Origin: Candidatus Nanosynbacter sp. BB002
GTDB lineage: Bacteria; Patescibacteriota; Saccharimonadia; Saccharimonadales; Saccharimonadaceae
NCBI RefSeq assembly: GCF_037013405.1
Contig: NZ_CP146064.1
Coordinates: 720,001 to 752,000, forward strand
Direction of reading: 5' to 3'
DNA length: 32,000 nt
The position numbers and the translations under genes were made by a program. This document shows, piece after piece, positions 1-32,000 of the stretch. The notes under the pieces were generated by a model. It saw only the letters and a program-made list of their open reading frames with translations. It was not told where the DNA came from and searched no databases. The stretch's first letter is position 1. Every line of letters begins with the position of its first letter.

Positions 1-1237
1 TCCGCCTTTTCTTCCAGCTCGTCCAAAAATTCAAACACGCGCTCGGCGGCAGCGGCGGTCGATTGCAGCACATTGGCGATATTAGCAACTTGCACCAGCG
101 GCTGGTTAAATTGGTCGATGTACTGGATGAATGCCTGAATGTCACCGATTTTCAGCCGGCCGTTAATCGCCAGCCAACCGCCCAAAATCGCCATGATGAC
201 GTAGCCGATGTTGCCGATGAAATTCATGATCGGATAAATCAGCCCCGACAAAAATTGGGCTTTCCAGGCGCTTTCCTGTAACTGATCATTCACCCGCGAA
301 AACTTAGCCAGCGACTTTTTCTGGCCGTTGAATACGCGCATCACTTGATGGCCGCCGTACATTTCTTCGATGTGGCCATTCAATTCACCCAGCTGCGTCT
401 GTTGACGGAGGAATTGTTTTTGCGAGCTTTTGGCGATCAGCGTCACTGCGCCGCCAGCCAGCGGCAACACCAGTAGCGCTACCAGCGACATTTGCCAGCT
501 GATGGAAAACATCATCACCAAAATCCCCAGCACCATCACCGTTGAGGAGACGATTTGCGATAGGCTTTGATTGAGCGTCTGGCTGATAGTGTCAACATCG
601 TTAGTGACGCGGCTGAGAACTTCGCCGTAGGTTTGCTTGTCAAAATAACTCAGCGGCAGGCGGTTGATTTTCTCGGACAATTGCCGGCGCATTCTGAAAG
701 TAACTGTCTGCGTCACTTGGGTCATCAGCCAGGTTTGGATGTAGCGAAAAATGGCGCTAAGTATGTACAGACCGATCAGCAAACTGACGACCTGCCAAAC
801 GGCATCAAAGTGAAATTCTGGACGCCGGCTGAGATCCAGCTTTTTGATGGTCTCGAGCTGGTTGGATGGAATTTGGCTTTCAATTTCCGACTTGTTCGGC
901 AGACGCTTCAAAATATCAGCACCAGTCGTGCCAGCCGGCAATGAAGCACCCTTTGGCAGCTTGCTGGTGATGGTCTCATACGCCTTCATGCTGACATAAT
1001 CTTCGACGATTTGGTTGGTAGCGCCGCCCAAAATTTTCGGACTGATAATCGCGAAAGTCGTACTACCGACTGCAAAGATCGCCACCATGAGCATGTGCCA
1101 GCGGAATTCTGCCAAATATTTAGCTAACTTCTTGACCGTGCCTTTGAAATCTTTGGCTTTTTCGCCCGCGCCCATACCGCCGCCCATTGGACCGCCCATC
1201 TTCACTGGCTGGCGTTTTTTCATGCTTTGTTGAGCCA
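1..1237 (-). CDS. ABC exporter subunit (fused TMD-NBD type), N-terminal part only; runs off the window start
   Basis: Absent from the ORF track because the window edge truncates it. My minus-strand translation from the ATG at 1237..1235 (TAATG junction with the upstream gene) is an open frame to position 2. It reads MAQQSMKKRQPVKMGG...FRWHMLMVAIFAVGSTTFAII...LSYFDKQTYGEVLSRVTNDVDTISQ...ANVLQSTAAAAERVFEFLDELEEKAE, a typical type I ABC exporter transmembrane domain ending at the TMD-NBD linker. Confidence 0.8.
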
Positions 1238-3001
1238 TTACGCCGCTCCTTTCGCGGTCGTCACCGACATTTTCTGCAGGTCGTCTTCTGAGAGCTGGGA
1301 AGCAGCAATTTCTTGATAGACTTGGCAATTTTTCATCAATTCCTGGTGAGTGCCCTGACCGACAATTTTACCTTCGTCCAGCACGATGATTTTGTCAGCG
1401 TTCATGATGGTATTGATGCGCTGACCGACGATGAGCACAGTTTTATGCTTGGTTTCTTTTGCCAGTGCCGAGCGTAATTTAGCGTCAGTCTTGAAATCCA
1501 GCGCCGAGAACGAATCGTCAAAAATGTAGACATTCGGCTCCACAGCAATCGCCCGGGCAATCGACAAACGCTGCCGTTGACCACCGGAAACATTGCTGCC
1601 GCCTTGAGCGATGTCATTTTTGTAACCGTTTTTTAGCTCGCTGATGAACTCGGTAGCTTGCGCGATTTTAGCGGATTTTTCGACCAATTTTTGGCTGGCT
1701 TTGGCGTTGCCGTACTTGATATTGCTGGCGATCGTCCCGCTAAACAACACACCCTTTTGCGGTACGTAGCCGATTTGATCGTACAAATCTTCCAACTTGA
1801 GCTGGCGAATATCCACGCCATCCAGCAAAATCTGCCCCGCCGACACATCGTAAAAGCGCGGGATCAAATTGATCAACGTCGATTTGCCCGAGCCAGTACT
1901 GCCAATGAACGCTGTGGTTTGCCCTGGTTCGGCCGTGAAATTGATACTTGAGAGCACCGGCAAGTCAGCGTCTGGATAGGTAAAAGTGACGTCTTTGAAT
2001 TCAATTTTACCCGTAGCGTCATCTGGCAATCGCTGCGGCGACGATGGGTCAACAATTGACGGCAGCGTGTCGAGCACCTCGCCCACCCGCTTCACCGACA
2101 CGGCCGCTCGCGGCACCATGATAAACACCATCGACAGCAGCAAGAACGAAATGATCACCTGCATGGCGTACTCCAAAAACGCCATCATATTACCAATTTG
2201 TAGATTGCCGCTACTGATCAAATGCGCGCCGAACCAGACAATCGCCACGCTAGAAAAGTTCATCACCAGCGTCATGATTGGGTCAAGCAGCATCATCAGC
2301 CGATTGACAAATAAGTTCATTTTGTTTAGCTCAGCGTTGGCTTGCTGGAACTTTTTCTGCTCAATTTTTTCGTTGTGAAAGGCGCGAATAACTTTTAAGC
2401 CGACCAGGTTTTCGCGCGTCACCAAATTGAGCTTGTCCACCAGCGTCTGCAATTTTTTGAACCGCGGCACAGCAATGACAAATAACACGGCAATGACCAC
2501 CAGAAGCACTGACACTGCCAGCGCAATGATCCAGCTCAAATTTGGAGCATTGTGAATGGCTTTTTGCAGGCCACCAATTGCCATGATCGGCGCCATCAAT
2601 GCCAGGCGCAGCAGCAGGATTGACGTCATCTGAATTTGCTGAATGTCGTTGGTCGAGCGGGTAATTAGCGATGCAGTCGAAAATTTATTGAAATCCGCCA
2701 GCGCAAAACTTTCGACCCGCTCAAACAATTCTGTTCGTAATTTTTGTGCCATACCAGTGGCAATTCGCGATGCCAAGAACCCGATGACGATCGAACACAA
2801 TCCGCCCGCCGCCGTCACCAAAATCATCGCTAATCCGTTATGCCAAATCGCTGGCATGTCTTGCTTGATGATGCCGTTATTGACGATTTCCGACATTTTG
2901 TCAGGCAGCCACAAATTCGCCATCACCATGGCGTAGGTAAAACCGACCAAGATGATGAACATCAGCCAGTAGCCGCTAAAAATTCGTAAAATATGTTTCA
3001 T
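1238..3001 (-). CDS. ABC exporter subunit, fused permease-ATPase (587 aa); probable heterodimer partner of the downstream gene
   Basis: Six-helix TMD followed by an NBD. Walker A is GSTGSGKST, the signature is VSGGQRQRLSIARA, and Walker B is VYIFDDSFSALD. The residue after Walker B is Asp rather than the catalytic Glu, as in the degenerate-site subunit of heterodimeric exporters (LmrCD/BmrCD type). ATG at 3001..2999 confirmed. Confidence 0.9.
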   Translation of the reverse strand: MKHILRIFSGYWLMFIILVGFTYAMVMANLWLPDKMSEIVNNGIIKQDMPAIWHNGLAMILVTAAGGLCSIVIGFLASRIATGMAQKLRTELFERVESFALADFNKFSTASLITRSTNDIQQIQMTSILLLRLALMAPIMAIGGLQKAIHNAPNLSWIIALAVSVLLVVIAVLFVIAVPRFKKLQTLVDKLNLVTRENLVGLKVIRAFHNEKIEQKKFQQANAELNKMNLFVNRLMMLLDPIMTLVMNFSSVAIVWFGAHLISSGNLQIGNMMAFLEYAMQVIISFLLLSMVFIMVPRAAVSVKRVGEVLDTLPSIVDPSSPQRLPDDATGKIEFKDVTFTYPDADLPVLSSINFTAEPGQTTAFIGSTGSGKSTLINLIPRFYDVSAGQILLDGVDIRQLKLEDLYDQIGYVPQKGVLFSGTIASNIKYGNAKASQKLVEKSAKIAQATEFISELKNGYKNDIAQGGSNVSGGQRQRLSIARAIAVEPNVYIFDDSFSALDFKTDAKLRSALAKETKHKTVLIVGQRINTIMNADKIIVLDEGKIVGQGTHQELMKNCQVYQEIAASQLSEDDLQKMSVTTAKGAA

Positions 3002-3033
3002 ATTGTTCTTTTAGTACCTCAAGTCCAGTCTCT

Positions 3034-3042
3034 ATTTTACCA
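3034..3042 (-). promoter_or_regulatory. Candidate extended -10 promoter (TGGTAAAAT) for the ABC exporter operon
   Basis: The reverse complement of 3034..3042 is TGGTAAAAT (TGn + TAAAAT), 32 nt upstream of the ATG at 3001. No strong SD in the short leader. Confidence 0.35.
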
Positions 3043-3112
3043 TAATATGAACCATTCGTCACAAAGCCTCATTGGACAAAACTATCTGCTGGACGTATAC
3101 TATTTTTAGTGT

Positions 3113-3189
3113 CGGGGTGTGGCGCAGCTTGGTAGCGCGCACCGTTCGGGACGGTGAGGTCGCTGGTTCAAATCCAGTCACCCCGACCA
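3113..3189 (+). tRNA. tRNA-Pro (anticodon CGG), CCA encoded
   Basis: Hand-folded cloverleaf. Acceptor CGGGGTG/CACCCCG (7 bp), D stem GCGC/GCGC, anticodon stem CACCG/CGGTG with loop TTCGGGA (anticodon CGG at 3147..3149). Variable loop AGGTC, T arm GCTGG-TTCAAAT-CCAGT, discriminator A, then CCA. Confidence 0.95.
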
Positions 3190-3257
3190 TGGGAATTATT
3201 TGAAGCGCATGTTCACATACGAGAACCTCTGGCGACCACGAAAGCAAAGGAGGTTGT

Positions 3258-3725
3258 ATGCAGCGGCGAGTTAATGTACGCGGAATTATCGTAAGCGATC
3301 AGGGCGAGATTTTTTGCCAACAATTGACCGCGAACGACGGCAAAGGGCGGAATTTTTGGTGTACGCCGGGCGGCGGCTTGAAACGTAGCGAAAGTTTGCT
3401 GGACGGTTTGCATCGGGAGATGATTGAAGAAACGGGCGTTAAGCCAGAGATCGGTAGGTTGTTATTTATACAACAATTCACCGAGTCAGGCGAGCAATCA
3501 GCACATGGCCCGAACGAGCAATTGGAATTTTTCTTCCTCATCACCAACTGGCAAGATTACCAGCAGATTAACCTGGAGCAAACATCACACGGCGTCGAGG
3601 AAGTAGCCAAGTGCGGCTTCGTCAATCCGAAGACGACGCGAATTTTACCAAGCTATTTGACAGAAGTCGATCTGGACTGGTTGATTAACAAATCAACTGA
3701 CGTTCACATCATGAGTGAGCTATAA
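3258..3725 (+). CDS. NUDIX hydrolase
   Basis: Nudix box GGGLKRSESLLDGLHREMIEETGV matches GX5EX7REUXEEXGU. SD AAGGAGG lies 4 nt upstream of the ATG. Confidence 0.9.
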   Translation: MQRRVNVRGIIVSDQGEIFCQQLTANDGKGRNFWCTPGGGLKRSESLLDGLHREMIEETGVKPEIGRLLFIQQFTESGEQSAHGPNEQLEFFFLITNWQDYQQINLEQTSHGVEEVAKCGFVNPKTTRILPSYLTEVDLDWLINKSTDVHIMSEL

Positions 3726-4514
3726 CTGCTCCGCTCCCTCCTTGTTATCCTCAGGCGTATTTGCCTGTTGTTCAGCGGCAATTTTGGCACGCACTTCCTG
3801 TTCAATTTCCTGGCGCAGCCGTTGACGCTCTTCATCAGACACAGCTGTCTGCGACTTTTGTTTGTAAGCCTGCGCCCGGATCAACACCGGTGTAACTACT
3901 AAGCCAAATACTGTTAAGATGCCGAAAATAGTCAATAATTGCCAGTTAGCAGTCAAGGCATCACCACCATGTTTTTGCCACAAAATACTCAAACCCACCA
4001 AACTCAACAAACTAGCACTACTAATGGTCATTGTCACTAAGCCTGAAATGATTGAATCATTACGTTTGAAGGAAAGGAACTTGGCGGTCAATGTAGTCAA
4101 TGATGTGATGATGAACACAGTAACTGTCAGCTTGGTCAATATTTCTTCGAGCTGACCACACAACATATAATCATAGCCTCCAGGAAACTCGGAGCTGGCG
4201 CTCGTATTACAAATACCTAAAGAAGGTAATAATTCCCACACCAATATCAACGCGCCCAACAACCACAGAGCATTAATAACCAATGATAAGGACGACAGTG
4301 TTTTAATCAATCGCTGGTCATCCTCCAGGCGGGCAACCCCTCCCATAGCAAACAATGAGGCAACTGCCGTAAACAAGGTAGTTGTCAAGATGCGCCAGTC
4401 CACTGGCCCAGACAAAGTAGCCATGATTCCCATGAGAGCACAAACCGAGAAAAGGCTGATTGATATATATAACAAAAATTGGCGTATTTGTGATAACTGA
4501 TTCGTTTGTTTCAT
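3720..4514 (-). CDS. Hypothetical polytopic membrane protein with a charged C-terminal tail
   Basis: 264 aa with about 7 hydrophobic helices, then a K/E/Q/R-rich tail (EERQRLRQEIEQEVRAKIAAEQQ). No recognisable catalytic motif. Preceded by a TGGTATAGT-N6-ATG promoter. Confidence 0.6.
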   Translation of the reverse strand: MKQTNQLSQIRQFLLYISISLFSVCALMGIMATLSGPVDWRILTTTLFTAVASLFAMGGVARLEDDQRLIKTLSSLSLVINALWLLGALILVWELLPSLGICNTSASSEFPGGYDYMLCGQLEEILTKLTVTVFIITSLTTLTAKFLSFKRNDSIISGLVTMTISSASLLSLVGLSILWQKHGGDALTANWQLLTIFGILTVFGLVVTPVLIRAQAYKQKSQTAVSDEERQRLRQEIEQEVRAKIAAEQQANTPEDNKEGAEQL

Positions 4515-4520
4515 GTTGCT

Positions 4521-4529
4521 ACTATACCA
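4521..4529 (-). promoter_or_regulatory. Extended -10 promoter TGGTATAGT, 6 nt upstream of the ATG (leaderless-type)
   Basis: The reverse complement of 4521..4529 is TGGTATAGT, followed by AGCAAC and then the ATG at 4514..4512. No SD. Confidence 0.45.
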
Positions 4530-4540
4530 TAGTACTTATG

Positions 4541-5152
4541 CTAGCGCATGGCCCGAATCATCTGTCTCAGTTGCTCGACCGCTCGAGCACGGCGTTCTTC
4601 TGTCCAATAGGTATCAGCCGTGGCCTTCTCGCCATCGACCGTGGTTTCCTGGAGGAAATGACCGACAATATGGCCGTCTTTCAGCGCCGTCACATCAGGA
4701 ACATAGACTCGTGGTTGTCCGTTCTCATCGGTGCGAAGATGTGGCTTCAACTTTTCAACTAATTTTTTGTAGGTATCATCATTGGTTTCACGGGCATGGC
4801 GAATGTCGAGATAGTAAATCTTATCCAGCCCTTCGGCCTTGGCGGCTTCATCGACAATTGGCGCTAGCTGCTGACACCACGGACACTGCTGAAAACCAAG
4901 GAAAATCAAGCCACTGCCTGATTCAAATTTCTCCAAAACCTCACCAGCCGAAGCAAAGACAAAACGATTGTCGTCGGCCACGCGAGAATAAGCAGCCTTA
5001 AAGCGAGCAGCGTCTGACGGCTGCGGTGACGCTGGCCCATGCGGGCGCGACCAGATATACCAGCCGCATGCGACGATGGCAATAATACCAACAATTACCG
5101 CGACAAGAAGCATGCATTTGGTATAGTTCTTGGCTGTTTTCGCATGTTTCAT
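4541..5152 (-). CDS. Membrane-anchored thioredoxin-fold protein (CPWC active site)
   Basis: N-terminal TM helix (LLVAVIVGIIAIVACGWYIW) followed by a thioredoxin-like motif, LIFLGFQQCPWCQQLAP. SD AGGAGG 5 nt upstream. Lies 12 nt downstream of the amino-acid ABC ATPase gene, so probably the last gene of that operon. Confidence 0.75.
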   Translation of the reverse strand: MKHAKTAKNYTKCMLLVAVIVGIIAIVACGWYIWSRPHGPASPQPSDAARFKAAYSRVADDNRFVFASAGEVLEKFESGSGLIFLGFQQCPWCQQLAPIVDEAAKAEGLDKIYYLDIRHARETNDDTYKKLVEKLKPHLRTDENGQPRVYVPDVTALKDGHIVGHFLQETTVDGEKATADTYWTEERRARAVEQLRQMIRAMR

Positions 5153-5164
5153 CGGGACCTCCTG

Positions 5165-5944
5165 TTATTTCCCTTTGACGCCAAAAAACTTCCGCGCCCG
5201 CTCGGTCACCGGATGATCCATCACCTGCTCTGGCGGACCATTTTCGATGATCTCGCCCTTGTCCAGGAAAATCATCCGCGTAGCCACTTCGCGCGCAAAT
5301 TTCATTTCGTGCGTGACGATAACCATGGTCATACCTTTGGCGGCAACCTCACGAATCACATCCAGCACCTCGCCAATCATCTCTGGATCAAGCGCCGAAG
5401 TTGGCTCATCAAACAACATAATATCCGGCTCCATGGCTAAGGCTCTGGCGATGGCGACGCGCTGCTTTTGCCCGCCCGAGAGCTGCGAAGGGAAGGCCCC
5501 GGCTTTGTCCGCCAATCCCACGTCTGCCAGCAATTTCTTCGCCAAGCGAGTCGCCGCCCGGTCAGACAATTTGCGTAATTTCCGCGGCGCCAGTTTGATA
5601 TTATCCAGCACGCTCAAGTTCGGGAACAGATTGAACGATTGAAACACCATGCCAACTTTTTGGCGCAGGGCGTTCAGGTCAACTTTTGGCGCTGTCGTTT
5701 CCACACCATCGATGACAATGCGCCCGCCCGTCGGCGTCTCCAGTAAATTCAAGCAGCGCAAAAAGGTTGATTTACCAGAGCCACTCGAGCCAACGACCAC
5801 CACTACTTCGCCTTCGTGAATTTCAACATCAATATCCCTGAGTACGCGGTTATTGCCAAACTGCTTTTTGAGGTTAGCCACCGTGATGATCGCTGGGCGC
5901 CCGGTATTTGGCTGCGCCACTTCCTTCACCTTATTCACTGCCAT
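5165..5944 (-). CDS. Polar amino-acid ABC transporter ATP-binding protein (GlnQ/HisP-like)
   Basis: Walker A GSSGSGKST, signature LSGGQKQRVAIARA, Walker B IMLFDEPTSALD, H-loop VTHEM. Overlaps the permease gene by 14 nt. Confidence 0.92.
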   Translation of the reverse strand: MAVNKVKEVAQPNTGRPAIITVANLKKQFGNNRVLRDIDVEIHEGEVVVVVGSSGSGKSTFLRCLNLLETPTGGRIVIDGVETTAPKVDLNALRQKVGMVFQSFNLFPNLSVLDNIKLAPRKLRKLSDRAATRLAKKLLADVGLADKAGAFPSQLSGGQKQRVAIARALAMEPDIMLFDEPTSALDPEMIGEVLDVIREVAAKGMTMVIVTHEMKFAREVATRMIFLDKGEIIENGPPEQVMDHPVTERARKFFGVKGK

Positions 5945-6647
5945 CTTTCAATCTCCTCTCTACTCGGGTCATCACACGGGTAAATATCGCGGTCAACGCC
6001 AAGTACATCACCGCTGCAGCAAACAATGACTGAAACGCCGTGGCAGTTTGAAAGCGAATATTATCAGCGCCGCGCATGATGTCATTTAGCCCAATCCAGC
6101 CGACGACTGAGGTCTCTTTCAGTAGGGCGATGAATTCGCTGATCAGCGCTGGCAAAGAATTTTTGAGTGCTTGTGGCAAAATCACTAAACGCATAGCCTG
6201 CCAGCGACTAAAACCCAGCGAACGCGCTGCTTCCATTTGTCCCTTATCAACGCTCTCGATGCCACCGCGAATGATCTCGCCAATGTAGGCGCCACTGTTG
6301 ATACCAAAGGCAATGGCCGCCACAAAAATCTTCGGCATGAATTGATATGAGCCAAAGACGACGTAGTACATAATTAACAGCTGGACCAGCAGCGGCGTGC
6401 CTCGAATGATGTCGACATACACTTTGCCAAGCCACGCTAGCGGATTCCAGCGACTCAGTCCTTTGGCCCACGAGTAGCGACCGAGCCACTTAACCGGTCG
6501 TACGTCCGAGGTTCGCAACAGGGCGATAATGATACCAATGGCCGTACCGAGAAGCAGCGACAAAACGGTCAAAACCAACGTTACCTCTAGACCGTGCCAC
6601 AAATACAGCCACCGACCGTCGCCGAAAATCACCTCCAGGAAATTCAC
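5931..6647 (-). CDS. Polar amino-acid ABC transporter permease (HisM/GlnP family)
   Basis: 238 aa with 5 predicted TM helices and an EAA-like loop (EAARSLGFSRWQAMRLVILPQAL). GTG start in a GTGA overlap with the stop of the SBP gene. Confidence 0.88.
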   Translation of the reverse strand: MNFLEVIFGDGRWLYLWHGLEVTLVLTVLSLLLGTAIGIIIALLRTSDVRPVKWLGRYSWAKGLSRWNPLAWLGKVYVDIIRGTPLLVQLLIMYYVVFGSYQFMPKIFVAAIAFGINSGAYIGEIIRGGIESVDKGQMEAARSLGFSRWQAMRLVILPQALKNSLPALISEFIALLKETSVVGWIGLNDIMRGADNIRFQTATAFQSLFAAAVMYLALTAIFTRVMTRVERRLKDGSE

Positions 6648-7468
6648 GATTCAAGCTCCTTTTTCTTCATCGATTCAAGCGCTGCGGCACCAAAATGCTT
6701 GCGAATGAGATTGTCATATCGACCATCTTTTTTCATCTCCGCCAGCACTCGGTTAATTTTTTCCAGCAAGTCATGGTTGTTGTTTTTGATGGCAATCGCA
6801 TAATGCTCGCTCGACAACTCACCTGGCAAAATTTCTAGGTCTGGAAAGCCAGCCGTGTATTGAGCCGCAGGCGCATCATCCAAAATAACTGCCTCGACGC
6901 CGCCAGCATTAAGCTCCGTCAACACACTTGGCGCAGTTGGGAATTGTGACACTTTGGCGCCGGTAATTTTTCCAGCCAGTGTATCGCCTGTCGTGCCTAA
7001 CTGTACACCAATTTTCTTACCCGTCAGTTGATGTCGATTCCGAATTGGACTGCCTTTCTTGACAATGATCCGCTGCGAGGCTGAATAATACGGCTCAGAA
7101 AATAACGCGTTTTTAGCGCGCTCCGGCGTCACCGACATGCCAGCCACTGCCATGTCAATTTGCCCTGATTCCAGCGCTGATAGCAATCCGTCAAACGACA
7201 TGTCTTCAATCCTCAATTCTTTATTCATGCTGCGGGCAATCTCCTTGGCTAGATCAACATCAAACCCAACAATTTCATTGCCCTGCTTGTACTCAAACGG
7301 CTTAAACCCAGCATTAGTACCCATCACCAACACATCATCACTCTTACCAAATCCACCTTCGCGCTGCAAAATGTCAAACGCCATAAAGCCAATCAACGCC
7401 ACAAATAGTCCAAGACCGATCCACCAACTAACTCCAAAGCCGTGACGTCGCGTTTTCGTTCCGTTCAT
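6644..7468 (-). CDS. Amino-acid ABC substrate-binding protein (family 3), TM-anchored rather than lipoprotein
   Basis: Family-3 solute-binding pattern (GFKPFEY...GFDVDLAKEIA...DMAVAGMSVTPER...). The N-terminal hydrophobic anchor WWIGLGLFVALIGFMAF has no lipobox cysteine. Confidence 0.88.
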   Translation of the reverse strand: MNGTKTRRHGFGVSWWIGLGLFVALIGFMAFDILQREGGFGKSDDVLVMGTNAGFKPFEYKQGNEIVGFDVDLAKEIARSMNKELRIEDMSFDGLLSALESGQIDMAVAGMSVTPERAKNALFSEPYYSASQRIIVKKGSPIRNRHQLTGKKIGVQLGTTGDTLAGKITGAKVSQFPTAPSVLTELNAGGVEAVILDDAPAAQYTAGFPDLEILPGELSSEHYAIAIKNNNHDLLEKINRVLAEMKKDGRYDNLIRKHFGAAALESMKKKELES

Positions 7469-7475
7469 GCTTAGT

Positions 7476-7504
7476 AGTATACGCGCTTTATTACAAAATG
7501 ATAA
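7476..7504 (-). promoter_or_regulatory. Candidate promoter of the amino-acid ABC operon: TTATCA-N17-TATACT-N7-ATG
   Basis: Read on the minus strand: -35 TTATCA (7504..7499), 17-nt spacer, -10 TATACT (7481..7476), 7 nt, then the ATG at 7468. No SD. Confidence 0.4.
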
Positions 7505-7536
7505 GCCCTAAGTTCAGCATTGTTCCTCACGTATAG

Positions 7537-7545
7537 TGGTATAAT
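7537..7545 (+). promoter_or_regulatory. Extended -10 promoter TGGTATAAT, 8 nt upstream of the ATG of the sulfatase-family gene
   Basis: TGGTATAAT at 7537..7545, then TAGATAGT, then the ATG at 7554. No SD. Divergent from the ABC operon promoter. Confidence 0.45.
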
Positions 7546-7553
7546 TAGATAGT

Positions 7554-9074
7554 ATGAGCAAAAAAATCCTCAGCCGTTTCTGCAATTTTCGCACTTTTGT
7601 CCGCATCAGCATCGTTCTAATGCTGGCTCTCAGTGCAATATTCATCGTCGCCAGTCAGTACAAAACCGTGCAATTTCGCGACGCCAAAATTGATGAGATT
7701 TTGTTCTATTTTAACAACGGCCTGGCGGGCGGACAATCCAGTAGCCTAATTTCAGCAGTCTGGGGCAACGTGCCATACGCTATTGGATTATTTGTCATCT
7801 TACTACTCCCTATACTTCTCAAACTACGCTGGAAAACAATGCCATTTCGGCTGCGCCACCAGATCTATTACGCAAGTGGCATTTTTGTTGTCAGCCTGAC
7901 ACTCCTGGCACAAAGCTTCAGCATCCCAGCCTATGTCAGCGCTCTTACTCAATCATCAAAAATCTACGACAAGCACTATGTTGATCCGCGCGGCGTCAAA
8001 TTGACCTTCCCTAGCACCAAACGTAATTTGATTTATATCTATGTTGAATCGCTAGAAAATACGCCCGCCTCCAAAGCCAACGGCGGCATGAGCGACAAAT
8101 CAGTCATTCCGGAGCTGGAGAAATTGGCGCTGACCAACACTTCATTTTCACACCAAGCCTCAGGACTCGGTGGCGCCCTACCTGCCCATGGTACCACCTG
8201 GACAGTCGCCGGCATGACCGCTCAGTCCGCTGGCGTGCCACTCAAAGACGGCGGCGTGTTTGGCGGCCGCGACCGCAACGGCATGGGTGATTTCAATAAA
8301 TTCTTGCCCGGTGCTTATACTTTAGGGCAAGTACTCCAAAAAGCTGATTATAATCAATCATTTATCATGGGCTCAGATAAAACTTTTGGTGGGCGCGATA
8401 AGTTACTAGAGCAACATGGCGATTACCACATCATCGACTTCACCTACGCTCAACAGCACGGTTTGATTCCTCAGGACTACAAAGTATGGTGGGGCTACGA
8501 AGACAAAAAGCTTTTCCAATTTGCCCGCGATGAAGCCACTCGCCTCAGTAAATTAGACAAGCCATTTAACTTGCAAATGCTGACCGTTGACACGCACTTT
8601 ACTGACGGCTGGCTGGACAGTGACACCTGTAAACAACAATTTGAAGCAAAATACGACAATGTACATGCCTGCGCTTCCAAACAAATCACCGCCTTCGTCG
8701 AGTGGGCTAAACAGCAACCGTTTTACGCCAACACTACTATCATCATCAGTGGTGATCACCTCGGTATGCAAACGCCATATTATGAAGAGAAGATCGCCGG
8801 CGCTCCCTACCAACGAACCGTCTACAACGCCTTCATCAACCCTGCCGTTCAGCCAACTCACGCCACCAACCGCCAATTCGCCACCTTTGATATGTACCCA
8901 TCGACCTTGGCAGCACTGGGTGTGATAGTAGATGGCGACCGCATGGGGCTGGGCACCAATTTATTCTCAAATCGCCAGACACTAGTTGAACAGTTTGGTG
9001 GTATCGATCAGCTCAACGCTGAGCTCAGCAAACGCTCAACTTACTACGAACGGAAAATCTTAAGCAGTTCGTAA
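7554..9074 (+). CDS. LTA synthase family / phosphoglycerol-transferase-like sulfatase-domain membrane protein
   Basis: N-terminal TM helices followed by an extracytoplasmic alkaline-phosphatase/sulfatase-type domain (YIYVESLE..., HGTTWTVAGMTAQ, TVDTHF, IIISGDHLG). The architecture resembles LtaS/MdoB. Substrate not inferable. Confidence 0.65.
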   Translation: MSKKILSRFCNFRTFVRISIVLMLALSAIFIVASQYKTVQFRDAKIDEILFYFNNGLAGGQSSSLISAVWGNVPYAIGLFVILLLPILLKLRWKTMPFRLRHQIYYASGIFVVSLTLLAQSFSIPAYVSALTQSSKIYDKHYVDPRGVKLTFPSTKRNLIYIYVESLENTPASKANGGMSDKSVIPELEKLALTNTSFSHQASGLGGALPAHGTTWTVAGMTAQSAGVPLKDGGVFGGRDRNGMGDFNKFLPGAYTLGQVLQKADYNQSFIMGSDKTFGGRDKLLEQHGDYHIIDFTYAQQHGLIPQDYKVWWGYEDKKLFQFARDEATRLSKLDKPFNLQMLTVDTHFTDGWLDSDTCKQQFEAKYDNVHACASKQITAFVEWAKQQPFYANTTIIISGDHLGMQTPYYEEKIAGAPYQRTVYNAFINPAVQPTHATNRQFATFDMYPSTLAALGVIVDGDRMGLGTNLFSNRQTLVEQFGGIDQLNAELSKRSTYYERKILSSS

Positions 9075-9146
9075 GTGTATCACCTCACACTGTCTCTTGC
9101 CGCAACGTAACAATACGGGGCTCAGCCCACAGAAAAAGGAGGACAT

Positions 9147-11288
9147 ATGCCACCAACCATGAACCAAGAAGAAACCACCAAGCCCCTCGAGCAGTTTGGG
9201 ACGGACATCACGGCACTAGCGCGTGAGGGCAAACTCGACCCAGTAATCGGCCGCGATGAGGAAATTCGCCGCACCATGCAAATCCTCAGCCGGCGCACTA
9301 AAAATAATCCAGTCCTCATCGGCGAGCCGGGCGTCGGTAAAACCGCCATCGTCGAGGCCCTGGCGCAGCGCATCGTCAAAGGCGACGTACCGGCGTCACT
9401 AAAGGACAAGCGGCTGATTAGCTTGGAGATCTCCAGTTTGTTGGCCGGCGCGAGCTTTCGCGGTCAATTTGAAGAGCGCCTCAAAGCAATTTTGAAAGAA
9501 GTGGAAGAAGCGGCTGGCGAAATTATTTTGTTCGTTGATGAAATTCACACCATGGTTGGCGCCGGCAAAACCGAAGGCAGCATGGACGCTGGCAATATGC
9601 TCAAACCCGCCCTGGCGCGCGGTAAACTACACATGATTGGTGCGACGACGTTGGCGGAATATCGCCAGCATGTCGAAAAAGATGCAGCCCTAGAGCGACG
9701 CTTTCAGCCAGTCTATGTCGGCGAGCCAAGTTTTGACGACACCGTGGCGATTTTGCGCGGTCTGAAAGAAAAATACGAAGTTCATCACGGCGTTAAAATC
9801 TCTGATGATGCCATCGTGGCGGCGGCACGGTTATCCACCCGCTATCTGCCCGATCGCTTTTTACCTGACAAGGCCGTTGACCTCCTGGATGAAGCGACCA
9901 GCGCTCTGAAGATGCAACTGGAGAGTGTGCCGATTGCGCTGGATCGGCTGAATAATCGCCGCTTGCAGCTGGAAATTGAAGAAGCAGCGCTGAAAAAAGA
10001 CAAATCCGACCACGCCAAGGCACGCAAAGAGGAGATTAATCAGCAAATCGCCGACCTTCGAGCTCAGGCCGAGGTGATTGACAATAAATGGCAGCACGAA
10101 AAAGACATTCTCCAAACCGTCAATACCGCTACCGAAAAAATGGATAGTCTGCGCTCACAGTTAGAAATCGCCGAACGCGACGCTGATCTGGCCACCGCCA
10201 GCCGCATCAAATACGGCGACCTGCCAGAGCTGGAGAAAAAGCTGGCTGCCGCCCGCCAAGAACTGGCCGCCATTCCGCCGGCCGACCGCCTGCTGCGCGA
10301 AGAAGTCACTCCTGACGACATCGCCAGCGTAGTAGCGCGCTGGACGGGCATCCCCGTGGAGCGGCTGATTGAGACCGAATCCAGCAAATTGACCAAATTA
10401 GAGGAACACATCAGCACCCAAGTGATTGGTCAAGACAAGGCCATTGCCGCCGTGGCCAGCGCCATTCGCCGTTCGCGCGCTGGACTTGCTGACACCAACC
10501 GGCCGATCGGTTCCTTCCTCTTCCTCGGCCCTACAGGCGTGGGCAAAACAGAGGTGGCCCGCAGCCTGTGCCGTGAATTATTTGACGACGAACACGCCAT
10601 GATTCGTATCGATATGAGCGAATATATGGAGCGACACGCCGTAGCCCGCTTGATCGGTTCGCCGCCAGGCTACGTTGGCTATGACCAAGGTGGGCAACTC
10701 ACCGAAGCGGTGCGCCGCCGCCCCTACAGCGTGGTCCTGTTTGACGAAATCGAGAAGGCCCACCCCGATGTCTTCAACGTACTCCTTCAGGTGCTCGACG
10801 ATGGCCGCCTGACTGATGGCCAGGGGCGAACAGTCGATTTCTCCAACACGGTCATCATCATGACCAGTAATGTCGGCTCACAGGCGATTATGGACTTTTC
10901 TGGCGACGATTTGTCGGCACTGGATAATCAGATGCTTGAGGTGTTGCGCCAACACTTCCGGCCAGAATTTCTTAACCGCATTGATGACATTGTTATCTTC
11001 GACCGTATTCGACCAGAGGCCATGCGGGCAATTGTCGATGTCCAACTGAAACGCGTTGCTCGCCAAGTCAAAGACAGCCGCGACATCACCCTGGAGTTTG
11101 ACGATAGCGTCCGCGACATGTTGGCCCGCGACGGTTATGACCCGGCCTTTGGCGCCCGTCCGCTGAAGCGCTTGGTACAAAAGCGGGTGCTTGACCCGCT
11201 GGCGCTGGAGCTGATCGACGGACGAATTCATGACGGCATGGCGGTGACTGTCAGTGTCGCTGATGACCGGGTGACCTTTCACCAATAG
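9147..11288 (+). CDS. clpB: ClpB-type AAA+ disaggregase lacking the N-terminal domain (713 aa)
   Basis: Two AAA+ modules (GEPGVGKT / LFVDEIH; GPTGVGKT / [10 protein letters not shown]) separated by a coiled-coil M-domain ([20 protein letters not shown]...), which is the ClpB hallmark. The protein starts at the linker just before NBD1 ([29 protein letters not shown]). Strong SD AAAGGAGG. Confidence 0.93.
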
Positions 11289-11363
11289 TCCCTTCCGTTC
11301 CTATCAATCACAGATACCTACTTCCGTGTGGCTTGAGCCATTCAAAGGTGCGCTCATAGCAAG

Positions 11364-11398
11364 AAAAAGCGCTCCAGCCATCAACCGGAACGCTTTTT
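11364..11398. terminator. Candidate bidirectional intrinsic terminator between convergent clpB and the FtsX-permease gene
   Basis: Hairpin AAAAAGCGCTCC-(11-nt loop)-GGAACGCTTTTT. GCG/CGC and TCC/GGA pair around one C-A mismatch, with an A-tract 5' and a T-tract 3'. Confidence 0.45.
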
Positions 11399-11426
11399 GA
11401 TAGATTGTCCTCAGACCGGAGGCACG

Positions 11427-13655
11427 CTACTCGGTTTGGTTAGCCTCCGCCCGCGTCAGCTTGTCGACCATCGGCAATATCAAGTAAATACCGATGATAG
11501 CTGCCGCCAGACCAGCACCAACGATGGCAAAGTAGGTTGGTGTTAACACCGGCTTCAGTGTCGTCGAGAACATCTTCGTGAATACTGCCCCCGTCCAAAC
11601 ACCGATACCACACGACAGAACCGAGGTGATCAGCAGCGGCGCCACCGATTCAACCATCACCAAACGCTTCAGTTGAATGAGGCGCATACCACCGAGACGC
11701 AAAGTATATAGCGAACGGCGACGCTCCATTAGCCCGCCAATCGTCGAGACAACCAGGCTCGCTACCGCCACAAATAACGTCACGCCAATACCAATATAGG
11801 CTAAGCTGGCAAATTCGCGAATCGTTGGATTGATATGCGGTTTTTTGGAATCAGTGCCGCCCACTACGTATGTCAGATCGTACTGGTTAGCGCGCATCAC
11901 AACCATGCTACGTAACTTCTCAAGATCATTGTCTGATTTGACCGTCACTAAATATTCTTTGGCGCCGCTAGTGTCAATATTGTCGGCCATCAACGACACA
12001 TTTTTGACCACTGGCGCGTCAAAATTCAACAGCGCAAATTGGTCGGGCCGAGCATTACTTGGACAGGTGTGCTCAGTGTATATTGCCAGATCCTGGCAGC
12101 GAATTACACTGCCATCCTCGCGTGGATAGATCGTTGCTACTGACGTGACATACGACTGCTGGTTCAGCTGCTTCGCCATATCACCTGGCAGTGAACGGCC
12201 AATGACAGCTGCGGTACCATGCTTCAACTGTGAGTAACCGTTGTCTTTGATAGCCTGAACATTTAAGTTCTCAATACCACTGGTTGCTGTCAGGTAAAAG
12301 CTACCAGCAAACAACGCCAGCACCACCCCACTCACACCACGGAAAACCGTTCGTGAATGCACTGCCGTACGCTTACCAGCGATCAGCATTGAACCATTAT
12401 TCGCCCAGCGCGCCGCCAGTAGCGACAGCTTATTCGTCAGCCAGCCACCAGTCAGGACGAGCCCGAACATCACCAGCAGTAGCGCCGCCAGTAGCAATAT
12501 AGATGGAATAGCCGATTCTTTATGTGCCGTCAACCAATCCAGACCCGGCTTTGACGACAACCAAACAAAGATGGCGATACCAGTTGCTGGTACCAACGGC
12601 CGCCACCCGCGTAGTTTCTTTACCTTTTCAACCGAACGTGACACACCCAGTGGCGAAATTTGCGCTCGGCGCATCCGTCGCCAGTTAACAAACGTCGTCA
12701 GACCCAATGTCAAGCCAATAATCAAGGCGTATTGCGTGGTAGTCAACGCTAAATCACCAGGATTAAACCGCATCCCGCTCAGCTTGAAAGCTTGCAGCGG
12801 CGCTTGTAATAGCCCAAACGCGCCCAGGCCAATCACCACACCGACCACTGATGCTAGCAACGACTCCAAGAGTAATATCCGTGTTACCTGCCGCTTGGAC
12901 GCGCCGATCAACCGCAAGGCAGCATAGCGTTTTTCACGTTGTGCCGCACCCAGCTGTGTCGCCACTGACACGAAAATGACGATCGGAAACAGTAAGATGG
13001 TTCCACCAACGCCAAGTACAGTGATAGATATAGGATCTAGTCCGACATTTGATGTTAGACCATTCGCATCCGTCCGGTAAACATTAGCAAAGTAGGGAGC
13101 TTGTCCTCGAGTTTTCGCGGCAGCATCACTTGCCGCCACTTCATCAGCGCTGGCACCACGTACCATCATGAGAGCATCTGGGCCGCTAACATATTCACTA
13201 GGGAGTACGCCGAGATACTTAGTGTTACTACCAAAGCGCGCCAAGATATCATCCTCAGGGTGTTGAGCCACCACATCAGCCAACGCTTTCGATAAGTAAT
13301 ACTCGCCCGGACCTGGCGTTTTTAGCTTAACAAACTGCGGCGATTTAGCCGTACCGTACATCGAGTAGGTTTGGATATATTGACCGCGCCATTTTGACGC
13401 ATTGCCAAGTCGCACAACATTACTAATTCTTAATGGCTCAATACCAGCAATTGGTTGCTGTGAAGCCTCTTTGCGACTAGCTTGGTGTGCCGCCAGGCTG
13501 ATGGCTGATCCTCCAGCGCGTCTCATAAGCCCATTGATACCAGCCGTAAAGCAGCACACTAGTACGATCCCCAGCGCCACCGCCGCCGTCGTCAAGCCCA
13601 GACGCGCAAACGACTGGCGGCCAGACTTTTGTAGTAACATCCAACTAACGCTCAT
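11427..13655 (-). CDS. MacB/FtsX-type ABC permease with duplicated module (742 aa)
   Basis: Two repeats of TM helix + large extracytoplasmic domain + 3 TM helices, the FtsX-domain pattern (LRLIGASKRQV..., LRLGGMRLIQL...). TGATG junction with the ATPase gene. Confidence 0.82.
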   Translation of the reverse strand: MSVSWMLLQKSGRQSFARLGLTTAAVALGIVLVCCFTAGINGLMRRAGGSAISLAAHQASRKEASQQPIAGIEPLRISNVVRLGNASKWRGQYIQTYSMYGTAKSPQFVKLKTPGPGEYYLSKALADVVAQHPEDDILARFGSNTKYLGVLPSEYVSGPDALMMVRGASADEVAASDAAAKTRGQAPYFANVYRTDANGLTSNVGLDPISITVLGVGGTILLFPIVIFVSVATQLGAAQREKRYAALRLIGASKRQVTRILLLESLLASVVGVVIGLGAFGLLQAPLQAFKLSGMRFNPGDLALTTTQYALIIGLTLGLTTFVNWRRMRRAQISPLGVSRSVEKVKKLRGWRPLVPATGIAIFVWLSSKPGLDWLTAHKESAIPSILLLAALLLVMFGLVLTGGWLTNKLSLLAARWANNGSMLIAGKRTAVHSRTVFRGVSGVVLALFAGSFYLTATSGIENLNVQAIKDNGYSQLKHGTAAVIGRSLPGDMAKQLNQQSYVTSVATIYPREDGSVIRCQDLAIYTEHTCPSNARPDQFALLNFDAPVVKNVSLMADNIDTSGAKEYLVTVKSDNDLEKLRSMVVMRANQYDLTYVVGGTDSKKPHINPTIREFASLAYIGIGVTLFVAVASLVVSTIGGLMERRRSLYTLRLGGMRLIQLKRLVMVESVAPLLITSVLSCGIGVWTGAVFTKMFSTTLKPVLTPTYFAIVGAGLAAAIIGIYLILPMVDKLTRAEANQTE

Positions 13656-14380
13656 CAGACAATCCTCGCCTTAGCTTTATCAGCCCTCGTCTGTGCCGGG
13701 TTTACCGCTGCCTCAGCGCCAGAAATCTGCCCGTCACGGACGATGATTTCCCGGTCAGCGTAGGCGGCAATCGTCGGCTCATGCGTCACCATGATGACTG
13801 TCGTGCCGTGCTCTTTGGCGGTTTTGATAAACAATTCCATGACCTTTTCTGAGTTCAGACTATCTAGCGAACCAGTCGGCTCGTCAGCAAACAATACTTT
13901 TGGCTCAATCACCATGGCTCGGGCAATCGCCACGCGCTGCATTTGTCCACCTGACAACTCGCCGAGCATACTGTTAGCTTTACTCGCCAACTCAACATTG
14001 TTCAACCATGTTTTCGCCCGTTGATAGGCTTCTTCACGCTTGATGCCGTTGAGTAGCAATGGCAACGCTACATTGTCCAGCGCCGTCAGCTCCGGCACCA
14101 ACTGTCCAAACTGAAAGACAAAGCCAAAACTGGTGCGCCGTAGCATGCTGCGCTTATCATCGTTCATCGTATCAATCCGCTGACCGTCAAAATCAATCTC
14201 GCCACTATCAACTTTAGTAATTGCCGCCAAGCTATGTAGCAGCGTTGATTTACCAGACCCAGACGGGCCCATGATCGCCAGCACCTCGCCCGCCTCGACA
14301 TCCAAGCTAACACCGCGCAGCGCCTGTGTTTGCCCGAACGACTTTGTAATTTTTTTAGCGCTAATTATTGGTTTGCTCAT
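13655..14380 (-). CDS. ABC transporter ATP-binding protein (MacB/LolD-like)
   Basis: Walker A GPSGSGKST, signature LSGGQMQRVAIARA, Walker B VLFADEPTGSLD, H-loop VTHE. SD AAGGAGG upstream. Confidence 0.92.
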   Translation of the reverse strand: MSKPIISAKKITKSFGQTQALRGVSLDVEAGEVLAIMGPSGSGKSTLLHSLAAITKVDSGEIDFDGQRIDTMNDDKRSMLRRTSFGFVFQFGQLVPELTALDNVALPLLLNGIKREEAYQRAKTWLNNVELASKANSMLGELSGGQMQRVAIARAMVIEPKVLFADEPTGSLDSLNSEKVMELFIKTAKEHGTTVIMVTHEPTIAAYADREIIVRDGQISGAEAAVNPAQTRADKAKARIV

Positions 14381-14903
14381 GCAAAATTTCCTCCTTTAGC
14401 CGCGTTAACCGCGAAATTATTAATTCAATCCAGCGCAAATCCGCCTCCAAATGATACAGTGCATGGTCAATCAGCAGCATGTCCGACAAACTACTATCGC
14501 GCCGCTGCGCTGTCAGCTCACGCATCCGTTGGATGTGCGCCTGGCGCTGATTATCCAGATACGGCGAAGCATCGCCATCCTTCAGGATAGCCAGCACCGC
14601 TTTGATATACATGGTTGCTTGCAGTTGCGGCGACGGTGCTTCGGGTGACTCCAACCACGCCTGCAAATCTTGCTTACCTTCATCGGTAATTTCATACCGA
14701 ACCCGGTCCGGCCCGCCCGATTCGCTGGTATCAGTAATTTCTTTGACTTTGTTGTCGCGTTTGAGCCGTGCCAGAGTTGAATATATCTGACCGGTTAAAA
14801 TTGGCTTGTCCTTGCCAAAATAGCCGTCATATTTTTTCTTCAACTCATAGCCATAATTTGACTCTTCCGCTAAAAAACCTAACAGGGTATATTGAACGCT
14901 CAT
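14361..14903 (-). CDS. PadR-family transcriptional regulator (180 aa, long PadR-1 type)
   Basis: Winged-helix PadR signature: YTLLGFLAEESNYGYELKKKY...GQIYSTLARLKRDNKV. I place the start at the ATG at 14903 (MSVQYTLLG) rather than the track start at 14951. A -35/-10 promoter and a palindromic operator sit inside the 14904..14951 extension. Confidence 0.85.
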   Translation of the reverse strand: MSVQYTLLGFLAEESNYGYELKKKYDGYFGKDKPILTGQIYSTLARLKRDNKVKEITDTSESGGPDRVRYEITDEGKQDLQAWLESPEAPSPQLQATMYIKAVLAILKDGDASPYLDNQRQAHIQRMRELTAQRRDSSLSDMLLIDHALYHLEADLRWIELIISRLTRLKEEILHEQTNN

Positions 14904-14909
14904 ACTCTT

Positions 14910-14938
14910 ACTATACACCCATTGTTTAGTTATTGCAA
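14910..14938 (-). promoter_or_regulatory. padR-ABC operon promoter TTGCAA-N17-TATAGT-N6-ATG
   Basis: Minus strand: -35 TTGCAA (14938..14933), 17-nt spacer, -10 TATAGT (14915..14910), AAGAGT, then the ATG at 14903. Confidence 0.5.
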
Positions 14939-14943
14939 GAGTT

Positions 14944-14962
14944 CTATACACTCAGTGTATAG
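14944..14962. promoter_or_regulatory. Perfect palindrome CTATACACT-C-AGTGTATAG, candidate PadR operator
   Basis: A 9-bp inverted repeat with a 1-bp spacer lies 5 nt upstream of the padR -35. An extra half-site, CTATACAC, at 14911..14918 overlaps the -10 box. Confidence 0.5.
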
Positions 14963-15015
14963 TATGTTCTGTCACCTAACCTCACCAGAATGCATACTAT
15001 TATGCAATTTTGACG

Positions 15016-15021
15016 TATAAT
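15016..15021 (+). promoter_or_regulatory. Candidate -10 box TATAAT, 6 nt upstream of the ATG at 15028
   Basis: TATAAT, GGATGC, then an ATG in frame with the track ORF. A second inverted repeat, TGCATA-CTAT-TATGCA (14991..15006), sits where a -35 would be. Confidence 0.35.
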
Positions 15022-15027
15022 GGATGC

Positions 15028-15636
15028 ATGGTTCAATTTTGCCGAGTATATAACAAACAGCAGTCCATCAAGTCAGCTATGGTAGGAGTTGGTAAAATCC
15101 TCAGCCTACCACAGTACGCACTGCTGGCACTTACCCTATCTTTGCTCGTTGCACTCATTATTTTTTTTGCTATCAACGCCAACTTTTACGGCCCGCTGAT
15201 GATGTCGCGGTTGCCGATGCTAGACAAAGCCTCCCTTGTCGGGACTATGTTCATTGATATATTCAAACAGGGCTTCAGCTCACTCAATGGCGCATTGCTC
15301 CTTGTAGTGTCACTTCTCCAAGGACTGTCAATCACCGTCGTCATTTTTACTGCCAAGAAAAATAAGCGTAATGAACAGTCGGTCACCAGACAAGTCGGAC
15401 TCAGCGGCCTGGCCTCTGTGGCTGCTGCCATCGGCCTGGGCTGCGTTCCCTGCGGCACATCACTCATCCTGCCGCTCGTTGCTGTGTTCTTCTCAGGTGC
15501 TGCCGCTGCCACTGCCGCCACCGTTGCCAGCACCATTGTCTTGATGTTAGCCCTACTATTAAGCCTCTTTTCACTCTACAAGTCTGGACAAATCGCCTTT
15601 ATGTATACAGAATTAGCAAAACAGGAGGAACTATGA
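15028..15636 (+). CDS. Hypothetical 4-TM membrane protein with an intramembrane CxxC (GLGCVPCG)
   Basis: Four hydrophobic helices. The only conserved-looking motif is AAIGLGCVPCGTSLILPL in helix 3. Its stop overlaps the start of the DsbA-like gene (ATGA). The start is ambiguous: 15010 TTG, 15028 ATG (preferred on promoter spacing), or 15079 ATG. Confidence 0.55.
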   Translation: MVQFCRVYNKQQSIKSAMVGVGKILSLPQYALLALTLSLLVALIIFFAINANFYGPLMMSRLPMLDKASLVGTMFIDIFKQGFSSLNGALLLVVSLLQGLSITVVIFTAKKNKRNEQSVTRQVGLSGLASVAAAIGLGCVPCGTSLILPLVAVFFSGAAAATAATVASTIVLMLALLLSLFSLYKSGQIAFMYTELAKQEEL

Positions 15637-16349
15637 ATCGACAAAAATCAGCAGGCATAGCAATCATTTGGGTTATTTCAGGCATTTTGATTACGGCAAT
15701 CGTCGCATTGTTTATCTACGGCATCGTTAATCGTCCACCAAATCGCCATGTCGGTGACGGCAAACCATGGAACGAAAAGATGTCACAAGGCTCTGCTGAA
15801 GCCAAGCATGTGTTTGTTGATTATACTGATTATTTTTGCTCATTCTGCGCCGAAGTTGAAGCAGCCACTAACGCTGATTTCTTCAAAAATGAGTATATCA
15901 AATCAGGTAAAGTTCGCTACGAACATCGCGTGGTAACACTGCTCAAAGAAGTCACCGACAACACAGAAACTGGGGCTCACGCCGCCTTTTGCGCCGCTGA
16001 CCAGGACAAATACTGGCAGTATACCCACGACATCGTGCCACGCATCAAGCGTGATTATTTTGACAAAGGAATTGGTGTGAAAAACGTTGCCGTACCGCAA
16101 AAAATTCCACCACTGCCGCTAGACTACTTCCTGGCGTCTGCTAAACATGTTGGTATGGATGAGGCGAAATTTACTGACTGTATGACCAAAAAACCACACC
16201 AAAAAGAAATCGATGACAATACCCAAAAAGCTCTTTCGCTTGGTGTGAGCGGCCTGCCATACATGGTGATCAATGATTATGTTGCCAGTGGGTTTGCTGG
16301 CGGTGAAACTGGCTTAAAGGCGATCTTGAAAGCTGGCGGAGTGAACTAA
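15633..16349 (+). CDS. Membrane-anchored DsbA/BdbD-like thiol-disulfide oxidoreductase
   Basis: N-terminal TM anchor followed by a thioredoxin-fold CxxC in typical DsbA context (VFVDYTDYFCSFCAEVE) and a C-terminal GVSGLPYMVIND (cis-Pro loop region). SD AGGAGG. Confidence 0.85.
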   Translation: MNRQKSAGIAIIWVISGILITAIVALFIYGIVNRPPNRHVGDGKPWNEKMSQGSAEAKHVFVDYTDYFCSFCAEVEAATNADFFKNEYIKSGKVRYEHRVVTLLKEVTDNTETGAHAAFCAADQDKYWQYTHDIVPRIKRDYFDKGIGVKNVAVPQKIPPLPLDYFLASAKHVGMDEAKFTDCMTKKPHQKEIDDNTQKALSLGVSGLPYMVINDYVASGFAGGETGLKAILKAGGVN

Positions 16350-17848
16350 TGCCTACCAAAAAAACGCAAACAAAACCTCAAAAATTGTCAACAAAACGAC
16401 AACCAGCTCGAACCAGCCATAAGTCAAGAACTAACGCAACACCTGCAAACCGACCTCGATTGAGCAGTATTATATTCACTACGTTACTTTTGCTTGCTGT
16501 TAGCGCAATGGGTGTCTTATTTTACCTCCATTCCAAGCAGCCACCAACCCAACGTCCAACTGTTCTAGAAGATGAAAAATATTATTTCACCGATTCGCGC
16601 TATGCTGGCATTCGCTCCAAGTTTGTGACGCGCGACAGCAAGCGCGAAAAGGTCTCAATCGAATACCCAATTACCAGCAATTCCAAAATCAACAAACTCA
16701 TCGCCCGAGCAATTGACCGCGCTGATAGTGATTTTCGCTACACTTCATCAAGCACCATCACCTTTGAGCGACCAATGACCGAAACCATCAGCTACCAAGT
16801 GACGCATAATAATTCCGTCGCCCTGTCGATCATCGTCAATATCAAACAAGACATGCATGGCGCCCATCCAGTGGCACTGACGCTGTTTTGGACCTTTGAT
16901 AAAGATTCTGGCGAGGTGATTAGTCTGGATAATTTGACTGAGAAATCAGAGGAAGCCACCAAGGCAATCGTGACAGCCGCCCAACGAGACGTTGCACAAA
17001 CCATCAAACAACGCCAGCAGCCAGAAGCAAATCTTGAGGAGATAATCACCAAAGAGACATTGGCAAACTTTACCATCGCTGACGATGGCAATGCCCTGGT
17101 CTGGCCAATTGGACAAGCCTCCCTGTTGCCGTCAGCCTATGGCGAATTAACCATCAAAGTACCAACCGCAACTGTTGCCAAATACCTGCAAAATCCAACG
17201 GCTCAAAAACTAGGCAATTTCCCTAAACCACCCGAGCCAAAGCCAGAACCAAAGCCAGCGCCCGCTGCACCAGCACCCGCGCCAACCACTGGCAATAGAG
17301 TGATCGCTTTGACGTTTGATGACGGGCCGGGACCATACACTGCGCACCTACTGGACATCTTGGATCAGTATGGTGCAAAAGCGACGTTCTTCTTGATCGG
17401 CAGCAAGGTTTCCGGCCAGGCTAGTGTTGTACGCAGCATCCATGCACGCGGCCATCAGCTAGGCAATCATTCATGGTCACACCCAGAATTACCAAAACTA
17501 TCAGTTGACCAAATTGCTGGCGAAATCGACCGCACCAACGGAGCTATCAGGCAAGCCACTGGCGTCAAGCCAACCATTCTGCGACCACCGTATGGTGCAG
17601 CCAACGGTGTGGTTTTAGAACAACTTCGGACGCGTGGCATGTCGTCAATTTTGTGGTCAGTTGACACTCGTGATTGGGCTGATCGCAATAGCCAGATCGT
17701 CTGTTCACGTGCTGTCGCTGGCGCTCGTCCTGGAGCCGTCATCTTGATGCATGACATTCACCAAACTTCCGTCAATGCCGTGCCGTGTATCCTCAGTTCA
17801 CTGAAGCAGCAGGGATATTCGTTTGTGACGATACAACGGTTACATTAG
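16349..17848 (+). CDS. PdaC-like peptidoglycan/polysaccharide deacetylase (TM anchor + DUF3298-like domain + NodB domain)
   Basis: All five NodB motifs are present: TFDDGP, HSWSH, RPPYG, DTRDW, ILMHD. A Pro-rich linker (PEPKPEPKPAPAAPAPAP) and a roughly 230-aa N-terminal extracytoplasmic domain precede it, the same architecture as B. subtilis PdaC. Confidence 0.85.
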   Translation: MPTKKTQTKPQKLSTKRQPARTSHKSRTNATPANRPRLSSIIFTTLLLLAVSAMGVLFYLHSKQPPTQRPTVLEDEKYYFTDSRYAGIRSKFVTRDSKREKVSIEYPITSNSKINKLIARAIDRADSDFRYTSSSTITFERPMTETISYQVTHNNSVALSIIVNIKQDMHGAHPVALTLFWTFDKDSGEVISLDNLTEKSEEATKAIVTAAQRDVAQTIKQRQQPEANLEEIITKETLANFTIADDGNALVWPIGQASLLPSAYGELTIKVPTATVAKYLQNPTAQKLGNFPKPPEPKPEPKPAPAAPAPAPTTGNRVIALTFDDGPGPYTAHLLDILDQYGAKATFFLIGSKVSGQASVVRSIHARGHQLGNHSWSHPELPKLSVDQIAGEIDRTNGAIRQATGVKPTILRPPYGAANGVVLEQLRTRGMSSILWSVDTRDWADRNSQIVCSRAVAGARPGAVILMHDIHQTSVNAVPCILSSLKQQGYSFVTIQRLH

Positions 17849-18075
17849 TCCACCTGATCAATCTCAAATATCTTGTATTTCGAAGAAGTACCACGCAGTA
17901 ATTTTACCTTTGAGGGCGCCACGCCGAGATGCTTTGCTAGTAGTTTCGCCGCCGCTAGATTTGCCCGACCTTCAATGGCTGGCGCCTTGGTGTAAATCGT
18001 CAACGAACCGTCGTCATTCGTGATGACTTCTTCACGATGGCGGGAGTTGGGTTTGAGATGGACGGAGATTTTCAT
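17845..18075 (-). CDS. DUF167 (YggU-like) small protein
   Basis: 76 aa with the pattern ...KAPAIEGRANLAAAKLLAKHLGVAPSKVKLLRGTSSKYKIFEI, characteristic of the UPF0235/DUF167 family. Confidence 0.75.
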   Translation of the reverse strand: MKISVHLKPNSRHREEVITNDDGSLTIYTKAPAIEGRANLAAAKLLAKHLGVAPSKVKLLRGTSSKYKIFEIDQVD

Positions 18076-18094
18076 AGTTCAATAATCATTACCC

Positions 18095-18697
18095 TCAAAA
18101 TGACATCGCCTCCAATTCCCGCGGTAAAATCTCCTGCACCTCCACCGAACCTACCACTAAATGATAGCCGTATAAGTCCGACGGCAAATCACGCTCGACC
18201 GAACGCCAATTAACTGGGCGATTTTCATCAAAATAATCCAGTAGTTCTGCGTTCAAAAAATGGTCGCGCGGCAAGTCAACTGAACCATCCTGATTGATGA
18301 CCAGCGCTATCGACAAACCCGATGTCACGCCATCTTCATTTTTAGCATACGCCGCCGTCACCAGATGGACCACTGGCTCAAATTCCAACACTGATTGATC
18401 GCTCGCCTCCACCTGCGCCTGACCGCGACGCGCTAGCTGCTTATTAATTTCTGTTGTTAATTCCTCAACACTCGGCTTACCGTCAACCGCTCGGCAATAG
18501 TCGCAACCATCTGCCGCTTCGACATATTCCAGCAGTAAATCCATATCGACGTCAGTGTCTTTAACACCATGCTGCGACAATTGCTCCACCATTTCATGCA
18601 GCGCGCCTAGCAAACTATAATCATTAGCATTTCTAGCAGCATCACCGATGCGGATAATGGCGCGAGCGATGGTGATAGGATTTTTAGACTTACTCAT
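18095..18697 (-). CDS. Hypothetical acidic protein (200 aa), no recognisable domain
   Basis: Long ORF with normal composition, D/E-rich, with one CxxC (GCDYCR). It has its own TACAAT-N6-ATG element (18709..18695) immediately after the hsdR stop. Confidence 0.6.
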   Translation of the reverse strand: MSKSKNPITIARAIIRIGDAARNANDYSLLGALHEMVEQLSQHGVKDTDVDMDLLLEYVEAADGCDYCRAVDGKPSVEELTTEINKQLARRGQAQVEASDQSVLEFEPVVHLVTAAYAKNEDGVTSGLSIALVINQDGSVDLPRDHFLNAELLDYFDENRPVNWRSVERDLPSDLYGYHLVVGSVEVQEILPRELEAMSF

Positions 18698-18733
18698 ACA
18701 CCTATTGTACCCTGATCTATCATAATTAATGTA

Positions 18734-21700
18734 TCAATCCAACAAACTCGCTCCGCCACCAGCGTCATACGTCGCGCGTTTATAGCTCCACTCGTTACCA
18801 TAACGCTTGGCTTGCTCCAATACCATATCGGTTGCCAATGACTGCTGGTCTGGCGGATATCCATACTTTGCCAACGTCTTTTTGACGTTAACTTTCAGTT
18901 TTGCCTGAACATTCCTGCGCTCTGCCCAGTCAATCGTGGCATCACGACGCACCTGCTCTAACAATACTTTCGCGATATCACGTAGCTGCGCGTCACCCAG
19001 TACTTCGCGGGCACTGCCATTTTCAACCAGCGCATCGTAAAAGATAATCTCATCCTCACTGAGGCCATCAACTGCGCCATTCTCAACAGTTTGGCGCACT
19101 TGCTGTCCGATGTTGATTAATTCCTCAATCACCTGCGCCGCCTCAATCGTCCCATTTCTATACCGCGTCAAGGCTTGGTTGAGCAAGTCAGAGAACTTCG
19201 TATCCTTGGCATAATTTCTCGAAAATCGTAGCTTGATTTCATCAGCGAGCAGCTTTTGCAGAGCTTCCACCGCCAAATTCTTGCGCTCCATGTTACGAAT
19301 TTCCGCCAAAAACTCATCACTCAAAATCGACAGTTCCGGCTTTTCTAATCCCGCCGCCTCAAACACATCAACCACACCCACTGGCGCAATTGCTTTATCA
19401 ACAATTTGTTTCAGCGCGCTTCGGTACTCAGCATCAGTCACAACTGTCGAGCTCGACACTTTCTCTAGCCGAGCTTTCACCGCCTGAAACAGCGCCACTT
19501 CCTCACGAATCTTCAACGCCTCGGGCCTCGGCATAGCCAGCGCAAAGGCTTTACTCAGTTCCAAAACATGCTGTTTCAATCGCTTCTCACCATCTTCCAA
19601 CCCTAAAATATATTCCTCGGCATCCAAAATAATTTGCAGTTGCCGGTCGGTTGGCGCCGTAAAATATCGCTGATAATCAAAGTTACCAAATAAATCGCGC
19701 ACCACCTCGTAACGCATCTGCATCTGCGCCACCGCCTCAGCAATATCAAGCTGCGGTGCGCCCCGCCCGCCGCTTTGCGTATAGTCAGAAATAGCATCGC
19801 GCAGCGCCCCTGCCACACCCAGATAGTCAACCACCAAACCACCGGTTTTTCCAGGGAACACTCGGTTGACTCGTGCAATTGCCTGCATTAAATTATGATC
19901 CTTCAATGGTTTATCCAGATACATAGTGTGCATATTTGGTACATCAAACCCCGTCAGCCACATATCGCACACAATCACGAGCTCAAGCGGATCGTTCGGA
20001 TCTTTGATGCGCTTTTCGATCGCTTTCACCCGCTGTTTATTACGAATATGCGGCTGCAAATAGTTAGGGTCGCTAGCGCTACCGGTGATAATCACCTTGA
20101 TCGCACCACGTGCGTCATCATCACTATGCCAATCCGGCCGATACGCCACGATTCTCTCATACAAATCAGCCGCAATACCGCGACTCATCGTCACGATCAT
20201 ACCCTTACCGCTCAGCACACTTTGCCGAGCCTCAAAATGCTCAATGATATCTAGCGCGATAGTATTCAGCCGCTCGCTATTACCGACGATGGCTTCTTTT
20301 TGTGCATACTCGGCCTTCAACGCATCCTGACGACTCAGTTCTTCGCCCTCCAGCAAATCATCAACTTCCTTATCCAGCCACTGCCGCGTTGCCTCGTCCA
20401 TATTCAAATCAACCAGCCGACTCTCATAATAAATCGGCACTGTTGCACCATCTTTCACCGCCTGCTCGACATCATAAATATCGATATAGTCGCCAAACAC
20501 TGCTGGCGTTGACTTATCATCCGTTTCAATCGGCGTACCCGTAAAGCCAATGTAGCTCGCACCCGGCAAGGCATCACGCATATATTTGGCATAACCATAT
20601 ACTAGCTGGGCGTCGCTAGCTCGAACATGTGCCTTCAAACCGTACTGGCTACGATGCGCCTCATCTGCCATCACGATGACATTGCGTCGATCGGTCAAAA
20701 TTGGCAATTTATCCTCGTCATCCTCAGGCGAGAACTTCTGGATTGTTGTAAAGATAATCCCACCTGCTTCGCGCTGCAGTAGCTTCCTGAGTTCACTGCG
20801 CGAATCAGCTTGTTTCGGATCTTCTCCCAGCAGCTCGCGACAGGCGCTAAACGTACCGAATAATTGACCATCAAGATCATTACGATCCGTCACCACCACG
20901 ATGGTTGGGTTATGCAAATCGCGCGATTTCATCAGCTTACCAGTATAAAACACCATACTCAAGCTCTTACCCGACCCTTGCGTATGCCAAACCACGCCAG
21001 CCCGTTGGTCACCGCGTTCACTACTAGCCGCCAGCGTCCGATCAAGCGCTTTATTCACCACCCAATATTGATGATAAGCGGCAACTTTTTTGATTAGTTT
21101 ATCGCCGTCGCTCCGCTCAAATACGATAAAATTCTGCACCATATCCAGCAAACGTTCAGGCGTACACGCACCGCGCAGCAGCACTTCCAACATCGGCACA
21201 TTGCCAACTTCTTTCTCGCCGTCAATCGTTTTCCACGGCATCATTCGTTCCAGCGGGCTGGTTATCGTCCCTATTTCCGCCTCTAGTCCATCACTGGTTA
21301 TACACAGTTCATTGAACCGAAACAAGTCGCTAATCTCTCGCTTGTACGTCTGGATTTGCTGATACGCCGCTACCAAATCCGCCTTCGTATCAGCCGCATT
21401 TTTTAGTTCAATCACCACCAAGGGTAGTCCATTCACAAATAGTACAATATCTGGCCGGCGATTATAATCGCCCTGCAAAACCGTCAGCTGATTGACCGCC
21501 ACAAAATCATTGTTTTTGAGCGAGGTAAAATCAACCACCCGTACAATATCGTGTTTCACTTCACCACTTGATGTACGGTACTGCACCGGCACGCCCGCCA
21601 CTAACAACTGATGGAAATCATGATTATTCTCAATCAAGCTTGGTTTACTAATCTGCGTCAAACGCCGCATCGCTTCATTCAAGGCTGGTCCTGGAATATG

Positions 21701-21868
21701 CGGATTGAGACGCACCAGTGTACTCTGTAGCCGCCCAGGTAACACCACCTGCCTGAGCTCACGCTCAGCCGCAGCACCATCTGGACCAATATCTGGTCCG
21801 TGTAGAATTTGCCAGCCGATACTAGCCAGGACGTCAAGCGCGTATTGTTCGATGTGGGATTCGGTCAT
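18734..21868 (-). CDS. hsdR: Type I restriction enzyme R subunit (HsdR)
   Basis: N-terminal PD-(D/E)xK nuclease motif (RPDIVLFVNGLPLVVIELKNA). SF2 helicase motif I is HTQGSGKS and motif II is MADEAHRSQ, with later motifs LTGFD and QAIARVNR. I prefer the ATG at 21868 (MTESHIEQY) over the track's GTG at 21886. Confidence 0.95.
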   Translation of the reverse strand: MTESHIEQYALDVLASIGWQILHGPDIGPDGAAAERELRQVVLPGRLQSTLVRLNPHIPGPALNEAMRRLTQISKPSLIENNHDFHQLLVAGVPVQYRTSSGEVKHDIVRVVDFTSLKNNDFVAVNQLTVLQGDYNRRPDIVLFVNGLPLVVIELKNAADTKADLVAAYQQIQTYKREISDLFRFNELCITSDGLEAEIGTITSPLERMMPWKTIDGEKEVGNVPMLEVLLRGACTPERLLDMVQNFIVFERSDGDKLIKKVAAYHQYWVVNKALDRTLAASSERGDQRAGVVWHTQGSGKSLSMVFYTGKLMKSRDLHNPTIVVVTDRNDLDGQLFGTFSACRELLGEDPKQADSRSELRKLLQREAGGIIFTTIQKFSPEDDEDKLPILTDRRNVIVMADEAHRSQYGLKAHVRASDAQLVYGYAKYMRDALPGASYIGFTGTPIETDDKSTPAVFGDYIDIYDVEQAVKDGATVPIYYESRLVDLNMDEATRQWLDKEVDDLLEGEELSRQDALKAEYAQKEAIVGNSERLNTIALDIIEHFEARQSVLSGKGMIVTMSRGIAADLYERIVAYRPDWHSDDDARGAIKVIITGSASDPNYLQPHIRNKQRVKAIEKRIKDPNDPLELVIVCDMWLTGFDVPNMHTMYLDKPLKDHNLMQAIARVNRVFPGKTGGLVVDYLGVAGALRDAISDYTQSGGRGAPQLDIAEAVAQMQMRYEVVRDLFGNFDYQRYFTAPTDRQLQIILDAEEYILGLEDGEKRLKQHVLELSKAFALAMPRPEALKIREEVALFQAVKARLEKVSSSTVVTDAEYRSALKQIVDKAIAPVGVVDVFEAAGLEKPELSILSDEFLAEIRNMERKNLAVEALQKLLADEIKLRFSRNYAKDTKFSDLLNQALTRYRNGTIEAAQVIEELINIGQQVRQTVENGAVDGLSEDEIIFYDALVENGSAREVLGDAQLRDIAKVLLEQVRRDATIDWAERRNVQAKLKVNVKKTLAKYGYPPDQQSLATDMVLEQAKRYGNEWSYKRATYDAGGGASLLD

Positions 21869-21883
21869 ATTATAGTAATTATA
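21869..21883 (-). promoter_or_regulatory. Possible internal promoter in the RT-hsdR gap (two TATAAT boxes)
   Basis: The minus strand reads GTGTATAATTACTATAAT-ATG. The first TATAAT is 9 nt from the ATG and the second abuts it. No SD. hsdR could equally be expressed by read-through from upstream. Confidence 0.25.
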
Positions 21884-21894
21884 CACCAGATGCC

Positions 21895-23448
21895 CTAGCT
21901 TGGTATGTCTCTAAAAAGGTCAACCTCCTGACGATCAATAGATATTTTATTCGTCTCCCTGATGCCTTGTAGCATATCGACGTCAACTATACTTGTGTCT
22001 CTAACTGTTTTCATTATATCGTCCTTTAGCCAATCAATACACCAGATAATAGAATTATCAATATATGCTCTTTCACTGACTAACCGGGTTAATAATTCAT
22101 TAAATTGCAAGTTCGGATCAATAGAGTAAGATACTCGCTGCAACCAAATATCTAATAAGCCAGTGTTAGGTATAATCTTGAACTTATCAAGAATTTTTTG
22201 AACAAGGAGTCCCCTCCTTGACTCACTCGCCCCACGGATAGTTAGACTCGCAACCGCCATCGCCATATTGTAATACTTAGGGTTTTTAATTGCCATATTA
22301 ACTACAATACTCAGCATAACTTCTGGTTTTTCATAATCACGTAAGCTTTTCCCTTTATCTAAGTAATCAAGAAGCTCCTCGTGAAACATATTTAGCTGGC
22401 GAGACACCATACCTGAATTAGGATATTTATAACTAGCTGCATAAATCTGCATTAACCATTTTGCAAAATTATCTTTTTCTTTCTTTATATTCGGTATGAA
22501 TAATTCTTCGATCTTATCCTTTTTAATAGAACTCAAGACTATATCGCTGCTCTTTTTGGTTTTCTGTGCATTTAATCTGAGACCAAGTATTGCTAAAATT
22601 TCAGTTAACTCTTTCAGTATACGAGCTCCTAGATCTAGCCTATTGGTAAAAATTCGATAGTCATCCCTGTAGCGAACAATGGAATATTCTCTTTTATCAA
22701 TATCTTTTACAGCTTGAGCTAAAAGACTATCAGCGTATGCAAAGATAAGCTCAGCAATAAAATCAGAAAGAGTATTTCCCTGGGGTATCCCGTTTGTCTG
22801 TCGATGATTCATCATCTGAAAATACTCATCAATTTTACCTCCCAGAGATTTTTTATCACGATTAGCATAAGCCTCTTCTTTGCCATGAAGAGCCCATGAA
22901 ATAGAATGCGTATATATTGATCCATAACAGTTTGCAACATCAGTTTCTAATACATATTGAAAATCAAGACCTTTAGTCGCACAGTTTTGTTCAAATTTCT
23001 CCCACCAAGCACGTATTTGCTCCGCTTTCGCGCTTTTCTTTTTTGAAGGTTGCATTGGAATACTAGCAACTTCAACATTACAGTCCCTCCTTAACTCAGA
23101 AAATCGCTTTTTTATAACACTCCAATTATCCTCTTTGGTAATATAATGCACTAACCCTACATAAAGAACTGGATTTATTATCTCAAATGGCCTCCAAGCT
23201 AATTCACCATCTTTGTTGCCGTAAATCACTTTATTTACATCATGTCTATCTCTTGGGTCTTTCTTCTTACGACTACCCTCTTCTGGATCAAAAAAGTAAT
23301 TAACATCATAACCACCCATCTTACTTGACACGGCTTGAAGTATTGGGTCAAAGTTAAAATATTCAGGCAAATCAAAGTTTACATAACTTTTACCGTCCAG
23401 CAAAAAAGCACGAGCTTGCTTATGATCAAATTCTAATATATTAGCCAT
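21895..23448 (-). CDS. Reverse transcriptase (RNA-directed DNA polymerase), Abi/UG-like defence-associated type with a C-terminal alpha-helical domain
   Basis: RT motifs by my residue count: motif 1/2 WRPFEIINPVLYV (~85-97); motif A LETDVANCYGSIYTH (D170); motif B NGIPQGNTLSDFIAELIF (~219-236); motif C VRYRDDYRIF (Y260-D263, DNA 22671..22660); motif D/E LGLRLNAQKTK. The ~215-aa C-terminal extension has no recognisable thumb/X/En/integrase motifs. TAATG overlap with hsdS. Confidence 0.9.
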   Translation of the reverse strand: MANILEFDHKQARAFLLDGKSYVNFDLPEYFNFDPILQAVSSKMGGYDVNYFFDPEEGSRKKKDPRDRHDVNKVIYGNKDGELAWRPFEIINPVLYVGLVHYITKEDNWSVIKKRFSELRRDCNVEVASIPMQPSKKKSAKAEQIRAWWEKFEQNCATKGLDFQYVLETDVANCYGSIYTHSISWALHGKEEAYANRDKKSLGGKIDEYFQMMNHRQTNGIPQGNTLSDFIAELIFAYADSLLAQAVKDIDKREYSIVRYRDDYRIFTNRLDLGARILKELTEILAILGLRLNAQKTKKSSDIVLSSIKKDKIEELFIPNIKKEKDNFAKWLMQIYAASYKYPNSGMVSRQLNMFHEELLDYLDKGKSLRDYEKPEVMLSIVVNMAIKNPKYYNMAMAVASLTIRGASESRRGLLVQKILDKFKIIPNTGLLDIWLQRVSYSIDPNLQFNELLTRLVSERAYIDNSIIWCIDWLKDDIMKTVRDTSIVDVDMLQGIRETNKISIDRQEVDLFRDIPS

Positions 23449-24584
23449 TATATCTTAATCTCTCCGGAAATTAATTTTGGTAAAAGCAAATCACGAATGT
23501 TAGATAAATAATCTATTTGCTTCTTGTTTTTATGTATCATATCAAACAATGGTCGCACTCTCTGCTCAAAAGCATTAAAATCGCAATCTGGTAAATTAGC
23601 AATCTCCAAAAGCTCTATGTGCTTTGGATAAATATGCGGCTGACCAGAGCCAGTTTGCATATCATATATCTCTTTTTGCTTATTCTTGAGGAATAAATAG
23701 TAGGTATAAACATATTTGGTAATTGTTGAGTCAATGTACGAAGAGTCTGCCGACCAGACTGGTTCACCCCAAACAGATACAAAGCCAGCATTTGCTCCGG
23801 ATGCACTTATCGTAATAACTGGTGCAACTGTGTTTGCTTTATTATGAAATCCAGCTGGTTTCAGGCCACCGCTAATAACCGGCGTGTCACCACAAATCAT
23901 ATCTCTAACTTGCAAACTTCTACCTCTTTTTGGGTGAAACTTTTTTCCTAAAGGTATGGTCTGTATATTACCATTACTCTGCTTAGCTTTATCAACAAAA
24001 TAATGACGAAAGAGAGCTTGACCGAGCTGCTCGAGGGTTTCATTCATGTGGCGATTGAGCTCGATTTTTTCATCAAGACTGCCGAGGATATTGGCAATTT
24101 TCTTTTGTTGGTCGAGTGGTGGCAGATTAAGTTCCATATTAGGCACCGCTTTGACTGATAAGTGCATTACTGTACTGCCATTGCTATGTGCTAGCATATA
24201 CTCTCGAGTAATTGGAGACTTTAGATAATAAAAAAGATACCTAGGATCAATGACTTCTGTATTTGTTACTATTATTTTCGACAGATCCAACGAAAAGCAA
24301 GCACTCCTGCCTATATCTGGCATAATTATAGGACTACCGATAATTTCACGATTCTGAGTAAGATCTGTGTTTGCTATCAGGATGTCGCCAGACTCAACAT
24401 ATTGCGATGGTTTTATTTGTCCTGCGTAATATTTTATGCCATCAGCATTATATCCCCCACCCCTAGCAACAGACTTTAGGTTCACAAAAGCAATTCCATT
24501 TTCTGAATTAGAATAATCGGCACTTCTGTATGAAATACCTTTGATAATCTCTGCAACCTCACCAAGTAGGATCGTTTTTGTCAT
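23448..24584 (-). CDS. hsdS: Type I restriction enzyme specificity subunit (HsdS)
   Basis: Two target-recognition regions separated by the conserved central helix (LPPLDQQKKIANILGSLDEKIELNRHMNETLEQLGQALFRHYF). The conserved C-terminal helix is IDYLSNIRDLLLPKLISGEI. Confidence 0.92.
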   Translation of the reverse strand: MTKTILLGEVAEIIKGISYRSADYSNSENGIAFVNLKSVARGGGYNADGIKYYAGQIKPSQYVESGDILIANTDLTQNREIIGSPIIMPDIGRSACFSLDLSKIIVTNTEVIDPRYLFYYLKSPITREYMLAHSNGSTVMHLSVKAVPNMELNLPPLDQQKKIANILGSLDEKIELNRHMNETLEQLGQALFRHYFVDKAKQSNGNIQTIPLGKKFHPKRGRSLQVRDMICGDTPVISGGLKPAGFHNKANTVAPVITISASGANAGFVSVWGEPVWSADSSYIDSTITKYVYTYYLFLKNKQKEIYDMQTGSGQPHIYPKHIELLEIANLPDCDFNAFEQRVRPLFDMIHKNKKQIDYLSNIRDLLLPKLISGEIKI

Positions 24585-26638
24585 TTTTTTATTGCCCTTT
24601 CGGTAGCCTCATCCGCGTTCGTATAATCAATTGCAAGCCTGTCGCGTTCAGTTTTTAATTCATTTTCGATAAACTTATGTCTACACTCCACGTCTGCAAA
24701 TATATCACTCCATTTTCTAACATAGATTTTACAATTATCCTTTGAGAATATTAGCCCTTTTTCTTTCTCCCCATGCCCTTTATTGGTGTCAATTTCACCC
24801 TCTATGTAGCCTGATTCATTAAATTTATTACCAACAAGCACAAAATCCCAGTAAGTATTATCACCATTAAACCGAGAGTCTGAAAATATTGTTCGTTGAT
24901 ATCTCTTGATCTGAGACACTTCTTTCTCCCCAAGCAAAACAGCGGGTCGTTTCAGCTCTATTACTAGGTTATTTATGCGATCGTTTTCAATACTTTTTCT
25001 ACATAAAAATAAATCCATCTCCTTATTCTTATCTGGAGATTCCATATTCACATCTTGCTTTTTGCCGCCACGTAGTATATATAGATATTCTGACAATGCT
25101 TTTTCAAATTTAGCTTCAGTACTAGAAACAAGATTATATTCCTCTCCAAAAACCCAAAAATTATGATCCAAAACTTTTTGCACATGATCAACCTCACGAG
25201 AATTGAAGCTATCATTAAAGACTATCTCCTTTAGAGCATCAATTGTAGTATAACGGTTTTGAATCATCTTAATAGTTTGAATTATGGAGTTTAGTTTATT
25301 CACCTTTAATAGGTCCGCTAATTGTTTCTGTTCTTGATCATCAAGCCGCACAACAGCGTCGATAATTGTATATATCTGATCGCGCTGATTTGAATCTAGA
25401 AGTGCGTTTAGAAGATGTATAAAAGTCTTTCTCTGCTCTATACTCGAATTACCTTCACCAAATATTTTCGGTTGGATTTTATAAATATCTTTTATGAGAG
25501 TTTTTAGTTCGTTATTGCGAGGAATTTCCCAGCTGTTATTGACTTCAGGAATAATGTTCTCTTTTTCATACTTTTCAACGAGATCATCTGCCATCTTTTG
25601 GAGATGCGGACTACGCATGCGACGTAGGTAATCGTTAATTTCGGAAATAACATATTTAAATTCCTCGTCTCGCTTACTATTAAACTTTTGCTCTTTATTT
25701 TGTAGAGTGCTTTGGTCATAATCAATTTTGTCCTCGTATGAGAACATGTCAAAATAATCACTTCTTATATATACGCTATGATAAAATTTATCGCCTTTAT
25801 TGTTCAGTAGGGTTGTAGATTTATAGTTCTCCTTGCCAGTTGAATCTATTAGATAATATCGCGAGAATTCTTTATTTAGTTTTTTCTTCCACTGAATATA
25901 CTTAACATCAAAGCGAGTTGATGTTGCATCGTGAATAATCTTCTCATCCCTTTCACCAGCTATCATTTCTCTATAGTCAAGAGGACTACCATTAATAGAT
26001 ATAGAGAACATCTTATCTTTGAATAATTCTAAAAACCAACAAAATTCCTGTAACAGGTATTGTTTTACGGTAGTCTCAATATTGCCCGAAGACAGCTCGC
26101 GTATCCCCTCAAATGTAACCTTTGTTGACGTCCCATGCTCATATGGTATTTCAGAAACAGGCGAATGAGCACCCGTATAACTATGCAAATCATCAGACTT
26201 GATTTCTATATCATATTTATAAAGCTTACTGTTTTTTTCATATACCGTTGTCCATCGTGCAATATTTGCAAACGTAAAAAAAGTAAGTCGACCCACTCCA
26301 TTTTTGCCATGCACCAAAGAATGATGCCTGGAGTCTGTCTTATTTAGCGCCTTTTCCGATTCATGAAAAGGCTTAAACTTCACAGACAATAAACCCTGAG
26401 GTATTCCACTTCCATTATCTGCTATAGTAATACTTCTTAACGATCCTAACTCATTTTCTTCATAGCTAATGTCTATACTAGTTGCACCTGCATCAAATCC
26501 ATTCCAAATATATTCGGCGATTGATTCCTGTGGCGAATAAGCACTTAATATAGATTTAACTCCGTCTCCACCAAGCTGAATCTCGTCCGAAACAATTGCT
26601 TCTGCTAGACTATCTTTTAATACTGTACTGTTAGTCAT
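24581..26638 (-). CDS. GHKL (Bergerat-fold) ATPase fused to a C-terminal PD-(D/E)xK nuclease-like domain (685 aa)
   Basis: N-box [16 protein letters not shown] (ExxxNxxDA), G1 box IADNGSGI (DxGxG), G2 box [11 protein letters not shown]. The C-terminal part has ...[15 protein letters not shown]...EMDLFLCRK-x12-NLVIELKRP...SQIKRYQ (D542/E561/K563 by my count; the E561 codon is at 24958..24956). It overlaps hsdM (ATGACTAA) and hsdS (ATGA). Confidence 0.85.
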
Positions 26639-28124
26639 TTTTATATGATTCTTTTATTCTTTTTAGGTTTATAGAGATAGATTTTTCTAACTCACGGCTC
26701 TTCGCAAACTGCCCTTCAAGCTCAGCCGTTAACCGGGCAAATTTCTCGACGAACGGCTCACCGTCTTCTTCTATTTCCTCAACGCCCACGTAGCGACCAG
26801 GTGTCAATACATAATCATACTGCTTAATTTCTTCTAGATCGGCGACTTTACAAAAACCCGGCTGATCAGTGTAATCCGCACTAGCGGTTTTGTAATCATG
26901 ATATGTCTTCGCCACCCGAGCAATGTCTTCTGCGGTTAGTTCACGGTTACGGCGGGTGACCATTTTACCCAAATTACGCCCATCGATGAACAGCACTTTG
27001 CCGTGGCGGTTCGCCCGGTTGCGCGACACGAACCACAGACAGCATGGTATGGCTACATTGAAAAATAGCTGACTCGGCAGTGTGACAATAGCGTCAACCA
27101 TATCATTAAGAACCAGCTGTTTGCGGATATCACCTTCGCCACCAGTTTGGCTACTCATACTGCCGTTTGCCAGCACGAAACCCGCCGTACCACGTGGGCT
27201 CAAGTGGTGAATCATATGCTGAATCCACGCAAAGTTAGCATTACCCTTTGGCGGTAGACCATATTTCCAGCGCGGGTCAGCCTGCAAGTGTTCTTGACCC
27301 CAGTCGCTAATGTTAAACGGCGGATTGGCCAAAATGTAATCAGCTTTCAGATCAGGGAGCTGGTCATCCATCAGAGTGTCGCCACGTTTGATATTCGCAT
27401 CAATTCCCCGAATTGCCATATTCATTTTAGCGAGTCGCCAAGTGGTTTCGTTTAGCTCCTGACCATACACTGCAATGTCGCTGACACGACCAGCGTGCTC
27501 CTCGACAAACTTCTCACTCCAGACAAACATACCGCCACTACCGCAACATGGGTCGTACACGCGCCCGCTGTATGGCTCAAGCATTCCTACCAGCAATTTC
27601 ACGATGGAGCGCGGCGTGTAGAATTCACCACCGTGTTTACCCTCGCTGTCGGCAAACATACCCATAAAATATTCGTAGACTTGACCAAGTAAATCTTTGG
27701 AGCTGGCAGTGTCGAATTTGATATTTGTAAATAAATCGATAAGTTCACCCAAGCGACGCTTATCTAGAGCTTCACGAGCATAATTTTTCGGCAACACACC
27801 CTTCAGACTAGGGTTGTCTCGTTCAATTGCCTCCATAGCACTATCGACTAGAACGCCAATTTCTGGCTGCTTGGCGCTCGCCACCAGGTGTTCCCAACGA
27901 GCCTCCTTGGGAATCCAAAAAACATTCTCCGCCAAATACCAATCCCGATCTTCAGGATCATAGTTCTCATCAATCGCTGCCTGATGTCGCACCGAAAACG
28001 CATCTGAAACATATTTTAGAAAAATCAGCCCCAATACCACATATTTATAATCCGACGAGCTGATATTACCCCGTAGTTTATCCGCCGCAGCCCACAACTG
28101 CTTTTCAAGCTCCCTTGTATTCAT
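26631..28124 (-). CDS. hsdM: Type I restriction enzyme methyltransferase subunit (HsdM), N6-adenine
   Basis: N-terminal HsdM_N-like region ([32 protein letters not shown]). AdoMet motif I is [12 protein letters not shown] and catalytic motif IV is LANPPFN. Confidence 0.95.
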
Positions 28125-28130
28125 AGATAA

Positions 28131-28139
28131 ATTATATCA
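28131..28139 (-). promoter_or_regulatory. Extended -10 promoter TGATATAAT, 6 nt upstream of the hsdM ATG (leaderless-type)
   Basis: The reverse complement of 28131..28139 is TGATATAAT, then TTATCT, then the ATG at 28124. No SD. It lies in the 28-nt gap after the radC stop. Confidence 0.5.
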
Positions 28140-28152
28140 GATTGGGGGTCGT

Positions 28153-28806
28153 TTACTCTGAGTGTAGCAGACTTTTGTAGTCAGTTTTCGTAACAATAAT
28201 ATGATCATTAAGCGTAATGCCAAGCAATTTTCCCGCTTCTGCCAGCCTATTCGTAACATCTTTATCAGCCTGACTGGCTTCCAAACCCCCACTCGGATGA
28301 TTATGCGCCACGATGATGCTGGCGGCGCGGTCGGCAATGGCATCAGCGAAGACCTCGCGCGGGTGCACCAGACTGGCCATCAGCGTACCGATAGTCACAA
28401 CCCGCTTGGCGATCAAACGATTCGCGCCGTCCAGCGTCAAGCAGACAAAATATTCCTGTTTTTTATCGCGAATGTCGGCCAGTAGCTCGACGGCTTTTTC
28501 TGGGCCGTCAATAATTGGCTGGTCGCTATCCAGCAAATACCGCCGCGCCAGTTCCAAACTCGCTAAAATCACCGGGATTTTCGCTTCACCCAATCCAACC
28601 ACGCCACGCAGATCATCATACGAAATATCGCCGCCTTTTTGACGCACAATTTTCAGCACCTCGCGCGCAATTTTACCGACATCCGCCTGTTTATTACCGC
28701 TGCCGATAATCGCCATCAAGAGTTCCAAGTCGCTCAGCCGCGCCGTACCGTAACGCACTAGTTTCTCGCGGGGACGATCATCGGGACGGCGATCTTGCAT
28801 TTTCAT
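28153..28806 (-). CDS. radC: RadC-like JAB/MPN-domain protein (UPF0758)
   Basis: N-terminal HhH-like region (RPREKLVRYGTARLSDLELLMAIIGSG) and a C-terminal JAMM motif (IIVAHNHPSGGLEASQADKDVT). I place the start at the ATG at 28806 (MKMQDRRP), which forms a TGATG junction with the crtEb stop. The track start at 28872 would overlap crtEb by 67 nt. Confidence 0.85.
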   Translation of the reverse strand: MKMQDRRPDDRPREKLVRYGTARLSDLELLMAIIGSGNKQADVGKIAREVLKIVRQKGGDISYDDLRGVVGLGEAKIPVILASLELARRYLLDSDQPIIDGPEKAVELLADIRDKKQEYFVCLTLDGANRLIAKRVVTIGTLMASLVHPREVFADAIADRAASIIVAHNHPSGGLEASQADKDVTNRLAEAGKLLGITLNDHIIVTKTDYKSLLHSE

Positions 28807-29666
28807 CACACACCCCACACCTTCATCAATAACGTCACGGTTACCACCGCCCCAGCGACATAGTTCAGCCACAAGAAACGTCGCCAGCCCGCCCGTGCCT
28901 CCGCCGAGCGTTCATCACGAATTCGTACAAACGGCAGTAGATTGATGATATATAAGCTGCCTGCAGATGCCACTGGCCATGCCGCCACACCCAGGCACGC
29001 TACCAACCCGACCGCCGCCACGTACAGCAGTATCGCTAACCAGACGGTCGACCGCGCACCAAACACCGTGGCGATGGAGCGAATCTTGGCTTCGCGGTCT
29101 GGCACAATATCCTGCACCGCACCAAACGCCTGACTAGCCATACCCCAGCAAAAAAATGCGACAGCCACCAACCATCCCGCTTGCGTCGTGCCAACCAACG
29201 AATAGGCATACAGCAGCGGACCGACAAAATGTAGACTTGAGGTCACCGAATCCAGTAATGGCACTTCCTTAGACCGCAGCCCCTTCGCGCTATATGCCAC
29301 CACAAAAAACAACACCACCGCTAACACCAACGCACTTTGCCAGTTGCCCAACAGCACCAATGCCAGCACGAATGGCAGGCATGATAGCACCGCCGACCAC
29401 ACGATCAACCGATGATATTTCCGTGGCGTCACGGCGCCTTCGACACCGCCCTTGCGGGGATTTCGCATATCTGATTCATAGTCGCACACGTCATTAATGC
29501 CATACATCAGCAAATTGTACGGGATGAGGAAAAACAGCGTACCAATAATCAGCCGTGCGTCAATAGCCCCGCCCATGACCACATAGCCCGCCGCAAACGG
29601 ATAGGCCGTATTCACCCACGACAGCGGTCGCGAGGTCATAAATAAGACGTTAATTTTTTCTTTCAC
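28806..29666 (-). CDS. crtEb: UbiA-family prenyltransferase, lycopene elongase type
   Basis: Polytopic UbiA-fold protein with Asp-rich motifs (NDVCDYESD; AVQDIVPDREA). The N-terminus SRPLSWVNTAYPFAAGY is typical of lycopene elongases. It is the last gene of a crtB-crtI-crtYe-crtYf-crtEb order. GTG start with GGAAGGGG upstream. Confidence 0.75.
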   Translation of the reverse strand: MKEKINVLFMTSRPLSWVNTAYPFAAGYVVMGGAIDARLIIGTLFFLIPYNLLMYGINDVCDYESDMRNPRKGGVEGAVTPRKYHRLIVWSAVLSCLPFVLALVLLGNWQSALVLAVVLFFVVAYSAKGLRSKEVPLLDSVTSSLHFVGPLLYAYSLVGTTQAGWLVAVAFFCWGMASQAFGAVQDIVPDREAKIRSIATVFGARSTVWLAILLYVAAVGLVACLGVAAWPVASAGSLYIINLLPFVRIRDERSAEARAGWRRFLWLNYVAGAVVTVTLLMKVWGV

Positions 29667-29946
29667 GATTTAACCCCTTCCAAATCGCTGGCACGGCCAA
29701 CCCCGCCAAGAGTGAATAAAACAAATCTTCAATCGGCGCTAGCCCCACGTGTATTCCCAAAATTTTATCTGCAGGATAGGTAAACATACCCAAGTAAATC
29801 AGTAGTGAATCAAACACAATCGTCGTCACCAGCAATACCGCTAGCGTCGCCCACACCGCACGGCCAAATGTTAATAATTTGCGCCATGCCAGCACACCTA
29901 GTACTGTCGTCAAAAACAGCAGATTGAGTACTATATATGTCGCCAT
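29650..29946 (-). CDS. crtYf: Lycopene-cyclase-domain small membrane protein (heterodimeric carotenoid cyclase subunit)
   Basis: 98 aa, 3 TM helices, motif GLAPIEDLFYSLL (PxE(E/D) cyclase motif). The position matches crtYf of actinobacterial C50 clusters. A C40 CrtYc/Yd role cannot be excluded. Confidence 0.7.
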   Translation of the reverse strand: MATYIVLNLLFLTTVLGVLAWRKLLTFGRAVWATLAVLLVTTIVFDSLLIYLGMFTYPADKILGIHVGLAPIEDLFYSLLAGLAVPAIWKGLNRERKN

Positions 29947-30245
29947 CGCTTTACTCCCGCCCGGTAGACTACCAGGCTAAAATAACTCAAAAACAGCAAG
30001 AAGAACAATTCTTCCAACGGAAATTCTGGAAATAAATACACGCCCGACATATACGGCGAATGTCCGCTGAGAAAGATACCGAGCGAGATACCACAAACAT
30101 CCCACACGATGAACGCGCTGGTCATAATGAGCACGGTCAGTACTGTACGGCGAGCATCATACCAGTAGGCTAGCCTATACCACCAGTCCAGCACTGCCAT
30201 CCCCACCCAACTAACAATAATTCCCGCTAAATACAGCCAACTCAT
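29931..30245 (-). CDS. crtYe: Lycopene-cyclase-domain small membrane protein (heterodimeric carotenoid cyclase subunit)
   Basis: Motif FPLEELFFLLFLSYF, 3 TM helices. I place the start at the ATG at 30245 (MSWLYLAG), which forms an ATGA junction with the crtI stop. The track start at 30323 would overlap crtI by 82 nt. Confidence 0.7.
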   Translation of the reverse strand: MSWLYLAGIIVSWVGMAVLDWWYRLAYWYDARRTVLTVLIMTSAFIVWDVCGISLGIFLSGHSPYMSGVYLFPEFPLEELFFLLFLSYFSLVVYRAGVKRWRHI

Positions 30246-31756
30246 ATATCCTCCTTGGTGAGCGGTCCACGACAGCGGTTTCCCGTGATGCGCTTGTAGG
30301 TCAGCTGCGCACTGATCAAGCACATCGGCAGACCTATCCCCGGTAGCGTCCCCGCACCAACATAATACAAATTTGGCACTTTTTTACTGCGATTACGCGT
30401 ACGGAACATAACGCTTTGGCTGAGTAAGTGCGATTCACCACCAAAGGCGTTGTACTGCCAGGCATTAAATTGCTCGCCAAACTGCTCTGGACCATAGACA
30501 AGCTGAGAAACAATTCGCTCAGGCAGATCAGGCTCGCCAGTCATCTCAACAAGAATCTGGATTATCTTATCCTTGCAAGACACTTCTTGTTCTGGCGTCA
30601 GCGTTATGCCAGCTGGTAACGGCAGCAATACAAGCAAATTTTCATGCCCCAGCGGCGCCAAGTCAGGATCGGTCTTGGATGGGTTGCAGACGTAGAGCGA
30701 GGCATGCTCTGGCACTGTGCCAGTTTCATAAATCGCCGCAAAGTTTTCACGCCAGTTTCTCACAAAGTAGAGATTATGATGTTGTAAATTCGACAATCCC
30801 CCTTTGACACCCAGCGAAACCAGCAACGCGCCTGGCCCCGGCTGGCGTTTTTGCCAATACTTTTCGGGGTAGCTTCGAGCAGCTGGCGGTAATAATTTGG
30901 TTTCAGTATGATGGATATCGGCTGCTGAAATTACCAAGTCAACCGCAATGTGTTCGCCGTTCATCAGTTCAATACCCGTGGCCTGATGACCATCCAGCAC
31001 AATCTGCTTTACCGGCGAATTATAATGATATTTCACACCCAAACTTTTTCCCAACCGCTCCATGCTATCCGCCAATTCCATCATGCCACGCCGCGGATAA
31101 TACACACCGCTACGAAAATCGAGATGACTCATCAGGCTGTAGACAGCCGGTGCTTGAAACGGGCTGGAACCCAAAAATACCATGTGATATTCTAGCAATT
31201 GTTTAAGCCGAAGATCCCGAAACCAGCGGCTCACATGAGCGTCCAGTGTCCGCCACACTAGCGGCAACATGGTCGGTAACTGGCGCAGAAGCGGCCACTG
31301 TAACACATCACCAACCCGCGTGAAATTGTTATACAGCGCGTGCTTCACCGCCACCTCATACACCTGGCTGCTACGCGTGACATAGCGCTGTAGTTTTTCA
31401 CCTGCACCGGGTTCAATTGCCTCAAATATTGCCATATCTTTATCAACATCACCCTGAATAATCAGTGGCTCATAGCCTTCACTCCACACCTTGTAGCCAG
31501 GCGAAAATCGCACCAAGTCGAGTTCTTGCTCAGCCGATCGATCAAACAATTGATAATACTGCTCAAAAATCTCTGGCATCAAATACCACGACGGGCCAAG
31601 ATCAAAGGTAAAGCCATCTTGCTTGACCACTTGAATCCAACCACCGGCTGACGGGTTCTTCTCGTATACCGCCACCTGGTACCCTGCTTTCGCCAGCAAA
31701 TTTGCCAGTGCCAGCCCGCCGTAGCCCGCGCCGATGATCACCGCTTTCTTTGTCAT
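30242..31756 (-). CDS. crtI: Phytoene desaturase (CrtI family)
   Basis: N-terminal FAD fold VIIGAGYGGLALANLLAKAGYQVAVYEKN, GPSWYLMPEIFE, and the C-terminal carotenoid-binding region YYVGAGTLPGIGLPMCLISAQL. Confidence 0.92.
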   Translation of the reverse strand: MTKKAVIIGAGYGGLALANLLAKAGYQVAVYEKNPSAGGWIQVVKQDGFTFDLGPSWYLMPEIFEQYYQLFDRSAEQELDLVRFSPGYKVWSEGYEPLIIQGDVDKDMAIFEAIEPGAGEKLQRYVTRSSQVYEVAVKHALYNNFTRVGDVLQWPLLRQLPTMLPLVWRTLDAHVSRWFRDLRLKQLLEYHMVFLGSSPFQAPAVYSLMSHLDFRSGVYYPRRGMMELADSMERLGKSLGVKYHYNSPVKQIVLDGHQATGIELMNGEHIAVDLVISAADIHHTETKLLPPAARSYPEKYWQKRQPGPGALLVSLGVKGGLSNLQHHNLYFVRNWRENFAAIYETGTVPEHASLYVCNPSKTDPDLAPLGHENLLVLLPLPAGITLTPEQEVSCKDKIIQILVEMTGEPDLPERIVSQLVYGPEQFGEQFNAWQYNAFGGESHLLSQSVMFRTRNRSKKVPNLYYVGAGTLPGIGLPMCLISAQLTYKRITGNRCRGPLTKEDI

Positions 31757-32000
31757 AATCCCACTACTCCTCTCACAAATAATAGTAGCTTTACGCTGTT
31801 CGGTACCCGAATGCGCCTCGCTTTAATGTCGGCAACTGATGCTTTTTGTAGCCGCCGAAACAGTGCCTCATAATACAGCATACTAGTGCGTACAGCCCGC
31901 CGGATGATTAGTGGTAGCTGCTTGATATTTGTTTTAGCAAGGGCAAAATCCGCCGCGATATCCGCTTCGATGGCCCGCTTACTAGTCTCACTAAACGATG
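31753..32000 (-). CDS. crtB: Phytoene synthase (squalene/phytoene synthase family), C-terminal 81 codons only
   Basis: Not in the ORF track because of edge truncation. My translation of the minus strand from 31998 is SFSETSKRAIEADIAADFALAKTNIKQLPLIIRRAVRTSMLYYEALFRRLQKASVADIKARRIRVPNSVKLLLFVRGVVGL*. The stop TGA overlaps the crtI ATG (ATGA). The pattern is typical of a CrtB C-terminus. Confidence 0.7.
   Translation of the reverse strand, partial: SFSETSKRAIEADIAADFALAKTNIKQLPLIIRRAVRTSMLYYEALFRRLQKASVADIKARRIRVPNSVKLLLFVRGVVGL

Follow-up and report, generated by a model that had tools for sequence, protein, structure and literature searches.

The window (32,000 nucleotides of Candidatus Nanosynbacter sp. 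BB002; all coordinates refer to it) contains an intact type I restriction-modification (R-M) locus of a Nanosynbacter-like saccharibacterium. The locus consists of five closely packed genes on the minus strand, with checked open reading frames, and the family assignments of all five, based on profile matches of the predicted proteins, are firm. hsdM (26631-28124) encodes the methyltransferase subunit of 497 aa (Pfam N6_Mtase, 6.7e-113, and HsdM_N, 1.3e-27; PADLOC MTase_I, 3.6e-206) and is followed by the first of two passengers, a gene for a GHKL-ATPase/nuclease of 685 aa (24581-26638; HATPase_c_3, 7.2e-17). hsdS (23448-24584) encodes a specificity subunit of 378 aa with two target-recognition domains (Methylase_S in two stretches; PADLOC Specificity_I, 2.8e-81, full length). 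The second passenger, a reverse transcriptase (RT) gene coding for 517 aa (21895-23448; PADLOC AbiP2, 2e-169, aa 1-513), separates hsdS from hsdR, the gene of the restriction/translocase subunit (HSDR_N, 2.4e-45, SWI2_SNF2, 3.5e-80, and T1RH-like_C, 2.1e-114; TIGR00348, 1.2e-179; DEAH motif present). HsdR has 1044 aa when read from the ATG kept in sister genomes (18734-21868) and 1050 aa when read from a GTG further upstream (18734-21886).

hsdM and the GHKL gene overlap by 8 nt (ATGACTAA), the GHKL gene and hsdS are joined by ATGA and hsdS and the RT gene by TAATG, while the RT gene and hsdR are separated by 26 nt if hsdR starts at the ATG (21868) and by 8 nt if it starts at the GTG. The five-gene block described in an earlier sequence-only reading of the window is thus reproduced with its coordinates, overlaps and 26-nt gap, as are the residues named there, all of which are invariant in their families (see below). 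The run of genes on this strand extends beyond these five: a radC-like gene (28153-28872, minus strand; RadC, 1.8e-39), kept in TM7x and other sister loci, forms the left flank directly upstream of hsdM with a gap of 28 nt, and hsdR is followed by orf200 (18095-18697, minus strand) and a DUF167 gene, with gaps of 36 and 19 nt. orf200 had no match in Pfam, PADLOC and NCBIfam profile searches; it is found in the related locus L084, is missing from TM7x and is replaced by unrelated DNA in L001, and is thus a third variable position, at the edge of the locus.

Two promoter-like elements stand out by conservation. An extended -10-like element, TGATATAAT (28131-28139, minus strand), lies 6 nt ahead of the ATG of hsdM; AATCTGATATAAT is invariant at hsdM in six related loci while the adjoining intergenic bases vary. 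It is a candidate promoter of an hsdM-GHKL-hsdS-RT unit and would give a leaderless or very short-leader mRNA. A perfect TATAAT box (21878-21883, minus strand), 9 nt ahead of the ATG of hsdR, is a candidate promoter for hsdR alone: GTATAAT is invariant in six loci and keeps a constant spacing to a conserved ATGACCGAATC regardless of the upstream gene, and in the TM7x clade the box is kept even though the genes preceding hsdR are on the opposite strand. A generic hexamer scan stayed at chance level (28 promoter-like hits, several inside the cassette, versus 25.1 +/- 4.4 expected). The extended -10 had been regarded as the only promoter-like element of the block, with all five genes necessarily co-transcribed: the element exists, but it is not the only one, and a single transcript for all five genes becomes less plausible because a conserved -10 box precedes hsdR. 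Since the reading frames overlap, both passengers are coupled to hsdM and hsdS at the level of transcription and probably also of translation.

As judged from its sequence, the 685-aa protein fits paraMORC3: a GHKL ATPase, a middle domain, a helical linker and a C-terminal PD-(D/E)xK nuclease. Positions E42/N46, D74xG76xG78, G111-G116, D542, E561 and K563 are invariant in 24 homologues. In Foldseek searches, the model of the full protein matched TRAP1/Hsp90, MutL and MORC at about 1e-10, and the model of the C-terminal part matched PD-(D/E)xK nucleases weakly. Among the 24 family members, eight match the PADLOC type II REase model PDLC03419 (best 1.8e-8), 22 match HSDR_N_2 below threshold and 14 have a weak match to PADLOC SduA. 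None of the 24 matches Pfam DUF4263, and solved Shedu structures are absent from the best Foldseek matches, so that these searches did not confirm the nuclease domain as a Shedu/DUF4263 member. The protein nevertheless fits the architecture of VcSduA (Shedu type I-D; Nat Microbiol 2025; Gu et al. 2025), a likeness of architecture and not of compared sequence. P0270, a family member from Vibrio cholerae, is not VcSduA itself; its catalytic residues are E28 and K537 (VcSduA: E27 and K557). VcSduA is a validated stand-alone defence; the gene is active by itself in E. coli, and both the ATPase and the nuclease are required (Nat Microbiol 2025).

The 517-aa protein is, by its homology, a full-length AbiP2-family protein-priming RT-like polymerase. 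It is 96% identical to TM7x_03560 and matches Abi-P2 (PDB 7R08) at 6.8e-72 over aa 3-495; invariant residues of the family are YRDD (Y260-D263) and Y30, the position aligned with the priming Tyr61. AbiP2 is regarded in the literature as a stand-alone multi-domain protein of known mechanism. The view that both passengers are defence-type genes is thus borne out, by family for AbiP2 and by the paraMORC3/VcSduA architecture for the GHKL protein, and at these same two levels both can be assigned to characterised stand-alone systems.

The GHKL, hsdS and RT genes are foreign in base composition: GC3 is 0.30-0.32 in these three (0.30 in each passenger) versus 0.48-0.52 in hsdM, hsdR and the flanks, a point that the sequence-only reading had not raised. 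Flanking repeats were looked for around the cassette and none were found. When the same chromosomal locus (radC to DUF167/deacetylase) is compared across sister genomes, the two slots, hsdM/hsdS and hsdS/hsdR, assort independently. The window and L002 have the GHKL gene and AbiP2; L001 has the GHKL gene together with a retron-type RT (RT_II-A, 4e-30) and an HTH/Panacea toxin-antitoxin pair in place of AbiP2; TM7x and seven other contigs have RhuM and a KAP_NTPase in place of the GHKL gene, and AbiP2 with an opposite-strand PIN pair in the second slot. A group II intron adjoins one related operon.

From the middle of hsdS to the RT stop codon the window is 95.3% identical to TM7x, compared with 88.7% for hsdM and 89.3% for hsdR, and homology to the TM7x hsdM ends at 26686, about 55 nt ahead of the stop codon. 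Within hsdS, homology breaks at 23989 (L001, L002), 24128 (TM7x) and 23497 (L002): in L001 only the other half is shared, as far as 23989, and L002 shares the RT gene and not the second target-recognition domain. In these alignments the breakpoints fall into conserved hsd segments, which makes the central and 3' regions of hsdS the likely recombination joints.

Both passenger families are large and length-conserved, with at least 1199 (GHKL) and at least 1904 (RT) matches. As the sequence-only reading implied, their homologues are enriched next to hsd genes: 18 of 78 independent GHKL loci have hsd within 10 kb, nine of them with the GHKL gene between two hsd genes, and 22 of 80 RT loci are near hsd, 19 with the RT directly after hsdS. 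Where flanks were long enough to judge, the RT was embedded in 24 of 55 loci and not embedded in 31. Embedded GHKL and RT genes always adjoin hsdS, and roughly 20-45% of loci lie beside hsdS compared with about 1% expected, the latter being a rough estimate. The slot of the GHKL gene and the type I family around it both vary: hsdM/hsdS here, hsdR(EcoEI-type)/hsdS in nine Bacteroidota-type loci, and after hsdS in L049 and L077. The remaining GHKL loci, about 77%, have no hsd within 10 kb and no recurrent neighbour; the 75 genes upstream of GHKL genes include two N6_N4_Mtase genes and one C5 methylase gene, and no methyltransferase recurs downstream. In the RT tree the embedded members are spread widely but still form clusters (18 switches versus 26.9 +/- 3.6 expected), one sub-clade is almost wholly embedded, and start/stop overlaps with hsdS recur among RTs that are merely 37-61% identical. 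Enrichment of the passengers with each other, also implied there, was not found: none of the 80 RT loci has a GHKL gene, and the pair is seen only in L002, of the window's own lineage.

These data speak against a single integrated three-layer system: the two families are not co-enriched, they assort independently and both are shown or reported to work alone. On our best reading they are interchangeable cargo, not parts of a dedicated three-part machine, and the arrangement is of a known kind. It is likely that both junctions flanking hsdS are slots whose cargo consists of autonomous defence modules of one gene each, hitch-hiking with hsdS alleles, slot 1 holding a paraMORC3-type GHKL-ATPase/nuclease and slot 2 an AbiP2 polymerase. 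hsdM, both passengers and hsdS would be transcribed jointly from the -10 box at hsdM, and hsdR from its own. Homologous recombination between the conserved 3' end of hsdM, the central and 3' regions of hsdS and the 5' end of hsdR would bring in or remove cargo along with hsdS half-alleles, a model drawn from a handful of related genomes. The R-M complex would restrict unmethylated DNA; the GHKL protein, like VcSduA, may be a dimeric clamp in which gating by ATP licenses the nuclease to attack phage DNA; and AbiP2, as trimer or hexamer, may make protein-primed, untemplated DNA and abort infection. If each module works alone, as its characterised homologues suggest, the linkage would therefore be genetic (co-inheritance, co-expression and layered cover of phages that escape restriction) and no mechanism would be shared. 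This autonomy is extrapolated, from homologues of about 35% identity for AbiP2 and from architecture for VcSduA.

The strong enrichment and the recurrent overlaps with hsdS are not obviously required by pure hitch-hiking and could also reflect a functional link with the R-M complex. PrrC of EcoprrI is a latent effector controlled by its R-M complex, and by this precedent HsdM/S/R could silence the AbiP2 RT and/or the GHKL nuclease until a phage anti-restriction factor disables the complex and releases them. That both families, when embedded, abut hsdS in divergent type I families, mostly with stop and start codons that overlap, and that one RT sub-clade is almost entirely embedded, agrees with such a guard. 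We consider it unlikely: unlike PrrC, most homologues lie outside hsd operons, E. coli AbiP2 and VcSduA need no type I partner for defence, the GHKL gene occupies different slots beside different HsdR families, and the same slots in sister genomes hold unrelated cargo (KAP NTPase, retron-type RT, toxin-antitoxin pairs). The RT is also intact in L081, where hsdM and hsdR appear split (a single assembly and weak evidence).

Iyer et al. 2008 found paraMORCs chiefly in R-M contexts and proposed that they work there in a methylation-dependent manner. The GHKL protein could accordingly be an alternative, methylation-aware restriction subunit that depends on methylation by HsdM/HsdS to leave host DNA uncut; its constant position next to hsdS when embedded and the family's matches to PDLC03419 and, weakly, HSDR_N_2 fit this idea. 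It seems very improbable given the many homologues far from any hsd gene, the lack of a recurrent methyltransferase neighbour, the single-gene activity of VcSduA and the observation of the same authors that paraMORC3 members, the subset with a nuclease, often occur by themselves. That the passengers are hitch-hikers in decay, or genes of the addiction type that play no part in defence today, is hardly credible despite their foreign composition, the toxin-antitoxin pairs in the slots and the group II intron, since both reading frames are full length with all catalytic residues intact, orthologues of 90-96% identity are free of frameshifts on many independent contigs and each family is large, with little variation in length.

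The preferred reading of exchangeable cargo places the locus among known systems. With paraMORC3 and VcSduA the first passenger shares the N-terminal GHKL ATPase with all Bergerat motifs, the MutL/Hsp90/MORC-like middle domain, the C-terminal D...ExK nuclease and a wide, patchy distribution, often stand-alone and at times inside R-M loci (602 of 5499 Shedu genes are within R-M systems); length and catalytic spacing are comparable to VcSduA (E42...K563 versus E27...K557). The second passenger resembles Abi-P2 of E. coli P2-like prophages (Odegrip 2006; 7R08, Figiel 2022) in full-length homology, YRDD, priming tyrosine, RT-like plus helical domain and its nature as a single-gene module of AT-rich foreign origin; it differs in being only about 35% identical to the solved protein and in its setting, a chromosomal type I operon of a CPR bacterium with hsdS and hsdR as its neighbours instead of a prophage hot spot.

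The statement that such an arrangement was uncharacterised is outdated for embedding in general (Payne 2024; Gu 2023/2025; TgvAB 2024) and holds so far for the exact GHKL and RT pair. On the preferred reading both extras belong with the "embedded" defences of these studies. According to Payne, Hughes, Fineran and Jackson 2024 ('Guilt-by-embedding'), type I R-M, BREX, DISARM and Hma operons often hold embedded, independently acting defence genes, a rule that the locus shares, and PrrC is almost exclusively embedded; in the searched text and supplements of this survey, AbiP2/GHKL-nuclease cargo is not singled out and exchange with hsdS halves is not described. Like PrrC in EcoprrI and the Campylobacter rlo genes, the passengers are flanked by hsd genes within a type I locus; unlike with PrrC, an anticodon nuclease that depends physically on EcoprrI, most members of their families occur away from hsd loci, and stand-alone relatives exist. 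The genes of TgvAB (2024) also adjoin hsdS, in a type I operon of five genes; they proved active in the absence of HsdR activity and are seen as layers that complement each other. TgvAB is a type IV restriction pair in one slot, whereas here different proteins occupy two.

The five genes of the type I restriction-modification block lie consecutively on the minus strand, exactly where the sequence-only reading had placed them: hsdM (window 26631-28124, N6_Mtase and HsdM_N domains), the gene for a 685-aa protein with an N-terminal HATPase_c_3 domain (24581-26638, the GHKL-nuclease), hsdS (23448-24584, two Methylase_S stretches), the gene for a 517-aa protein with an RVT_1 domain (21895-23448, the RT) and hsdR (18734-21868, HSDR_N, SWI2/SNF2 and T1RH-like_C domains). 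The junctions are also as described there, with an 8-nt overlap (ATGACTAA) between hsdM and the GHKL gene, ATGA between the GHKL gene and hsdS, TAATG between hsdS and the RT gene and a gap of 26 nt up to the hsdR ATG at 21868; this ATG, and not an upstream GTG, is the hsdR start that is conserved in sister genomes. Judged by its domains, the type I set appears complete and intact: an HsdM, an HsdS with two TRDs and an HsdR with nuclease, SF2 motor and C-terminal domain. The same-strand block is longer than five genes, with radC upstream (28-nt gap) and orf200 and a DUF167 gene downstream. The composition of the three middle genes is strikingly foreign: their GC3 is 0.30-0.32, versus 0.48-0.52 in hsdM, hsdR and the flanks.

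The flanks themselves vary between relatives. Directly 3' of hsdR, orf200 (18095-18697), which has no match in Pfam, PADLOC or NCBIfam, is present in the related locus L084 and absent from Nanosynbacter lyticus TM7x, and the MAG L001 has unrelated DNA in its place; there is therefore a third variable position at the operon edge. Upstream of radC, a carotenoid-type cluster on the minus strand (28806-31756) encodes a UbiA prenyltransferase, a 98-aa Lycopene_cyc protein, an adjacent 130-aa membrane ORF and a CrtI-like amine oxidase. In a saccharibacterial genome of reduced size one would not expect such a cluster; at the same position TM7x has NrdD/radical-SAM genes.

An extended -10 at hsdM had been taken as the only promoter-like element of the block. 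This element, TGATATAAT, 6 nt 5' of the hsdM ATG (28131-28139), is invariant across six related loci in which nearby intergenic bases vary, but it is not the only one: a perfect TATAAT (21878-21883) lies 9 nt 5' of the hsdR ATG, and the same six loci all keep it unchanged, irrespective of the preceding gene. In the TM7x clade, hsdR is preceded by two opposite-strand genes and must therefore be transcribed on its own. Of the single transcript proposed for the whole block, one part stands: co-transcription of hsdM, the GHKL gene, hsdS and the RT gene, as predicted from their organisation, is well supported because the reading frames overlap; for hsdR, a place on the same transcript is not required. 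Conservation of -10 boxes between related loci served better here than generic sigma-70 and terminator scans, which gave uninformative counts at chance level, with several promoter-like hexamers inside the AT-rich cassette. The position of the conserved candidate -10 boxes, just 6-9 nt before the ATGs of hsdM and hsdR, suggests that mRNAs of this saccharibacterial lineage have no leader or almost none.

The GHKL-nuclease is one of a large family of conserved length (at least 1199 matches; 352 species-level genomes) with a patchy distribution over Patescibacteria, Chloroflexi, Bacteroidota, Cyanobacteria, Firmicutes, Proteobacteria and some archaea; Bacteroidota and gammaproteobacteria are numerous among the 352 genomes. 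Full-length members with 40-43% identity are found in the archaeal MAGs L014, L029 and L080 (Woesearchaeota and an uncultured archaeon), which implies inter-domain transfer. In an alignment of 24 homologues, HATPase_c_3 is found in all 24 and the Bergerat motifs (E42, N46, D74xGxG78 with D74, G76 and G78, and G111, G114 and G116) are invariant, as is the PD-(D/E)xK triad D542, E561 and K563; 22 of the 24 also have a sub-threshold HSDR_N_2 match. The AlphaFold model (mean pLDDT 77.6; 80-93 over the GHKL and middle-domain region) was searched with Foldseek: the GHKL and middle domains match TRAP1/Hsp90 N+M, MutL N40, MLH1 and MORC3/4 over 310-440 columns with E about 1e-10, and residues 320-685, modelled separately, have weak matches, all of them to PD-(D/E)xK nucleases (Cap4 nuclease, EcoO109I, MUS81, McrC, EndoMS). 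The architecture is that of paraMORC3 of Iyer et al. 2008, consisting of a GHKL domain, an S5-type/middle domain and a C-terminal RE-fold D-ExK nuclease; the same authors noted the prevalence in Bacteroidetes and Proteobacteria and a stand-alone subset. As a side observation, 8 of the 24 aligned members match the PADLOC type II restriction-enzyme model PDLC03419 (best 1.8e-8); the window protein does not.

Type I-D Shedu is the class to which proteins of paraMORC3-like organisation are now assigned. One member, VcSduA of Vibrio cholerae (A1552VC_00276), protects E. coli as a single gene and requires both ATPase and nuclease; it works by means other than abortive infection. None of the 24 GHKL members matches Pfam DUF4263, even at E <= 1, and the PADLOC SduA model PDLC00401 gives weak matches in 14 of them (best 0.0017); for the window protein the match (0.009) covers aa 436-501, outside the catalytic core. 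No solved Shedu is among the top Foldseek matches of the nuclease-domain model. Because DUF4263 is absent, the SduA matches are weak and no Shedu is among these top matches, we file the protein as paraMORC3-type, one that would work like VcSduA; membership of Shedu is not confirmed. P0270, a V. cholerae family member from a search seeded with a gammaproteobacterial protein, was considered as VcSduA and rejected (E28/K537 versus E27/K557). Members also occur in E. coli, Klebsiella, Salmonella, Aeromonas and Pseudomonas, where the label is always "ATP-binding protein"; for annotation this means that a very large family under this label, including the E. coli, Klebsiella, Salmonella and Aeromonas members, shares the architecture of a validated anti-phage nuclease.

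The second passenger is, by full-length profile, structure homology and motifs, a member of the AbiP2 family (UG/Abi class 1 RT). It matches the PADLOC AbiP2 model with 2e-169 across aa 1-513 (the runner-up, RT_UG14, has 8e-52) and the solved Abi-P2 structure 7r08_A with E = 6.8e-72 over aa 3-495 of 517, including both the RT-like and the helical domain. Neither Y260-R-D-D263 nor Y30 varies among 19 homologues, and Y30 aligns with the tyrosine at position 61 of 7r08_A, the priming residue of Figiel 2022 if the numbering of that paper equals the chain index, as we assumed. Abi-P2, a trimer or hexamer, synthesises protein-primed, untemplated DNA (Figiel 2022), and the literature regards it as a multi-domain defence protein that stands alone. 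With TM7x_03560 of Nanosynbacter lyticus TM7x, the window RT shares 96% identity. Away from any hsd locus, a 57% identical AbiP2-like RT at L089:6124-9542 overlaps by 4 nt with an upstream SLFN-g3_helicase (PF09848) gene; the pair may be a two-gene module of RT and Schlafen-like helicase.

When the same chromosomal site, from radC to the DUF167/deacetylase genes, is compared between sister genomes, both passenger positions turn out to be variable. Two MAGs, L001 and L002, share the locus at about 91-94% nucleotide identity. The window and L002 have the GHKL gene between hsdM and hsdS and AbiP2 between hsdS and hsdR; L001 has the GHKL gene in the first slot, and its second slot holds a 196-aa ORF, a retron-type RT and an HTH/Panacea toxin-antitoxin pair. 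TM7x and seven other contigs have RhuM and KAP_NTPase in the first slot (L085, the TM7x locus of CP007496.1, 6228-7895) and AbiP2 with an opposite-strand PIN pair of 1.37 kb in the second. This PIN pair, a PIN-domain gene and a 264-aa ORF with no family match (L085:10563-11847), is an insertion with the RT stop directly on one side and the hsdR promoter directly on the other. The second slot of L001 (13258-16860) carries, besides its 196-aa ORF and 314-aa RT (PADLOC RT_II-A 4e-30; YYDD motif), an ORF of 146 aa on the minus strand and an HTH_3/SocA_Panacea antitoxin-like gene that overlaps an ORF of 136 aa; it could be an unclassified retron-like system with a toxin-antitoxin pair. In one metagenomic contig (L081:4774-13953), each of hsdM, RhuM and hsdR is broken into two ORFs. 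KAP_NTPase and hsdS are intact there, as is the RT, whose sequence is that of TM7x_03560; the cause is either decay of the restriction-modification genes with the cargo kept, or an assembly error.

Homology breaks at the hsdM 3' end (26686), in the hsdS centre (24128/23989), at the hsdS 3' end (23497, in L002) and at the hsdR 5' end (21892/21870). Identity to TM7x is 95.3% from mid-hsdS to the RT stop, versus 88.7% in hsdM and 89.3% in hsdR. Insertion of the cargo by a transposon or integrase was rejected, as neither passenger has direct or inverted repeats beside it. The simplest reading is allelic exchange: the slots apparently exchange by homologous recombination that would be anchored in the conserved hsd segments, with the cargo moving together with hsdS halves. 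The GHKL and AbiP2 pair is one of several interchangeable combinations.

Across homologues, both passengers are enriched beside hsd genes, as had been anticipated: hsd genes lie within 10 kb in 18 of 78 independent GHKL loci (between two hsd genes in nine) and at 22 of 80 metagenomic loci of RT homologues with 37-61% identity, set against about 1% for a random gene, a rough and not computed estimate. The GHKL slot differs by lineage: the gene lies between hsdM and hsdS here, between hsdR (EcoEI family) and hsdS in nine operons of Bacteroidota type, and behind hsdS at two loci. Wherever it is embedded, it adjoins hsdS. The Bacteroidota-type operons (L009:7195-16936; also L006, L010-L012, L022, L027, L028 and L047) hold as many as three passengers, arranged as hsdR-GHKL-hsdS-DUF4062-AlbA_2/HATPase_c_4-hsdM. 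For the RT, hsdS is immediately 5' in 19 of the 22 hsd-linked loci, mostly with overlapping stop and start codons and in the order hsdM-hsdS-RT-hsdR. The RT is embedded in 24 of the 55 loci with enough flank to judge (about 44%); embedded RTs are found across the RT tree yet clustered (18 switches versus 26.9 +/- 3.6 by chance). The expected enrichment of the two passengers beside each other was not seen: GHKL genes are absent from all 80 RT loci, and AbiP2 is found at one GHKL locus, L002, which is of the window's own lineage. L028 was rejected as a second case, as the RT there is of the group II intron type (RVT_1 and GIIM).

The type I system is probably an intact one whose hsdS-flanking junctions carry interchangeable, autonomous single-gene defences. 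Being co-inherited and co-expressed with the modification genes, the passengers would provide layered immunity without a shared mechanism. A guard role like that of PrrC is unlikely: here the AbiP2-type polymerases that lie flush with hsdS, and perhaps the paraMORC3 nucleases too, would be sub-lineages wired to the type I complex, latent effectors that are freed when anti-restriction proteins disable HsdMSR. The operon would then be a genuine sensor-effector unit with several layers, carried by a minimal CPR genome. The one point in its favour is the tight and recurrent adjacency to hsdS; against it, the homologues are mostly found outside hsd loci and the characterised relatives function alone. 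PrrC is embedded almost exclusively, according to Payne 2024, and neither passenger family reaches this.

Less likely than a guard, and quite improbable, is the GHKL nuclease as a methylation-dependent "alternative R subunit"; among the neighbouring genes surveyed outside hsd loci (about 77% of GHKL loci) there is no recurrent neighbour or partner and no dedicated methyltransferase. That the passengers, with their invariant motifs, are inert cargo is very improbable.

The locus clearly illustrates, in a natural setting, the movement of defence genes: two slots beside a fast-evolving specificity gene swap unrelated single-gene defences. The exchange in both slots is documented in a lineage with TM7x, the only long-cultivated and genetically tractable CPR bacterium, for which phage is now available. 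The link between AbiP2 and hsdS is quantitatively strong and testable; in the literature we found no explicit description that links Abi-P2 to type I restriction, or a reverse transcriptase to hsdS, hsdR or hsdM, and the strings AbiP2, Shedu and DRT are absent from the accessible part of the Payne 2024 supplements. No new kind of system is revealed: the arrangement is the same as the "embedded defence" of type I operons, as with PrrC, the rlo genes and TgvAB (Payne 2024; Gu 2023/2025).

Follow-up and report, generated by a model that had tools for sequence, protein, structure and literature searches.

[quoted passage not shown] In the Abi-P2 structure (PDB 7R08; Figiel et al., 2022, PMC9508834), the priming residue Tyr61 lies in a loop between the fingers helices alpha2 and alpha3; the Y61F substitution abolished DNA synthesis, and Y46F had wild-type activity. 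Members of the Abi-P2 group typically have an Arg at the x position of the YxDD motif (PMC2602772), and the Abi-P2 protein of P2-EC30 is reported to protect against T5 (cited in PMC8632793). DRT9 and DRT10, once thought to be stand-alone UG/Abi reverse transcriptases (RTs), were reportedly found later to use ncRNAs. Same-strand defence genes are likewise known inside the hsd operons of type I restriction-modification (R-M) systems, namely PrrC (EcoprrI), DarTG2 of EPEC (PMC12255303) and TgvAB of V. cholerae VPI-2 (PMC11411939), and the published cargo of the slot between hsdS and hsdR comprises DarTG2 and a gene pair encoding an RNA-binding protein and an AAA-like ATPase (PMC12255303). An Abi-P2 gene inside a type I R-M system is not described in the accessible parts of the literature searched, namely the UG/Abi preprint, the prokaryotic RT review, Simon and Zimmerly (2008), Makarova et al. 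(2013) and the Payne 2024 preprint plus supplements, an absence which is not proof of novelty.

The window analyzed here, a stretch of 32,000 nt from Candidatus Nanosynbacter sp. BB002 (contig NZ_CP146064.1, positions 720,001 to 752,000), contains such an arrangement, with the gene order hsdM, GHKL ATPase, hsdS, RT and hsdR, all on the minus strand and with overlapping or near-abutting ends (Table 1). The type I R-M set is complete according to Pfam and PADLOC. The RT open reading frame starts with ATG, encodes 517 amino acid residues and ends with TAG. Its 1-nt overlap with hsdS, noted in the original prediction, was confirmed as the shared base of TAATG, and this stop/start overlap suggests translational coupling. 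The predicted distance of 26 nt to hsdR holds if hsdR starts at ATG 21868, but shrinks to 8 nt with GTG 21886, the start given in both the ORF list and the source-assembly call. With either start, the intergenic space on each side of the RT gene never exceeds 26 nt, and the claim that a flanking ncRNA has no room was upheld.

The second cargo gene, encoding the GHKL ATPase, shares 8 nt with hsdM and 4 nt with hsdS, and the C-terminus of its product gives a weak PD-(D/E)xK-like match (HSDR_N_2, E=0.0018) under the curated cutoff. Among the fetched loci, which carry L numbers below, just two combine it with the RT, namely L002 and L130, the latter being the source contig of the window, and it is therefore not regarded as a partner of the RT. 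The cargo block has a GC content of 33-38% compared with ~50%, which indicates horizontal acquisition. None of 5,426 complete E. coli genomes matched the 10-kb operon by Megablast, so the locus is not enterobacterial. In the promoter and terminator scan, site counts in the region were not above the shuffled expectation, and the promoter-like site upstream of hsdM is a consensus match only.

Table 1. Features of the RT gene and of its host operon (window coordinates; residue numbers refer to the RT).
Feature	Position	Strand	Evidence or remark
RT gene	21895..23448	-	ORF list; PADLOC AbiP2, PDB 7r08, AF2 model, dN/dS
RT stop codon, TAG	21895-21897	-	
RT-like fingers and palm, ~residues 1-315	22504..23448	-	Alignment to 7r08 from residue 3; model strands
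Tyr30 codon, candidate protein-priming tyrosine (in LPEYFNF)	23359..23361	-	Alignment with 7r08 Tyr61
Catalytic Asp170 codon (TDVANCYGSI)	22939..22941	-	Script-verified position; invariant in homologue alignment
YRDD active-site motif, residues 260-263	22660..22671	-	R261, D262 and D263 invariant
All-helical C-terminal domain, ~residues 320-517	21898..22491	-	AF2 model; superposition on 7r08
hsdS stop/RT start overlap, TAATG, one shared base	23446..23450	-	
RT/hsdR spacer, 8 nt (26 nt with hsdR ATG 21868)	21887..21894	-	Cargo insertion point in relatives
hsdS, type I specificity subunit, 378 aa	23448..24584	-	Pfam Methylase_S; PADLOC Specificity_I E=2.8e-81, full length
hsdR, type I restriction subunit, 1050 aa	18734..21886	-	Pfam HSDR_N, SWI2_SNF2, T1RH-like_C; PADLOC REase_I 1133 bits, full length
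hsdM, type I methyltransferase, 497 aa	26631..28124	-	Pfam HsdM_N, N6_Mtase (E=7e-113); PADLOC MTase_I E=3.6e-206
Second cargo gene, GHKL (MutL/MORC-like) ATPase, 685 aa	24581..26638	-	Pfam HATPase_c_3 E=7e-17
Promoter-like site, candidate operon promoter, ~70 nt upstream of hsdM	28196..28223	-	TTGGCA-16-TATTAT, 10/12 consensus

Judged by its sequence and predicted fold, the RT is an intact polymerase of the Abi-P2 family (UG/Abi class 1). The PADLOC AbiP2 model matched it with E=2e-169 and 562 bits, aligning residues 1-513 with model positions 4-484 of 489, compared with 175 bits for the runner-up, RT_UG14, and 100-164 bits for AbiK, DRT4 and DRT6-type models. The best PDB sequence match was also Abi-P2 (7r08, E=6.8e-72, residues 3-495). 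The AF2 model (pLDDT 90.5, pTM 0.91) superimposed on 7r08 with TM-scores of 0.83/0.88 and an rmsd of 3.1 Å over the whole chain, the helical domain included, and the six 7r08 chains were its top Foldseek matches (TM 0.82-0.89). DRT4/UG15, the Lactococcus AbiK of PDB 7R06/7R07 and DRT6, which share UG/Abi class 1 membership and the combination of an RT-like with a helical repeat domain, followed at TM 0.54-0.63. By this superposition, the predicted structure conforms to the characteristic Abi-P2 fold, in which fingers and palm without a canonical thumb are joined to a C-terminal helical domain to form a C-shaped channel. Thus, the comparison with AbiK and Abi-P2 folds foreseen in the original prediction favoured Abi-P2, and its proposal of a stand-alone AbiA/AbiK/Abi-P2-class RT can be narrowed to Abi-P2 by the PADLOC match, the sequence and fold of 7r08, the Arg of YRDD and Tyr30.

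The catalytic motifs reported earlier are intact, and all their positions were verified by script: TDVANCYGSI from residue 169 (hence D170), GIPQG at 220-224, YRDD at 260-263 and LNAQKT at 292-297. What had been taken for an N-terminal extension of ~85 aa is really the conserved Abi-P2 fingers region carrying the priming-tyrosine loop; Pfam RVT_1 spans only residues 145-301, and the 7r08 alignment begins at residue 3. Model strands cover residues 73-90, 165-172 and 255-268 and the model is helical across residues 321-509, the boundary of the fingers/palm domain being approximate. Tyr30 aligns with Tyr61 of 7r08 (counted from chain position 34) and is placed by the model in a loop (residues 23-33) between helices 19-22 and 34-44, the same loop as in Abi-P2, whereas the priming tyrosine of AbiK, Tyr44, is located elsewhere. 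The position of Abi-P2 Tyr46 is occupied by Phe15. In 45 homologues with 41-96% identity, P28, Y30, D170, R261, D262 and D263 are invariant. Taken with the alignment and the model, Tyr30 is a candidate protein-priming residue.

The RT resembles the Abi-P2 protein of the P2-like coliphages (P2-EC30 ORF570) in its length (517 aa compared with 541 in the crystallographic entry's construct), in its predicted two-domain fold, in YRDD, in being a single-gene module without ncRNA and in a GC content below that of its surroundings. It differs in sequence, sharing ~33% identity with the P2-EC30 and P2-EC58 proteins and 30-33% with characterized Abi-P2; in the NJ tree, it falls into a large family branch that is not of prophages and that is separate from the P2 group. 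It also differs in being encoded on the chromosome, by a type I R-M operon and not by the hypervariable region of a P2 prophage, and in its host, a Saccharibacteria epibiont and not E. coli.

With retrons, DRT2, DRT9 and DRT10, the RT has in common the palm motifs and a putative anti-phage role, and, in the case of DRT9 and DRT10, possible protein priming; those systems, however, need an adjacent structured ncRNA, which is neither present nor possible in the RT flanks, and the likeness in fold is confined to the RT core. DRT9, DRT2, retron and group II RTs reached query-normalized TM-scores of only ~0.3-0.37. A retron was rejected on this ground (TM ~0.3) and for want of both an Rfam match and intergenic space, the only retron model match being the NCBIfam retron Ec67 family (15 bits, cutoff 450). 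A group II intron RT/maturase was likewise dismissed, TIGR04416 reaching 54 bits (cutoff 300) over the RT core only, with no group II intron match in Rfam, and so was a DRT2/DRT9/DRT10 type, given 24 bits for NCBIfam Drt2 (cutoff 390), TM ~0.3 to the DRT9 and DRT2 folds and neither room for nor sign of an ncRNA.

The original prediction allowed that the RT might be templated by an RNA hidden within hsdS or hsdR, a reading that can be widened to a retron-, DRT2-, DRT9- or DRT10-like enzyme whose template lies in hsdS, hsdR or the 3' half of the RT gene itself. Since intergenic space is absent, any template would have to be intragenic, and some UG/Abi RTs are reported to use ncRNAs; moreover, among close relatives, synonymous divergence in the 3' half of the RT gene is 2-7 times lower than in the 5' half. 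Nevertheless, Rfam at the gathering threshold detected only a tRNA at 3113-3186 in the whole window, and nothing at E<=1 within 18000-28500. RNA folding revealed no excess structure at either RT junction (z-scores from -0.9 to +0.1) or in the low-dS block (z +0.49/+0.40). This block also shows no DNA-level conservation in relatives of 61-68% identity, and its dN drops in parallel with dS, as a recombination mosaic would produce and unlike synonymous constraint; its interpretation as an embedded RNA was therefore rejected. No conserved flank accompanies the RT, the flanks in non-hsd contexts being unrelated, and close relatives lack hsd genes altogether (L007-L010), which tells against a template inside hsdS or hsdR. 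Given, in addition, a fold and sequence of Abi-P2 that are far from ncRNA-using RTs (TM ~0.3), a hidden template is highly improbable. The suggestion that the RT works without a dedicated ncRNA fits its Abi-P2 identity and the lack of an Rfam match, excess structure or a conserved neighbour; an Abi-P2-type RT has no use for an ncRNA, and a gene without flanking intergenic space is therefore no surprise. Conventional RT activity of Abi-P2 has reportedly been observed earlier (cited in PMC8632793), and some templated activity is thus conceivable.

The embedding is recurrent. Of the 56 non-viral RT clusters whose flank was informative, 14 have an hsdS gene directly upstream of the RT, with an overlap of 1-4 nt, and four more non-viral clusters show other hsd adjacency, compared with none of the 15 viral clusters for either arrangement. 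The same -1 or -4 nt overlap between hsdS and RT is found in L001, L002, L005, L013, L014, L020, L033, L034, L035, L038, L070, L076 and L079. The hsdS-RT-hsdR layout is scattered over the RT tree and was seen with HsdR proteins of at least three families. In operons with further cargo, hsdS is still followed immediately by the RT, and the added genes come behind the latter; in L003 and L012, an insert of 1.37 kb is situated exactly at the RT/hsdR spacer. The gaps hsdM-hsdS and RT-hsdR of RT-bearing operons hold heterogeneous cargo only and no conserved partner gene. As in the embedded defence genes of the 'guilt-by-embedding' preprint (Payne et al., 2024), which reportedly behave alike in this respect, the cargo varies between related loci, and as for DarTG2 in EPEC (PMC12255303), it occupies the hsdS-hsdR slot; unlike in those cases, the cargo here is an Abi-P2 polymerase. 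Outside hsd operons, the nearest non-embedded relatives (57-64% identity) are found beside MazG and an SLFN-type helicase (L007 and L008), and more distant ones (46-47% identity) in integrative elements (L009 and L010). RT and HsdR distances are correlated (Mantel test, p=0.0002), a signal that cannot part co-inheritance from functional coupling because it is driven by close clades with common host ancestry.

Such recurrence could mean that the RT is not autonomous but depends on the restriction complex, acting as a guard in the manner of PrrC/EcoprrI, latent or sensing the state of HsdS, HsdM or HsdR: a phage anti-restriction factor would disable these subunits, the RT would be released, and the untemplated DNA it makes would abort the infection. 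Under this scheme, a branch of Abi-P2 would have been recruited repeatedly to the post-hsdS position to read the state of the restriction complex. The frequency of that position in non-viral clusters and its absence from viral ones, its scatter over the RT tree with several HsdR families and the constant first place of the RT behind hsdS all speak for it, as does PrrC, which is reported to be almost always embedded in type I R-M (Payne et al. preprint). Against it, L007, L008 and L015 carry RTs of the same Saccharibacteria sub-clade without hsd genes, and the canonical, founding Abi-P2 proteins reside in P2-like prophages with no hsd genes nearby. The space between hsdS and hsdR generally accommodates unrelated defence genes, including DarTG2 and the RNA-binding protein/AAA-like ATPase pair as well as HEC-01 and a PIN-domain gene pair, both observed beside hsdS in the fetched loci; TgvAB is similarly embedded, stop/start overlaps are ordinary operon compaction and, unlike PrrC, the RT has no known functional link to restriction. 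We consider a guard function rather unlikely, and repeated recruitment for sensing has an equally slim chance; the RT is an autonomous single-gene module, the same clade being found alone in other contexts. It might, on the other hand, be a passenger in decay that no longer has a function in the present genome. Among close relatives, L003 has lost 1 nt and L016 8 nt of the gene through frameshifting deletions, which shows that the RT is dispensable in some strains; the L003 insert parts the RT from an hsdR whose frame is split near the 3' end, and the low GC of the cargo block points to acquisition from elsewhere. In the window, however, the ORF is uninterrupted and retains every catalytic and putative priming residue, purifying selection acts on the gene (dN/dS 0.13 against both L001 and L002) and hsdM, hsdS and hsdR are all full length, which makes decay very unlikely.

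The preferred reading, to which we assign a probability of roughly 78%, is that of an Abi-P2-family polymerase carried as defence cargo in a type I R-M operon, protein-primed, template-free and working without an ncRNA. By analogy with Abi-P2 and AbiK, the RT would most likely assemble into trimers or hexamers, use the hydroxyl of Tyr30 as the primer for DNA synthesis and elongate ssDNA of random sequence without an RNA or DNA template, the C-terminal helical domain probably holding the nascent strand in place of the usual template. It would then constitute a one-gene anti-phage module of the abortive-infection type which, presumably transcribed with the hsd operon and translationally coupled to hsdS, could add a second layer of defence beside restriction.

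From a member of the Abi-P2 family, one would expect just such a lack of room for a template RNA, and the finding closes a question rather than opening a large new one. The family is already structurally and biochemically characterized; the host is unusual, and no description was found of the recurrent embedded arrangement. The presence of hsdS-RT-hsdR in about a quarter of the sampled non-viral relatives, with several unrelated type I families, offers a handle on the trigger of Abi-P2, and the guard function, if true, would supply its activation signal. For the Saccharibacteria (TM7), it means that an Abi-P2-type polymerase is kept under purifying selection in the ultra-small (~0.7 Mb) genome of a Nanosynbacter-like epibiont, and its retention in a genome of this size argues for a real pressure of phages or foreign DNA on these organisms.

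Sequence and structural comparisons revealed that the reverse transcriptase-like polymerase (RT) of Candidatus Nanosynbacter sp. BB002 is, by homology and predicted fold, a recognisable member of the characterised Abi-P2 family. Its Pfam RVT_1 match is partial (residues 145-301), while the PADLOC AbiP2 model covers the whole protein (E=2e-169, 562 bits), with UG14, Drt6, Drt4 and AbiK as runner-up PADLOC families (175, 164, 149 and 101 bits, respectively); none of the NCBIfam models for Drt2-5, group II or retron RTs came near its cutoff. The closest solved structure by sequence is the Abi-P2 crystal structure 7R08 (E=6.8e-72, residues 3-495). The AlphaFold2 model, based on 45 homologues (pLDDT 90.5, pTM 0.91), superposes on all six chains of 7R08 with TM values of 0.82-0.89 and rmsd of ~3.1-3.4 Å, whereas values were lower against DRT4/UG15, AbiK and DRT6 (0.54-0.63), AbiA (0.43-0.45) and the ncRNA-using DRT9, DRT2, retron, group II and DGR RTs (~0.3-0.37, query-normalised). 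The genes with which the Abi-P2 family was founded, in P2-EC30 and P2-EC58, share ~33% identity with the RT over 99% of the length. The original prediction of a stand-alone Abi-class RT thus stands, in observation and interpretation alike, although the enzyme is less surprising than first thought, because it belongs to a known family.

A script located the expected intact motifs TDVANCYGSI, GIPQG, YRDD and LNAQKT at residues 169 (D170), 220, 260 and 292, respectively; the only point to correct is the orientation of the gene, which is encoded on the minus strand. Abi-P2 synthesises DNA without a template, and this synthesis is abolished by Y61F, a change in the loop that joins helices alpha2 and alpha3 of the fingers, and not by Y46F (Figiel et al., PMC9508834). 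Counted along the HMMER alignment, Tyr30 of the RT (LPEYFNF) corresponds to Tyr61 of 7R08 (LPAYINF), and Phe15 to the dispensable Tyr46. Residues P28, Y30, D170, R261, D262 and D263 are invariant among 45 aligned sequences (41-96% identity), and the predicted structure places Tyr30 in a loop between helices 19-22 and 34-44. Tyr30 is therefore a candidate priming residue, and what had been taken for an ~85-aa N-terminal extension is better described as a conserved priming region. The ~215-aa C-terminal region, described as lacking signatures, is the helical domain found in place of the thumb in Abi polymerases. By analogy with E. coli Abi-P2 and AbiK, from which enzymology, oligomeric state, trigger and phenotype are all extrapolated, the best-supported reading is that the RT would be a protein-primed, template-independent ssDNA polymerase, acting as a one-gene abortive-infection module and, co-expressed with the restriction system, providing a second defence layer.

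The RT is the fourth of five genes in a single-strand block ordered hsdM - GHKL ATPase - hsdS - RT - hsdR. As first observed, hsdS and RT share one base (TAATG); the 26-nt gap to hsdR noted at the same time holds for an ATG start, but shrinks to 8 nt with a GTG start. The three central genes have a GC content of 33-38%, against ~50% for hsdM, hsdR and the surroundings, which indicates that they are acquired cargo. Directly downstream of hsdR, an ORF matching no Pfam, NCBIfam or PADLOC family, whose place is held by 200- and 209-aa ORFs in the related loci L001 and L002, may belong to the operon or be unrelated to it.

Coordinates of features in the window and in the compared loci (L handles)
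Feature	Sequence	Positions	Strand	Remarks
RadC-like JAB-domain gene	window	28153-28872	minus	directly upstream of hsdM
hsdM	window	26631-28124	minus	full-length Pfam and PADLOC recognition
GHKL ATPase	window	24581-26638	minus	685 aa; overlaps hsdM and hsdS
hsdS	window	23448-24584	minus	full-length Pfam and PADLOC recognition
RT	window	21895-23448	minus	517 aa; PADLOC AbiP2
RT 3' half with low dS	window	~21898-22698	minus	codons 251-517
RT/hsdR spacer	window	21887-21894		8 nt
hsdR	window	18734-21886	minus	full-length Pfam and PADLOC recognition
Downstream ORF	window	18095-18697	minus	200 aa
Broken RT	L003	8001-9553		1-nt deletion
Broken RT	L016	2071-3617		8-nt deletion
Insert of 1.37 kb	L003	9554-10930		exactly in RT/hsdR spacer
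Insert of 1.37 kb	L012	1776-3142		exactly in RT/hsdR spacer
RadC gene	L007	7299-7937		directly upstream of RT, no hsd genes between
MazG-like/SLFN-g3-type helicase pair	L007	5036-7296		precedes RT
MazG-like/SLFN-g3-type helicase pair	L008	5765-8004		precedes RT; 4-nt overlap
HEC-01A/B pair	L076	4939-6719		between RT and hsdR

The absence of a dedicated ncRNA, also suggested at first, agrees with every search made. Within 18000-28500, Rfam gave no match at E<=1, and its sole match in the rest of the window was a tRNA; both gene junctions of the RT folded like shuffled sequences on either strand (z -0.9 to +0.1). The stronger test is comparison of flanks, which are unrelated in the closest non-embedded relatives. 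L007 (64% RT identity) has RadC upstream of the RT and DUF2726 downstream of it, in L008 (57%) the RT overlaps a SLFN-type helicase, and L009 and L010 (46-47%) are integrative elements. At DNA level these loci resemble the window only within the RT domain; the RT thus moves as a bare ORF and cannot depend on a flanking template, and a template RNA hidden in the locus is the least probable alternative, with very little in its favour. A functionless relic is scarcely more credible. The nearest proteins are those of Candidatus Nanosynbacter lyticus TM7x (96%) and other Saccharibacteria, loci L001-L003 align with operon and flanks at 88-95% DNA identity, and the dN/dS of 0.13 reveals purifying selection. 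The frame is broken in Ca. Minimicrobia vallesae (L003, a complete genome), where the hsdR frame, too, is interrupted close to the 3' end, and in the metagenomic contig L016, suggesting loss of the RT in some strains, unless these are assembly errors, which is possible. Separately, among the window, L001, L002 and L012, dS is 0.06-0.09 in RT codons 251-517 against 0.18-0.39 in codons 1-250 (2-7 times lower), with dN dropping in parallel and hsdR diverging again just downstream in close relatives; this block displays neither excess RNA structure (z +0.49/+0.40) nor deep DNA conservation, and is likeliest a recombination mosaic.

The main rival, a PrrC-like functional coupling of the RT to the restriction complex, is unlikely, yet more plausible than a hidden template RNA or a functionless relic. 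In its favour is the fixed RT position directly after hsdS. The ORFs of 127 related loci were searched with the window's Hsd proteins, and RTs were clustered at 90% identity; hsdS lies directly upstream in 14 of the 56 non-viral clusters whose upstream flank is informative, nearly always with a 1- or 4-nt start overlap, and 4 further non-viral clusters show hsdR-RT or RT-hsdM adjacency (viral, P2-like clusters, 0/15). Embedded RTs do not group as a single clade in the neighbour-joining tree but are scattered across it, and they occur with at least three HsdR families (26-35% between-family identity). Against coupling, RT relatives exist without hsd genes, and slots beside hsdS behave as general cargo sites, holding in RT-bearing operons GHKL ATPases (window, L001, L002), a RhuM/PDC-S05 protein (L001), a KAP NTPase/PDC-S20 (L003) and Schlafen-AlbA_2 proteins (L033, L035). 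Such variety agrees with published work in which type I R-M operons harbour embedded defence genes, such as DarTG2 between hsdS and hsdR (PMC12255303) and the likewise embedded TgvAB (PMC11411939), a pattern termed 'guilt-by-embedding' (Payne et al. preprint).

The GHKL ATPase of the window is MutL/MORC-like (HATPase_c_3), with a weak, below-cutoff PD-(D/E)xK-like match at its C-terminus (HSDR_N_2, E=0.0018) and no meaningful PADLOC match (only SduA, E=0.009); the same hsdM-hsdS slot in L001 holds a different 666-aa GHKL protein together with the RhuM protein, and the ATPase is likely another embedded defence candidate. The 1.37-kb insert of L003 and L012 looks like a toxin-antitoxin-type module: its two ORFs, on the opposite strand, encode a PIN-domain protein of 168 aa and a protein of 270 aa that matches no family (truncated in L003). 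The distant RT-bearing type I operon L076 combines three defence modules, including the PARIS-like HEC-01A/B pair (AAA_21/AAA_15 ATPase and DUF4276). The RadC genes of the window and L007 hint, from gene order, that hsd genes were deleted from, or never inserted at, a common locus. In L007 and L008, the closest non-hsd relatives, the MazG-like protein, helicase and RT form a second recurrent neighbourhood, which could represent a composite defence locus of another kind.

No explicit description of an Abi-P2/type I pairing was found in the literature searched, itself an incomplete set. Both its unusual host and the repeated occurrence of the hsdS-RT-hsdR order make this locus worth a note, and offer a handle on the Abi-P2 trigger.

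Follow-up and report, generated by a model that had tools for sequence, protein, structure and literature searches.

A GHKL ATPase and PD-(D/E)xK nuclease fusion of the paraMORC3 kind within a type I restriction-modification operon of Candidatus Nanosynbacter

Introduction

Fusions of a GHKL ATPase to a nuclease have been described under several names. One of these, paraMORC3, was predicted in 2008 and joins GHKL and S5 domains to a restriction-endonuclease fold at the C-terminus, in which an E-D-ExK constellation is conserved (Iyer, Abhiman & Aravind, PMC2292703). The distribution of paraMORC3 is sporadic, which suggests lateral transfer, and includes both members linked to restriction-modification (R-M) genes and stand-alone members (PMC2292703). 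From similar gene contexts, R-M roles were inferred for the paraMORC proteins, with Iyer et al. proposing that MORC and paraMORC proteins act on the DNA loops or ends that come from a translocating R-M motor; for stand-alone paraMORC3, a role in repair was considered (PMC2292703).

In 2023, GHKL-nuclease fusions were grouped with Shedu as the GHKL-type "Shedu 1D" (bioRxiv 10.1101/2023.08.10.552793). VcSduA from the WASA lineage of Vibrio cholerae (GHKL-type 'Shedu type I-D'; Adams et al. 2025) is an anti-phage protein (PMC12137116). It protects both E. coli and V. cholerae from phages, a protection that is abolished by substitution in the ATPase (E27A) or in the nuclease (K557A). In E. coli, VcSduA is active when expressed by itself, and its protection is robust at all tested MOIs, consistent with host viability being preserved (PMC12137116).

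Here we analyse a gene in a 32,000-nucleotide stretch of DNA (the window) from Candidatus Nanosynbacter sp. BB002, for which a sequence-only reading had predicted a GHKL ATPase fused to a nuclease-like module with a part in defence. That prediction named the right kind of protein, but the kind had already been described: the architecture is that of paraMORC3 (2008) and "Shedu 1D" (2023), one branch was validated as VcSduA in 2025, and nothing about it is conceptually new.

Results

The hsd operon and its exchangeable middle

As had been read, an open reading frame for 685 aa lies between hsdM and hsdS on the minus strand. The features of the locus are as follows.

26631..28124, minus strand: hsdM, type I R-M methyltransferase (Pfam N6_Mtase 6.7e-113, HsdM_N 1.3e-27; PADLOC MTase_I 3.6e-206)
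24581..26638, minus strand: GHKL ATPase / PD-(D/E)xK nuclease fusion gene (paraMORC3-like), 685 aa, ATG start (open reading frame, full-length homologues, AlphaFold2 model)
23448..24584, minus strand: hsdS, specificity subunit (Pfam Methylase_S 2.7e-20; PADLOC Specificity_I 2.8e-81)
21895..23448, minus strand: AbiP2-type defence reverse transcriptase (RT), between hsdS and hsdR (PADLOC AbiP2 2e-169; Pfam RVT_1 2.3e-11)
18734..21886, minus strand: hsdR, type I restriction subunit, last gene of the operon (Pfam HSDR_N, SWI2_SNF2, T1RH-like_C (2.1e-114); PADLOC REase_I, E reported as 0)
21890..26700, no strand: block of low GC content, about 31-41%, with the flanks at about 50% (composition profiles)

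The five genes thus follow the order hsdM-GHKL-hsdS-RT-hsdR, with overlaps or gaps of at most 8 nt. Read from the junction sequence, the start of the GHKL gene overlaps the hsdM stop by 8 nt, and its own stop overlaps the hsdS start by 4 nt. Being translationally coupled to hsdM and hsdS in this way, the gene would be co-produced with the R-M enzyme.

The composition profiles place the low-GC block over exactly the RT, hsdS, and GHKL genes, the exchangeable middle of the operon. By blastn breakpoints, the second target-recognition half of hsdS (about 23497-23989) is unlike that of the related genomes L001 and L002, and the RT slot between hsdS and hsdR holds other genes in L001. The GHKL gene is kept in related Saccharibacteria genomes, while half of hsdS and the RT slot have been exchanged. 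Moreover, unrelated inserts (RhuM, DUF4357, DUF6650, PIN_12, and Ea47) occupy the equivalent positions of sister operons. Given the fall in GC over RT, hsdS, and GHKL, the swapped slots, and these unrelated inserts, the GHKL gene is probably one of two accessory defence cassettes in the exchangeable low-GC hsd middle, the other being the AbiP2 RT.

ATPase module

The N-terminal part of the protein divides into two domains.

26099..26581, minus strand: GHKL (Bergerat-fold) ATPase domain, about aa 20-180 (Pfam HATPase_c_3, motif conservation)
25739..26089, minus strand: S5-like transducer domain following the GHKL domain in the ATPase module, about aa 184-300 (Foldseek, conservation)

Membership of the GHKL superfamily follows from a profile match above the curated threshold, Pfam HATPase_c_3 covering aa 34-148 at 62.1 bits, where the cut-off is 25 (E 7.2e-17; matched in 29/29 homologues), together with all four motifs (I, E42xxxN46xxD49; II, D74xG76xG78; III, G111xxG114xG116; IV, T172). 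The motif I string [10 protein letters not shown] gives E42, N46, D49, and A50, with DNGSGI at residues 74-79 and HGKNGVGR at residues 110-117. Conservation was read from 80 aligned sequences, the window protein and 79 homologues of different species, in which N46, D49, D74, G76, G78, G111, G114, and G116 are invariant (80/80), and E42 and T172 are each kept in 79 of the 80 sequences. In the transducer, T276, N279, and H287 are likewise invariant (80/80), D283 is found in 79/80, and K281 is conserved at 90% or more.

The AlphaFold2 model of the full-length protein has a mean pLDDT of 80.8, with two low-pLDDT segments (91-102 and 104-113) standing before motif III that could form a flexible ATP lid. 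Its Foldseek matches are TRAP1/Hsp90, MutL LN40, MORC2/3, and Topo II, all at about 1e-10 and over 325-460 columns. Here, the alignments with MutL LN40 (1b63, 1nhh) extend over 325-333 columns with a TM-score on the target of 0.41-0.45, those with MORC2 and MORC3 over about 380-400, and MORC2/3 and TRAP1 together span 380-460. The N-terminal module, correctly recognized as a Bergerat ATPase from the sequence, is therefore a GHKL domain plus S5-like transducer of the MutL/Hsp90/MORC/Topo II class, with ATP binding and hydrolysis predicted. While the Bergerat fold and transducer are shared with these best structural matches, the window protein is without the C-terminal dimerisation and endonuclease domain of MutL, the MORC-associated domains, and the Toprim domain, and a PD-(D/E)xK nuclease is fused instead. 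Profile searches (Pfam, NCBIfam) of the window protein gave no MORC-specific match.

Helical region and nuclease domain

After the transducer come two further parts.

25214..25666, minus strand: long alpha-helical region, about aa 325-475, joining the ATPase module to the nuclease (DSSP on the model)
24629..25201, minus strand: PD-(D/E)xK nuclease domain, about aa 480-670, with predicted catalytic E499, D542, E561, and K563, plus Q576 (conservation, Pfam, model)

The middle of the protein had been taken for a K/E/N-rich region of about 350 aa; rather than a linker, it is modelled as the folded transducer (about aa 184-300) followed by helices (325-359, 369-388, 400-415, 421-429, and 434-474 by DSSP), which in hhalign run collinear with the corresponding region of VcSduA-family proteins.

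In the C-terminal domain, E499, D542, E561, and K563 are invariant (80/80) and Q576 is found in 77/80. E499 sits in the WxFGEEY element of the string [15 protein letters not shown] (residues 489-503), and MDLFL, VIELKRP, and SQIKRY occupy residues 541-545, 559-565, and 575-580, respectively. Between D542 and E561 there are 18 residues, the D-x18-E-x-K spacing that had been pointed out. In fact, all of the motif strings quoted in the sequence-only reading lie where it had put them, and their conservation (77-80/80) is beyond chance.

Pfam HSDR_N_2 matches 20/20 C-terminal fragments (best 7.9e-6) and 27/29 homologues. The C-terminal model (pLDDT 82) has an alpha-beta-beta-beta-alpha-beta core, in which DSSP assigns a helix at 511-522, a strand at 543-548 directly after D542, a strand at 555-562 that reaches E561 with K563 next to it, a helix at 571-586 carrying Q576, and a strand at 595-603. 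Its leading Foldseek matches in the PDB are PD-(D/E)xK nucleases (NucS, MspJI, McrC, HamA, Cap4, AF1548, BamHI, and FokI), though these are weak, with a best E of 5e-3 and low TM-scores. Taken together, the profile, residue, and model data support the nuclease-like fold first recognized from sequence patterns: they point to a PD-(D/E)xK domain at the C-terminus, in which the E-D-ExK constellation is conserved and nuclease activity is predicted.

Comparison with paraMORC3, VcSduA, and canonical Shedu

By the published definition, the window protein is assigned to paraMORC3, with which it shares a GHKL domain having all ATP motifs, an S5 transducer, an E-D-ExK domain, a patchy distribution, and a partial linkage to R-M genes. 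The emphasis in 2008, however, was on Proteobacteria and Bacteroidetes (PMC2292703), whereas the window clade is Saccharibacteria/Patescibacteria-like and found inside type I hsd operons.

VcSduA has the same four-part architecture and length and is a remote full-length homologue. Alignment by hhalign of the window family with eight full-length VcSduA-family proteins gave a probability of 97.6% (E 2.7e-12) over 567 collinear columns (residues 24-676 against 28-683), with the nuclease motifs aligned. The motif I glutamate and ExK lysine that are essential for defence in VcSduA are kept in the window protein as E42 and K563, and VcSduA-family genes also follow hsdM-hsdS on plasmids of Vibrio fluvialis and Salinivibrio. 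Yet the two are separate sequence families with about 15% identity (E 0.028 in a BLASTP comparison of the window protein with 399 aa of VcSduA). Motif I is FEAVxNSIH in VcSduA against [10 protein letters not shown] in the window protein, and the nuclease lead-in is NLWIIDERL against NFWVFGEEY. Moreover, neither the WNGFDA nor the HGKNGVGR signature is present among the VcSduA-HMM matches listed (543 per PMC12137116). The sequence comparison suggests a sister relationship between the window family and the validated defence nuclease VcSduA; since the window protein falls outside the VcSduA sequence family, a transfer of function rests on the identity of about 15%.

Canonical Shedu (SduA, DUF4263 / Pfam SduA_C) is similar in its PD-(D/E)xK nuclease, helical lead-in, and single-gene defence format. 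Still, the specific affinity to Shedu (DUF4263) or Mrr that had been proposed did not emerge: Pfam SduA_C matched 3/20 homologues, at best with E 0.0016 and below the gathering score, Mrr_cat matched 1/20, and hhalign of the window family with a 28-sequence canonical Shedu profile gave a probability of 3.7% (27% for the VcSduA family with the Shedu profile). PADLOC SduA models gave weak but recurrent matches in 18/29 homologues (best 0.0017), and the top 50 Foldseek PDB matches include no Shedu structure. A better sequence match for the window nuclease is HSDR_N_2, the model of the HsdR N-terminal nuclease.

Distribution and gene neighbourhoods

Searches returned 1199 full-length matches with 42-99% identity, and 501 representative clusters (50% identity) at E<=1e-30. 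A homologue is present in at least 523 of 185,579 species genomes, with hosts among the Patescibacteria, Bacteroidota, Chloroflexota, Firmicutes, Proteobacteria, Cyanobacteria, and Archaea. This distribution is patchy and looks as if horizontal transfer had spread the gene among bacteria and archaea. Distant homologues occur on plasmids and in Pasteurella phages, and conjugative elements also carry homologues. As had been supposed, the neighbourhoods are defence or mobile-element regions, being rich in genes for AbiEii-like AAA_21, HipA, PIN_12, NERD, AIPR, RhuM, SIR2+DUF87, the Cap4 nuclease, integrases, and conjugation, with toxin-antitoxin genes as frequent neighbours. Most homologues have big intergenic gaps and unrelated neighbours. 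In the homologue neighbourhoods, neither MutS, UvrD, or a similar partner nor a small antitoxin-like partner is conserved. Among 80 genome homologues, ten are directly adjacent to an R-M gene and 14 have one within 5 kb, with none detectable within that distance for the other 66.

Discussion

Proposed function

In our main reading (probability roughly 0.6), which draws on sequence comparison and the structural model, the gene would encode a self-contained ATP-gated DNA nuclease of the GHKL plus restriction-endonuclease-fold kind (paraMORC3, including VcSduA), and would act against phages as a second layer. Here, the GHKL domain and transducer probably dimerise on ATP binding, like MutL, Hsp90, and MORC, thereby forming a gate or clamp. 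The helical region would then pass the ATP state to the C-terminal PD-(D/E)xK domain, and the nuclease (E499, D542, E561, and K563) would cleave invading DNA, the presumed substrate. Instead of being an R-M subunit, the GHKL-nuclease probably provides an additional protective layer, and we infer its independence of HsdM and HsdS from the small number of R-M-adjacent homologues (10/80), the unrelated neighbours, and carriage on plasmids and phages.

Linkage to restriction-modification genes

A different view, which we consider tentative and improbable, is that the protein of the window clade is functionally coupled to NTP-dependent type I and III R-M enzymes. Besides the overlaps with hsdM and hsdS, this is favoured by the neighbour-joining (NJ) tree, where 9/12 members of the window clade lie within R-M operons of type I or type III and a tenth (L003) has res and mod genes 1.1-4.8 kb downstream. 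The arrangements differ (hsdM-X-hsdS, hsdR-X-hsdM-hsdS, mod-X-res, and res-mod-X), and linkage that is kept while the R-M type changes argues for something beyond passive hitch-hiking. Similarly, 7/12 members of a Bacteroidota clade lie in hsdR-X-hsdS operons, and one distant homologue comes directly after a type ISP R-M gene, the two overlapping by 4 nt. The VcSduA-family genes behind hsdM-hsdS on the Vibrio fluvialis and Salinivibrio plasmids, along with the R-M roles inferred for paraMORCs from like contexts (PMC2292703), point the same way.

Against it, the family is mostly stand-alone (66/80), linkage elsewhere in the NJ tree is rare, with three members merely near R-M genes, and co-occurrence with hsd genes is clade-restricted rather than consistent family-wide. 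Furthermore, unrelated cassettes occupy the equivalent operon slots, and VcSduA, expressed by itself, protects E. coli (PMC12137116). The R-M partners are also mixed (HindI-like and EcoEI-like HsdR, type III Mod/Res, and type ISP), which makes one conserved protein interface unlikely. With just 10/80 homologues R-M-adjacent, a need for HsdM-HsdS is unlikely to hold for the family in general. The earlier suggestion of an HsdM-HsdS targeting or sensing platform is accordingly weakened as a family property, though it gains from the persistent R-M embedding of the window protein's own clade, where functional synergy with R-M is conceivable.

For the window clade and the second, Bacteroidota clade, it is doubtful, and a shade more so, that the GHKL-nuclease has evolved into an accessory to NTP-dependent restriction enzymes (type I, III, and ISP) rather than being an independent hitch-hiker. 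Two mechanisms are conceivable for such an accessory: a clamp-nuclease loaded on, or triggered by, DNA loops or ends from the translocating R-M motor, or a guard, that is, a latent nuclease released when phage anti-restriction proteins inhibit the R-M complex. Either would explain why the linkage persists despite changing R-M type and gene order. The guard would resemble PrrC, an anticodon nuclease with an ABC-type NTPase that is held latent by R-M proteins and freed when phage anti-restriction proteins inhibit the EcoprrI R-M complex. PrrC and RloC-type effectors are likewise accessory effectors inside an hsd operon, co-expressed with HsdM, HsdS, and HsdR; the chemistry of the window protein is different (GHKL and a DNA nuclease), and most of its homologues are without an R-M neighbour.

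Other explanations

We think it very unlikely that the gene acts as a selfish or addiction module, or as a weapon carried by plasmids or phages, whose nuclease would be toxic on loss of the element or serve in inter-element competition instead of host phage defence. Carriage on conjugative plasmids and Pasteurella phages and the frequent toxin-antitoxin neighbours would suit such a module, but a conserved small antitoxin-like partner was not found, and VcSduA protects at all tested MOIs, consistent with preserved host viability (PMC12137116); in practice, this explanation overlaps with the defence reading.

Least probable of all, and only barely credible, is a housekeeping DNA-repair or topology factor (e.g. 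for MutL-like mismatch or nick processing) that is in the hsd operon by accident, for although the weak sequence matches in the PDB and NCBIfam are MutL, MLH1, and PMS, MutL LN40 ranks with the best structural matches, and repair was considered for stand-alone paraMORC3 (PMC2292703), the NCBIfam MutL scores (17-27 bits) are far below the cut-offs (180-750), the spread is patchy and transfer-like and takes in plasmids, conjugative elements, and phages, the gene lies in a compositionally foreign low-GC cassette, and its homologues have defence-gene neighbours with no conserved MutS/UvrD-like partner.

Significance

The window protein belongs to a large family that carries just the source annotation 'ATP-binding protein' and is missed by both PADLOC 2.0 and NCBIfam; catalogues using the VcSduA model alone would overlook it. 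The lasting, clade-specific embedding in type I and III R-M operons offers specific cases in which to test the idea, put forward in 2008, of cooperation between paraMORC ATPases and NTP-dependent restriction enzymes. Moreover, the variable middle of the hsd operon in Saccharibacteria-like genomes is a site at which defence cassettes are swapped. The cassettes seen to be exchanged are the GHKL-nuclease, the AbiP2 RT, another RT with a Panacea-type antitoxin, and halves of hsdS.

Domain organization and structural model of the GHKL protein

The 685-residue product of the GHKL gene (ORF 24581..26638, minus strand) had been proposed, in a sequence-only reading, to combine a GHKL ATPase with a PD-(D/E)xK nuclease and to belong to a defence context, and this was borne out by Pfam matches, residue conservation, structural models, and gene neighbours. 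The strings quoted in that reading all lie at the residue numbers it assigned to them, with D542 and E561 being 18 residues apart. In Pfam, HATPase_c_3 matched residues 34-148 (7.2e-17), and a sub-threshold match to the PD-(D/E)xK nuclease model HSDR_N_2 covered residues 526-584. Moreover, in alignments of 29 and 80 sequences, the GHKL motifs (E42xxxN46xxD49, D74xG76xG78, G111xxG114xG116, and T172) and the nuclease signature (W495xFGE499xY, D542, E561xK563, and Q576) are invariant or nearly so.

Four regions can be told apart in the AlphaFold2 model (pLDDT 80.8): the ATP-binding domain comes first, followed by another alpha/beta domain, a long stretch of helices (residues 325-475), and a C-terminal domain. 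In a Foldseek search of the PDB, the first two domains matched TRAP1/Hsp90, MutL LN40, MORC2/3, and Topo II at ~1e-10, which assigns them to the GHKL-plus-transducer class. What had been taken for a K/E/N-rich middle is therefore, from these domain matches, a transducer domain and a helical connector, and not a linker. The C-terminal domain has an alpha-beta-beta-beta-alpha-beta order, in which D542 just precedes the first of two paired strands, E561 ends the second, and K563 follows two residues on. Modelled alone (pLDDT 82), this domain gave weak Foldseek matches (best 5e-3), the leading ones being the PD-(D/E)xK nucleases NucS, MspJI, McrC, HamA, Cap4, AF1548, BamHI, FokI, Can2, and LmuA. 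In sequence searches of the PDB with either the whole protein or its family profile, matches were confined to the first ~90 residues (ATP-binding motif I-II region) and were MutL-like and histidine-kinase chains, the few others being at chance level (E >= 0.19); the C-terminal profile had no match to PDB sequences at E<=10.

Among the PADLOC models, PDLC03419 ('Type II restriction enzyme') matched 8 of the 29 homologues (best 1.8e-8), with the window protein itself giving no match to it; some relatives may thus already be catalogued as putative restriction enzymes. Weak MzaB matches were also obtained for five of the 29.

Relationship to paraMORC3, VcSduA, and Shedu

Proteins of this kind were defined as paraMORC3 by a GHKL domain, an S5 domain, and a C-terminal restriction-endonuclease-fold domain with E-D-ExK residues, and were described as sporadically distributed, in part within restriction-modification (R-M) operons and in part stand-alone (Iyer, Abhiman and Aravind 2008, PMC2292703). 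Compared by this published definition, the window protein agrees with paraMORC3 on every point. GHKL-containing proteins have since been placed among 'type 1D Shedu' (Gu et al., bioRxiv 10.1101/2023.08.10.552793), and VcSduA from Vibrio cholerae, which has the same architecture as the window protein, blocks phages in both E. coli and its native host, with protection being abolished in the E27A and K557A variants (Adams et al. 2025, PMC12137116).

The numbering of these two residues (E27/K557) is compatible with the window protein being VcSduA, but the actual VcSduA sequence belongs to a different family. BLASTP of the window protein against 399 residues of VcSduA, as given in Supplementary Table 5 of the preprint, gave an E of 0.028, and the window protein's motifs WNGFDA and HGKNGVGR are absent from all VcSduA-HMM matches listed (543 per the paper). 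Only profile-profile comparison connects the two. Here, hhalign of the window family against a VcSduA-family profile, built from eight full-length proteins gathered from plasmids, gave a probability of 97.6% (E 2.7e-12) over 567 collinear columns, running from the GHKL domain through the nuclease end and pairing hyWiFGEqY with NLWIIDERL, EMD with rPD, and VVELKxP with VVEfKRP. On this match, the window protein is placed as a distant sister, over its whole length, of a defence nuclease that has been validated. Proteins of this kind were first described in 2008, and the validation of one branch followed in 2025; the window protein belongs to an uncharacterised sister family, which current defence catalogues miss.

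A more specific likeness to Shedu/Mrr, also part of the sequence-only reading, was not demonstrated. Pfam SduA_C matched three of 20 homologues (best 0.0016), and PADLOC SduA matched 18 of 29 weakly. A canonical DUF4263 profile of 28 sequences was seeded with a plasmid-borne Shedu gene from Vibrio fluvialis, the neighbour of a VcSduA-like gene; against this profile, the window family scored 3.7% in hhalign (0.35% against the single Shedu sequence) and the VcSduA family itself 27%. On that plasmid (pIDH5335-1, L091 1-5495), hsdM, hsdS, a canonical Shedu gene (SduA_C 1.3e-25), and the gene for a VcSduA-like GHKL protein stand in one string, the last two overlapping by 4 nt; thus, a type I R-M locus here houses canonical Shedu next to a nuclease of the GHKL type. 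Salinivibrio has hsdM-hsdS-GHKL, without Shedu.

Organization and plasticity of the hsd operon

Genes of the hsd operon and its flanks
28153-28872, minus strand, RadC-like JAB protein, immediately upstream of hsdM
26631-28124, minus strand, hsdM (Pfam N6_Mtase 6.7e-113)
24581-26638, minus strand, GHKL ATPase/nuclease gene
23448-24584, minus strand, hsdS, downstream of the GHKL gene
21895-23448, minus strand, AbiP2-type reverse transcriptase (RT), full length (PADLOC AbiP2 2e-169), between hsdS and hsdR
18734-21886, minus strand, hsdR, last in the order hsdM-GHKL-hsdS-RT-hsdR
18095-18697, minus strand, 200-aa ORF directly 3' of hsdR

Successive genes of the operon overlap by 8, 4, and 1 nt (the last being hsdS/RT), and an 8-nt gap separates the RT gene from hsdR. 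In composition profiles, GC falls from ~50% to ~31-41% exactly across the RT, hsdS, and GHKL genes. When the operon was scanned for promoters and terminators, candidates were no more numerous than in shuffled sequence, the best promoter-like site being at 28223-28196, just upstream of hsdM and inside the 3' end of the RadC-like gene. The RadC-hsdM neighbours also occur in the related loci L001 and L002 and in the P0011 contig. As for the 200-aa ORF, it has no Pfam or PADLOC match, and is kept downstream of hsdR in L002.

A Candidatus Saccharibacteria MAG is almost identical to the window (99% at the protein level, and 94% at the nucleotide level across 8 kb). Comparison with related genomes shows that the operon middle is clearly plastic, the GHKL gene being retained while the second half of hsdS is exchanged. 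The block 23497-23989, which covers the second target-recognition half, has no nucleotide match in L001 or L002, both otherwise collinear with flanks of ~90-94% identity, and this points to specificity-domain shuffling in hsdS. Moreover, one related genome, the 99%-related Saccharibacteria MAG, has another RT and an HTH-SocA/Panacea gene in place of the AbiP2 RT. Its RT slot (L001 13258-16860, against window 21887-23497) contains, besides ORFs of 196 and 136 aa, a reverse transcriptase of 314 aa (RVT_1) and an HTH plus SocA/Panacea antitoxin-like protein, so that the gap between hsdS and hsdR seems to serve as an exchange site for defence cassettes. The same slot is occupied by PrrC in EcoprrI. 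The GHKL gene is placed as a co-translated cassette within an exchangeable, low-GC hsd operon middle.

Distribution and linkage to restriction-modification genes

A search of 5.8 billion proteins gave 1199 matches, the best 120 of which are full-length with 42-99% identity; the few source names among these 120 are only 'hypothetical protein' or 'ATP-binding protein'. In a genome collection, a homologue was found in at least 523 species, with a range including Patescibacteria, Bacteroidota, Chloroflexota, Firmicutes, Proteobacteria, Cyanobacteria, Verrucomicrobia, and Archaea, and an exhaustive representative search returned 501 clusters (E<=1e-30). Full-length homologues at greater distance (22-28% identity) are found on plasmids, where one is directly downstream of a type ISP R-M gene, and another two are carried by Pasteurella phages. 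The one in phage Pmp14 (L082 4956-6914; also in Pmp3) has 25% identity (E ~1e-36) and is located, moron-like, between tail-chaperone genes and the tape-measure gene with hypothetical neighbours.

Neighbour clustering of 80 loci showed hsd genes as the sole recurrent neighbours, and no other conserved partner gene. In ten of the 80 loci, the GHKL gene directly adjoins R-M genes on its own strand, and the number rises to 14 when R-M genes within 5 kb are counted; the neighbours of the remainder vary and include many defence and mobile genes (AbiEii-like ATPases, HipA, PIN_12, NERD, AIPR, RhuM, and recombinases). This linkage is strongly clade-dependent. In the NJ tree, nine of the 12 members of the window's clade lie within R-M operons, as do seven of 12 in a Bacteroidota clade (hsdR-X-hsdS, X being the GHKL gene), while elsewhere linkage is rare, with L013, L045, and L076 merely near R-M genes.

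Arrangements in the window's clade (X, GHKL gene)
hsdM-X-hsdS; hsdR-X-hsdM-hsdS
hsdM-RhuM-X-hsdS-PIN-hsdR
RadC-hsdM-DUF4357-X-DUF6650-hsdS
Type III: mod-X-res; res-mod-X

The type III operons (L084 6045-12716, mod-GHKL-res; L085 1307-8016, res-mod-GHKL) contain close relatives with 52-53% identity, and the latter is part of a conjugative element that also carries TrbC, relaxase, and TrwB-like genes. In a further clade member, L003, res and mod lie 1.1-4.8 kb downstream.

Proposed mechanism and alternatives

We consider the window protein to be probably (roughly 60%) an autonomous ATP-gated nuclease, on the basis of its conserved catalytic residues, its fold, and its remote homology to VcSduA, whose defence needs both ATPase and nuclease residues (PMC12137116). 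On the pattern of MutL, Hsp90, and MORC, the N-terminal gates would dimerise upon binding ATP, and the transducer and helical region would pass this state on to the PD-(D/E)xK domain, which would cut foreign DNA; here we infer dimerisation, substrate, and trigger.

As the main alternative, the protein might be truly coupled to NTP-dependent R-M enzymes, as a guard or as a clamp-nuclease acting at loops or ends. The linkage does persist within the clade despite changes of R-M type, yet the partner systems are heterogeneous, unrelated cassettes occupy the same operon slots, most homologues stand alone, and VcSduA is autonomous, so that we hold such coupling to be rather doubtful. The suggested HsdM-HsdS platform is not a property of the family, although it may apply to the window's clade. 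A purely selfish or addiction role seems improbable, and a housekeeping role in repair more improbable still.

Other genes in the window

3113-3189, plus strand, tRNA-Pro (CGG), the sole tRNA of the window

Otherwise, genes of ordinary function occupy the left half, namely those for a ClpB-like AAA+ protein, an ABC transporter, an FtsX permease, a sulfatase, and a polysaccharide deacetylase. At 28806-31756 (minus strand), translations judged by eye only are carotenoid-gene-like, and comprise an FAD protein of 504 aa resembling phytoene desaturase, two small membrane ORFs resembling lycopene cyclases, and an ORF resembling a UbiA-type prenyltransferase; if true, carotenoid genes beside a Saccharibacteria-like hsd locus would be unexpected.
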